Source: Candidatus Hodarchaeota archaeon
GTDB lineage: Archaea > Asgardarchaeota > Lokiarchaeia > Sigyniarchaeales > SOKP01
Assembly: GCA_048886685.1 (NCBI GenBank)
Contig: JBHLKM010000027.1
Coordinates: 1-34,523 of the forward strand
Length of the DNA: 34,523 nucleotides
Direction: 5' to 3'
Part shown: piece by piece, positions 1-34,523 of the stretch
Layout: each line of letters starts with the position of its first letter
Numbering within the stretch: position 1 is the stretch's first letter
The notes under the pieces: generated by a model
Databases searched by the model: none
Told to the model about the DNA's origin: nothing
The model's input: only the letters and a program-made list of their open reading frames with translations
Program-made: the position numbers and the translations under genes

Positions 1-87
1 TATCTATGTTTTCTTTAAGATTAAATATGAAAATAATTTTTAATTATGTAAGCAATACATTATCAAATCAAGTGATTTGATCTAAAA

Positions 88-534
88 TTGAAAGAGCTTT
101 ATGAGATAGGCTTTGTCTTTCGTGGATTTGTACTTGTTAATCATATATTCAAAAATCTTCCAGCGCAAAAAGAACATGGAGTTAATAAAGACCTAAGAGG
201 CGCATTTATATCCGCTATAAACGCTTTTACTGAAACTGCATTCCAAAAGAGTTCTTTAGAGTATCTAGAATCGGGAAATATCTTGTTTATTTTTAAAATT
301 GCAGAAGTTCAATCTGAGGATAATAATGTAAAAGAACCATTAATATTATATGGGTTAGTAGATAAATCAAAAAAGAAATCTGATAAGCTTGTTACTAAGT
401 TTTTTGGGAAAGTAAACCCGATTTTGCAGTTGTTTGTTCAAAACTTTAATGGAGCTAACTTCTCAGAATTAAATCAATTTGAACAGTTTGAAAAAAGTAT
501 GTTAGACTTTTTAATTAAAAAGCCACAGGATTAG
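88..534 (+). CDS. Longin-like (profilin-like fold) domain protein
   Basis: 148 aa. N-terminal beta hairpin (LYEIGFVFRGFVLVNHIF), then helix DLRGAFISAINAFTETAF resembling the longin alpha1 pattern (L..gflsA...F), strands (SLEYLESGNILFIFKI, LILYGLVD) and C-terminal helices. TTG start. Confidence 0.6.
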   Translation: MKELYEIGFVFRGFVLVNHIFKNLPAQKEHGVNKDLRGAFISAINAFTETAFQKSSLEYLESGNILFIFKIAEVQSEDNNVKEPLILYGLVDKSKKKSDKLVTKFFGKVNPILQLFVQNFNGANFSELNQFEQFEKSMLDFLIKKPQD

Positions 535-2187
535 TTAATCAGCAAGGCTCCAACCTTTTGGTGTTGCTCGAGAATATTTTATTTTACCTTGTTCCTTTAA
601 TAAATTGATTTTCTTTTCAATTTGATTAGTATCAAATCCCTTCTCTTTTATTGAGTTCACGAATTCTGCTTTTGTAGCCACAATTTCTTTTTGTCTAAGG
701 TATTCAATTATTAAATCACTCAATGAATCTCCTGCACTTACTTTTTCTTCGGGGATCTTTTCTTTCTTAGCACTAGAGAGAACAGTAGTTAATTTTTCTT
801 TATCTGTTCTAATAGGTTCTTCAATAACCATATGTTTTACAGCAACTTTGGGTTCTTCAATAGGCTCTATTTTTTCAACTTTTTCTTCTCTTTCTTCTTC
901 CGACAAACTCCATACAGGGTACATAACTTTTTCATATACTACAGATTTTTGTGTTTTAAGTACTGTCAATTCTTCCAATATTTCATCTTCAGTATATCCT
1001 AAATTTTTTAATTCAGAAGATAAATCTTTTAAATGCCCTTTTTTTAGTAAGATCTCGAAAATATGTTCTCTTATGTTTGTAGGAACCTCTTGGGCTTTCG
1101 CTATTTCCTTTATAATTTTATCTTTTTTAGGAGATTCTATCATTTCGATTTTAATTTGCTGAGGGATATCGAGAGGATCTTTATCCCCCCATTCAAAATC
1201 ACTTATGATTCTAATTGTACGATCATATCCTCCAAAAACTATGTTTTTCTTATGTTCTGGATCTAATCGATAACATATATCTTTAATTGAGGTTGACACT
1301 TTAGTTTTCCATTTCAATTCAAAATTAGGAGAACCGATAGAAGGATTATGGAATACTTTTAAGGATCCATCTGCACACCCCGCTACTATTTCATTCGCAT
1401 TATCACCATCAATATCTTCTATTAACAGTGATAAAGGACGACCTTCATCAATTTGGATTTCTTTAATTGATTCTCCATTAGCATTAAGGATTTTAATCGT
1501 AGAGTCATCAGTACTTAATAAAATTTCATTTAATCCATCATTAGTAGCATCCCCAACTTTAATGTCATTAACTTGAGTATTGAAGTCCTTTTGCCAAACG
1601 ATATCGGGAAGATCATCTTTAAATCTAATTAACTGGGTAATTCCGTTTTTTGTACCTACTAATAATCCATAAAATGGCATCTTTTCATCTGGTAATTTTA
1701 AAATCCCCAGTGTGCAAGCAGTCACCCAAGAATCGTAATATAAAATAAATTTCGGTTCTTTAGCTTTAATACTATCAAAAATCTTTAGAGTTTTGTCTTC
1801 ACTACCAAATATTAGTTCTATATTCCCATTTCGAGTAAAATCCCCAGCGATACAGCAATTTATTCTTTTTGGAGATCTATATTTCATTATGCCAACTAAT
1901 TTTTTCTTTTCTGGACTTAATTTCAATACCATGAAATTTCCATCACCAGCACCTACTAATACTTCATCACAACCATCTCCATCGAGATCAATTGGATAAC
2001 TACACCGACACCACCCATCAAAAACTCTATCATCAATGATATTCATACTTTCATCCATTAAATAGAGAGTTTTATCGTGTCCACCAAAAACTAAGAAACT
2101 ATTATCATGACATTTTAAAACGGAACATGTTAAAACCGCATCCGGACATTCAAACATATGAATAAGTTGATAACGCTTTCTAATCAT
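535..2187 (-). CDS. Beta-propeller protein (FG-GAP/VCBS-like, BBS2-like blades) with two C-terminal winged-helix-like domains
   Basis: Repeats DLDGDGCDEVLVGAGDG, GDFTRNGNIELIFGSEDKTLKIF, GDATNDGLNEILLSTDDSTIKIL, EDIDGDNANEIVAGCADGSLKVF, plus VFGGHDKT/VFGGYDRT, in aa ~1-330. Two ~60-aa helical units ending YPVWSL and TPKGWSL. No signal peptide. Confidence 0.7.
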   Translation of the reverse strand: MIRKRYQLIHMFECPDAVLTCSVLKCHDNSFLVFGGHDKTLYLMDESMNIIDDRVFDGWCRCSYPIDLDGDGCDEVLVGAGDGNFMVLKLSPEKKKLVGIMKYRSPKRINCCIAGDFTRNGNIELIFGSEDKTLKIFDSIKAKEPKFILYYDSWVTACTLGILKLPDEKMPFYGLLVGTKNGITQLIRFKDDLPDIVWQKDFNTQVNDIKVGDATNDGLNEILLSTDDSTIKILNANGESIKEIQIDEGRPLSLLIEDIDGDNANEIVAGCADGSLKVFHNPSIGSPNFELKWKTKVSTSIKDICYRLDPEHKKNIVFGGYDRTIRIISDFEWGDKDPLDIPQQIKIEMIESPKKDKIIKEIAKAQEVPTNIREHIFEILLKKGHLKDLSSELKNLGYTEDEILEELTVLKTQKSVVYEKVMYPVWSLSEEEREEKVEKIEPIEEPKVAVKHMVIEEPIRTDKEKLTTVLSSAKKEKIPEEKVSAGDSLSDLIIEYLRQKEIVATKAEFVNSIKEKGFDTNQIEKKINLLKEQGKIKYSRATPKGWSLAD

Positions 2188-2335
2188 GATCTTATAAGAT
2201 TCTTTTAGATTATAGAAATTCTTATAATATCTAAATTATATTTTTCTGTTTATTCACTTAATGATTACTTCTCGAAATATTAAATTATTATGGTAATATA
2301 GAAATAAAAAAAAATAAAAAAGAAGATTTATTATT

Positions 2336-4492
2336 TTATAATGCTAATTGAGCATCAGATGGGCTGTATTCGCCTGTACCAGTAATCTCATATGAGATTT
2401 CTAGGCTATCTCCAATTTCCAATTCGTCAATCTCCCATTTCAAAGTATCTTGGCCTACCTCATCTGTTATTTCTGGTTTCATTGAATAAGTTCCATATTC
2501 AAATGAATCGGGAACTTTATCAAGTAAAACAAGATTGTATAACTTAGATTCACCTATATTTTCAAGAGTTAAGATAATTCTATAATTACCAAGATCACCA
2601 ATTGGGACAACTTCTTTGCTTGTACGGAATTTCCTTCTTATATGAAGCGCTTCAATAACAGGAACTTCAGGTCTAAATTCTAATTCTTGACTTACAGGAA
2701 AGGTGTTTGCGTGATAGATGATTTCTGATTCAAATGTGGAATCTCGAGCAGGTTTTATACAGTGAATTGGATATTGAAATTCTAAAGTTGAATCTGGTTT
2801 AAACATACCTGTACTAGTATCTTTAAGATTTGCCAATGCAATAGTAAACACATCTGTTTCAAAGCTTACCGCATCAGCAGAAAGTTCCACCTCATCTCCA
2901 TCCCATATTAGCGTAATTTCATTTGCTTTAGGGGGTTGATATTCATCAGAGAAAGTTTGTTGAATGACGGTAATTTCATTTAATGGAGCAGAACCATTAT
3001 TTGCCATTTTAAGAGTAGCTACGACGTCTTGAGTCTTATAAGTTGGTGTTTCTACCTTATCATAAGCCATATCTCCGGTTATACTAGCTATTTCTAAAAT
3101 AACATCTGAGATTGTCATTACAACGTTCACATGATATTGATAGTCAGGAACAACTCTAAATTCAAGCTTCTTTCTAAATGTAGGATAATCTTCACTTTCA
3201 TATTGCCACTTAACTGAATGCCATTGAGCTCCTGCAGGTAACATTGGTACATCATTAGGATCAATATCAACAAATTTTGTACTCTCATCGTCAGGAGAAT
3301 ATACATCAGCATTGAAAAGTTGAATAACAAATTCAGAAGAATTATCAAAGATTAGTTTATTATCCCATATATTTGGTTCTTCATCTCTCTCAAGTGTATC
3401 GATATAAAATTTGTTACGAGTGTATGCGTCAAATTTATCGATAGCTAGACCCTCAGCAAATGAAGCCGCAGCTTTATAAGAAACATCGATCTCCCCAGTT
3501 TTTCTTCTAGCGATGTCATTTACCATAATGTTACATGTAAATTTAAGTAAAACAGTATACTCTGGTCTTAATCTATCAATTTTCCAAATAATTTTATCCC
3601 CTTCGATTTCCGCGCGTCCTTCCGTTGTATCTCGCACTACAGGGTTTGTGAATTCATCTGGTATTGTTTTGATAACTTCAATATCAGATACGGGTTTATC
3701 AAACATATTCCTTAACGCTATTGCGAATGTTATAGTGTTTTCTCTGTCTATAGAAATTCCAAATGTCTCTAGACTGGTTTCAGCAACCACAGTTCCACCG
3801 TCTTCCCATGTTTCTCCTTCTTCATCCTCTTCCTCATCATCCTCTTCCTCATCATCCTCTTCTGCGGTTGGTGGTATTGTTGCAGCAACTTTCTTACTAG
3901 GTTTACTTGATTTATCTTTAAGTTTTAATAGTTCTCTTTCAATATCATTGATATTTAAGACATCATCTGCTTCAGTAAGAGTACTGATAAATTCTTTAAC
4001 TAAAAAGAGATTTTGTACCTCCTTTTTCAGTTCGAACTCCTTTGTTTCAACGTTATCTGGATACTCGGTCCCTAATTCTCTTATTGATATAGTTTTCGAT
4101 TTCAAGTTCGTACTACCAATATTATCTAAGGCAACATCTATGTCCCAAAGGCGATCCGTTTTACTTGGATTTTCTATACTAATCTTTCCACCAAAACTAA
4201 AAGATTCAACATTAGCATCATGATCTTGTTTTACTTCGACATCCTCAATGATCTTTACTAATGCTAATAAACCTTCTCGATTTCCATTCTTCAATAAAAT
4301 ACTGCCTTCGAGTTCTCCCGTATCCTCATCATATGTCTCAATTATCGGTGTAGCAGAATCTCTATCGACCAGTTTTACTTTTCCCTCATCCATATCTGTT
4401 CTTTTCAATGCGTCTGCTACCAATTCTTCCCTTGCTTCAGCTTCATCCCATCCCATACCTGTTGTTTTCTTTTTCTTATCTTTTTTTCCCAT
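2336..4492 (-). CDS. Acidic multi-beta-sandwich protein (mu-homology-like region plus DUF11/Ig-like domains), no signal peptide
   Basis: 718 aa, very D/E rich. Repeated Ig-type motifs (ITFAIALRN..VSDIEVIKTIP..IIWKI; ATLKMANNGSAPLNEITV; ILTLENIGESKLYNLVLLDKVPDSF..LKWEIDEL..LEISYEI). Basic N-terminus with no hydrophobic leader or TM segment. Confidence 0.55.
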   Translation of the reverse strand: MGKKDKKKKTTGMGWDEAEAREELVADALKRTDMDEGKVKLVDRDSATPIIETYDEDTGELEGSILLKNGNREGLLALVKIIEDVEVKQDHDANVESFSFGGKISIENPSKTDRLWDIDVALDNIGSTNLKSKTISIRELGTEYPDNVETKEFELKKEVQNLFLVKEFISTLTEADDVLNINDIERELLKLKDKSSKPSKKVAATIPPTAEEDDEEEDDEEEDEEGETWEDGGTVVAETSLETFGISIDRENTITFAIALRNMFDKPVSDIEVIKTIPDEFTNPVVRDTTEGRAEIEGDKIIWKIDRLRPEYTVLLKFTCNIMVNDIARRKTGEIDVSYKAAASFAEGLAIDKFDAYTRNKFYIDTLERDEEPNIWDNKLIFDNSSEFVIQLFNADVYSPDDESTKFVDIDPNDVPMLPAGAQWHSVKWQYESEDYPTFRKKLEFRVVPDYQYHVNVVMTISDVILEIASITGDMAYDKVETPTYKTQDVVATLKMANNGSAPLNEITVIQQTFSDEYQPPKANEITLIWDGDEVELSADAVSFETDVFTIALANLKDTSTGMFKPDSTLEFQYPIHCIKPARDSTFESEIIYHANTFPVSQELEFRPEVPVIEALHIRRKFRTSKEVVPIGDLGNYRIILTLENIGESKLYNLVLLDKVPDSFEYGTYSMKPEITDEVGQDTLKWEIDELEIGDSLEISYEITGTGEYSPSDAQLAL
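3822..3862. repeat. 15-bp tandem repeat (TCATCCTCTTCCTCA x2.7) encoding the acidic EEDDE tract of the 718-aa protein
   Basis: Exact copies at 3822-3836 and 3837-3851, partial copy at 3852-3862. Confidence 0.9.
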
Positions 4493-4769
4493 TATTATTT
4501 ACCCGTTCTTAATTTTTTTTATTAGATTGAAAATTTATTTAATAGTTAATAAAAGTTATCTCGATAAAATAAGATCTTCTACACTCTTTAAAAAATTTTT
4601 CATACTTAAGATATAGAGCTTAAACCAAAATTCAGTTAGTTATATTTTTATAGAAATGTGAAGTGTTTTTTTACCATTTCAATTTCATTTCTTAGTAATA
4701 AAATCAAATTCAACAAATTTATGAACACATTTTGGACACACAGTTTTTAACATTTTTGTGTAAATTGTC

Positions 4770-6209
4770 TTATTGTTTGTTAAATTCTAGTAAAACAATG
4801 AGTAAATCGTTTACATTACATCCAGTTGGACCAGTTATTATTTCAGTTTTGACTGATTTAAAAAAACTATTTGAATCATTATTTTCAAGATATTTCCTCG
4901 TATCAATTTTACTTTCAAATATCTGATTTCTCACATAATTATCTACAAGTGCTCCCATTGCTTCACTATTTCCTTCGATGCCATCAAGATTGGTACCCAT
5001 AATTAAAAACTCATAAGGGATTTCTTTTCCTTTTATAAAGTCCAAGAAACTTAATAGCATTTCTTGATTCCTCCCTCCAATACCATTACCTTTAATTGTT
5101 ACAGTCAGTTCACCTGTTCCGATAAGAGCACATCTAATAGAGCTATTTTTTTTAGAAATTTCCTCAAATTTTTGAGAAATTAAAGGATGCAAAGACTTAC
5201 CAAATTCTTCTGCTTCACCAACTATTTTGTCAGAAAAGTAAGACGTTTTAAATCCTTGTATCTCGAAGAAGGAGATAAGTTCATCTACGGCATTCTTAAC
5301 ACTACCAATTATATAATTATAAACATTGTTGAAACACCTATCATTGATTTTGGGTGTTTCCATAATCGTACCTAGCAATCCCTTTTCTAAATGGTTTAAA
5401 ACTGCTTTTGGAATTTCTTTATGAATGTAATATTTCTTTAAGACTTCTATGGCATCATTAAAAGTACTAGAATCTGGTACAGTAGGTCCAGATGCAATCG
5501 ATTCTAATTTATCTCCTACAACATCCGAAATAATTATAGAAATTAATGTTGCTCCACTTTCATTATATAATTTTTTAGCAAGATTACCACCTTTAAAATC
5601 TGATAGATGTTTTCGAATAATATTAATTTCATGTATAGAAGCACCTGAAGCTAAAAGTTGGGCATTAACCTTTTGTAAATCTTCTAAACTTATCCCTCTT
5701 TTCGGTAAAGGTAATAATGCTGATCCCCCTCCAGAGATTAAACAAAAAATCAAATCATTATTTTGTGAGTTCTCTATTATTCGCATCATCTTTTTTGTCC
5801 CATTTACTCCATTTTTATCTGGAATGGGATGTGAAGCAAAGTTAATTTTGATTCTATTTCCCTTCAACTGTTCAGTTTTCAATGAACCTTTAGGTACGTT
5901 TATAATTCCCTCATAATCTACATTTTTTAACTTAGATAATACTCTTTCCAATGACATTGCCATTTCGTAAGTTGCTTTCCCACCACCAATAATGTGCACT
6001 TTATTATACTCATCAAGGATATATTCATCACCCTGAATATTTAATATATTATTTTGAACTTTAATCGAATTTTTTATTAAATTTTTAGGTTTAACTGTGC
6101 TAATTGCCCTTTGAAGTGCTTCTATTGCAATTTTTCTTAAATAAGATTGATGTTCGTTCAAATCTTTAATAAAAAGTTCATTAGTATTTTTTATATCCAA
6201 GTGGAGCAC
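4770..6209 (-). CDS. Glycerate 2-kinase (MOFRL/GckA/TtuD family)
   Basis: Motifs IGGGKA, ASHPIPD, LISGGGSALL, KHLSDFKGG, SDVVGD..IASGPTVPD, GGRNQE and C-terminal TGPTGCNVND. Confidence 0.93.
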   Translation of the reverse strand: MLHLDIKNTNELFIKDLNEHQSYLRKIAIEALQRAISTVKPKNLIKNSIKVQNNILNIQGDEYILDEYNKVHIIGGGKATYEMAMSLERVLSKLKNVDYEGIINVPKGSLKTEQLKGNRIKINFASHPIPDKNGVNGTKKMMRIIENSQNNDLIFCLISGGGSALLPLPKRGISLEDLQKVNAQLLASGASIHEINIIRKHLSDFKGGNLAKKLYNESGATLISIIISDVVGDKLESIASGPTVPDSSTFNDAIEVLKKYYIHKEIPKAVLNHLEKGLLGTIMETPKINDRCFNNVYNYIIGSVKNAVDELISFFEIQGFKTSYFSDKIVGEAEEFGKSLHPLISQKFEEISKKNSSIRCALIGTGELTVTIKGNGIGGRNQEMLLSFLDFIKGKEIPYEFLIMGTNLDGIEGNSEAMGALVDNYVRNQIFESKIDTRKYLENNDSNSFFKSVKTEIITGPTGCNVNDLLIVLLEFNKQ

Positions 6210-6424
6210 ACCACATCTTTAATAAACCAAGAATAATCAAAAATAATAATAATAAATATGGAAAAAGATTTTATTATTTTATCTGTTTTGGTTCCCACGA
6301 TAGAATAGTTTTTCACGATTATATTAATAACTCTATGTGATTAAATTTATTATCAATCGAATTATTTACATTTTTAACACAAACTTAAAATCATTAGAAT
6401 ATAATTGGCGGTTTAGAAGTAAAA

Positions 6425-7906
6425 ATGTCTGATCTTTTTTATGATATAGCTATTATTGGGGCGGGACCGGGGGGATATCATGCAGCAATAAGAGCTGCTC
6501 AGTATGGTGCTAAAATTGCTTTAATTGAAAAAGATAAACTAGGAGGGACATGTTTAAATCGTGGATGTATACCTACTAAAGCTTTATGTGCATCTGTACA
6601 ATCTATTGAAAGAATAAAGGATTTTGAAGAATTAGGAATTGAAATTAAGGATTATAATCTTAATTTTAAAAAAGCAGTAGAAAGGAAAAATCGAGTAGTC
6701 GAAGAATTAGTAATGGGTATCGAAGCATTAGAAAAGGCATGGAAAAATGATCTTTATTTTGGACATGGTAAAGTAATTGGAGGAGATATTCATTCTGGAT
6801 ATGAAATTCTAATCAAAGGAAGAAAAAACAAAAAGATTAAAGCAAAAAGAGTAATACTGGCTACGGGGTCTTCTCCTGCTTTAATACCTTCCTTTAATAT
6901 TGACCATGAAAAGATATTAACAAGTGACGATATCTTAGATCCTAACTTTACAACAGTGCCAGAAAAGTTATTAATCATTGGGGCGGGAGTAATTGGATGT
7001 GAGTTTGCTAATATATTCGCCTCGTTTGGTAGCAAGGTGACTATGCTAGAATATCTTGCTTCCCCCATTGCCACCGAAGAACCGATGATTGTCAGAGAAT
7101 TACTAAAAAAATTCAATGAATTAAATATCGAAATCAAAACTTCTCAAAATGTTTTATCTGTAGAAAATACAGGCTCAAGTGTAAAGGTAATAACTTGTTC
7201 TGCTTCAGTTCCAAGAGATCAAATTGAAGAAGCAGAAAAGTTTACTTTCGAAGCTGATTTATGCTTAGTTTCAATTGGGAGAATGAAGGAATCAAAGGAT
7301 TTAGGTTTGGAAGATTTGGGGATCGAGACAGACAGAGGAGCAATAAAATGTAATGTTAAAACGTTAGAAACATCTGTTAAAGGGATCTATGCGATTGGAG
7401 ATGTGACTGGAGGTTTGATGTTAGCTCATGTCGCATATCACGAGGCAGATGTAGCAGTTGCTAATGCATTAGCGAGTATCGGAGGCTTTCCTGTTAAAGA
7501 AACTACAACAGATTATAATGTAGTGCCTGCAACTATTTTTACTTCCCCCAATATTGGATCAGTTGGAATGAGAAGGAAAGCAGCAAAAGATCGTGGAATT
7601 AATATATTAATGGGGCAATTTCCATATAGCTCTTTAGGTAAAGCAAAATGTATGGGAGAAGAAGAGGGATTTATAATAACACTTGCAGAAAGAGAAACAT
7701 TTAAGATTATAGGAGCATCTTGTATAGGTATTGAAGCTTCTGAATTAATTGCAGAACTCGCACTCGCCATAAAACATGGTTTAAGTGTACATGATATTAC
7801 TGAAACGATTCATAGCCATCCTACTATCTCCGAGATGGTGCTTGAAGGAAGTGAAGCCGTGCTTGGAAAGGCTATTCATAAAAAGGGAAGACCTATTTAT
7901 GAGTAA
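6425..7906 (+). CDS. lpdA: Dihydrolipoamide dehydrogenase (E3/L-protein)
   Basis: FAD motif IGAGPGGY, redox disulfide GGTCLNRGCIPTK, NAD motif IIGAGVIGCE, YAIGD, MLAH and C-terminal HSHPTISE. Confidence 0.93.
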   Translation: MSDLFYDIAIIGAGPGGYHAAIRAAQYGAKIALIEKDKLGGTCLNRGCIPTKALCASVQSIERIKDFEELGIEIKDYNLNFKKAVERKNRVVEELVMGIEALEKAWKNDLYFGHGKVIGGDIHSGYEILIKGRKNKKIKAKRVILATGSSPALIPSFNIDHEKILTSDDILDPNFTTVPEKLLIIGAGVIGCEFANIFASFGSKVTMLEYLASPIATEEPMIVRELLKKFNELNIEIKTSQNVLSVENTGSSVKVITCSASVPRDQIEEAEKFTFEADLCLVSIGRMKESKDLGLEDLGIETDRGAIKCNVKTLETSVKGIYAIGDVTGGLMLAHVAYHEADVAVANALASIGGFPVKETTTDYNVVPATIFTSPNIGSVGMRRKAAKDRGINILMGQFPYSSLGKAKCMGEEEGFIITLAERETFKIIGASCIGIEASELIAELALAIKHGLSVHDITETIHSHPTISEMVLEGSEAVLGKAIHKKGRPIYE

Positions 7907-7980
7907 ATAACTTTTTAATTGGAATTTTCTTTAATATTAAAATCCTGATACTTAATATTATAAAGAGAGAAGTAAAAATA

Positions 7981-10068
7981 TTACCGGTTAATATATTTTA
8001 CTTTAAAAGAATGGACTTTTCCATCTTTAATTACTACCTCCCTATACGCACCAGCGGTTTCAGGATTTTTATATCCTCCTAAACCTAATGCAGGAGTTTG
8101 TACAATGAAAGGGCCATTATTTTGTATGCTCTCAGCTTCAGTGTAGAGTTCTGAATATATATCATAATAAACCGCTGCAGGATTTTCAATTTTTTTCAAG
8201 CTGAAAGGTGGTGAATCATACACTCTAGTCTTAGTCTCTGGATCCTCTAATCTAAACTCTCTTAGAGTGTGGGTATGCCCTGCAAGTGTAAGAGTACAAT
8301 GGTCTTTACAAAATTTAATGATTTTTTCCCAATTTGATGAAACTGTTCCATATTTTACGTTAAAGATTTTGTCTAATCTTGCATTAGAGTTTGGCTGACC
8401 CAATTTTCTCAAAATAGATTCTTTGAAGTCGTCTATCTTTTCTTTAATAAATCTTCCACCTTTCTTTTCAAAAAGTTTAATACTAATTTTTTTTTCTCCA
8501 GTATTTATTGGAGGACCATGTAAAAATAGAATTGTATTGCTTTTATCTTGTATTTTGTGGTTTATGAGGTTTTCTAAATATTTTATCTGTTTATTAACGA
8601 GACCTGTTACTGAAGGATGACCTGTAACTAAATCCCTAATATTTTTAAAAGAATCAGAACCTGTGTTTAGAAAGATTAAATTATTATTTCCTAAGGTTAA
8701 AGAAAAATTAAAGGAAGGATTTATTTCAGATAAATACCCTTTTAACGCCATTGTAGATTTAACCAATGCAGTTATTGGAGACGCAGAAAAAAGTTGATTT
8801 AGAGCAACAGCTTCCGCTGCATTTAATCCTATTTTTTTGTACATCTCCGCCCATGTGAGATCATAATGATATGGGCGATAATCGTGATTTCCCACTGTTG
8901 TAAAGATAGGACATAGTAACTCCTCTCCTCTAACTACTCCTTTAGAATGTTTTTGAATTTTAGAATTAAGGATAATATCTTTGAATGTTTTCCAATTACT
9001 TTCTTCGTACTTAAATTCATTTAATTTGCGTACTTTTTTTGCTAATCGACTTAATACCGTATAATCAACAAGATCACCTGTGAGGACAATAAAATCAATC
9101 TCATTTCGAAATACTTTTCTGTTGATTATTTTAATAAATTTCCTGAATTGATTATTCGGATTTATTAAGCGTTTTCTTAAAGGAGTTTTCATTTCTGATA
9201 ATCCTTTTTCTCGTTTATCCTTTTTTCTTAGTTTTAATTTTTTTGCAACAGTATCAAAAAAATCATCCATACTTCTTTTGACTGAAGATTCAGTCCATTT
9301 CTTTACAATACTGTAAATTCTATCGTTTCTCTCAGCTAAGTGTAAATCAGTTGCATGAATAAACATAAAATCTTTCCAATCTTTTTTAGAAATTACAATG
9401 GAATGATAATTAATACTCTCTTCTGACAAGATCAAATCGAACATCACAAAAGATCGTTCTTTTAAGAAACTCTTAACCTCCTTGCTGATTGAGAAATTAA
9501 TAGACACCCGATAAAATTTAGTAAGATTCCCAAAAACTTTATATTTTAATATATAATCCTGGGCACTTAAACCTTCTAAATAAGAGATATTAGTAATAGG
9601 AATTGTGGGAAGCTTTTTAATATCAATAGTTGATAGGGAAAGTGAATCCCCTCTATATGGATGGACTCTTAACTTTTTAAACTTGTAATCAACATCATCT
9701 ACTTTAAAATCATAAAATTTCTCATCCTTTTTCGTTTCTTCTTCAATAATTTTTTGCTTTCTTTTTTTAATTTTTTTTTTACGTCTCTTTGCCCAAAAGC
9801 CTTCAGCTTTTTCTGCTTTTAGTATTTTCTTTTTTATCTCATAAATATCTCTAAATTTCCACATATAATCTAATACAGGAACAAGTTTAATTTTCCCCTT
9901 TATATGATTACCAAATTCCGTGGGATCCATTATATTACTAATAAAAAGAATCTCCGTCTGGAATTGCTTCTTTTTCAATTTGGGATCTATAGTTAGAAAT
10001 ATGGGGCGTCCTAGATTAGGGTTAACTATGATTGATTGATTTAACATCCCACCATTTACAGAATTCAA
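7981..10068 (-). CDS. Calcineurin-like metallophosphoesterase with N-terminal extension and Lys/Arg-rich inserts
   Basis: All five motifs present: HATDLH, LTGDLVD, VGNHD, FLHGPP, LAGHTH. Confidence 0.85.
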   Translation of the reverse strand: MNSVNGGMLNQSIIVNPNLGRPIFLTIDPKLKKKQFQTEILFISNIMDPTEFGNHIKGKIKLVPVLDYMWKFRDIYEIKKKILKAEKAEGFWAKRRKKKIKKRKQKIIEEETKKDEKFYDFKVDDVDYKFKKLRVHPYRGDSLSLSTIDIKKLPTIPITNISYLEGLSAQDYILKYKVFGNLTKFYRVSINFSISKEVKSFLKERSFVMFDLILSEESINYHSIVISKKDWKDFMFIHATDLHLAERNDRIYSIVKKWTESSVKRSMDDFFDTVAKKLKLRKKDKREKGLSEMKTPLRKRLINPNNQFRKFIKIINRKVFRNEIDFIVLTGDLVDYTVLSRLAKKVRKLNEFKYEESNWKTFKDIILNSKIQKHSKGVVRGEELLCPIFTTVGNHDYRPYHYDLTWAEMYKKIGLNAAEAVALNQLFSASPITALVKSTMALKGYLSEINPSFNFSLTLGNNNLIFLNTGSDSFKNIRDLVTGHPSVTGLVNKQIKYLENLINHKIQDKSNTILFLHGPPINTGEKKISIKLFEKKGGRFIKEKIDDFKESILRKLGQPNSNARLDKIFNVKYGTVSSNWEKIIKFCKDHCTLTLAGHTHTLREFRLEDPETKTRVYDSPPFSLKKIENPAAVYYDIYSELYTEAESIQNNGPFIVQTPALGLGGYKNPETAGAYREVVIKDGKVHSFKVKYINR

Positions 10069-10191
10069 TTTTTCGGGGCTCTCTAATCTTGATTTTCTTT
10101 ATTTAAGGAATATATTGCTTATTTATATATATTATACATAATAACTGATATTTAATTAGTTTATTTTTATGGGATTTATTAAATTAAAAAG

Positions 10192-10208
10192 ATTGTGAAA
10201 AGCACAAT
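10192..10208. promoter_or_regulatory. Possible operator: inverted repeat ATTGTG-AAAAG-CACAAT in a divergent intergenic region
   Basis: Perfect 6-bp arms with a 5-nt spacer. Could be chance. Confidence 0.2.
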
Positions 10209-10293
10209 GTAGTTCATAACTTTCGCATACTATATTCCATAATATCCTTGAAGATGCATATGGTATAATGATATAATTCCTTAAATTTATTAG

Positions 10294-11454
10294 GTGATAC
10301 ACGAACTTTTTATTATGTTATCTAGTATTAGTGAAGACTGTCTTATTTTTTATGGTATCTCACCTGACTTTACAAAATCACGACAAATTTATAATGCTCT
10401 CTCTGATTTCATTAAGGAAAAACACACAATTGATCCTTATGGAAGATTTAATTTACTAATATTTCTCCAAGATACACCTAATTATTTAGATAATTTTACT
10501 TTTAACATAGATTTAATTCTAGATAATCTAAAAGCATTAAGTAAAAATATTGTAAAGGCTAATACTGCTGTAGGTATTTTAATTAGTATTCATTTAATTA
10601 TTCAAAATTTCAAGCATGTCTCGGAAAAGTTATTTAGATTATTGATTTTCTTAGATGAAGGATCTTATAAAATCCCTTCTAATCTTATTGACGTAATAAA
10701 GAATTTAATCAATAAGGCTAAAAATTTACCATTTTATATTGATATTGTAGGCGTAGAGATTAACAATAAGCAAGAAAGTGATTACTTAAAAAAAATTGCG
10801 AATTTAGGGAATGGAGAGTTTTATGAGGTTAATAATATTAAAGATCTGAGACCTTTATTAAATGAATTGTCAAAAAAAAAATTTATAGAAGAATCTTTAT
10901 TTTCAAGGTATAAATTGCAATTAGCTCAGAAAGAGACTCAACCTTTCTATATTAACTTAGCTGATGATCCAAAAGTTATACACGATCGTACAACTTGCTC
11001 AATATGCTTTCAAAAAGATTTAGAGGGTATTATGATGTGTCCTTCATGCAATACACTTGCACATAAAACTTGTTGGGCAGTGTGGGCTAAAAGTTCAGTT
11101 CCTCAAATACCTCATGTTTTTAGATGCCATAATTGCTTTAAATTATTGAAACTTGATAGTGATTTTGTTTTTGATGTACAAATAGGAAGAATACCTATAA
11201 TGAATGAATTTATTCAAGTTAAAAGAAAAAATAATTTAGATTATTTACGAGAATTAGAAACTAAAAATCAACCAAAACTCATACAAGCTGAAGATCCAAT
11301 GGTAACTGACATTAGAAATATAATCGAATCTAAAAAAGCCAATTCTGAAACTAAAGAAGATGGTACATTCATATCATTTGATATTTGCCCCGTCTGTAAT
11401 AACTTATTAATGGGAGATAAGAAAAGTTGTCCAATATGTGGCTTTAAACTATAA
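10294..11454 (+). CDS. Degenerate vWA domain + C4HC3 RING/PHD-like zinc finger + C-terminal zinc ribbon
   Basis: vWA-like strands and helices (RFNLLIF, RLLIFLDEG, IDIVGV, LKKIANLGNGEFYEV). CSIC-x10-CPSC-x4-HKTCW-x16-CHNC. C-terminal CPVC-x9-CPICG. Start could be GTG 10294 or ATG 10315. Confidence 0.7.
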   Translation: MIHELFIMLSSISEDCLIFYGISPDFTKSRQIYNALSDFIKEKHTIDPYGRFNLLIFLQDTPNYLDNFTFNIDLILDNLKALSKNIVKANTAVGILISIHLIIQNFKHVSEKLFRLLIFLDEGSYKIPSNLIDVIKNLINKAKNLPFYIDIVGVEINNKQESDYLKKIANLGNGEFYEVNNIKDLRPLLNELSKKKFIEESLFSRYKLQLAQKETQPFYINLADDPKVIHDRTTCSICFQKDLEGIMMCPSCNTLAHKTCWAVWAKSSVPQIPHVFRCHNCFKLLKLDSDFVFDVQIGRIPIMNEFIQVKRKNNLDYLRELETKNQPKLIQAEDPMVTDIRNIIESKKANSETKEDGTFISFDICPVCNNLLMGDKKSCPICGFKL

Positions 11455-11653
11455 ACCTAACCTTAAGTTTTCAGGATCAACTAATATTATTAATAGTACC
11501 GGGAATTTCATTTTCTTCCTTTAAATCCTCATTTTCATCTAAACTTGCATTAATGCTATTCTTTATTTTGAGAATTCAAGGATTTTTTGTATATACACAA
11601 CTAGATAATATTTATAAAATTCCTTAAAAGTTACTCCAGAATTAGAATTAGTT

Positions 11654-11932
11654 TTAACTCAAATTTGCAAGATTGACAAATATCACATTATCTCCACGTA
11701 CAACTATAGAACCTAAATTTTCGTGTTCCTCCCTGATATTACCTTCCTCATCTTGATATTCAAAGATTTGGCTGGTTTCTTCAAGGAAAAGATTCAAGTG
11801 TTCATCGAAACCGCCAAGACGCCCCCTAAATAAACGGTTACGCTTTACCTTTATTAAAATTATCTGATTTATTGAATCTTTTAAATAATCAATGGGTCTG
11901 TTACTTCTTCGTTCCATATTTGAAAAACTCAA
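11654..11932 (-). CDS. Sm/Lsm family protein (SmAP)
   Basis: Sm1 motif FRGRLGGFDEHLNLFL, Sm2 motif LGSIVVRGDNVIFV and N-terminal RP helix. The true start may be the internal ATG (MERRSNRP). Confidence 0.93.
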   Translation of the reverse strand: MSFSNMERRSNRPIDYLKDSINQIILIKVKRNRLFRGRLGGFDEHLNLFLEETSQIFEYQDEEGNIREEHENLGSIVVRGDNVIFVNLANLS

Positions 11933-12042
11933 AAAAACAATTATTATTAAAAAAAACTTTTATAATTGTAATTATAACCTTATTAATTAAAACCTTTTGT
12001 TTATTTTTATAGGTGGATACATAAAAACTCACATGTAAAGCA

Positions 12043-12207
12043 ATGATAAAATTGTCTAAAGAGGAAGATGGAGAACAAAAAGTAGTAAAGTGTTGTGTAA
12101 TGAACTGTCAAGCAGAAATTCCCATTGATAAGGCAATTAAAATAGGTGATGATTATTTCTGTCGTCTATGCGGCGTTGCATATTATAGGAGGAATCTCAA
12201 CTTGTAA
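12043..12207 (+). CDS. Small (54 aa) putative Zn-binding protein, not in the ORF track
   Basis: Own translation: MIKLSKEEDGEQKVVKCCVMNCQAEIPIDKAIKIGDDYFCRLCGVAYYRRNLNL*. Two Cys clusters with treble-clef-like spacing, and it fills an otherwise empty gap. Confidence 0.7.
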   Translation: MIKLSKEEDGEQKVVKCCVMNCQAEIPIDKAIKIGDDYFCRLCGVAYYRRNLNL

Positions 12208-12216
12208 TTTAATTTA

Positions 12217-12321
12217 AGGCCCGTGGCCTAGTTTGGATAGGGCGGCAGCCTCCTAAGCTGAAGATCGGGGGTTCAATAGGAGATGTACTTTGCATTTCCT
12301 GAATACTTCCCCCCGGGCCTG
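12217..12321 (+). tRNA. tRNA-Arg(CCU) with a 30-nt intron (12277-12306) at position 58/59; CCA not encoded
   Basis: Acceptor stem AGGCCCG/CGGGCCT + G. D-arm GCCT..GGGC. Anticodon arm CAGC-CTCCTAA-GCTG. T-stem GGGGG/CCCCC. The T-loop becomes TTCAATT after removal of an intron bounded by a bulge-helix-bulge. Confidence 0.92.
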
Positions 12322-12322
12322 C

Positions 12323-12329
12323 TTTTTTT
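12323..12329 (+). terminator. Oligo-T tract directly after the tRNA (archaeal-type terminator)
   Basis: T7 run starting 2 nt after the discriminator base. Confidence 0.45.
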
Positions 12330-12476
12330 ATTGAAAATTACTATTTTTTATTTCTCTTTTTACATATACGTTAAAATTAATTCGATAGGGTTAGATGTAC
12401 ATATCGTTCTGGCGTCTAAATAGAAAATGTATAAATAATTAGTAATCATAAACATATAATGCCAAAATAAATAGAG

Positions 12477-14216
12477 GTGAAAAATTTGCCAAAAAGAATA
12501 TTAAGAGTAAATATGACTAATCTTGAAGCTAAATTCGAGGATTTACCAGAAGAGTTTGCTGGTTTAGGTGGACGTGGTATGACATCGACGATTGTAGCAC
12601 AAGAAGTTCCCCCAACATGTGATCCCTTAGGACCTCATAATAAATTAGTACTTGCACCGGGAATAGTAACAGGGACAGAGGCACCAACTTCAGGAAGAAT
12701 TTCAGTAGGAGGTAAATCACCCTTAACTGGAGGAATTAAAGAAGCTAATGCTGGAACAAATTTTGCTCAAATGTTAGGAAGGATGCGAATTGCTGCTATA
12801 ATTATTGAAGGAAAAAATAAAGGTGATGATTATCATCTCCTTAAAGTTACTAATGATGGAGCAGAATTTATAAATGCTAATAAATGGTCAGGAAAGGGAT
12901 TATATGATACTTATCAAAATCTATTTAAAGAATTTGGAGATACAGTAGGAATTTGTAGTGTTGGAATTGCTGCAGAGATGCTTGGTGCTATGTCAGGAGT
13001 TTGTTTTAATGATCCTGAAGGATTACCAAGCAGATATGCCGGTAGAGGTGGTCTTGGAGCTGTGATGGCATCAAAGAGATTAAAGTTTATTGTTGTTGAC
13101 GAAACTGGCGCACCAGGAGTAGAGATAGCAAATGAAGAAGTGTTTAACCGAGGGATCGAAAAACTGACTAGCGCTGTCAACACCCATGATGTTACAAAAC
13201 CAGAAGGAGCCCTTAATTCATTTGGTACAAGTGTATTAGTTAATATAATCAATGAAGCAGGAGCATTACCACAGCGTAATTTTTCGTCAGGACAAGATGA
13301 TAGATCTGCAAATGTATCTGGTGAAGCAAAAGCAGAAGAGATTAAAAAACGAGGAGGTGTTCGTCCTCACTTCTGTAGTCCTGGGTGTATAATTCAATGT
13401 TCTGAAATATGGACTAAACCTGGTGGAAAAGATCCTGTAGGAGTTCTTGAATACGAAAGTGTTTGGGCCTTGGGGCCAAATTGTGGAATATACAATTTAG
13501 ATGACATAGGGGAACTTAATAGAGCTTGTAATGATTTGGGTGTTGATACAATTGAAGCAGGTGATACCCTTGCTGTAGCAATGGAGGGAGGTTTAGCTAA
13601 GTTTGGAGATGGTAAAGGAGCTCTAAAACTCATGGATGAAATTCGCAAGAAAACACCTACTGGACGGATATTATCTCAAGGAACCGAGATTACTGGAAAA
13701 GTATTAGGTGTGACGAGAATTCCGACTGTCAAGGGACAAGGACTACCTGCATACGATCCTCGTCCTATTAAAGGTATAGGAGTTACATATGCGACTACAC
13801 CTATGGGAGCTGATCATACAGCGGGATATGCTATTGCTACGGAAATTATGGGGGTAGGCGGTGAAGCAGATCCTCGAGATCCTAAAAAATCAGAATTATC
13901 CCGCAACCTTCAAATAGCTACAGCAGCTGTCGATGCGTCAGGTTATTGTTTATTTGTTGCTTTTGCAGTTTTAGATATACCTTCGGGATTAGAAGGTATT
14001 GTTGAATCTTTGAATGGAGTTTTAGGAGCAAATTTGACTGTTGATGATGTACCGGTAATTGGGAAACAAATAATTGATACTGAAATAGAGTTTAATAAGA
14101 AGGCAGGGTTCACATCAGTTGATGATAGACTTCCCGAGTTCTTTTTAGAAGAAGAGCTAGCACCATCAGGTGAAGTATTTAACGTATCTGATGATGAATT
14201 AGATAGTGTATTTTAA
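12477..14216 (+). CDS. aor: Aldehyde:ferredoxin oxidoreductase (tungstopterin AOR family)
   Basis: ILRVNMT, GGRG, KSPLTGGIKEANAG, RYAGRGGLGAVMASK, Fe-S CSPGCIIQC, EYES, DLGVDTIE, AYDPR, GADH, GYCLF, DDRLPEFF. Confidence 0.93.
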   Translation: MKNLPKRILRVNMTNLEAKFEDLPEEFAGLGGRGMTSTIVAQEVPPTCDPLGPHNKLVLAPGIVTGTEAPTSGRISVGGKSPLTGGIKEANAGTNFAQMLGRMRIAAIIIEGKNKGDDYHLLKVTNDGAEFINANKWSGKGLYDTYQNLFKEFGDTVGICSVGIAAEMLGAMSGVCFNDPEGLPSRYAGRGGLGAVMASKRLKFIVVDETGAPGVEIANEEVFNRGIEKLTSAVNTHDVTKPEGALNSFGTSVLVNIINEAGALPQRNFSSGQDDRSANVSGEAKAEEIKKRGGVRPHFCSPGCIIQCSEIWTKPGGKDPVGVLEYESVWALGPNCGIYNLDDIGELNRACNDLGVDTIEAGDTLAVAMEGGLAKFGDGKGALKLMDEIRKKTPTGRILSQGTEITGKVLGVTRIPTVKGQGLPAYDPRPIKGIGVTYATTPMGADHTAGYAIATEIMGVGGEADPRDPKKSELSRNLQIATAAVDASGYCLFVAFAVLDIPSGLEGIVESLNGVLGANLTVDDVPVIGKQIIDTEIEFNKKAGFTSVDDRLPEFFLEEELAPSGEVFNVSDDELDSVF

Positions 14217-14235
14217 CATATTTGAATTGACAAAG

Positions 14236-14520
14236 ATGCTATTACAATTAAAATTATTTGGAGATTTGAGGAAGAAAGCGACACGTAAGATTACAGGGAG
14301 TATGCCATTAAGGTTAAATATTAATGATCCAGATATAAAAAATGTAAATGATATCTTTAAGAAATTTAACATCGAAGAGCATGAGGTTAGCCATATATTT
14401 GTCAATGGGAGGTTTTCTGGAATAAAGAAAAGTGTGAAAAATGGAGATCTAATAGCATTATTCCCAAAAAATATGGGATTATTATATAAATGGTATTTCA
14501 AAAAAGAGGAAGATGAATAA
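14236..14520 (+). CDS. MoaD/ThiS-like beta-grasp protein lacking the C-terminal Gly-Gly
   Basis: LKLFGDLR...IFVNG...VKNGDLIALFP, then an extension KNMGLLYKWYFKKEEDE. ATG 14236 is preferred over the ORF-track start at 14206, which overlaps aor. Confidence 0.75.
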   Translation: MLLQLKLFGDLRKKATRKITGSMPLRLNINDPDIKNVNDIFKKFNIEEHEVSHIFVNGRFSGIKKSVKNGDLIALFPKNMGLLYKWYFKKEEDE

Positions 14521-14761
14521 TAATAAGCAAATCTCGGTTACAGTCAAATTTTTTGCGACATTAAGAGATTATGGTCCGAATAAGGAAGTTTTAATGATTC
14601 CAGAAAATAGTAAAGTTGTAATACTATTTGATAAATATGACATCCCTCAAGATGCAAGAAGAGCAGTAATTCTGATTAACGGAAGTCCACATAAAGATCT
14701 TAACACTATCCTTGAAGATGGAGATACTGTTTCAATTTTCCCACCAATAGGAGGAGGATGA
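14513..14761 (+). CDS. MoaD/ThiS/SAMP ubiquitin-like sulfur carrier
   Basis: VTVKFFATLR...ILING...LEDGDTVSIFPPIGGG with a free C-terminal GG, next to AOR. Confidence 0.9.
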   Translation: MNNNKQISVTVKFFATLRDYGPNKEVLMIPENSKVVILFDKYDIPQDARRAVILINGSPHKDLNTILEDGDTVSIFPPIGGG

Positions 14762-14833
14762 TCCCCCTCTTAAACAAATTCTTTTTTTTTATAGTTTTTA
14801 ATTCCAGCTTTGGGAGGATTTCTTAAATAATTA

Positions 14834-16051
14834 TTAAAAAATCCAGATGAATAATAAAGTTAAAAGCACGACTATAGAAACTATACCAATACCTAACCAT
14901 GAAAATAATGCATTTTTGATATAACTAATTTTAAATTTAATAGCCTCGTGAGGACATAATTCAACGCAACAATAACATGTTATACACTGTTTTTTATGCC
15001 AATTCGGGGTACTTACTTTTTTGAATATATTTGGACGTGTAATAGCTCTTGTTGGACAGTTGCTCCAACAGGTATTACACAATTTACAATTCTTATTGAA
15101 CTTAACTGTCGCTTTGAATATCTTATTCCCTATATAATTTGCCAACCATTTAGGGAGGGGTATTGATATTGAACGTCTTTTAGGTCGTTTAAATTCATGG
15201 AAAACATCCTCTATTTTCTCTCCTAAGAACTCTACATTTTCTAAATTTGTGGTTCCCAATCCTTTTTTCTCTGCTTTTGCTAAGTATAATACATCTTTTG
15301 GATCAAAACCAATTATTTTACAAACAGCTGTATCTAAAGCAACACCATCATAACCGGCTAAAATCAGATCTAATTTAACAACGTCACCTTGAGTTGGACC
15401 ATCACCTTCTTGACATAAGAATCCATCTATAACTGTTAACTGTGGTTTAGAAACAGAATAGACATCTGCTAAAGCAGCATTAAATTTGTCTAATGCGGGA
15501 AACTGTCCATGAACTTTTGCTTTATTCCCTAATAACAGTGTTCCAAACATATTTTTGATGCAACATGTAAGGACACATTGCCAGTGAGTCTTAATTTTAG
15601 GTATATTAATTATTATATCTGCATCTTTAATTAGTCGGGAACTGATAAATTCTTTTAATTCAAGTGGATCTTGTACTTTATACGTTTCTCTTTCTAATTT
15701 TTCAAAAGAGATGCATTCTACACCTTCTTCTTCACAAACTGCTTGGATACCACTCTCTTTCATTGCTATCTTCGTGACACCAGGTTTTTGACCTCCAGAT
15801 GAGTCGCATACATAAATTTTTGCAGCATTGAATTGTTTCACCCACTGAATTACAGATCTTATTACTTCGGGGTGTGTATTGACTGCTCTTTCAGGTGGCT
15901 TGCCCATTAAGATATTTGGTTTAATTACTACAGTCAAATCTTCGTTTTTCATTAATTTTTGGGCATTAATATCATCAAGGGCTTTAAAAACAGCAGTTTT
16001 TATATCATTATTTTGTATTTTTTGTATAGCTATTTTTGTTTTGTCTGTCAT
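14834..16051 (-). CDS. DUF362 family Fe-S protein with 2x[4Fe-4S] ferredoxin domain and C-terminal membrane anchor
   Basis: VVIKPN, THPEV, DSSG, INIPKIKTH, KNMFG, IDG..QEGDGP, DGVALD. CKLCNTCWSNCP and CITCYCCVELCP. Hydrophobic C-terminal helix. Confidence 0.88.
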   Translation of the reverse strand: MTDKTKIAIQKIQNNDIKTAVFKALDDINAQKLMKNEDLTVVIKPNILMGKPPERAVNTHPEVIRSVIQWVKQFNAAKIYVCDSSGGQKPGVTKIAMKESGIQAVCEEEGVECISFEKLERETYKVQDPLELKEFISSRLIKDADIIINIPKIKTHWQCVLTCCIKNMFGTLLLGNKAKVHGQFPALDKFNAALADVYSVSKPQLTVIDGFLCQEGDGPTQGDVVKLDLILAGYDGVALDTAVCKIIGFDPKDVLYLAKAEKKGLGTTNLENVEFLGEKIEDVFHEFKRPKRRSISIPLPKWLANYIGNKIFKATVKFNKNCKLCNTCWSNCPTRAITRPNIFKKVSTPNWHKKQCITCYCCVELCPHEAIKFKISYIKNALFSWLGIGIVSIVVLLTLLFIWIF

Positions 16052-16275
16052 AATATTATCTGGTTTTAAAAAAAATTAAAGGAACTTGATAAATGAAATA
16101 AATTTGGCGTTTTAAAGTTTTTGATGACTCAAGAAAATAAAAACTTACTAAAATAAAACAGCAAAATTTATTCTTATAAACCCAAAATTCCTTTCTTTTA
16201 TATCTTTTTTTTATAAATAATGTGAAAATACACATAATTTTATATTTCTAATTGAAATTTTCTAATTTCTTTAGG

Positions 16276-16340
16276 TGTAAGTTTTGTAAGTTTTATTGGT
16301 TAATCTTACTAGAATTGTAAGTTTTTCAATCTATTACTAG
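16276..16340. repeat. Clustered TGTAAGTTTT repeats (possible operator array)
   Basis: TGTAAGTTTT at 16276, 16285 and 16316. Two copies are followed by a TTACTAG element. An inverted copy AAAACTTAC lies at 16140-16148. Confidence 0.5.
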
Positions 16341-16466
16341 GTTACCATCTACTATTAAAATTGGAAAAAGGCATTTTTAAGGCTTGTAATATTAACAAAA
16401 CATAGGTTAGAAAAAATTTTTATTCAAGGATAATAAAATTAAATAAAATGAAAATTTCTTAGATTT

Positions 16467-17147
16467 ATGCCTAAAGAATTGTCTAAGTTATCATTAATAA
16501 TTATGTTAGGATTGGCTACAGCATTGCTTGGGTTAGGTTTATTTTTACCATTTGGAAGCTTTCTATGGCTTGAAGCATGGATTTATCTTGGAATATTTTT
16601 TACATTTTTCAATATTTATATCTTATATTTTAGTAAACATGATCCTGAAATGCTTCAAAAAAGAGCTAAACCACAATTTAAAGAAAAATGGGATAAAATC
16701 GTTATGCTTTTTATGGGATTTGGATTTTTTCCAACCTTTATTATTCCTGGTTTCGAAAAAAAATATGGTTGGTCAAACATTCCCCTTTTGGTTGAAATAA
16801 TTGGATTTATAGGCTTAATATTAGGATTGGTGATTATATTCTTAGTTATGAAAGAAAACACATTTTTATCAAAAGCCGTGGAGATTCAAAAAGATCGAGG
16901 TCATAAAGTAATAACTTCTGGACCTTATAGAATTGTACGACATCCTATGTATTTAGGATTTATTTTATTTATAGTATTTTATTGTTTAGCACTTGGTTCT
17001 CTTTTTTCATTAATTCCAGCCGCTCTTGGTATCGTTGGAATAGTTATCCGCACAATTTTAGAAGACCGAATGCTCCATAAAGAACTTGAAGGATACAAAG
17101 AATATGCTCAAAAAACCAAAAGGAAATTAATTCCATGGATTTGGTAA
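16467..17147 (+). CDS. Isoprenylcysteine carboxyl methyltransferase (ICMT/Ste14/PEMT) family membrane protein
   Basis: Multiple TM helices, HKVITSGPYRIVRHPMYLG, EDRML..EL.GYKEY. Confidence 0.88.
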   Translation: MPKELSKLSLIIMLGLATALLGLGLFLPFGSFLWLEAWIYLGIFFTFFNIYILYFSKHDPEMLQKRAKPQFKEKWDKIVMLFMGFGFFPTFIIPGFEKKYGWSNIPLLVEIIGFIGLILGLVIIFLVMKENTFLSKAVEIQKDRGHKVITSGPYRIVRHPMYLGFILFIVFYCLALGSLFSLIPAALGIVGIVIRTILEDRMLHKELEGYKEYAQKTKRKLIPWIW

Positions 17148-17460
17148 AAAAAATAGATCTTTTAAATTATCTATAAAAAAAAATTTTAAAATATGTGAAA
17201 ATTATCATTATTTTTTAATAAAAAATAAGTCTTATACTATTACATTCGGTTTTTTAATCGTTATATAAAAGTTTTTAAGTAGATTCTAAGTCTAATTAAT
17301 CACATAATCTTTTATTTGTAAATTCTGTAATTACGAAAAACTGAGAATGGTTTATATATTATTAAATGAACCCTAAAATAAAGATTGTGATATTATCAAA
17401 TAAACGAGACATGTTGGTTATTACTCTCAAAATGTAAGATTTAAGAGGTAATCTTTAATT

Positions 17461-20400
17461 ATGACTTCTACTGAAAATATAACTCATGAATTATATGAAA
17501 ATGTACTGAATAATTTAGATGATTCTCTGCATGTAATCAACAATAAATTTGAGTTAATTCTAATAAGTAATGCCATGAAAAAATGGTTGAGGGAAATTGG
17601 CATATATGATAATTTACTAGGATTATCGCTTTTCAAAGCATTTCCTTTTTTGTCACAAAATGTCCGTGATGAGTATAATTATGTCCTAAAGGAAGGTAAA
17701 TCTTTAGTTACAACAGAGACCACCTTTATATTGGATCAAGAGATAATAACAGAAACTCGAAAAATTCCCATTATTAAAGAGGGAAAAGTTGTTCAGATTA
17801 CTACTATTGTACGAGATATTACCGAATATGAGATAAACAAAAGGAAGCTCGAAGAATCTGAGGAAAAATATAGAACTCTTACAGAGCAGTCTTTCTTAGG
17901 TGTTGCAATTTTACAGGATGATATAATTCAATATGTAAATGAGCAACTCGCTCACACCGTTGGGTATACCGTAGAAGAAATCATGGCTTGGGAAAAAGGA
18001 GGTTTTCTGAATTTCATATATCCCGAGGATAGAAAATTTATTGCAGAGCAAGCCAGAAAAAAACAATCAGGTGAATCAGATGTTATTGACCAATATCAAT
18101 TTAGAGGGATAAAGAAAAATGGAGATATAATATGGTTAGAAGTTTTTTCAAAAACCATTAATTATAGAGGAAAACCAGCGGATTTTGTTACAATTCATGA
18201 TATAACTGATGAGAAATTATCTGAACAGAAAATTAAAGAATCCGAGGAAAAATATCGTTCCATATTTAATAATATGACTGAAGGATTCGCATATCATGAA
18301 GTAATCGTAGATGAAAACAATAAACCTGTCGATTATAAATACATTGAAGTTAATCCTGCTTTTGAGAAGCTCACGGGTTTAAAAGCAGATCAAATGATAG
18401 GAAGAAAAGTAACTGAAATATTGCCTGGAACAGAGAATGATCCTGCGGATTGGATAGGTAGATTTGGCAAAGTGGGTCTTACGGGAATCCCTTTAATTGT
18501 AGAAGATTATTCAGAAGCTTTGGATCGTTGGTATAAAGTTTCAGGATATTCTCCTAAAAAAGGATATTTCGCTGTAACATTTTCTGATATTACTGAACAA
18601 AAAAAATCAGAAATTAAAATAGCAGAATCCGAAGAGAAATATCGTAATTTATTCAATAATGCTCCCTTTGCAATTGTTCTTTTCAATATTAAAGGAATCA
18701 TCCTTGATTGTAATGATGCTTCCAATTTAATAACGGGATATTCTAAAGAAGAATTAATTGGCAAAAATTTTAGAGATTTTAATTTCTATGTCGATATAAA
18801 ATCGGCTGGTATCGAAGAAAGGGAAGAAATAATTAAAAACGGAAAAATTCCCAAAACTAGAGAAGTTTTATTGCAGAAAAAAGACGGAAGTCAGTTTTGG
18901 GCTAGAACAAATATCGAGTTTGTCCATATGGGGAAAGATACTTATATTCAAGCAATTATCCAAGATGTTTCGGAACAAAAACAATCTCAAATACAATTGG
19001 AAGAATCAGAATCAAAATTTCGAACCATTTTTGAAGCGATTCCAGATTTATATTTTCTGGTCTCTGGTAATGGAGCAATTTTAGATTATAGAGGAAGGGA
19101 ACAAGATTTATATCTTAGGCCAGAAGAATTTATGGGGAAAAAAGTTATAGACATTCTACCTTCTAATCTCGCCAAAAGTATGATGAAATTAATTAAAAAA
19201 ACATTACAAACACAGGAATCACAAATTTTAGACTATGAATTAGAAATTAATGGTAAAAAACGTTTCTTTGAATCAAGATATTTTTATATGTCTAAGGATA
19301 GGGTTTTTATTTTTATACGAGACATCACTGAACGAAAAAATATTGAAAAACAGATTTCTGATTTATCAAAATTTACTGATGATATACTTAATTCCTCAAT
19401 GGATACTATCTTCGTGTTTAATCCTGAAAATGGCAGAGCAATTAGATGGAACAGCCAATTTAAACTAGTGAGTGGTTATACTGATAAAGAAATTGCTTCA
19501 ATGAAAGCACCCGATTCTTATTATAATGAGGAGGATTTTGAACGTGCTGCAGAAGCAACTAAAAATGTACTAGAGACAGGAACAATTAAGGTTGAAATGT
19601 CATTAATAACTAAAGATGGTAGAAGTATTCCATACGAGTATACAGGAACTACACTTAAGAATTCTTCTGGAGATACACTGATAGTTTCTATAGGGAGAGA
19701 TGTGTCTGAAAGGAAAATTGCAGAGGAAAGAATAAAAGAATCAGAACAGAAATTTCGAGACTTATATGAAGAAGCACCTATTGCTTATTTCTCAATAGGG
19801 CCAGATAAATCAATTTTAAGGGTTAACAACGCAGCAGAAAAACTTCTCGGTTATAATGAAGATGAATTTCTGAAAATGAAAGTTTTTGACTTATATCCTG
19901 ATACTGATTCTGGATTAAAGAGAGCAAAAGAAATATTTGGAAAATTCATAGCTGGTGAATCCATTAGAGATATAGAGGTACAAATGGTTAATAAAGAAGG
20001 AAATCCTATTTGGGTTAGTTTATCAGTTAAACCAATTTTCGATTTAAAGGGAGATGTTATTGAATCACGTTCTATGGTATTAGATATTACTGATCGTAAA
20101 ATTGCTGAAGAAGCATTGAGATTATCAGAAAAAAATTATAAGGAGGCCTATGATAGAGGCAATTTCTACAAAGATCTATTTGCTCATGATATGAATAACA
20201 TACTCCAAGTAATAAATTCTTCAGCAGAGCTTATAACGTATCAGTTAGGAGAATCTGAGAAATCTAAAGAAATTGAAAGTATTTCCGATATAATAAAAAA
20301 ACAAGTGAATCGTGGTTCAAAATTAATTACTAATGTTCGTACACTTTCGGAACTTGAAGAAAAAGAAGTTATAACTCGTAAAGTTGAGATTGGAAGTGTT

Positions 20401-20847
20401 TTAAAAAATTCGATATCTTTTGTTGAAAAGGCATACGAAGAGAGAAATGTTAATATATCAGTATCTCCGATTGATAGAAAATATTTTACTAATGCTAATG
20501 AACTACTTCAAGACGTTTTTGAAAATGTGTTAATTAATGGGGTAAAATACAATGAAAACTCAAATGTGGAAATTTCAGTAAATATTACAAAACAAGAAAT
20601 AGATGAAAAAAACTATTTTAAGATTGAATTTATTGATAATGGTATTGGTGTTGCTGATAAGAGAAAAGGGGTTATTTTTATGAGTGGTAATCGGGAGCTT
20701 AAAGGATCAAAGGGAATGGGACTTGGCTTATCTCTAGTCAATAAAATCCTTCAAATCTTCAATGGAAAAATCTGGATTGAGGATAAAGTTAAAGGAGATT
20801 ATACTCAAGGAAGTAAATTCATTATAATTTTACCTCAGATTCAATAA
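17461..20847 (+). CDS. Soluble multi-PAS sensor histidine kinase (about 7 PAS/PAC domains + HisKA + HATPase)
   Basis: Repeated (R/H/S/Q/L)D(I/V)(T/S) PAS ends with ESEEKYR-type linkers. H-box FAHDMNNILQ, N-box FENVLINGVKY, G1 DNGIGV, G2 GMGLGLSLV. No TM segment. Confidence 0.93.
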   Translation: MTSTENITHELYENVLNNLDDSLHVINNKFELILISNAMKKWLREIGIYDNLLGLSLFKAFPFLSQNVRDEYNYVLKEGKSLVTTETTFILDQEIITETRKIPIIKEGKVVQITTIVRDITEYEINKRKLEESEEKYRTLTEQSFLGVAILQDDIIQYVNEQLAHTVGYTVEEIMAWEKGGFLNFIYPEDRKFIAEQARKKQSGESDVIDQYQFRGIKKNGDIIWLEVFSKTINYRGKPADFVTIHDITDEKLSEQKIKESEEKYRSIFNNMTEGFAYHEVIVDENNKPVDYKYIEVNPAFEKLTGLKADQMIGRKVTEILPGTENDPADWIGRFGKVGLTGIPLIVEDYSEALDRWYKVSGYSPKKGYFAVTFSDITEQKKSEIKIAESEEKYRNLFNNAPFAIVLFNIKGIILDCNDASNLITGYSKEELIGKNFRDFNFYVDIKSAGIEEREEIIKNGKIPKTREVLLQKKDGSQFWARTNIEFVHMGKDTYIQAIIQDVSEQKQSQIQLEESESKFRTIFEAIPDLYFLVSGNGAILDYRGREQDLYLRPEEFMGKKVIDILPSNLAKSMMKLIKKTLQTQESQILDYELEINGKKRFFESRYFYMSKDRVFIFIRDITERKNIEKQISDLSKFTDDILNSSMDTIFVFNPENGRAIRWNSQFKLVSGYTDKEIASMKAPDSYYNEEDFERAAEATKNVLETGTIKVEMSLITKDGRSIPYEYTGTTLKNSSGDTLIVSIGRDVSERKIAEERIKESEQKFRDLYEEAPIAYFSIGPDKSILRVNNAAEKLLGYNEDEFLKMKVFDLYPDTDSGLKRAKEIFGKFIAGESIRDIEVQMVNKEGNPIWVSLSVKPIFDLKGDVIESRSMVLDITDRKIAEEALRLSEKNYKEAYDRGNFYKDLFAHDMNNILQVINSSAELITYQLGESEKSKEIESISDIIKKQVNRGSKLITNVRTLSELEEKEVITRKVEIGSVLKNSISFVEKAYEERNVNISVSPIDRKYFTNANELLQDVFENVLINGVKYNENSNVEISVNITKQEIDEKNYFKIEFIDNGIGVADKRKGVIFMSGNRELKGSKGMGLGLSLVNKILQIFNGKIWIEDKVKGDYTQGSKFIIILPQIQ

Positions 20848-20848
20848 T

Positions 20849-21421
20849 TTATTTGTTTTCTCCCATCCAATCATTCTTCATTAACGCAAATATATGAGTA
20901 TCTACGTATATTCCGTCAACATATAAATCTTCTTTAAGTATCGCTTCTTTTTTAAATCCCATTTTTTCAGCAGCTCGAAGTGAGCGTTTATTTGGAGTAA
21001 AGATACCAGCATATAATTTATGGAGATTTAATTCTGTAAATCCATAGGTAATTAATAATTTAGAGGCCTCAACTGCTAAACTTTTTCCCCAATATTCTTT
21101 TTCCCCGATTGTCCAAAAAGTATATGCATTACGATTTAACCAATTTATACGATTAAATCCAACAATCCCAATAGGTTTTTTATCCCTTTTGTGATATATG
21201 GTAAGCACAATAAAATCTTTCATTCCTTGATCAGTTGATGGTTCAAACCACTTCTTTACTTCTTCTAAAGTAGTAGGCCATGCATTTCGAGAATAATGAC
21301 GTATTTCTGGATCATTTGTCCATTTGCACGAAAGATCAGCCCATTTGGGATTCACAGTGATTAAATCTATTCTTTCTCCTTCAATAAATGGAAAAACACC
21401 ATCCTTTTTTTCTTCAGTCAT
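20849..21421 (-). CDS. GNAT N-acetyltransferase, RimJ/RimL family
   Basis: GERIDL, IGEKEYWGKSLAVEA, YGFTELNLHKL, NKRSLRAAEKMGFKKEAILKE. Confidence 0.9.
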   Translation of the reverse strand: MTEEKKDGVFPFIEGERIDLITVNPKWADLSCKWTNDPEIRHYSRNAWPTTLEEVKKWFEPSTDQGMKDFIVLTIYHKRDKKPIGIVGFNRINWLNRNAYTFWTIGEKEYWGKSLAVEASKLLITYGFTELNLHKLYAGIFTPNKRSLRAAEKMGFKKEAILKEDLYVDGIYVDTHIFALMKNDWMGENK

Positions 21422-21577
21422 TTTTATTCAAAAAGAGTATATTTTCAAATTCAATTAATCTGCTTAATTGTTTAATTGAAGGATAAGATTAAAGTCTTTT
21501 TTTGCAAATTAATGAATTTGGGGGATAGAAAAAATAAAAAAAATTTAGAAATTAAATATAATTAGATTTAATATTTT

Positions 21578-21790
21578 TTAGACTATTTTCATTGCTAAGT
21601 CCATATCCTCTAAAGTTAACTTCTTCCTGCCGGCGTGTCGAGTCATTTCAAGAGCTTTATTTGTCATGCCTTTAGCTAATTTCTCTAAATAATCAATTAG
21701 AGCATCGACAGCATCTCGAGCAACCATTTCCGCACCATTATCCTTCATTAACTTTCGAACTGGACTCCAAGCAAAAACTTTCTTTGCCAT
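21578..21790 (-). CDS. Archaeal histone (HMf-like histone fold)
   Basis: SPVRKLMKDNGAEMVARDAV...ALEMTRHAGRKKLTLEDMDLA, 70 aa, GGAGG SD-like motif upstream. Confidence 0.93.
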   Translation of the reverse strand: MAKKVFAWSPVRKLMKDNGAEMVARDAVDALIDYLEKLAKGMTNKALEMTRHAGRKKLTLEDMDLAMKIV

Positions 21791-21955
21791 TTTTTATTCC
21801 TCCACAATTTAATTTTAAAAATTATATTAGTTATTTTATTTTAACAAAAATCTTCTTTAAGTTATAATACTTATTTCAAATATATAAGAATTACGGTAGA
21901 TTTTCGATAACATATGTTTCGGTTAATAAGATCATCCGATCGACAAAATGGCGAT

Positions 21956-22013
21956 GTCTTGGAAGAAAGCTCACAGATATACTTCTGAGCTATTAGATCC
22001 GAGATTTTTTTTT
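21956..22013. other. Extended imperfect stem-loop followed by a T tract on the + strand
   Basis: GTCTTGGA/TCCGAGAT outer stem (with G-U pairs), internal loop, perfect AGCTCA/TGAGCT inner stem, 12-nt loop. Confidence 0.5.
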
Positions 22014-22092
22014 ATTATTGAAAAGGAGCTCGTTATAGAGGAACCCATTTTAATTTTTAACCAATTTTAGAAAAAAAGAAAATAAAATAAAC

Positions 22093-22665
22093 TTATTTCA
22101 AATCTCTACGCAGTACATAGAAGTCTTCAAATTCCTTATGAATTATAAATCCTTCAGATTTGTACAATGAAATAGGACCACGATAGCTATGTGCATCTGA
22201 TAATTTTCCAGTTCTTGGATATGATTCTATAATATCAAATCCTTTATTTTTATAATATGAAATGGCATGTTTCAATAACTTTCTAGCGATGCCTTGTCTT
22301 CTGTTCGTATGAGCTATTAAAAAACAGACAATTCCAGCTATCTTTTTTGTTTGAGATTCATGCGAGTCGTAATCATAAAGTTTTTTAGCAAATTTTTCTC
22401 TTGAATTGATATTACACCATCCAACAGGTTTGTCATCGATATAAGCTAAAAAACCATGCATTTCCCCCGAGTGTATTAATTTTGTTGAGTTTTTTTTATT
22501 TTCTTCTTTAGTTTGTTCTTGCCATTCCTTAAAACTTCCTGTAAAATGATAGAAATGGCAATAACATCCAGACCATTCAGGATTGTCAGCAAACCCTATC
22601 TCCTCAAAAAAAAATAGCCAATCGTTAATTGTTTCCGATGATAAAGATTTTATCGTAATTTCCAT
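22093..22665 (-). CDS. GNAT N-acetyltransferase
   Basis: WSGCYC, GFLAYIDDKPVGWC, IVCFLIAHTNRRQGIARKLL (acetyl-CoA motif), IESYP, LYKSEGF. Confidence 0.88.
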   Translation of the reverse strand: MEITIKSLSSETINDWLFFFEEIGFADNPEWSGCYCHFYHFTGSFKEWQEQTKEENKKNSTKLIHSGEMHGFLAYIDDKPVGWCNINSREKFAKKLYDYDSHESQTKKIAGIVCFLIAHTNRRQGIARKLLKHAISYYKNKGFDIIESYPRTGKLSDAHSYRGPISLYKSEGFIIHKEFEDFYVLRRDLK

Positions 22666-22801
22666 ACAGAAAACAACCTCAAAATTTATAATTTTTTATA
22701 TCCATAAAAAAATAATTTTGGTTTATTAAAAAAAAATAAATTCCAATACGAATTCTAAGATATAAAATTTTATTTATTTAATTAATTATTAGAAAATAGA
22801 G

Positions 22802-23284
22802 CTACAAACTTTTCTTCCCTTTTTTAAAACTTAAAACTAAAGCTGGAATAATACAGAAGTACATAAGCATGATTAGTATCACTAAAAATCCATTGAATGC
22901 AAATTCTCCTAAACCTCCCTTAAACTCCGACATTGAATAATACCTAAAAATTCCAATTATTAGCCAAATCATAATTGGTATCCCAATTATAAATAATATA
23001 GACGCATAATACTTGGGATTCTTTCCCTTTCTTCTTGTATCTCTAATATTAAAACTCAATTTCTTTTTTATTAAGGTAGAATATATAAAGGGTAAAAAGA
23101 CAAATGTACTTATAATATAGAGAAAGAAGAAAACTCCGTCATCTGCCAGGTCTTCATTCAAATCATAAACTAAATGAGAGAGATCAAAAACAATTAACAT
23201 ATATGGAATTAAAAAACCTACAGAAAAAATATAAAATATAGCACTAATTACTAAAATGCCTTTTTTTTTATCCCACATCATCAT
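22802..23284 (-). CDS. Hypothetical membrane protein (4 predicted TM helices)
   Basis: Four hydrophobic stretches separated by charged loops, with a basic cytoplasmic loop and tail. Confidence 0.75.
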   Translation of the reverse strand: MMMWDKKKGILVISAIFYIFSVGFLIPYMLIVFDLSHLVYDLNEDLADDGVFFFLYIISTFVFLPFIYSTLIKKKLSFNIRDTRRKGKNPKYYASILFIIGIPIMIWLIIGIFRYYSMSEFKGGLGEFAFNGFLVILIMLMYFCIIPALVLSFKKGKKSL

Positions 23285-23518
23285 TATAAAATATATAATA
23301 CTTTATTTTACTTTTTTTTTCACATCTCTGTAAATCAATAAAACAAAGTGATGATTCTGAACTTTTTAATAAAGCGTTTAAAAGGATAAGTGATGTATCC
23401 TCGTTATTATTTTATAGTGAGTATAAGAAAAAGCTGAAAAGAAAAGAAGTCATTAAAAATTATTGGAAATTATCTTATCTATCTTGTCTAATAGTATAAT
23501 AGAATTTTATTAGAGTAG

Positions 23519-24595
23519 TTGAATATAATGATAAAAAATATTGCTTATTGTGGTGGAGATGGAGTTGGTCCGGAAGTCGTTGAGGAAGGGCTTAAAATAC
23601 TGAAGGTTATATCTGAATATTCAGATTTTGAATTAGAACTAAAGGAAGCGCCTGCAGGAGGAAATGTATATAAAAAAACAGGGAGAAGCTTACCAAGGCA
23701 ATCATTTGAGATTATTAAAAATTCTGATGCTCTTTTGTTTGGGGCAGTAGGCTTACCTGATCTTCCTCCTGGAGTAGGTGAAGTCGCAGTATTGCAGATA
23801 CGGCAAGGTTTAGATTTATATGTTAATTTAAGACCAATAAAACTATATGACTCTTTAAGAGATAGATGTCCTCTTAAAGATGAGTTTATTGGGAAGGGAA
23901 TAGATATTGCATTTATACGAGAAAATACAGAAGGTCTTTACTCGAATAAAGGTGCTATATTAACAGATGATACAGCAGAAAATGCAATGGTTTATACTAG
24001 AAAAGGCTGTGAACGTATCATTAATTATGCTTTCGAATATGCAAAAAGATCAAATCATTCAAAAGTTACTTCTGTTGATAAAGCTAATGTTTTAAATCCG
24101 AGTCGATTATGGAGAAAGATTTTCCACGAGATAGGTGATAAGTATCCCGAGCTTAATAAGGAAGATATCTATATAGATGCCTTTTGTCAATGGCTAATTA
24201 GAAAACCAGATGCTTTTCAAACCGTTGTTACAGGTAATATGTTTGGGGATATTATTAGTGATGAAGGCGCATTTCTCATAGGGAGTTTAGGTATGGCATC
24301 AAGTGGAAATATCCATCCTGGGAAGGTATCGATGTATGAACCGATTCATGGTTCTGCTCCAGATATTTCAGGAAAAGGAATAGCAAATCCTATTGGAGCT
24401 ATACTTAGCGTGAAGTTAATGATGCAAGAATCATTTCAATCTCCAGATTTGGCAAATTTAATAGAAGATTCCGTTGAAGAAGCTCTCAAAGAGGGTCGAA
24501 CAGTTGATCTAAAGAATCCTGAAATAAAAAGCCTAACAACAAGAGAAATGGGAGATTTAATATCTGAAAAGCTAAAATTGAGCTTAAAGAAGTAA
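23519..24595 (+). CDS. leuB: 3-isopropylmalate dehydrogenase / beta-decarboxylating dehydrogenase family
   Basis: GDGVGPEV, LFGAVG, LYVNLRP, RENTEGLY, VDKANVL, NMFGDIISD, YEPIHGSAPDISGKGIANP. Exact substrate not certain. Confidence 0.8.
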   Translation: MNIMIKNIAYCGGDGVGPEVVEEGLKILKVISEYSDFELELKEAPAGGNVYKKTGRSLPRQSFEIIKNSDALLFGAVGLPDLPPGVGEVAVLQIRQGLDLYVNLRPIKLYDSLRDRCPLKDEFIGKGIDIAFIRENTEGLYSNKGAILTDDTAENAMVYTRKGCERIINYAFEYAKRSNHSKVTSVDKANVLNPSRLWRKIFHEIGDKYPELNKEDIYIDAFCQWLIRKPDAFQTVVTGNMFGDIISDEGAFLIGSLGMASSGNIHPGKVSMYEPIHGSAPDISGKGIANPIGAILSVKLMMQESFQSPDLANLIEDSVEEALKEGRTVDLKNPEIKSLTTREMGDLISEKLKLSLKK

Positions 24596-24606
24596 AAATC
24601 GAATTT

Positions 24607-26175
24607 TTAATACTTATCATCAATATTTGAAAGCATCGATTTCAGTTGATCAAATATATCAATGCGAAAGTCAGTTCCAATTCTGAAAAAGAATAATGAG
24701 ATTGCTTTTTCATCGAGTTGCTCATCAACATTTAATTCTTCAATAAATTGAGACCAACTACTGCTTGCTGATGCTCTAATTCCAATTAATACAACACCAT
24801 TATCTTTTATATTTCCAATAATTTTTATAATTATATCTTTCCATTTGAGATCTACATGCTCCTTCTCTCTGGCATCAAAAATACAAAAAACACCATCAGA
24901 ACTTGAAACATCATCAATAGCGGTATAAAGGTGTTGCTTTATTATCAATCCATTCGAATATTGGAAAACTTGTTCGTCATCATAATCTCTTAAAGATGAA
25001 CTTTCTCCTAATTTTTTTATTTTAGTAAGAGCTTGTAAACCAGGACTCCACATCATGCTTTCTGTAATAAATGAAATCGTCAAAACAATTTTTTTCTTTA
25101 AGATTGATACAATCTTATCGTATAATATGTCACTCCGTCTATTATCCTCAATTTCTTTACTTTTCATTACATAATGATAAGAGATCAAATTAAAAGCATC
25201 CTCAATATTTTCTCCAGTCAATGCACTCGTTTCAATATAAGAAAGCTTTATTTTTTCCCTCTCAGATAATTCATTTGCCCGTTTTACACCCTCTTGATAA
25301 AATATTTGACGACCTACTTTTAAATCAGACTTATTTCCTACCAAAACAATTGGAATTTCCTCGTCTGTAGTAAAGTCTTTTAATTCTTGATACCAATTTT
25401 TAATATTGTCGAATGATTCGCGGTTTGTTAAATCAAAAACTATAAAAGCTGCTTGAGCTCCTGAATAATAAACCTTTCGAAAACGACGGAAATACTTTTG
25501 AGCACCTAGGTCGTACAGAGTTACACCAATTTCATTACCAAAAAACTCAAAAGTATGTGTTAAGACATTAAGACCTATCGTTGCGCGATAATCCTCTGAA
25601 AACTTGTTCTCGACAAATCTCCGAATAATAGAGGTTTTCCCGACTTCATGATTGCCCAGAATCACAAACTTAAAACGATATTCTCCTCGTGTTGCTAGTT
25701 CCATTTGATATAGTTGATTTTTTAACCTTAATACATTCTCTGCTTCATACTCAAAATTAGGAACAGAAATTTGAATTAAATCACCTTCATCAGCAGTTAA
25801 AATTTGAGCTGTTTTTTCGGCAAGGAATAAACCATATGGTGACAATTTCTCAATAGATGCCATATTATCAAGTACTAAACTTAATATTCGTTCCTCATCA
25901 ACAGAGATAAATAAGAGGCGGTGTTCCTCGGTATCAAAACTCGCATTTCCAAATTTCTTAAACGCAAATTCATTACGCATACGTTGTAATACAGGATTTA
26001 TAATTATGCTTAAAACAGATACTAATTCAATATCTATATCTTTCCTTTTTTCACCAGCAATAATTAAACCTTCACTATCGGAAACAATTAGTGCTTCTAC
26101 TTCCTCATTTATCTCTAAAAATTTGTTGAATAAATCGGTAAATAACTTATTTTTGCGTAATACCAAGGATACCAT
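24607..26175 (-). CDS. Roadblock/LAMTOR-like domain + Rab-like small GTPase + degenerate G-domain-like C-terminus (paralogue 1)
   Basis: VEALIVSDSEGLIIAG (roadblock), G1 GNHEVGKT, G2 YRATIG, G3 YDLGAQ, YYSGA, G4 GNKSD, G5 ETSAL. Confidence 0.88.
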   Translation of the reverse strand: MVSLVLRKNKLFTDLFNKFLEINEEVEALIVSDSEGLIIAGEKRKDIDIELVSVLSIIINPVLQRMRNEFAFKKFGNASFDTEEHRLLFISVDEERILSLVLDNMASIEKLSPYGLFLAEKTAQILTADEGDLIQISVPNFEYEAENVLRLKNQLYQMELATRGEYRFKFVILGNHEVGKTSIIRRFVENKFSEDYRATIGLNVLTHTFEFFGNEIGVTLYDLGAQKYFRRFRKVYYSGAQAAFIVFDLTNRESFDNIKNWYQELKDFTTDEEIPIVLVGNKSDLKVGRQIFYQEGVKRANELSEREKIKLSYIETSALTGENIEDAFNLISYHYVMKSKEIEDNRRSDILYDKIVSILKKKIVLTISFITESMMWSPGLQALTKIKKLGESSSLRDYDDEQVFQYSNGLIIKQHLYTAIDDVSSSDGVFCIFDAREKEHVDLKWKDIIIKIIGNIKDNGVVLIGIRASASSSWSQFIEELNVDEQLDEKAISLFFFRIGTDFRIDIFDQLKSMLSNIDDKY

Positions 26176-26309
26176 ACCCGATTCGTTTTTATCTATATAG
26201 TAAAATTACTATTTATTATTTTTTATTATTAGCAATTATGTATTTGTGAGATTAAGATGAAAGTATGATTTTTTCAATATTATGAAAAGACGCAATTTTG
26301 TAAAATCTT

Positions 26310-27896
26310 TTAGATATATTTGATGGTATTCAGCATTACTTTGAGTTGATCAAAAATTTCTAGTCTATATTCAACCCCTATTTTGAAAAATAATAAAGAA
26401 ACCATTTTTTGATCCAATAATTCGTTAACATTGAATTCTTCCATTATTCGTGACCAGTCGTTTTTTTCAGTGACCCGTATCCCAATTAAGACTACTTTAT
26501 TCTCCTCTATATCATTTATGATATTGATTACAACGTCTCTCCATTCTGGATCGATATGATCCTCATAACGAGCATCAAATATACAAAAAACTCCATCAGA
26601 ATTAGATACATCAAAATTTTTATAGAGATAATTCCTCAATATCACCCCATTAGAGAATTTATATACTTTTTCATCATACTCATCCTTAATCTTCTCAAGT
26701 ATATACTCGCTATTAATATCTGAAAGTATTTGCAAGCCTGGACTCCAGAATTCGTTTTCTGATATTACAGTTAATATGAACAAGTTTTCTAAATTCACTC
26801 CTTGTTTTTTTCTTTTCTCTAATATCAAGTTGAGCTCATTTAATAAATCTTGTTTCACAATTTTCTCTTCTTCTTGCTTACTTTGAGAAATATAATGATA
26901 TGCGATTAGTGTAAATGCATCCTCTACGTTTTCTCCTGTTAAAGCGCTTGTTTCGATGTATGAAGCCTTAATATTAACATTTTTTGAAAGGGTGCTTACT
27001 AAATCCACTCCATTTTGATAAGAAATTGCTCTTTGTTCCCTTAAATCAATCTTATTTCCGATTATTATTAATGGGATTTGTCTTTGGTCAATAAATTTTT
27101 CTAATTCGTCATACCATTTCATGACATTATCAAATGATTCCTTTTTTGTTAGATCAAACACAATAAATGCAGCTTGAGCTCCCAAATAATAAGTTTGACG
27201 AAATCTTGCGAAAAATGATTGAGCCCCTATATCCCACAGGCTGTAAGCAACTTTGTTGCCATAAAATTCTATATTGTGGCTTAATATATTTAATCCTATC
27301 GTAGCACGATAATCATGGGAGAACCTATTCTCTACAAACCTTCTTACTAAAGAAGTCTTACCTACTTCATGATCTCCTATGATAACGAACTTAAATCGAT
27401 AAGTACCCCCTTGGTCAAGTCTCAATTGATAAATTTGATTTTTTACTCTTTCTTCAGTTGCAGAAGCATCGGTTTCATATTCAAAATGAGGAATCGTCAT
27501 TTGAATATTATCACCTTCCTCTGCATTGAGTATTTGGACTGCTTTTTCTGCAAGCAAATATGCATAAGGGGAAGCTTTATCAACTGATGCCATATTATTA
27601 AGGACAATGCTTAATGTTCTCCTTTCATCGAGGGAAATGAATAAAAGTCTGTAAAACTCTGTATCAAAACTCGCAGTCCCAAATTCTCTAAACGCAAATT
27701 CATCACGAATTCTTTCCAAGATAGGATTGATGATAGAAGTTAAAACGGATACTATTTCCATATCTATTTCTTTTCTTTTTTCACCTGCTATTACTAAGCC
27801 TTGTTGATCACTTACAATAACAGCCTCAACATCTTTATTAATTTCTAAGAAAAGATTAAATATTTTTACAAAAAGCTCATTTCTATTTATTGACAA
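26310..27896 (-). CDS. Roadblock/LAMTOR-like domain + Rab-like small GTPase + degenerate G-domain-like C-terminus (paralogue 2)
   Basis: VEAVIVSDQQGLVIAG, G1 GDHEVGKT, YRATIG, WDIGAQ, YYLGA, GNKID, ETSAL. Alignable end-to-end with 24607-26175. Confidence 0.88.
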   Translation of the reverse strand: MSINRNELFVKIFNLFLEINKDVEAVIVSDQQGLVIAGEKRKEIDMEIVSVLTSIINPILERIRDEFAFREFGTASFDTEFYRLLFISLDERRTLSIVLNNMASVDKASPYAYLLAEKAVQILNAEEGDNIQMTIPHFEYETDASATEERVKNQIYQLRLDQGGTYRFKFVIIGDHEVGKTSLVRRFVENRFSHDYRATIGLNILSHNIEFYGNKVAYSLWDIGAQSFFARFRQTYYLGAQAAFIVFDLTKKESFDNVMKWYDELEKFIDQRQIPLIIIGNKIDLREQRAISYQNGVDLVSTLSKNVNIKASYIETSALTGENVEDAFTLIAYHYISQSKQEEEKIVKQDLLNELNLILEKRKKQGVNLENLFILTVISENEFWSPGLQILSDINSEYILEKIKDEYDEKVYKFSNGVILRNYLYKNFDVSNSDGVFCIFDARYEDHIDPEWRDVVINIINDIEENKVVLIGIRVTEKNDWSRIMEEFNVNELLDQKMVSLLFFKIGVEYRLEIFDQLKVMLNTIKYI

Positions 27897-28092
27897 GAAT
27901 TAATCTACCAATATTAAATTTTTTTGGAGAAAATTGTGTCCTTAACCATATAATAACTGAAGTTTTATTTATTATTTTTTAAAACTAAATTTCTAAAACA
28001 ATATTCTTATAAGTATCTAGTCTATAATTTTAATATATAACACCAACAGGTTATAAAAAATAGTTAATTAGGAAGTTAGCAACTGTTCCACT

Positions 28093-28671
28093 ATGCCTTC
28101 TTGTATAGTTTGCCATTTACAGATAGACGAGAGCAAAGATTCGTTTTATAAGTGTGAAAATGGACACCCAATTCATGATAAGTGTCTAGCAGATTGGTTA
28201 ATGCATTCACAAAACTGTCCATTATGCAGTGATCCTTATTCTCCAAGTGTGATATCTAAATTTAAGGTTTTTATGGAAGAAAAAGAAAAGGAAAAGCAAG
28301 AAGCCTTAGAAGAGGAATTAAAAAAAGAAACTCTAAAGAAAATGGAAAAAGTAACAAATAATATTATTTTCCTCAAATTTATTGACTCTGTTGAGTCACT
28401 TATTGAAGATAAAAACTATAATGTTGCTATCGACTTACTTATTGAATCCTATAATGAAACCTTGTTTGATGATCAAAATTTAAAAGTGTTATTCTTGCTT
28501 GGAAAAGTAAACTACCTAAGAGGGAGGTATGATTTAGCAATTAATTTCTTATTTAAATTAGTTAAATTAAAATTTGATTATCCTGATGGCTTTCTATTTC
28601 TTGGGAAATCATATGAGGCATTGGGGATGAAAGATAAGGCAGAATGGGCTTATCAAAGAATTAAACAATAA
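28093..28671 (+). CDS. RING-H2 finger + coiled coil + TPR protein (putative E3 ligase)
   Basis: CIVC-x13-CENGHPIHDKCLADWL-x5-CPLC, E/K-rich helix, TPR-like units LFLLGKVNYLRGRYDLAI and FLFLGKSYEALGMKDKAEWAY. Confidence 0.82.
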   Translation: MPSCIVCHLQIDESKDSFYKCENGHPIHDKCLADWLMHSQNCPLCSDPYSPSVISKFKVFMEEKEKEKQEALEEELKKETLKKMEKVTNNIIFLKFIDSVESLIEDKNYNVAIDLLIESYNETLFDDQNLKVLFLLGKVNYLRGRYDLAINFLFKLVKLKFDYPDGFLFLGKSYEALGMKDKAEWAYQRIKQ

Positions 28672-28672
28672 T

Positions 28673-29515
28673 TTAATCTTCTTTTATCCTGATTAAATCA
28701 AGATCAACCTTTACATTAAAGTCTTGAGAATGATTTGTGGGGCCGTGCCCACGACCTATATGTAATTCATCAGCTTTCTGAATAGCAGTCGTTAAATAGG
28801 CTTTTGCAATATGAACTGCCTTTTTAATATTTTTATCTTTTGCTAATTCTGCAGCTATAGCAGAAGCAAAGGTACAACCAGTGCCATGTGTATTTTTAGT
28901 TTCAATACGAGGCGCTTGAAATTCTATGAATTTCTTTCCATCATAAAGTAAATCAATAGCAGATTCTGGATATGGTAAATGGCCACCCTTAATTACTACG
29001 TTCTTAGGTCCCATTTGGTGAATCTTTTTCGCGGCTTCCCGTGCGTCTTCTAAACTCATTATATCAATATTAGCTATTGCTTGAGCTTCATGGTGATTAG
29101 GTGTTAAAACATATGCCAATGGAATTAATTCTGAGATGAGTGTATTATTAGATTCAGGTTTTAATAAGGGATCACCACTTTTAGCAATCATTACCGGATC
29201 TATTACCAAGAACTCTACGTTATATTTTAGAGCGCGATCAGCTACAATTTGAATAATTTCCGCATTTGCCAACATACCTGTCTTCCAGACATCAGCACCT
29301 ATATCAGACATTACAGAATCAATTTGTTTTCCTACAAAATTAGGATCTATTTCGTAGATTCCTTGAACTCCCATTGTATTTTGGGCCGTTAATGCTGTGA
29401 TTGCGCTCATCCCAAAAACACCTAAGGCAGAAAAGGTTTTTAAATCTGCTTGAATTCCAGCACCACCACCAGAATCAGATCCCGCAATTGTTAGTACTTT
29501 TTTCATTTTCCTCAA
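28673..29515 (-). CDS. thiD: Hydroxymethylpyrimidine/phosphomethylpyrimidine kinase
   Basis: VLTIAGSDSGGGAGIQADLKT, TAQNT, KTGML, IDPVMIAKSG, TPN, KGGHL, NTHGTGCTFASAIAA. Confidence 0.95.
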   Translation of the reverse strand: MRKMKKVLTIAGSDSGGGAGIQADLKTFSALGVFGMSAITALTAQNTMGVQGIYEIDPNFVGKQIDSVMSDIGADVWKTGMLANAEIIQIVADRALKYNVEFLVIDPVMIAKSGDPLLKPESNNTLISELIPLAYVLTPNHHEAQAIANIDIMSLEDAREAAKKIHQMGPKNVVIKGGHLPYPESAIDLLYDGKKFIEFQAPRIETKNTHGTGCTFASAIAAELAKDKNIKKAVHIAKAYLTTAIQKADELHIGRGHGPTNHSQDFNVKVDLDLIRIKED

Positions 29516-29586
29516 TATATTATATATTAATTTAATAAAAAATTCTTATGAATTAATAGAAAACGAGAATTTTATATTGTTTTTAT

Positions 29587-30900
29587 TTAATTGATCCGTC
29601 TTTTTTCTAGAGCATCTTTTAAAATTTTTATGGCGCACAACTCTCCACACATACTACAAACGTCATCGTTAATTTCGGTACATCCATTACGATAATGTAT
29701 CTCATAAGCTAGTTCAGGATCAATTGCTTGTTTAATCATTTCTCCCCAATTGAGTTCTTTTCTAGCTAAATCCATTTTATAATCCCAATCTGAAGCTCGT
29801 TTACCATACCTTGCAATATTTACAGCATGAGCAGCGATTTTAGATGATATTACACCTCTCTTAACATCTTCTATCGTGGGCAATCCTAAATGCTCGGAAG
29901 GGGTAACATAGCATAGGTAATCTGCTCCAGCTAAACCTGCTATCGTTCCTCCAATAGCTCCTACAATATCATCGTAACCGGGCGCAATATCAGTAACAAG
30001 AGGACCTAAAACATAAAATGGAGCTTCTTCGCATAATGATTTTTGTATTCTAACATTCCTTTCAATTTCATTTGCAGGTATGTGTCCCGGACCTTCAACC
30101 ATAACTTGAACATCCGTAGCCCAAGCTTGTTTAACTAATTTAGAAATTTCAAGTAATTCTTGGATTTGAACATAATCAGTAGAATCAAAAATAGAGCCAG
30201 GTCGCATCCCATCACCCAGAGAAAGAGTAAAATCGTACTCTTGAGCCATCTCAAGTAAATAATCGTATCTCCTGTTAAATGGATTTTCCATCTCATTTTC
30301 TAAAATCCATGATGCTAAGAATGTTCCACCTCTAGAAACCACACCCATCAATCTAGGATGTTTAATTAAATAGTTAATTATTTCTTTTGTCACCCCCACA
30401 TGAATTGTAAAGAAATCAACACCTTCTTTGGCTTGTTCTTCAATAACATTAAATAGATCATCCTCATCCATATGGATTATAGCACCCTTATTCTCAATGG
30501 CTCTCAAAGCACTCTGATATATGGGAACAGTACCTAAAGGAACATTAATTTGTTCAAGAATTTTCTTTCGTATCGTAATAATATCTGATTCGGAAACACC
30601 TGTACTTAAGTCCATTACCGTGTCTGCTCCGTATTTGACTGCTATTTTTGCTTTCTCTACTTCTTCCTCAATATTGCAAACTGTTTTTGATGAACCCACA
30701 TTAGCATTAATCTTTACCAATAATCCTTTGCCAATTCCTATAGGCGTCTCTAAGTCTCGACGATTTGACTTAGGAATTATAATTCTGCCACTTTTTATCC
30801 CCTTTCTTATGAACTCCAAATCAACCTGTTCATTTTGGGCAACAATTTCCATGACTTTGAGAGTATTTCCATTCCTAGCAGTTCTCATCAATGTAGACAA
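29587..30900 (-). CDS. thiC: Phosphomethylpyrimidine synthase
   Basis: KINANVGSS, GADTVMDLST, GTVPIYQ, VSRGG, SLGDGMRPG, MVEGPGH, FYVLGPLVTDIAPGYD, CYVTPSEHLGLP, CSMCGELC. Adjacency to thiD favours ThiC over Bza paralogues. Confidence 0.92.
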   Translation of the reverse strand: MSTLMRTARNGNTLKVMEIVAQNEQVDLEFIRKGIKSGRIIIPKSNRRDLETPIGIGKGLLVKINANVGSSKTVCNIEEEVEKAKIAVKYGADTVMDLSTGVSESDIITIRKKILEQINVPLGTVPIYQSALRAIENKGAIIHMDEDDLFNVIEEQAKEGVDFFTIHVGVTKEIINYLIKHPRLMGVVSRGGTFLASWILENEMENPFNRRYDYLLEMAQEYDFTLSLGDGMRPGSIFDSTDYVQIQELLEISKLVKQAWATDVQVMVEGPGHIPANEIERNVRIQKSLCEEAPFYVLGPLVTDIAPGYDDIVGAIGGTIAGLAGADYLCYVTPSEHLGLPTIEDVKRGVISSKIAAHAVNIARYGKRASDWDYKMDLARKELNWGEMIKQAIDPELAYEIHYRNGCTEINDDVCSMCGELCAIKILKDALEKRRIN

Positions 30901-31068
30901 GCTTTAATCCCTTTATTCCATATATTTATTTAAAACAGGGAAAAACAATCCCTAATACAAAGTAATAATAGTAAAATTATATTCTTTTGTCTTCTAAATT
31001 AAAAATTTAATTAAAATTTGGAATAAATAAAAAAAAAGTAATAAATTTTAGTTTATATTTTAATTTTT

Positions 31069-31389
31069 TTAAGGAAGTTTCATTCCTACCGCTACCAATG
31101 CCTCTTCAATAGTTGCCCAAACTTCAATAGAACCTTCATATCCTTCAACGTCCAAGAAAAATGCCCTTTGGTCAATTGCAAGCTTATATGCTTCATCAAA
31201 TTTTCCCTCTTTTACCCTTGTAACGCTTAAACCTCTTAATCCCTCTTCTGTTACTTTTACTGCAGATGGTATAATATTTTCTCCTAAAGAATCATCAGGA
31301 GGAAATTTTTGTAAGAACTCAAGATATTTTTTTGCAATTTTAGGTCCTAGGTGACTAGGATATTTAACAAATGAAACTATATATGGCAT
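31069..31389 (-). CDS. Hypothetical small alpha/beta protein, tandem paralogue A
   Basis: MPYIVSFVKYP..KKYLEFLQKFPPDDSL..VKEGKFDEA..VEG..EALVAVGMKLP. ATG 31389 chosen from SD spacing and alignment with paralogues. Confidence 0.85.
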   Translation of the reverse strand: MPYIVSFVKYPSHLGPKIAKKYLEFLQKFPPDDSLGENIIPSAVKVTEEGLRGLSVTRVKEGKFDEAYKLAIDQRAFFLDVEGYEGSIEVWATIEEALVAVGMKLP

Positions 31390-31440
31390 ATTATCTACCT
31401 CCATTTTTTTTTAGTTGTTAAAATTAATTAGAAAAATTGT

Positions 31441-31770
31441 TTATTGTTCTGGAGCTTTGAGTCCCACAAATGGCATTGCTTCAGCCAAATCATAATATGT
31501 ATCTATTGACATTTTCATACCCTCGATAGCATTACCCAAAATAAGCATTCTATTCACGGCAAGATCCATAGCTTCTTTAAACTTTCCTTCATTTACAGAA
31601 TAGACTGCAATCCCATGAATGCCTTCTTTTTCGATTTTTACTCCAGATCTTAATATTGGTTTACCTACTGTTCTATCATCTGGATATTTCTTCATTGCCT
31701 CAAGGTAAGCTTTACCTGCATTCTCTGCTTGAGAAGCGGGGTACCAAGTTTGACTTATGAGTAAAACCAT
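31441..31770 (-). CDS. Hypothetical small alpha/beta protein, tandem paralogue B
   Basis: MVLLISQTWYP..KAYLEAMKKYPDDRTV..VNEGKFKEA..IEG..EAMPFVGLKAPEQ. GAGGTG lies 6 nt before ATG 31770. Confidence 0.85.
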   Translation of the reverse strand: MVLLISQTWYPASQAENAGKAYLEAMKKYPDDRTVGKPILRSGVKIEKEGIHGIAVYSVNEGKFKEAMDLAVNRMLILGNAIEGMKMSIDTYYDLAEAMPFVGLKAPEQ

Positions 31771-31926
31771 AAAATACACCTCATTTTATATTATTTTTAA
31801 TTTTAACTTTGGATTTCTAAGATTAGAAACAAGATATATTGAATCTAATTTTATTTAAATTTTTACATTTAAGTAAGTGAGAAAGGTACAAATTAAAGAT
31901 AAAAAAAAAGGATCATAAGTAGATTT

Positions 31927-32256
31927 TTAGACTTCTGGTGCTTCCATTCCAATGATATTATAAGCTTCAGTAAAGTCCAGAATGATTTCGCTTTTAGATC
32001 TAAGGCCCTCTACTTCATTTGCCATAAATAAAGTTTGTTTAGTAATTCTTTCTAAAACTTCTTTCTCTTTTCCTTCCATTATTTGTCCAATTCCAATAAC
32101 GAAAGTCTCACCTTCTTCTGTTGATGTGACACCAATACAAATTGTTTTTTCAATAGTATTATCTGGAGGATTATTTTTAAGCCATTCTATATACTTTCTT
32201 CCCACCTTACTGCCTTGATTTGGTGGAAAATAAGTTCGAGTTAAAAGTAATGTAAT
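31927..32256 (-). CDS. Hypothetical small alpha/beta protein, tandem paralogue C (probable ATT start)
   Basis: The frame is open 17 codons upstream of the ORF-track start (ITLLLTRTYFPPNQGSK) and aligns with the N-termini of A and B. Then RKYIEWLKNNPPDNTI..IMEGKEKE..VEG..EAYNIIGMEAPEV. Confidence 0.78.
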   Translation of the reverse strand: MTLLLTRTYFPPNQGSKVGRKYIEWLKNNPPDNTIEKTICIGVTSTEEGETFVIGIGQIMEGKEKEVLERITKQTLFMANEVEGLRSKSEIILDFTEAYNIIGMEAPEV

Positions 32257-32416
32257 TCATACCACCTCTTTCATTTTATTTAATATTTTTGTTGAAAAAT
32301 TAGATTTCGATGTAATTGATAATTAAATTTGGTACTATATAAAATTTTACATTCTTGTAAATATTGAAAATTCAATAAAAAATGTAATAAAATTTTGGAT
32401 TTAACAAGATTTTGAG

Positions 32417-33835
32417 TTAGGAATTATGCTTATTCTGAAATTCCCGGAAGGTACACAATTTATCTAAAGCTTTAGCGGCCAAATCTACTGATTCGAATAC
32501 AGGAACCCTTAATTTAAACAGTTCTCTTTTAAATAGTATTTTATTTGCGTAATCACTAGTATCATCCACAATTTTATATGCAATACATATTAGAGGTTTT
32601 TCCATGTCATTATAGGCTCGCTTAATTGTCTCGAGAAATATGTGATTGAAATCATAGGCTTTTATGAAAATTACAGCAGAGATACTCGGATCTGAATCTA
32701 AAGTCACTAGAGTCTTGTAAAAAATTTCTGGATTTCCCATACTTCCGCCTAAATCAAGAGGATTTCTAAAGATTGTATTTACATCCGGTACAAATTCTCC
32801 AAATTTCTCAATAGTTTCTGGTGCGAGTTTAGGAACTCTTAAATTGTATCTTTCAAATGTATCTGTTGTTTCAATCGAAGCGCCTCCTCCTCCTGTAGTG
32901 ATCCCCATATTTCTATTCATAGGCATACTACTTATGTGCTGAAAAGCCATTGCTAGATTAATTAATTCATTTGAATCATTTACCGTTAAAGCTCCTGTTT
33001 GTTTTGCTAAAGCCTCCCATATTTTTAAAGATCCTGCTAATCCTCCTGTGTGAGACATGATGGTCTCTCTTGTTGCCTCGCCACTTCCCACTTTCCATAA
33101 AATTACCGGTTTTCCTTTCATTGTTAGGTCTTTAACTACTTTCAAAAACTTTTGACCAATGGCTTTGCTTTTTATATTTTCTACATAAAGTGCGATAATT
33201 TTAGTCTCGTCATCTTCTAAAAAATATTCCAAAAAATCAACAAAATTTAAATCAATTTGGTTCCCAATCGAGAGAATCTTACTTGGAAATGTACCATATA
33301 TCGACTGACCTTTCGCAGCAATGTATATAGCTAAACCTCCAGATTGAAAAACACCACTAAAATTGCCTGATTCATTTGTGAGGAGACCACGTGAAAAGGT
33401 GATTTTGTTTTTGGGTACAAAGATCCCCATGCAATTTGGACCAATTACTCGAATATTATATTTTTTTATAACTTTTAAAACCTCTAGTTCTAAATGGCGA
33501 TTTCCAACCTCAGAAAATCCTGAAGCAAAAATTGTGGCGAATAAAATGCCTTTCTTTCCACACTCCTCGAGGACAGTCGGACAAAATCTTGCTGGAACGG
33601 CAACGATTACATAGTCAATAGGTTTATCATCAGGAATCTCTAAAACAGACCCATACACAGGAAGTTCATCAATAATTTGCCCTTTTAAGCGAGGATTGAA
33701 TAGGTATAATGGTTTTTCAAAACCACTCTCTTTAAAACAACTTATCCAATACCTACCAGCTCGTTTTTCATTAACACCTATAATCCCAATGCTTCTAGGA
33801 TTGAATAATTTCTCGAAATCAGTCAAATTTAACAC
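32417..33835 (-). CDS. Acyl-CoA synthetase (NDP-forming) alpha subunit / CoA-binding protein
   Basis: FNPRSIGIIG, IFASGFSEVG, IGPNCMG, QSGG, SIGNQID, phospho-His motif SHTGGLAG, TTGGG, NPLDL. No ATP-grasp domain. Confidence 0.88.
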   Translation of the reverse strand: MLNLTDFEKLFNPRSIGIIGVNEKRAGRYWISCFKESGFEKPLYLFNPRLKGQIIDELPVYGSVLEIPDDKPIDYVIVAVPARFCPTVLEECGKKGILFATIFASGFSEVGNRHLELEVLKVIKKYNIRVIGPNCMGIFVPKNKITFSRGLLTNESGNFSGVFQSGGLAIYIAAKGQSIYGTFPSKILSIGNQIDLNFVDFLEYFLEDDETKIIALYVENIKSKAIGQKFLKVVKDLTMKGKPVILWKVGSGEATRETIMSHTGGLAGSLKIWEALAKQTGALTVNDSNELINLAMAFQHISSMPMNRNMGITTGGGGASIETTDTFERYNLRVPKLAPETIEKFGEFVPDVNTIFRNPLDLGGSMGNPEIFYKTLVTLDSDPSISAVIFIKAYDFNHIFLETIKRAYNDMEKPLICIAYKIVDDTSDYANKILFKRELFKLRVPVFESVDLAAKALDKLCTFREFQNKHNS

Positions 33836-33893
33836 ACCAATATTATACTTAATTTAAAAAGAATATAAAATTATTAAATAAATCCCCTTTTTT

Positions 33894-34361
33894 TCAAAAA
33901 CCAATTTTTAATTGTTTTAAAAGTTCAATCAAGGATTTGGTTAATTTATAATCTTTAAGCTGATCAAATGGAACAAATCTAGCATCTAATGCATCATCAT
34001 CAGGTATCGGTGCTTGATTTTCATCACCTTCTATTTGTTCCACAAAAAAATTAAGTAAAACATAGTGGAATTCGATTTTGCCATTATCATCATACATAAT
34101 TTTATCAATAATTCCCGCTAATTTAGTCACCTTAACTTTAAATCCAGTTTCCTCATAACCTTCTCTCTCTGCTGCTACTTGAACTTTTTCCCCTAAATCC
34201 AAATGCCCTCCTGGGATAGACCAATAACCCGCGTCTGGGTCATACTTTCTTTTTATTAGTAATAGATGATTATTTCGAATTAGTAGGATCCCTACCCCAA
34301 TGTGGGGAAAAGCAGGATAATGGCGTAATTCAAAAAGATTTGTTTCTTTTTTACCGGTCAT
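33894..34361 (-). CDS. Nudix hydrolase (ADP-ribose pyrophosphatase-like)
   Basis: Nudix box GGHLDLGEKVQVAAEREGYEETGF, WSIPGG, FHYVLLNF, DDALDARFV. Confidence 0.92.
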   Translation of the reverse strand: MTGKKETNLFELRHYPAFPHIGVGILLIRNNHLLLIKRKYDPDAGYWSIPGGHLDLGEKVQVAAEREGYEETGFKVKVTKLAGIIDKIMYDDNGKIEFHYVLLNFFVEQIEGDENQAPIPDDDALDARFVPFDQLKDYKLTKSLIELLKQLKIGF

Positions 34362-34523
34362 ATTTCAACAGAATTTTTAATTACCTTATACTAAAAAAAT
34401 GATTTTTCTCATAATATTTTAACCAAATCTAAAAAAGTTCTAAAAGGAATTAGAAATGCTTTTAAATACCTTCCATATAAAGGGGAGATATGCCTATTTT
34501 TTTATTTTTAACCCAATATCCTC

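Follow-up and report, generated by a model that had tools for sequence, protein, structure and literature searches.

A mu-homology-domain protein and a propeller-winged-helix protein of Lokiarchaeia as a probable two-protein scaffold

Analysis of a 34,523-nucleotide window (positions 1-34,523 of contig JBHLKM010000027.1 from a Candidatus Hodarchaeota archaeon) suggests, with a probability of about 0.62, that a protein combining a mu-homology domain (MHD) with Ig domains joins a propeller-winged-helix protein in a cytoplasmic scaffold of two proteins that is particular to one order of Lokiarchaeia, the longin encoded beside them being merely a neighbour. A sequence-only reading of this DNA had assigned longin, BBS-type propeller and MHD folds to three adjacent genes and proposed a three-part proto-adaptor. 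The fold assignments held, whereas the three-part complex gave way to a two-part module.

The three open reading frames lie where that reading had placed them, at 88-534 (plus strand; longin), 535-2187 (minus strand; propeller) and 2336-4492 (minus strand; MHD-Ig). The stop codons of the first two abut with zero gap (TAG at 532-534, TAA at 535-537) and a spacer of 148 nt (2188-2335) separates the two minus-strand genes. Hydropathy and inspection likewise revealed no signal peptide or transmembrane segment in the three proteins, the top 19-residue Kyte-Doolittle means being 1.06, 1.16 and 1.49, the last belonging to the MHD-Ig protein. An oligo-T tract (T6, then T9; 2306-2321, minus strand) starts 15 nt past the MHD gene stop and is likely an archaeal terminator. 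A T run of 7-15 nt was found within 60 nt past this stop at 26 of 26 loci checked, suggesting that the MHD and propeller genes, though co-oriented, are probably separate transcripts. A glycerate kinase gene (DUF4147/MOFRL; 4770-6209, minus strand) is an unrelated neighbour and served as synteny control. The oligo-T tract, two winged-helix-like domains and three extra Ig domains had not figured in the earlier reading.

The MHD-Ig protein is acidic (718 residues, pI 4.4) and consists of a basic N-terminus, a small N-domain, an MHD with an inserted Ig domain and two more Ig domains. The MHD (residues 72-463; 3104-4279, minus strand) is interrupted by an acidic loop (residues ~204-236) and by Ig domain C (residues 358-448; 3149-3421, minus strand), which model and alignment ranges place ahead of the last MHD strand. 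The two-subdomain mu-homology fold is complete, and MHDs topped a wide structural search: the MHD model (pLDDT 91) gave a VIA Z of 16.7 with AP-2 mu2 (rmsd 3.5 Å, 225 of 245 residues aligned), 15.2 with mu4, 14.9 with mu3, 14.3 with delta-COP and 12.7 with SGIP1. A profile match to AP-3 mu (E 0.0013) was also obtained, and the orthologues of Lokiarchaeum ossiferum and Promethearchaeum MK-D1 exceed the PF00928 cut-off. Both beta-sandwich subdomains show the order and geometry of PF00928 MHDs (AP-1 to AP-4 mu, delta-COP and the muniscins SGIP1 and Syp1), but the N-terminal longin or F-BAR is missing, one Ig domain is inserted, two are appended and identity is 9-15%. The YxxPhi pocket is not kept. 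At the registers of mu2 D176, W421 and R423, which we take to be the pocket residues, the protein carries K80, P449 and Y451, as located by ungapped extension from the ends of the structural alignment; of the 34 linked orthologues 30 have K at position 80, with no W/R consensus at 449/451. In the model, residues 1-72 form a single helix and four short strands, which are smaller than a longin and do not follow its order of elements, and 18 MHD homologues with extensions gave no longin Pfam match; the fusion of a longin N-terminal to the MHD, typical of AP, COPI and TSET medium subunits, is therefore absent. The N-terminus is basic, then acidic, and its polybasic segment (4466-4492, minus strand) may be a membrane-binding patch; 31 of 32 linked orthologues, versus 9 of 41 others, have at least four K/R within eight residues close to the N-terminus.

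The two appended domains are Ig domain D (residues 468-618; 2639-3091, minus strand), which is CnaA/pilin-like (VIA Z 13-14 to Sgo0707, BcpA, SpaD and RrgB), and Ig domain E (residues 619-718; 2339-2638, minus strand), which is DUF11/CLIPPER-like, with a TIGR01451 match at 627-671, and is the predicted propeller-binding domain. MHD subdomain B and domains D and E are mutually homologous (HHalign 94.8-97.9%; 96-98% for E against B and D) and match DUF11. The homology of subdomain B to CLIPPER-like repeats of the same protein hints at the way in which the MHD fold came about. The family spans nearly all Asgard lineages (123 of 150 genomes, 23 of 27 families); HEAT repeats are found N-terminal on one distant member and a SAP fusion occurs among relatives. 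Most Asgard lineages have the MHD without the propeller type found here, indicating that the core job of the MHD family is independent of the propeller.

The 550-residue product of 535-2187 comprises an FG-GAP/ITFG2/BBS7-type beta-propeller (residues 1-335; 1183-2187, minus strand), a linker, winged-helix-like domain 1 (residues 366-430; 898-1092, minus strand), an acidic linker and winged-helix-like domain 2 (residues 486-549; 541-732, minus strand). Its best Pfam and PDB matches are to ITFG2 (KICSTOR) and BBS1/2/7/9, identifying it as a BBS/ITFG2-type N-terminal propeller: Pfam BBS7 PF23743 (61 bits, cut-off 27; 1.3e-16), BBS2_Mid PF14783 (43 bits, 4e-11) and the PDB profiles of ITFG2 (1.2e-13), BBS7 (2e-4) and BBS2 (8e-4). 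The propeller also matches a bacterial lambda-carrageenase propeller family at 1e-11, and the likeness to ITFG2 and BBS is one of match level, not of tree-based kinship. A BBS7/ITFG2 structural cluster common to Asgard archaea and eukaryotes has been described (bioRxiv 10.64898/2026.10.28.762692). Unlike BBS proteins, the protein has no GAE, platform or helical domains after the propeller; the C-terminal 215 residues are two winged-helix-like domains, homologous to each other (HHalign 98.3%), and linkers. Domain 1 gave weak matches to Z-alpha-type winged helices and nothing stronger. Domain 2, which has a conserved basic wing motif, was detected by HMM in one sister family (f2), where 11 of 13 propeller orthologues carry it, and on the split copy in another (f28).

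Among 60 genomes of the source organism's family, 44 carry both MHD and propeller, 12 neither and four only one; two of these four are 71-74% complete and two have the propeller at a contig edge. The two genes lie no more than 3 kb apart in 36 of the 44. Pair-less genomes fall in three places of the longin tree, the backbone of which is weak, indicating at least two and probably three events. In G022, G029 and G036, MHD and propeller have relocated jointly, leaving the longin behind; the MHD gene was separated, and the propeller remained beside the longin, in G005, G048 and G054. A propeller homologue was present in all sister-family genomes (f2 14/14, f28 1/1), with an MHD gene at the propeller locus in 11 of 14 loci, the other three ending at contig edges. 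There the pair is convergent (inverted relative to the source family), 0-4 genes apart, and TFB, gelsolin or LysE take the place of glycerate kinase on its flanks. These linked loci include NEF87_004104/004105 of L. ossiferum (consecutive tags), with no ORF between TFB, propeller, MHD and LysE, and DSAG12_01670 of Promethearchaeum MK-D1.

In the model of the complex, domain E sits against the propeller, with the MHD left free. The score was 0.77 and that of the best control 0.00; 58 of 80 solved pairs reach the score mark, as do 2 of 110 mismatched ones, counts that apply only roughly here because we used our own alignments. Model runs shared at least 94% of contacts, with partner pLDDT of at least 88. 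The core of the predicted interface is an acidic beta-hairpin (residues 674-682, EITDEVGxD; 2447-2473, minus strand), and the propeller face predicted to take domain E includes H37, W59, G81, R250, A272, S300 and Y321. Conservation of at least 90% was found for 9 of 18 propeller interface residues versus 82 of 310 elsewhere; W59, G81, R250 and Y321 are kept in both families (4 of 18 interface versus 21 of 328 positions overall). Hairpin residues D677, E678 and D682 are present in 34 of 34 propeller-linked source-family orthologues and variable in 41 other Asgard members. Unlinked second copies from this clade largely retain the motif as well, and the sister family retains it only in part (D682); the motif is therefore a marker of a single clade and has the weight of a single event. 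The model score is a prediction rather than a measurement and may reflect likeness to BBSome/KICSTOR propeller contacts. Physical pairing of the two proteins is nevertheless predicted to be quite likely. Conserved linkage and a confident interface, which the sequence-only reading had named as support for its complex, were thus obtained for the MHD-propeller pair; for the longin no such linkage was detected at the sister-family loci.

The longin (148 residues, AlphaFold pLDDT 85) is a stand-alone protein modelled with the beta-beta-alpha-beta-beta-beta-alpha-alpha topology of the longin superfamily, in which a five-stranded sheet lies between one helix on one side and two on the other, and is probably a bystander. 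That longin, propeller and MHD are three subunits of one proto-adaptor or BBSome-like complex, with the longin in the role of sigma/zeta or N-mu, is suggested by the trio being intact in 32 of 43 source-family genomes, by propeller-longin adjacency in 41 of 45, by the longin having stayed with the propeller where the MHD gene left, and by the presence of all three folds in eukaryotic adaptors. However, the unrelated glycerate kinase is as linked as the trio (no more than 1.5 kb from the MHD gene at 24 of 30 loci), so that trio conservation does not support the longin as a partner. Of the 12 pair-less genomes, 10 retain the longin, immediately next to glycerate kinase, which it also adjoins where the pair has moved. 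Moreover, the pair left it in three genomes, and the 14 sister-family loci showed no longin. It is one of ~5-8 longin paralogues in the source genome, and its own longin family was found almost exclusively in the source family. Its best structural matches are GEF-type longins (VIA Z 12.2 for TRAPP Trs23, 12.1 for CPLANE), with 11.6 for a Lokiarchaeal longin and AP sigma/N-mu about 2 Z below the best (10-10.5); it shares its fold with Asgard stand-alone longins, TRAPP, Mon1-Ccz1 and CPLANE (Z 11-12), but is a family-restricted paralogue group without any Pfam match, PF01217 included. No solenoid trunk gene is conserved at the locus; HEAT proteins passing Adaptin_N are encoded at other sites of the genome, but Methanosarcina also scores in that search. 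The three-subunit complex is therefore unlikely, and the longin gene is probably a neighbour through ordinary conserved gene order. Lacking YxxPhi pocket and longin-MHD fusion, and with no solenoid gene conserved beside it, the pair does not qualify as a member of AP, COPI or the BBSome; with neither the pocket in the MHD nor BBS architecture in the propeller protein, the claim of adaptor/BBSome-like building blocks shrinks to a probable heterodimer.

The MHD-Ig protein could instead be a structural subunit of a pilin-like rod or lattice, either in the cytoplasm or exported by a non-classical route; the propeller would cap or anchor its C-terminal end, and the likeness to adaptors would reflect ancestry and not function. 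Its five tandem or nested Ig sandwiches, the superposition of domain D on pilin CnaA, a weak profile match to the archaeal bundling protein AbpX (E 0.08), the lack of a cargo pocket, the use of DUF11/CLIPPER domains in surface-fibre stalks (PMC12617251) and K-D/E-N at isopeptide-type registers of domain D in 20 of 41 other Asgard members are consistent with this. We consider it improbable, because the protein has no signal or anchor, its HEAT- and SAP-fused relatives point to the cytoplasm, and the triad, at registers taken from spacing and alignment starts rather than atomic distances, is degenerate in domain D (M475, Q511, N596), where it is absent from 34 of 34 copies of the source clade, reads K626/D658/Q715 in domain E of this clade and is lost in sister-family linked copies. 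MHDs covering both subdomains also outscore every pilin structurally. Nucleic acid binding by the winged helices, making the pair a regulatory or nucleoid-tethering module, is very unlikely: the domain 2 matches to MCM5_C (best, 3e-4), TFE, RPA32-C, Z-alpha and LrpA, the basic wing and the TFB gene upstream of the pair in the sister family point that way, but all matches are weak (3e-4 or worse) and include the protein-binding RPA32-C and MCM-C, TFB is not adjacent in the source family, and winged helices commonly bind protein in archaeal ESCRT loci (PMC11188069). It is also very unlikely that the two genes are linked by inheritance alone and the interface is a false pass. Background synteny in the source family is strong, the genes are separately terminated and the prediction method lets some blindly picked neighbours pass; yet linkage outlasts inversion and complete flank replacement between families, joint absence occurs in several lineages and the controls scored 0.00.

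In the favoured two-protein scaffold, the acidic hairpin of domain E would plug into one propeller face, with the MHD, polybasic N-terminus and winged helices predicted to stay free. The basic N-terminus could dock the complex at the membrane's inner face, and a further partner could be recruited through the tethered winged helices. Muniscin and delta-COP MHDs bind peptide motifs other than YxxPhi, and by analogy this MHD might do so. The complex would then work like a monomeric-type adaptor, from membrane site or cargo to downstream machinery, and not like an AP-type heterotetramer or coat. Since the conserved neighbours of the pair include no GTPase, ESCRT, solenoid or membrane-protein gene, a membrane role is argued from fold analogy and the basic N-terminus; given a physical pair, we put it at about even odds. 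More tentative is the wider proposal that Lokiarchaea, including two cultured species, use the complex as a membrane-proximal adaptor and that a pan-Asgard five-Ig protein, itself assembled out of prokaryotic CLIPPER-type repeats, gave rise through its first two sandwiches to the eukaryotic AP/COPI MHD. If true, the pair would become the first archaeal complex of adaptor-type parts to be defined, the origin of the mu-homology domain would be traceable, and both would bear on how eukaryotic vesicle adaptors arose.

The MHD family itself had been catalogued: the Asgard 'Adap_comp_sub' candidates (Eme 2023) are the same family, the N-terminal half of Lokiarchaeales Bin_204 in Table S3 matching by eye over long motifs, and the asCOG label likewise covers it. 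In the searched text of these sources the label is at Pfam level and the distribution is called sparse, and the five-domain architecture, near pan-Asgard spread and propeller partner are not described. New are the order-wide MHD-propeller linkage, cultured strains included, and the finding that MHD subdomain B is homologous to prokaryotic CLIPPER domains. Published Asgard adaptor domains are scattered, unfused and without partner information, whereas here a complete MHD has a specific candidate partner; dropping the longin from the module guards against over-reading shared gene order. Halo_adaptin loci bring together propeller, Ig-like adaptin domains and winged-helix proteins (Makarova et al., PMC11188069); compared with these archaeal 'adaptin' ESCRT loci, the present locus has no Vps4 or ESCRT-III gene and its Ig array contains a true MHD. 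With a residue-level interface and the gene pairs of L. ossiferum and MK-D1, binding, location and abundance are now testable.

The three genes lie where the sequence-only reading had placed them: a longin gene at 88-534 (+), a propeller gene at 535-2187 (-) and a gene for a mu-homology domain (MHD) protein with Ig domains at 2336-4492 (-). The stop codons of the first two abut at 534/535, the two minus-strand genes are 148 nt apart and, as had been claimed for signal peptides and TM segments, none of the three proteins (0/3) has a hydrophobic N-terminus or a TM segment. An oligo-T tract follows the gene of the 718-aa MHD protein, and in 26 of 26 related loci its stop codon is trailed by a T run of 7-15 nt, suggesting that the two minus-strand genes are probably separate transcripts. 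A promoter and terminator scan of the sigma-70 type, ill-suited to archaea, revealed nothing above chance.

Single-sequence searches of the window copies against Pfam, NCBIfam and the PDB gave no MHD match for 2336-4492 and no longin match for 88-534; both folds were recognised only via alignments and folding. Long Ig arrays at rmsd near 40 A crowded the Foldseek ranking of the complete 718-aa model, so VIA realignments were used exclusively. Residues 72-463 (model pLDDT 91) cover the whole MHD of AP-2 mu2 (Z 16.7, rmsd 3.5 A, 225/245 residues), followed as structural matches by mu4, mu1, mu3, delta-COP, SGIP1 and Syp1, and the family profile matches AP-3 mu (E 0.0013). The model identifies the product, previously described as mu-homology-like, as a protein with a complete MHD. 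Ig domain C (358-448) interrupts the MHD before its last strand, and two further Ig domains, D (468-618) and E (619-718), are C-terminal. The positions of mu2 D176, W421 and R423, which we take to be its YxxPhi-pocket residues, correspond to K80, P449 and Y451 in the register set by the structural alignment ends, indicating that the pocket is not conserved. Within window 3000-4492, subdomain B of the MHD has a near-invariant Glu and Lys (E167, K275), and domain E has Lys and Asp at the equivalent positions, a charge swap.

Residues 1-335 of the propeller protein are an FG-GAP-type propeller. The Pfam matches to BBS7 (E 1e-16), a lambda-carrageenase-type domain (2e-11) and BBS2_Mid (4e-11), and the profile matches to ITFG2 (1e-13), BBS7 (2e-4) and BBS2 (8e-4), are in keeping with its description as BBS2-like. 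BBS proteins have a GAE-platform tail, whereas the tail here consists of two winged-helix-like, mutually homologous domains (HHalign 98%) with weak winged-helix matches. In genus g3 the propeller proteins (L031:1098-4157, L032:664-3693, L033:13367-16132) reach 920-1020 aa through an N-terminal extension of about 480 aa without Pfam match; this is helical/coiled and not an MHD.

The model of 88-534 has longin topology (pLDDT 85) and aligns with TRAPP Trs23 (Z 12.2), CPLANE (12.1), a Lokiarchaeal longin (11.6), and VAMP7 and Mon1-Ccz1 (11.3-11.5), and lower with AP sigma/N-mu and delta-COP (10-10.5). By its modelled fold it is a longin, as proposed, but not specifically one of AP type. Several paralogues are present in the window's genome, and matches to the family fall almost exclusively inside the window's archaeal family. 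The gene is tandemly duplicated beside the propeller gene in G005:C25, G048:C29 and G051:C31.

Of 60 genomes in the window's family, 44 carry orthologues of both the MHD and the propeller gene and 12 carry neither; the remaining four, each with only one of the two, are incomplete genomes or contig-edge cases. The longin orthologue is retained in 10 of the 12 pair-less genomes, directly adjoining the glycerate kinase gene that in the window sits on the far side of the pair. In the longin tree, which has a weak backbone, the pair-less genomes fall at three positions. All three genes stay together in 32 of 43 genomes and glycerate kinase is linked to the same degree (24/30), indicating that synteny at the family level is background. 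The pair is parted from the longin gene in G022, G029 and G036, and the MHD gene from the other two in G005, G048 and G054. At locus L043 (G037:C5:10722-12039) the MHD and propeller genes are separated by two short duplicates of the last domain of the MHD protein (72-75% identity to residues 640-718).

The deciding test of linkage is outside the family. The propeller is not restricted to the window's family: an order-level search revealed homologues of 25-30% identity, most with a C-terminal winged helix, in 14/14 genomes of sister family f2 and 1/1 of sister family f28. In 11 of 14 sister-family loci fetched, the MHD gene lies in the propeller's locus, convergent and 0-4 genes apart; the other three reach a contig edge. 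The pair's neighbours there are TFB, gelsolin and LysE, and neither longin nor glycerate kinase was detected in the 14 loci, with a family-specific longin HMM that a divergent longin could escape. Propeller/MHD loci are present in cultured species, L. ossiferum (NEF87_004104/004105) and MK-D1 (DSAG12_01670). Most sister-family loci carry a gelsolin-repeat gene, usually also a TFB gene, just upstream of the propeller gene (L160-L162, L166, L168-L170, L172, including L. ossiferum L162:7090-8058 and MK-D1), which may be gene order at the background level or a tie to the actin cytoskeleton.

The MHD-Ig family occurs in 123 of 150 Asgard genomes (23/27 families), and 39 other Asgard loci of this family contained no match to the window's propeller or longin family, neither of which adjoins the MHD gene outside the order. 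Recurring neighbours in these are a metallo-beta-lactamase-fold gene, co-oriented and preceding the MHD-Ig gene in four other families, and a GHL10-like gene, following it in three more (L071-L073, L078, L079, L081, L082, L109). Distant members begin with HEAT-like repeats fused ahead of the MHD-Ig array (P0248, P0268, P0226, P0196, P0246, with a Pfam HEAT_2 match in P0248 alone); others have SAP domains or lengthy coiled stretches. The homologues scanned included no longin-MHD or propeller-MHD fusion, and when longer fused forms (1489-4250 aa) were sought, bacterial DUF11 repeat proteins alone came up, which is weak evidence.

A complex model of the MHD protein (62-718) and the propeller (1-338) scored 0.77 (best control 0.00), a mark attained by 58/80 solved and 2/110 mismatched pairs, rates that apply roughly because our own alignments were used. 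Runs agreed in at least 94% of contacts with partner pLDDT of at least 88, and the model supports binding of the two proteins. The predicted contact places the acidic hairpin (674-682) of the last Ig domain and its neighbours on one propeller face (H37, W59, R250, A272, S300, Y321); confident contacts exclude the MHD. Propeller residues at least 90% conserved make up 9/18 of the predicted interface versus 82/310 elsewhere, and W59, G81, R250 and Y321 are among just 21/328 positions kept across both families. All 34 linked orthologues share hairpin residues D677, E678 and D682, which vary in the 41 other members; D682 alone extends to the sister family. This invariance belongs to one clade whose unlinked paralogues mostly retain the motif; since it does not split linked from unlinked copies, we did not treat it as separate evidence of co-evolution. 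Two more MHD-Ig paralogues of the window's genome (G000 C17:34690-36801 and C5:133702-135726) belong to other clades and lack the motif.

We put the probability that the MHD protein and the propeller pair at about 0.7. In such a cytoplasmic heterodimer the last Ig domain would dock on the propeller, and the MHD, the polybasic N-terminus (31/32 linked orthologues versus 9/41 others) and the tethered winged helices would remain free for membrane, cargo and partner. Given pairing, a membrane-adaptor role, suggested by fold and charge only, has roughly even odds, and the MHD protein may act in the manner of monomeric MHD adaptors. Conserved synteny, which the sequence-only reading had named as a test for all three genes, holds for the pair in the sister loci but not for the longin, undetected there and kept in most pair-less genomes. 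A three-part proto-adaptor of longin, propeller and MHD protein, to which the intact trios of the family would conform, is accordingly unlikely. That the genes have no functional link would suit the background synteny of the family, and is improbable beside the sister-family linkage and the complex model.

Two further readings start from the accessory domains. HHalign finds MHD subdomain B homologous to the two C-terminal Ig domains (94.8 and 97.9%), and these resemble DUF11/CLIPPER and CnaA pilin domains (Z 13-14; PMC12617251), as would befit a structural rod of pilin type with the propeller as its cap. We regard such a rod as unlikely. The isopeptide-type registers of domain D (window 2639-3091) retain K, D/E and N in 20/41 other Asgard members, and K and D are gone in 34/34 propeller-linked orthologues of the window's family. 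The members keeping Lys-Asp/Glu-Asn (e.g. L071-L073, L091-L097) lack signal peptides, and these residues might form an isopeptide bond within the chain of a cytoplasmic protein. The winged-helix-like tail could instead make the pair a nucleic-acid-binding module, which we consider very improbable given how weak those matches are.

The MHD and the BBS-type propeller stand as adaptor- and BBSome-like parts, and membership of AP/COPI/TSET or the BBSome does not, the longin-MHD fusion, YxxPhi pocket, BBS tail and linked solenoid all being absent. The component domains are already known Asgard ESPs. The MHD-Ig family is already on record as homologous to the C-terminal part of AP mu, with an evident orthologue, likened by eye alone, among the Table S3 sequences of Eme et al. 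2023 (PMC10307638), and an asCOG label for it exists in the supplement of PMC9834061. The searchable literature, with few subscription papers, gave no match for the accessions, Asgard with BBSome or Asgard with mu homology, and was silent on order-wide linkage of the pair in cultured strains, its residue-level conservation across families and the homology of MHD subdomain B to CLIPPER domains.

Elsewhere in the window, 20 kb from the trio, tandem 520-aa proteins (24607-26175 and 26310-27896, -) have a central Ras/Rab-like GTPase domain with long N- and C-terminal extensions and adjoin a RING/TPR protein (28093-28671). A 386-aa protein (10294-11454, +) has weak Prok-RING/zinc-ribbon and Tfb4 (vWA-like) matches.

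Follow-up and report, generated by a model that had tools for sequence, protein, structure and literature searches.

Clathrin adaptors, COPI and muniscins bind cargo and partners through modules called mu-homology domains (MHDs). The locus described here raises the question of whether a soluble archaeal protein containing DUF11-type β-sandwiches carries a real MHD, or whether its sandwiches are simply strung together. The stretch of DNA that was analyzed (34,523 nucleotides, referred to below as the window) has a G+C content of about 30% and comes from a 4.4-Mb genome in 47 contigs. An earlier note, made from the sequence alone, had pointed to MHD-like motifs between positions 3397 and 4270. 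The longest open reading frame over this region, together with its translation, identified a gene at 2336..4492 on the minus strand (the MHD-type gene), which encodes a soluble protein of 718 aa and in which the region corresponds to residues 75–365. The close protein relatives carry the source labels Promethearchaeota, Lokiarchaeota or Hermodarchaeota, which identifies the source as an Asgard archaeon of Lokiarchaeia type. The datasets in which DNA of the gene occurs are sediment metagenomes, and no RNA dataset is listed for it.

Sequence evidence for a mu-homology domain

The three motifs on which the earlier note was based were all recovered in the 718-aa translation, namely ALVKIIEDVEVKQ... 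at residues 77–106, VSDIEVIKTIP...KIIWKIDRL...LLKF at about residues 268–318, and EIDVSYKAAASFAEGLAIDKFD at residues 334–355. A Pfam search of the protein returned only DUF11 (PF01345), with 37.1 bits against a gathering cut-off of 24.6 bits, at residues 250–326 and in a second, C-terminal stretch. A match to Adap_comp_sub (PF00928, the C-terminal domain of mu subunits), which the note had proposed to look for, was obtained for orthologues but not for the protein itself: the 718-aa sequence gave no PF00928 match even at E-values up to 10, whereas the orthologues P0064 and P0086 (73–74% identity) scored 35.3 and 34.5 bits, above the gathering cut-off of 31.6. The scores of two further orthologues, P0046 and P0120, were 26.8 and 24.6 bits against the same cut-off. 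The orthologue matches covered profile positions 123–240 of 259 and lay at the same region as DUF11. When 66 diverse family members were searched, DUF11 was matched by 63 and PF00928 by 32 at E<0.01, with a best value of 1.9e-10, and zero PF00928 matches were found across 14 control prokaryote genomes. The muniscin muHD profile (PF10291) gave no Pfam match for the 718-aa protein and matched one of the 66 members (E 0.0048).

A search of the PDB with the single sequence of the protein found nothing. The best PDB sequence matches of a profile built from the 129-member family were AP-3 mu1 (E 0.0046), AP-1 mu1 and AP-2 mu. HMMER aligned the second and third motifs to strands of mu3, including the SGLKV-type crossover (SGLKVNRLD in mu3), in agreement with the MHD-like character ascribed to them, and the first motif sits at the start of the structural alignment described below. 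Judged from these searches, the likeness of the protein to MHDs is greater than chance would give. Two points count against an MHD. The DUF11 score of the 718-aa protein is higher than any PF00928 score, and the signal in these profile comparisons is limited to the inner lobe and the crossover strand, leaving the first 100 profile positions uncovered. The C-terminal part of the family profile (positions 570–639 and 362–482) gave two weak PDB matches on which nothing here is based, one at E 0.04 to the gamma-adaptin ear (1gyv) and one at E 0.025 to AbpX, an archaeal bundling protein; single family members match AP3B1_C and Alpha_adaptinC2 in Pfam.

Predicted fold and domain anatomy

The full-length AlphaFold2 model, computed with a 129-sequence alignment, had a mean pLDDT of 89.8 and a pTM of 0.77, with disorder only at residues 1–15 and 201–236. 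A Foldseek search with the whole model placed long Ig arrays in the first 46 rows, at TM values under 0.2 and an rmsd close to 40 Å, and found the AP2 mu2 domain at a TM of 0.68 and an rmsd of 3.2 Å. The matches to the long arrays are meaningless global fits, for which re-alignment and an isolated domain were needed. After re-alignment with VIA-align, MHDs alone filled all 50 rows, comprising AP2 mu2 (5wrk_A, 19.2), mu4 (17.7), mu1 and mu3 (17.2 each), delta-COP (16.5) and SGIP1 (15.1). For mu2, 225 of 245 residues were aligned at an rmsd of 3.4 Å, with model residues 73–463 set against chain residues 169–435. A separate model of residues 55–390 likewise gave MHDs at ranks 1–10 and throughout Foldseek's top 50. 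In the predicted models, an inner sandwich is inserted into an outer one over the whole domain, which is the two-subdomain MHD topology; an arrangement of only independent tandem Ig domains, named in the note as the result that would speak against it, was not seen.

The models place the MHD at about residues 72–463, with two predicted insertions at 176–244 and about 358–439. Residues 1–71 (4280..4492, minus strand) begin with the polybasic MGKKDKKKK and contain, in the model, a single helix and short strands; they are not a longin, since the segment is too small for one and has no Pfam match. The polybasic start is kept in orthologues as M[GA]KK.KKK (residues 1–9, window positions 4466–4492). 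Residues 72–175 (3968..4279, minus strand) hold the first motif and comprise the N-terminal strands of the outer lobe (subdomain A, about 72–158) and the first strand of the inner lobe (163–170). The structural alignments begin here, at model residues 72/73 against mu2 168/169, while matches to a single sandwich begin at about residue 161 (Foldseek, isolated-domain model). E83, G102 and N108 in this segment are at least 90% conserved in the family.

Residues 176–244 (3761..3967, minus strand) form an inserted helix followed by a Lys-rich and then acidic disordered loop that ends in ETWEDGG, with pLDDT below 50 at 201–236. The acidic loop described in the earlier note was thus found, at about residues 196–240, and is the sole long low-confidence stretch of the AlphaFold2 model. 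The insertion is confined to the closer orthologues, among which the helix and ETW-E-DGG are conserved. The latter, at the end of the loop, is an acidic Trp motif; acidic Trp motifs of this kind in partner proteins are ligands of the delta-COP and mu2 MHDs. Residues 245–342 (3467..3760, minus strand) make up the inner lobe (subdomain B), a DUF11-type sandwich that holds the second motif and is delimited by the Pfam DUF11 match, the PF00928 matches of orthologues and hhalign. Taken with its first strand, the inner lobe runs from about residue 161 to 342, and the insertion at 176–244 breaks it just behind that strand.

Residues 343–463 (3104..3466, minus strand), delimited by HMMER and alignment ranges, contain the crossover strand GLAIDKFDAY of the third motif (strand from 348), a conserved block at 368–392 and the last two outer-lobe strands (about 440–461). 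The block is the most conserved of the family (E368, P373, W376, N384 and S386) and lies inside an excursion of about 80 residues (about 358–439). With the model of residues 55–390 the alignment stops at mu2 residue 417, and with the full-length model it reaches mu2 435 at model residue 463; because only the full model extends beyond mu2 417, the last two outer-lobe strands seem to be supplied by about residues 440–461. These strand assignments were read from alignment ranges, without coordinates or a residue-level superposition.

The further Ig/DUF11-like domains expected after the MHD region proved to be two C-terminal sandwiches. Residues 466–618 (2639..3097, minus strand) form a pilin/CnaB/cohesin-like β-sandwich, and residues 620–718 (2339..2635, minus strand) a DUF11-type sandwich, identified by the second DUF11 stretch in Pfam, TIGR01451 at 627–671 and hhalign. 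Comparison of sub-alignments by hhalign related the inner lobe to the last domain with 98% probability (E 2.5e-13) and to the third domain with 93.6%, and the third domain to the last with 96%. Since the inner lobe and both C-terminal sandwiches are related in this way, the inner lobe appears to be one of three related DUF11-type repeats, which suggests how the MHD fold could have arisen.

The description of the protein as a stand-alone MHD without an N-terminal longin was borne out, as just 71 residues, with one helix, short strands and no Pfam match, precede the domain. No longin or adaptin-type fusion was found in nine longer relatives, and Clat_adaptor_s (PF01217) had no match above the cut-off in this genome (best 19.8 bits, with stops inside). 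No adaptin-like gene lies near the MHD-type gene; Adaptin_N-like HEAT proteins are encoded on other contigs, and the Adaptin_N model has matches in control genomes too. These profile searches lend no support to a full AP-like tetramer. The YxxPhi pocket of mu2 is formed by F174, D176, K203, W421 and R423, with Asp176 binding the cargo tyrosine. By range offset (model 72/73 = mu2 168/169), which is not a residue-level superposition, D176 falls on K80 and F174 on L78, and by the HMMER register the Phi-side positions V401 and L404 of mu2 fall on I351 and F354. From the model, the known cargo pocket is probably not kept and the Asp of the tyrosine pocket is probably replaced; YxxPhi-type binding is unlikely because mu2 Asp176 falls on Lys80 by the range offset. 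By analogy, partner binding of the delta-COP or muniscin type would be the better model.

Distribution of the family and the neighboring propeller gene

A sample of 120 genomes from across the phylum was searched with the family core (residues about 65–175 plus 245–718), and 88 of them contained it at E ≤1e-10, most often as a protein of about 600 aa. The named members belong to bins of Jord-, Hel-, Thor- and Lokiarchaeia type. The genome studied here has two further paralogues, at G000:C5:134236-135669 (plus strand) and G000:C17:35032-36462 (minus strand; loci L035 and L036), of 674 and 703 aa with 23–24% identity; the C17 copy matches PF00928 at 23.3 bits. At 7 of 15 distant loci from other Asgard lineages, a conserved neighbor of about 235 aa with a metallo-beta-lactamase fold (Lactamase_B_3) is encoded upstream of, and co-directionally with, the members of about 600 aa (L032:4968-5675, L033:8379-9068, L037:8968-9678, L038:7912-8715, L039:5802-6506, L040:8918-9613 and L044:8589-9344). 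A cluster of 396-aa DUF11 proteins, mostly from Thermoplasmatota, is a look-alike of residues 62–470 by language-model score (0.95). The MHD-type family may reach beyond the Asgard archaea.

Downstream of the MHD-type gene, on the same strand and after a gap of 148 nt, lies a gene (535..2187, minus strand) for a 550-aa BBS7/BBS2/ITFG2-type β-propeller protein, with Pfam matches to Beta-prop_BBS7 (1.3e-16), BBS2_Mid and Itfg2. To score co-occurrence, one set of 100 genomes from the order was searched both with the first 250 residues of the MHD-type protein and with the propeller. Both were found in 74 genomes and neither in 16; the propeller was found without the MHD-type gene in 7 and the MHD-type gene without the propeller in 3. 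Most of these ten discordant genomes have one of the two genes at the end of a contig. The absences cluster in a few clades (g2, g3, most of g45 and f28), pointing to few independent loss events. Family f1 has the two genes side by side and in the same direction; in family f2 (for example G123, G125 and G136) they are likewise neighbors but converge. That the genes stay adjacent even where their orientation differs speaks for a functional link, and the propeller protein is, as far as gene order and co-occurrence indicate, a likely functional partner of the MHD-type protein. A restriction of the linkage to family f1, considered on the basis of five distant loci plus G088 and G093, was rejected; these were paralogue loci or contig-end genes, and the search across the order found the two genes adjacent in f2 too.

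Just after the stop codon of the MHD-type gene, two oligo-T runs (T6 and T9) were read from the sequence at 2303..2325 on the minus strand, which represent a possible archaeal terminator between the two genes. Because these runs follow the stop codon, the MHD-type and propeller genes may be separate transcripts. On the opposite strand, the open reading frame list contains a convergent frame of 148 aa (88-534, plus strand), the stop of which abuts that of the propeller gene. Pfam gave no match to it at E below 0.02; its only lead, from a language-model search (0.88), is to an Asgard cluster with Fuz_longin_1 in 34% of its members, and a longin identity is no more than putative.

Proposed role and alternative readings

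Taking the evidence as a whole, we favor, at a probability of roughly 0.6, the reading that the protein is a cytoplasmic Asgard member of the Adap_comp_sub group, with a real MHD at about residues 72–463 followed by two DUF11/pilin-type sandwiches and without a fused longin, which would serve as a binding platform together with the propeller protein. By analogy with characterized MHDs, the domain would be a non-enzymatic platform to which a short motif or a partner protein binds, with a binding site probably near the conserved block at 368–392, in the loop that precedes the final pair of strands. The protein probably acts together with the adjoining BBS/ITFG2-type propeller protein. Its polybasic N-terminus could tether the MHD-type protein to anionic membranes, and the acidic ETWEDGG loop could be either a partner motif or an internal ligand mimic. 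A bolder version, which we regard as possible but doubtful, joins two proposals: that the MHD and the adjacent propeller together make up a bipartite adaptor- or coat-like unit of archaea, attaching to membranes or cargo, and that the family preserves the origin of the MHD by nesting one DUF11-type repeat inside another sandwich.

The repeats themselves can also be read otherwise. A DUF11-repeat protein may have gained the nested two-sandwich arrangement independently, in which case it would be unrelated to the eukaryotic MHDs and uninformative on adaptors; we consider such a separate origin unlikely. That the protein simply strings together independent Ig/DUF11 sandwiches without MHD topology is hardly credible, since the predicted models contradict it, even though Foldseek's leading rows for the whole model were long Ig arrays. 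Very improbable, too, is a cell-surface or secreted, adhesin-like protein that would leave the cell by an unrecognized export route, as most DUF11 and pilin-type sandwiches are found outside it. Its DUF11 and CnaB/pilin-like domains are indeed typical of surface proteins; against this stand the polybasic N-terminus, the long acidic loop and the absence of a signal peptide or transmembrane segment here and in 127 of 129 relatives. The lack of a signal peptide had been remarked on in the earlier note, and it held: no 19-residue window of the 718-aa protein reached a Kyte–Doolittle mean of 1.6, so neither a transmembrane nor a signal-like segment was detected by this measure, and the N-terminus is polybasic, not hydrophobic. 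No signal peptide is hidden upstream, because no earlier start codon lies between the preceding stop and the start of the open reading frame. Without a hydrophobic N-terminus or a transmembrane-like window, the protein showed neither the export signal nor the cell-wall anchor of DUF11/pilin-type surface proteins. A hydrophobic N-terminus occurs in 2 of the 129 family members, and the few family windows at or above 1.6 are internal, mostly on the long strand near residue 450.

Compared with known systems, the favored MHD protein differs from the mu subunits of AP-1 to AP-4 (for example AP2 mu2, PDB 5wrk, 1bw8 and 2xa7) in having no longin and no sign of a heterotetramer, and in carrying the insertions at 176–244 and about 358–439 and two extra C-terminal sandwiches. 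It has no sequence-level match to the delta-COP MHD or the muniscin muHD (SGIP1, Syp1/FCHo; PF10291), and its flanking domains are different. Its inner lobe and both C-terminal domains are of the same type as the DUF11 (PF01345) and CnaB/pilin-type repeats of prokaryotic surface proteins; unlike these, it is predicted to be cytoplasmic, and its first repeat is nested in another sandwich to give an MHD.

The MHD interpretation proposed in the earlier note is thus supported by the PF00928 matches of orthologues, the family profile and the predicted structure, and it was already known. Eme et al. 2023 (PMC10307638) report that Adap_comp_sub (PF00928), one of their candidate eukaryotic signature proteins, and Clat_adaptor_s are present, unfused, in most Asgard phyla, and 44 PF00928 occurrences stand in Supplementary Table 3. 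Strings of this protein and its orthologues (ETWEDGG, NPSKTDR, VIETYDE and FGISID) recur in Lokiarchaeales entries of this table, and a Jordarchaeia entry shows the conserved blocks of the family. Because strings specific to the protein and its orthologues occur there, the orthologous group and its MHD reading had already been published. The accessible part of that paper gives a Pfam-level match only and calls the distribution sparse, whereas here the fold was modelled, its limits and insertions were mapped and the family was detected in 88 of 120 genomes. Two later structure-based surveys mention adaptor homologues only in passing, and a literature search on Asgard mu-homology found no structural analysis of this family, although one may still exist. 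With the basic claim in print since 2023 at the level of a Pfam candidate, the value of the present work lies in confirmation and anatomy, not in discovery; what is added is confirmation at the level of the fold, the limits of the domain and its insertions, the kinship of the inner lobe with DUF11, the wide Asgard distribution and an independent check of the propeller linkage.

MHDs in the closest archaeal relatives of eukaryotes bear on the origin of vesicle coats. The gene described here provides an archaeal MHD that is modelled with confidence, is widely conserved and has a defined candidate partner, which makes biochemical tests possible, and it points to an origin of the MHD fold from DUF11 repeats.

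What the first reader, a model, noticed from the sequence alone, without database searches (positions are those of the whole stretch)
24607..27896. Tandem roadblock-Rab-pseudoGTPase paralogues: a possible Rag-like heterodimeric switch with inverted architecture
Seen: two full-length paralogues, each with an N-terminal roadblock-like domain, a Rab-like G domain (YRATIG, YY.GA, ETSAL) and a conserved ~160-aa C-terminal domain. Neither has a C-terminal Cys prenylation motif. Established: Rag/Gtr GTPases are G-domain + C-terminal roadblock and heterodimerise via the roadblock, and MglB roadblocks regulate MglA. Inference: an adjacent diverged pair forming a roadblock-mediated heterodimer with a built-in regulator and four G-type folds. 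I do not recognise this three-domain arrangement from any characterised protein.
Basis: partly seen in the sequence, partly recalled or inferred. Interest (0 to 1): 0.8.

Follow-up and report, generated by a model that had tools for sequence, protein, structure and literature searches.

The report
Paired roadblock-GTPase-pseudoGTPase genes in Lokiarchaeia
Two neighbouring genes of an Asgard archaeon encode sister switch proteins, each made of a dimerising roadblock domain, a Rab-like GTPase and a second GTPase-shaped domain that has lost its nucleotide-binding motifs; the three-part design appears undescribed, but many relatives manage with one copy, so the pair is probably not an obligate Rag-style heterodimer.

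Summary
Two intact co-oriented paralogues (528 and 519/522 aa, 55% identical) lie in a Lokiarchaeia genome. Each has an N-terminal roadblock, a Rab-like G domain (NKxD, Ala at the Ras-Gly60 position), and a C-terminal G-fold that lacks G1/G3/G4. Its model best matches Arf-GDP structures (Z 13.5). All three domains are under purifying selection. The roadblock-Rab order is already published for MK-D1 (Tran 2024); I found no paper on the third domain. The tandem pair is kept in about 38/52 and 37/42 genomes of two genera. However, nine sister genera have one gene at the same locus, several near-complete genomes hold only one family member, and the upstream copy was lost at least twice. The roadblock dimer surface shows little specialisation between the copies. 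A heterodimer prediction gave only weak support (0.48 vs 0.00 control). Best reading: an ancestrally self-pairing roadblock-Rab switch with a pseudoGTPase docking module, duplicated later, with optional heterodimers. It is not a Rag. This scan already reported the same pair on other genomes' DNA (e1-3053111 and others).

The parts
26310..27896 (-). Paralogue B (upstream), 528 aa, TTG start; roadblock + Rab-like GTPase + pseudoGTPase
   Evidence: orthologue clade with SH-aLRT 100; dN/dS about 0.07
27528..27884 (-). B roadblock/LC7 domain (aa ~5-123)
26889..27404 (-). B Rab-like G domain (aa 165-336): G1 GDHEVGKTS, switch I YRATIG, G3 WDIGAQ, G4 NKID, G5 ETSAL
27219..27233 (-). B G3 motif DIGAQ, with Ala at the Ras Gly60 position
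26316..26855 (-). B C-terminal pseudoGTPase domain (aa 348-527); WSPG replaces the P-loop; no DxxG or NKxD; leading helix continuous with helix 5 of the active G domain
26167..26309 (.). AT-rich spacer (143 bp to the TTG); 80-170 bp in most relatives, but holds 2-3 other genes in at least four genomes; possibly A's own promoter
   Evidence: (promoter motif evidence is weak and post hoc)
24607..26175 (-). Paralogue A (downstream), 522 aa from ATG, probably 519 aa from TTG at 26166
   Evidence: orthologue clade with SH-aLRT 100; dN/dS about 0.09
25798..26154 (-). A roadblock/LC7 domain
25168..25683 (-). A Rab-like G domain: G1 GNHEVGKTS, G3 YDLGAQ, G4 NKSD, G5 ETSAL
24619..25128 (-). A C-terminal pseudoGTPase domain
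28093..28671 (+). Context: RING-finger + TPR gene lying head-to-head with B; same neighbour in 11 genera of the family whether the locus has one copy or two; functional link not shown

Best explanation
A and B belong to a Lokiarchaeia family derived from the known two-domain roadblock-Rab ('RG') proteins by addition of a C-terminal pseudoGTPase. SHOWN: the anatomy, the motifs, the selection and the gene distribution. INFERRED (from MglB, LAMTOR and Rag roadblock pairing): the roadblock domain pairs with a second copy and brings two Rab-like G domains together. A poorly ordered ~25-residue linker (aa 138-162) could let a G domain dock on the roadblock dimer, as MglA does on MglB, giving built-in GAP/GEF-type control. 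The G domain very likely binds GTP/GDP (G1, switch-I Thr, Asp of G3, G4 and G5 intact). It probably hydrolyses slowly or switches in an unusual way without help, because Ala replaces the Ras-Gly60 glycine and His/Glu fill the Ras-12/13 positions. The third domain is attached by one continuous helix, cannot bind guanine nucleotide by the standard motifs, resembles the closed Arf-GDP shape, and most likely serves as a nucleotide-independent docking module. The ancestral protein was single-copy and so most likely self-pairing. A later tandem duplication gave A and B, which kept a nearly unchanged pairing surface and probably form a mix of AA, BB and AB dimers, while diverging mostly in the pseudoGTPase domain (different partners). 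The heterodimer is optional, not obligate.
For: Single gene at the same RING-adjacent locus in 9 genera; whole-genome single match in G193, G195, G201, G275, G277, G279, G174, G010, G206, G218, G219 (93-100% complete). A-type alone in a four-genome subclade and in G240 (99% complete). Roadblock helix2-strand3 region is 74% identical between A and B, the same as among single-copy genes (74%), with only two fixed, conservative differences (I/L, I/M); the pseudoGTPase domain is only 47% identical. dN/dS 0.04-0.17 in all three domains of both copies, from few pairs. Ala at the Gly60 position in 133 of 135 family members counting Ser variants as non-Gly exceptions aside (only 3 'other' copies and 4 outgroup members keep Gly), versus Gly in 69 of the 76 scored GTPases of this genome, where 5 of the 6 Ala cases are this family. 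H-Ras G60A favours state 1 and has impaired intrinsic GTPase activity (PMC4867591). A:B roadblock+G prediction: weak support, score 0.48 vs best control 0.00, runs agree in at least 66% of contacts, partner pLDDT at least 68. The mark was reached by 58/80 solved and 2/110 mismatched pairs, but at 0.60 or under by only 7/80 solved and by both mismatches; likeness to solved roadblock dimers may explain it.
Against: No biochemistry. Homodimers were not predicted (one job only). The roadblock domain is the least confident part of the model (pLDDT 47-86). Roadblock-bearing Asgard GTPases can be monomers (PDB title LokiRagM, 9m28). Retention of both copies in about 75 of 94 genomes of two genera also fits a stronger mutual dependence. 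The effect of G60A is borrowed from Ras and may not hold here.
Confidence: 0.5

Rival explanations
1. Obligate or strongly preferred A:B heterodimer that works like RagA/RagC, with the two active G domains in coupled, opposite nucleotide states.
For: Pair kept in fixed order in about 38/52 and 37/42 genomes of two genera. The best tree has one old duplication (upstream copies together SH-aLRT 90, downstream 78). 39 fixed A/B differences within the genus. Weak A:B prediction, 0.48 vs 0.00. MK-D1 has an operonic Rag-like pair predicted to heterodimerise (PMC10933270).
Against: B was lost at least twice while A remained; single-copy state in nine genera; pairing surface not visibly specialised; no clear on/off asymmetry in G1-G5 between A and B; other genes inserted between the two in at least four genomes, so not a tight operon. 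Independent duplications in the two genera are not rejected (p-AU 0.12 and 0.10).
Confidence: 0.2
2. A and B are separately regulated paralogues that act independently (each as its own homodimer, with different partners via the pseudoGTPase domain); adjacency is only a relic of tandem duplication.
For: Three more unlinked copies in this genome (C22, C44, C32). Tandem duplicates recur in the family, e.g. a young pair in genus g12. Spacer of 80-170 bp with a weakly conserved motif about 52 nt before the downstream gene. Divergence is concentrated in the C-terminal domain.
Against: The conserved pairing surface makes cross-pairing hard to avoid if both are expressed together. Weak A:B prediction.
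Confidence: 0.2
3. The roadblock pairs in trans with stand-alone roadblock proteins, or the chain is a monomer; the proteins are subunits of a larger Ragulator-like assembly rather than dimers of each other.
For: The genome has 18 further PF03259 matches above the cut-off, many in small ORFs. Ragulator roadblocks bind Rag roadblocks (PMC10933270). A monomeric Loki Rag-like structure exists (9m28).
Against: No stand-alone roadblock gene was seen among the conserved neighbours. The single-copy state is simplest to explain by self-pairing.
Confidence: 0.1

Closest known systems
Two-domain roadblock-GTPase ('RG') proteins of Prometheoarchaeum syntrophicum MK-D1 (Tran et al. 2024, PMC10933270; e.g. 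WP_162306515.1, WP_147664993.1, WP_147663391.1) and roadblock-Ras fusions of Lokiarchaeum (reviewed in PMC4917890)
   Same: N-terminal roadblock followed by a Rab-like G domain, no terminal Cys. The N-terminal profile finds such 320-360 aa RG proteins in this genome and in a sister family.
   Different: They end after the G domain and nearly all keep the G3 glycine. The window proteins add a ~180-aa pseudoGTPase, carry DxGAQ, and occur as a tandem pair.
Rag/Gtr GTPases (RagA/B-RagC/D, Gtr1-Gtr2) and Asgard Rag-like proteins (LokiRagO 8yl2, LokiRagM 9m28)
   Same: G domain and roadblock in one chain; pairing through roadblocks is plausible.
   Different: Domain order reversed; G domain is Rab-like with NKxD; extra pseudoGTPase; single-copy state common; heterodimer not shown.
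MglA-MglB (Myxococcus, Thermus)
   Same: A roadblock dimer that can act as GAP and GEF for a small GTPase (PMC11016934).
   Different: Here fused in one chain at 1:1 rather than 1 MglA per MglB dimer. The G domain is not MglA-like: it lacks the Arg directly before the switch-I Thr. Regulatory activity is untested.
Class i pseudoGTPase domains (p190RhoGAP pG1/pG2, PMC5593906; AAGAB, PMC12490416; CENP-M)
   Same: G fold with lost nucleotide motifs, used for protein binding. p190RhoGAP also places pseudoGTPase domains in a chain with another GTPase-like domain. Atlas feature search ranks CENP-M third, score 0.89, a lead only.
   Different: No sequence homology shown; archaeal; directly appended to an intact Rab-like domain; shape closest to Arf-GDP. 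Nucleotide binding not tested.
Asgard ArfR GTPases (HodArfR1-GDP, 8oul; bioRxiv 10.1101/2024.02.28.582541)
   Same: Best structural match of the third domain (Z 13.5, rmsd 3.4 A, 160 residues), including the leading helix; the model has an extra strand where Arf-GDP switch I forms one.
   Different: Only 11% identity and no G motifs. Descent from an Arf rather than from a copy of the protein's own Rab domain is unresolved.

Membership tests
Roadblock/LC7 | Profile match to PF03259 or solved roadblocks | tested here: met
   24/27 members hit at a lax threshold, best E 1.5e-6, window B alone only E 0.06; family profile vs 7yh1 E 1.3e-4
Roadblock/LC7 | alpha-beta-beta-alpha-beta-beta-beta-alpha topology (not longin) | tested here: met
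   AF2 elements H5-19, E23-30, E35-40, H46-66, E74-78, E82-88, E93-100, H105-123
Roadblock/LC7 | Dimer through helix 2 / strand 3 | tested here: inconclusive
   A:B score 0.48 vs control 0.00, weak, no interface returned
Rab-like small GTPases (Asgard) | G1, switch-I Thr, G4 NKxD, G5 SAx | tested here: met
Rab-like small GTPases (Asgard) | Canonical G3 DxxGQ | tested here: not met
   DxGAQ in both proteins and in nearly all core-family members
Eukaryotic Rab | C-terminal prenylated cysteines | tested here: not met
   0 of 133 members; absence is general for MK-D1 GTPases (PMC10933270)
Rag/Gtr GTPases | Rag-type G domain (Gtr1_RagA, HKxD) | tested here: not met
   No PF04670 hit at E<=1 for either window protein; G4 is NKxD; Rab folds Z 28 vs RagD 17.8. 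Some homologues carry a precomputed PF04670 cross-hit.
Rag/Gtr GTPases | Roadblock C-terminal to the G domain | tested here: not met
   Roadblock is N-terminal
Rag/Gtr GTPases | Obligate heterodimer of two paralogues | tested here: inconclusive
   Genomic pattern argues against obligacy; weak prediction; no experiment
Rag/Gtr GTPases | Coupled opposite nucleotide states | not testable with these tools
   needs biochemistry
PseudoGTPase (class i) | G-domain fold | tested here: met
PseudoGTPase (class i) | Loss of G1/G3/G4 motifs | tested here: met
   WSPG at the P-loop position, no DxxG, IGIR for NKxD, in all groups
PseudoGTPase (class i) | No nucleotide binding or hydrolysis in vitro | not testable with these tools
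   needs mant-GTP, thermal shift or ITC
MglA/MglB | MglA-type switch I with intrinsic Arg next to Thr | tested here: not met
   Switch I reads YRATIG, Rab-like
MglA/MglB | Roadblock acts as GAP/GEF | not testable with these tools
   needs kinetics

The most novel reading that the evidence does not exclude
The family is a living example of a roadblock-GTPase homodimer turning into a heterodimer. Single-copy genera keep a self-regulated homodimer, while two genera have evolved a preferred A:B dimer with asymmetric nucleotide states, a non-canonical (G60A-type) switch that needs the fused roadblock to fire, and two different pseudoGTPase docking modules. This would parallel, independently, how eukaryotic Rag heterodimers are thought to have arisen.
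Probability: 0.2. Interest if true: 0.75.

Novelty: new variant of a known kind. Interest (0 to 1): 0.48.

Why it matters
No Asgard small GTPase has a matched regulator or effector; Tran et al. note that genome layout rarely pairs them. Here the candidate regulator (roadblock), the switch and a docking module sit in one soluble chain, so cis GAP/GEF action can be tested directly. I found no paper describing an archaeal pseudoGTPase domain fused behind an intact Rab-like domain (8 library searches, incomplete coverage). Natural single-copy and two-copy versions at the same locus allow a direct comparison of homodimer and heterodimer states. The limit: the three-domain form was found only in one order of Lokiarchaeia (129 of 398 phylum genomes, with one likely mis-binned exception), so it is a lineage-specific invention, not an ancestor of Rag.

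Tried and rejected
Rag membership: rejected on motifs, fold and domain order. Longin instead of roadblock: rejected on topology. Natural A-B fusion: the 958-aa ORF in G222 is an assembly gap read as X. Single genes of the window's genus as B/A chimeras: not supported, they are closer to A along almost the whole length. One versus two duplications: AU tests do not reject independent events. The full ultrafast-bootstrap tree timed out, so supports are SH-aLRT from short searches on subsets of rows. Origin of the third domain: profile-profile alignments to the own G domain, to the genome's Rab-like and to its Arf/Rag-like GTPases were all weak (probability 50, 52, 14%), so unresolved. Stand-alone relatives of the third domain: the 1.84-billion search gave 49 hits, nearly all family members or fragments. 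Promoter scan uses bacterial consensus and was at chance level. A motif about 52 nt before the downstream gene was picked by eye and found in only 4/20 and 4/14 loci, a weak lead. No RNA holder was listed, which says nothing on expression. Family not found in G016, G212, G225, G278 (89-98% complete), but the RING neighbour is missing there too, so assembly gaps are possible. No papers on LokiRagO/LokiRagM were found in the library. Klinger et al. 2016 was not read directly; it is cited through PMC4917890. Genome counts of pairs were tallied by hand, and kin genomes are not independent.
Full report
OBSERVATION. The stretch holds two intact minus-strand genes: B (27896-26310, 528 aa, TTG) upstream and A (26175-24607, 522 aa; probably 519 aa from TTG at 26166) downstream. 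They are 55% identical end to end. Homologues carry Promethearchaeota/Lokiarchaeota labels, and the genome has 97 small-GTPase-like ORFs, so this is a Lokiarchaeia-type Asgard archaeon.

ANATOMY. Residues ~5-123 are a roadblock: PF03259 hits 24 of 27 family members at a lax threshold, the family profile hits PDB roadblock 7yh1 at E 1.3e-4, and the AF2 model has roadblock, not longin, element order. A poorly modelled linker (138-162) follows. Residues 165-336 are a Rab-like G domain (Pfam Ras E~1e-43; closest PDB sequence Thor-Rab; Rab folds up to Z 28). Helix 5 runs on as one helix (324-364) into the third domain. Modelled alone (pLDDT 92.5), that domain matches small GTPases, best HodArfR1-GDP (Z 13.5, rmsd 3.4 A, 160 residues) and other Arf-family proteins. 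The model has the leading helix and an extra strand that Arf-GDP structures show (10.1101/2024.02.28.582541). WSPG stands where the P-loop would be, and DxxG and NKxD are gone in every subgroup. The pseudoGTPase reading is therefore sound on fold and motifs, but untested biochemically. Whether the domain came from an Arf or from a copy of the Rab domain is unresolved.

THE ACTIVE G DOMAIN IS UNUSUAL. G1, the switch-I Thr, the G3 Asp and Gln, G4 and G5 are conserved. G3 reads DxGAQ, which puts Ala at the Ras Gly60 position in all but a few core-family members; 4 of 5 distant outgroup members keep Gly. In this genome 69 of 76 scored GTPases have Gly, and 5 of the 6 with Ala are this family. His is nearly fixed at the Ras-12 position. 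H-Ras G60A favours the inactive state 1 and hydrolyses GTP poorly (PMC4867591), so slow or regulator-dependent switching is a reasonable inference.

DISTRIBUTION. The genome has five three-domain members: this pair plus C22, C44 and a TPR-extended copy on C32. A profile of the third domain finds 129 of 398 phylum genomes: 122/132 of the window's family, 5 genomes of two other families of the order, 0/14 of a sister family, and one outside hit. That outside hit (G112) is 85-89% identical to the window on a 4.3-kb contig and is probably mis-binned. The sister family has only two-domain roadblock-Rab proteins of 320-360 aa, the 'RG' type listed for MK-D1 by Tran et al..

IS THE PAIR SPECIAL? In the window's genus about 38 of 52 genomes, and in genus g22 about 37 of 42, carry the two genes in the same order next to a divergent RING-TPR gene (hand tally). 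A and B orthologues form separate clades. The best tree joins the upstream copies of both genera (SH-aLRT 90) and the downstream copies (78), but independent duplications are not rejected (p-AU 0.12, 0.10). All three domains of both copies are under purifying selection (dN/dS 0.04-0.17, from 3-10 pairs per group). Against obligate partnership: nine other genera have a single gene at the same locus; about a dozen 91-100% complete genomes return only one family match; four genomes of the window's genus (94-99% complete) and G240 of g22 (99%) have only the A-type gene directly beside RING-TPR; and at least four genomes have other genes inserted between B and A. The predicted pairing region (helix 2-strand 3) is 74% identical between A and B, the same as among single-copy genes, with two conservative fixed differences, whereas the pseudoGTPase domains are 47% identical. 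I saw no verified case of B alone, though contig ends leave a few open.

COMPLEX PREDICTION. Roadblock+G of B with roadblock+G of A scored 0.48 against a best control of 0.00; runs agreed in at least 66% of contacts, partner pLDDT at least 68. The tool rates this weak: the mark was reached by 58/80 solved and 2/110 mismatched pairs, but at 0.60 or under by only 7/80 solved pairs and by both mismatches. Roadblock dimers are solved many times over, so the pass may reflect likeness. No interface was returned and homodimers could not be run.

MECHANISM (inferred). The roadblock pairs with a second copy, as roadblocks generally do. The tethered Rab-like domain can then be regulated in cis in the manner of MglB on MglA (PMC11016934). 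The pseudoGTPase is a fixed docking module, like AAGAB or p190RhoGAP pseudoGTPases (PMC12490416, PMC5593906). The ancestral single-copy protein most likely self-pairs. After duplication, A and B probably mix as homo- and heterodimers and differ mainly in partners (about 0.5). An obligate Rag-like heterodimer (0.2), fully independent paralogues (0.2) and pairing with free roadblocks or a monomer (0.1) remain open. There is no lipid anchor, and the cellular target is unknown.

COMPARISON AND NOVELTY. It is not a Rag (motifs, fold, order). It may work somewhat like one only in pairing G domains through roadblocks. The roadblock-Rab order and the lack of a terminal Cys are published (PMC10933270, PMC4917890). 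The C-terminal pseudoGTPase, the DxGAQ switch and the one-copy/two-copy pattern were not found in the papers searched. This scan had already noted the same pair in other genomes. That follow-up favoured a two-subunit switch; the wider sampling here weakens that part.

VERDICT. A real, selected, apparently undescribed three-domain variant of a known Asgard protein type. The heterodimer is possible but not required. Interest 0.48; new variant of a known kind.

Noticed in passing
window 28093-28671 (+): RING + TPR gene head-to-head with the GTPase locus in 11 genera of the family, with one or two GTPase copies; thiD/thiN/thiC are also usually next to it, so plain synteny is not excluded. It is missing along with the family in four genomes.
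   Followed up: partly
L066:5600-8284 (G000 C32); L148 (G197): Family members of 822-896 aa; the one in this genome has a long C-terminal TPR array after the pseudoGTPase domain.
   Followed up: partly
L053, L054, L060, L065, L067 and others: Unlinked 'third' copies of the family sit tail-to-tail with a ~1560-aa LamG/DUF2341 protein gene in about a dozen loci, across two different paralogue clades.
   Followed up: no
L123, L124 (genus g12): A separate, young tandem pair of near-identical family members, away from the RING locus: tandem duplication recurs in this family.
   Followed up: partly
L177:922-1920 (G024): A 333-aa roadblock-Rab protein with DIGSQ that groups with the three-domain family but lacks the third domain; long branch.
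   Followed up: no
L186 (G112 C309): The pair at 85-89% identity to the window on a 4.3-kb contig in a genome from a distant family: probably mis-binned. NCBI labels such as Thorarchaeota, Hodarchaeota or Odinarchaeota on close homologues may have the same cause.
   Followed up: partly
G000 C20:46447-48468 (-) and C2:401623-402453 (-): A 674-aa protein ending in a roadblock-Rab unit behind a ~340-aa unknown region, and a 277-aa protein with the same roadblock but no G domain.
   Followed up: no
window 21581-21790 (-): Archaeal histone gene (70 aa) kept a few kb downstream of the pair in most genomes of the genus.
   Followed up: no
L154:3143-3544 (G280): A 134-aa ORF holding only part of the pseudoGTPase domain, just downstream of a full-length gene; possibly a decayed second copy.
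   Followed up: no
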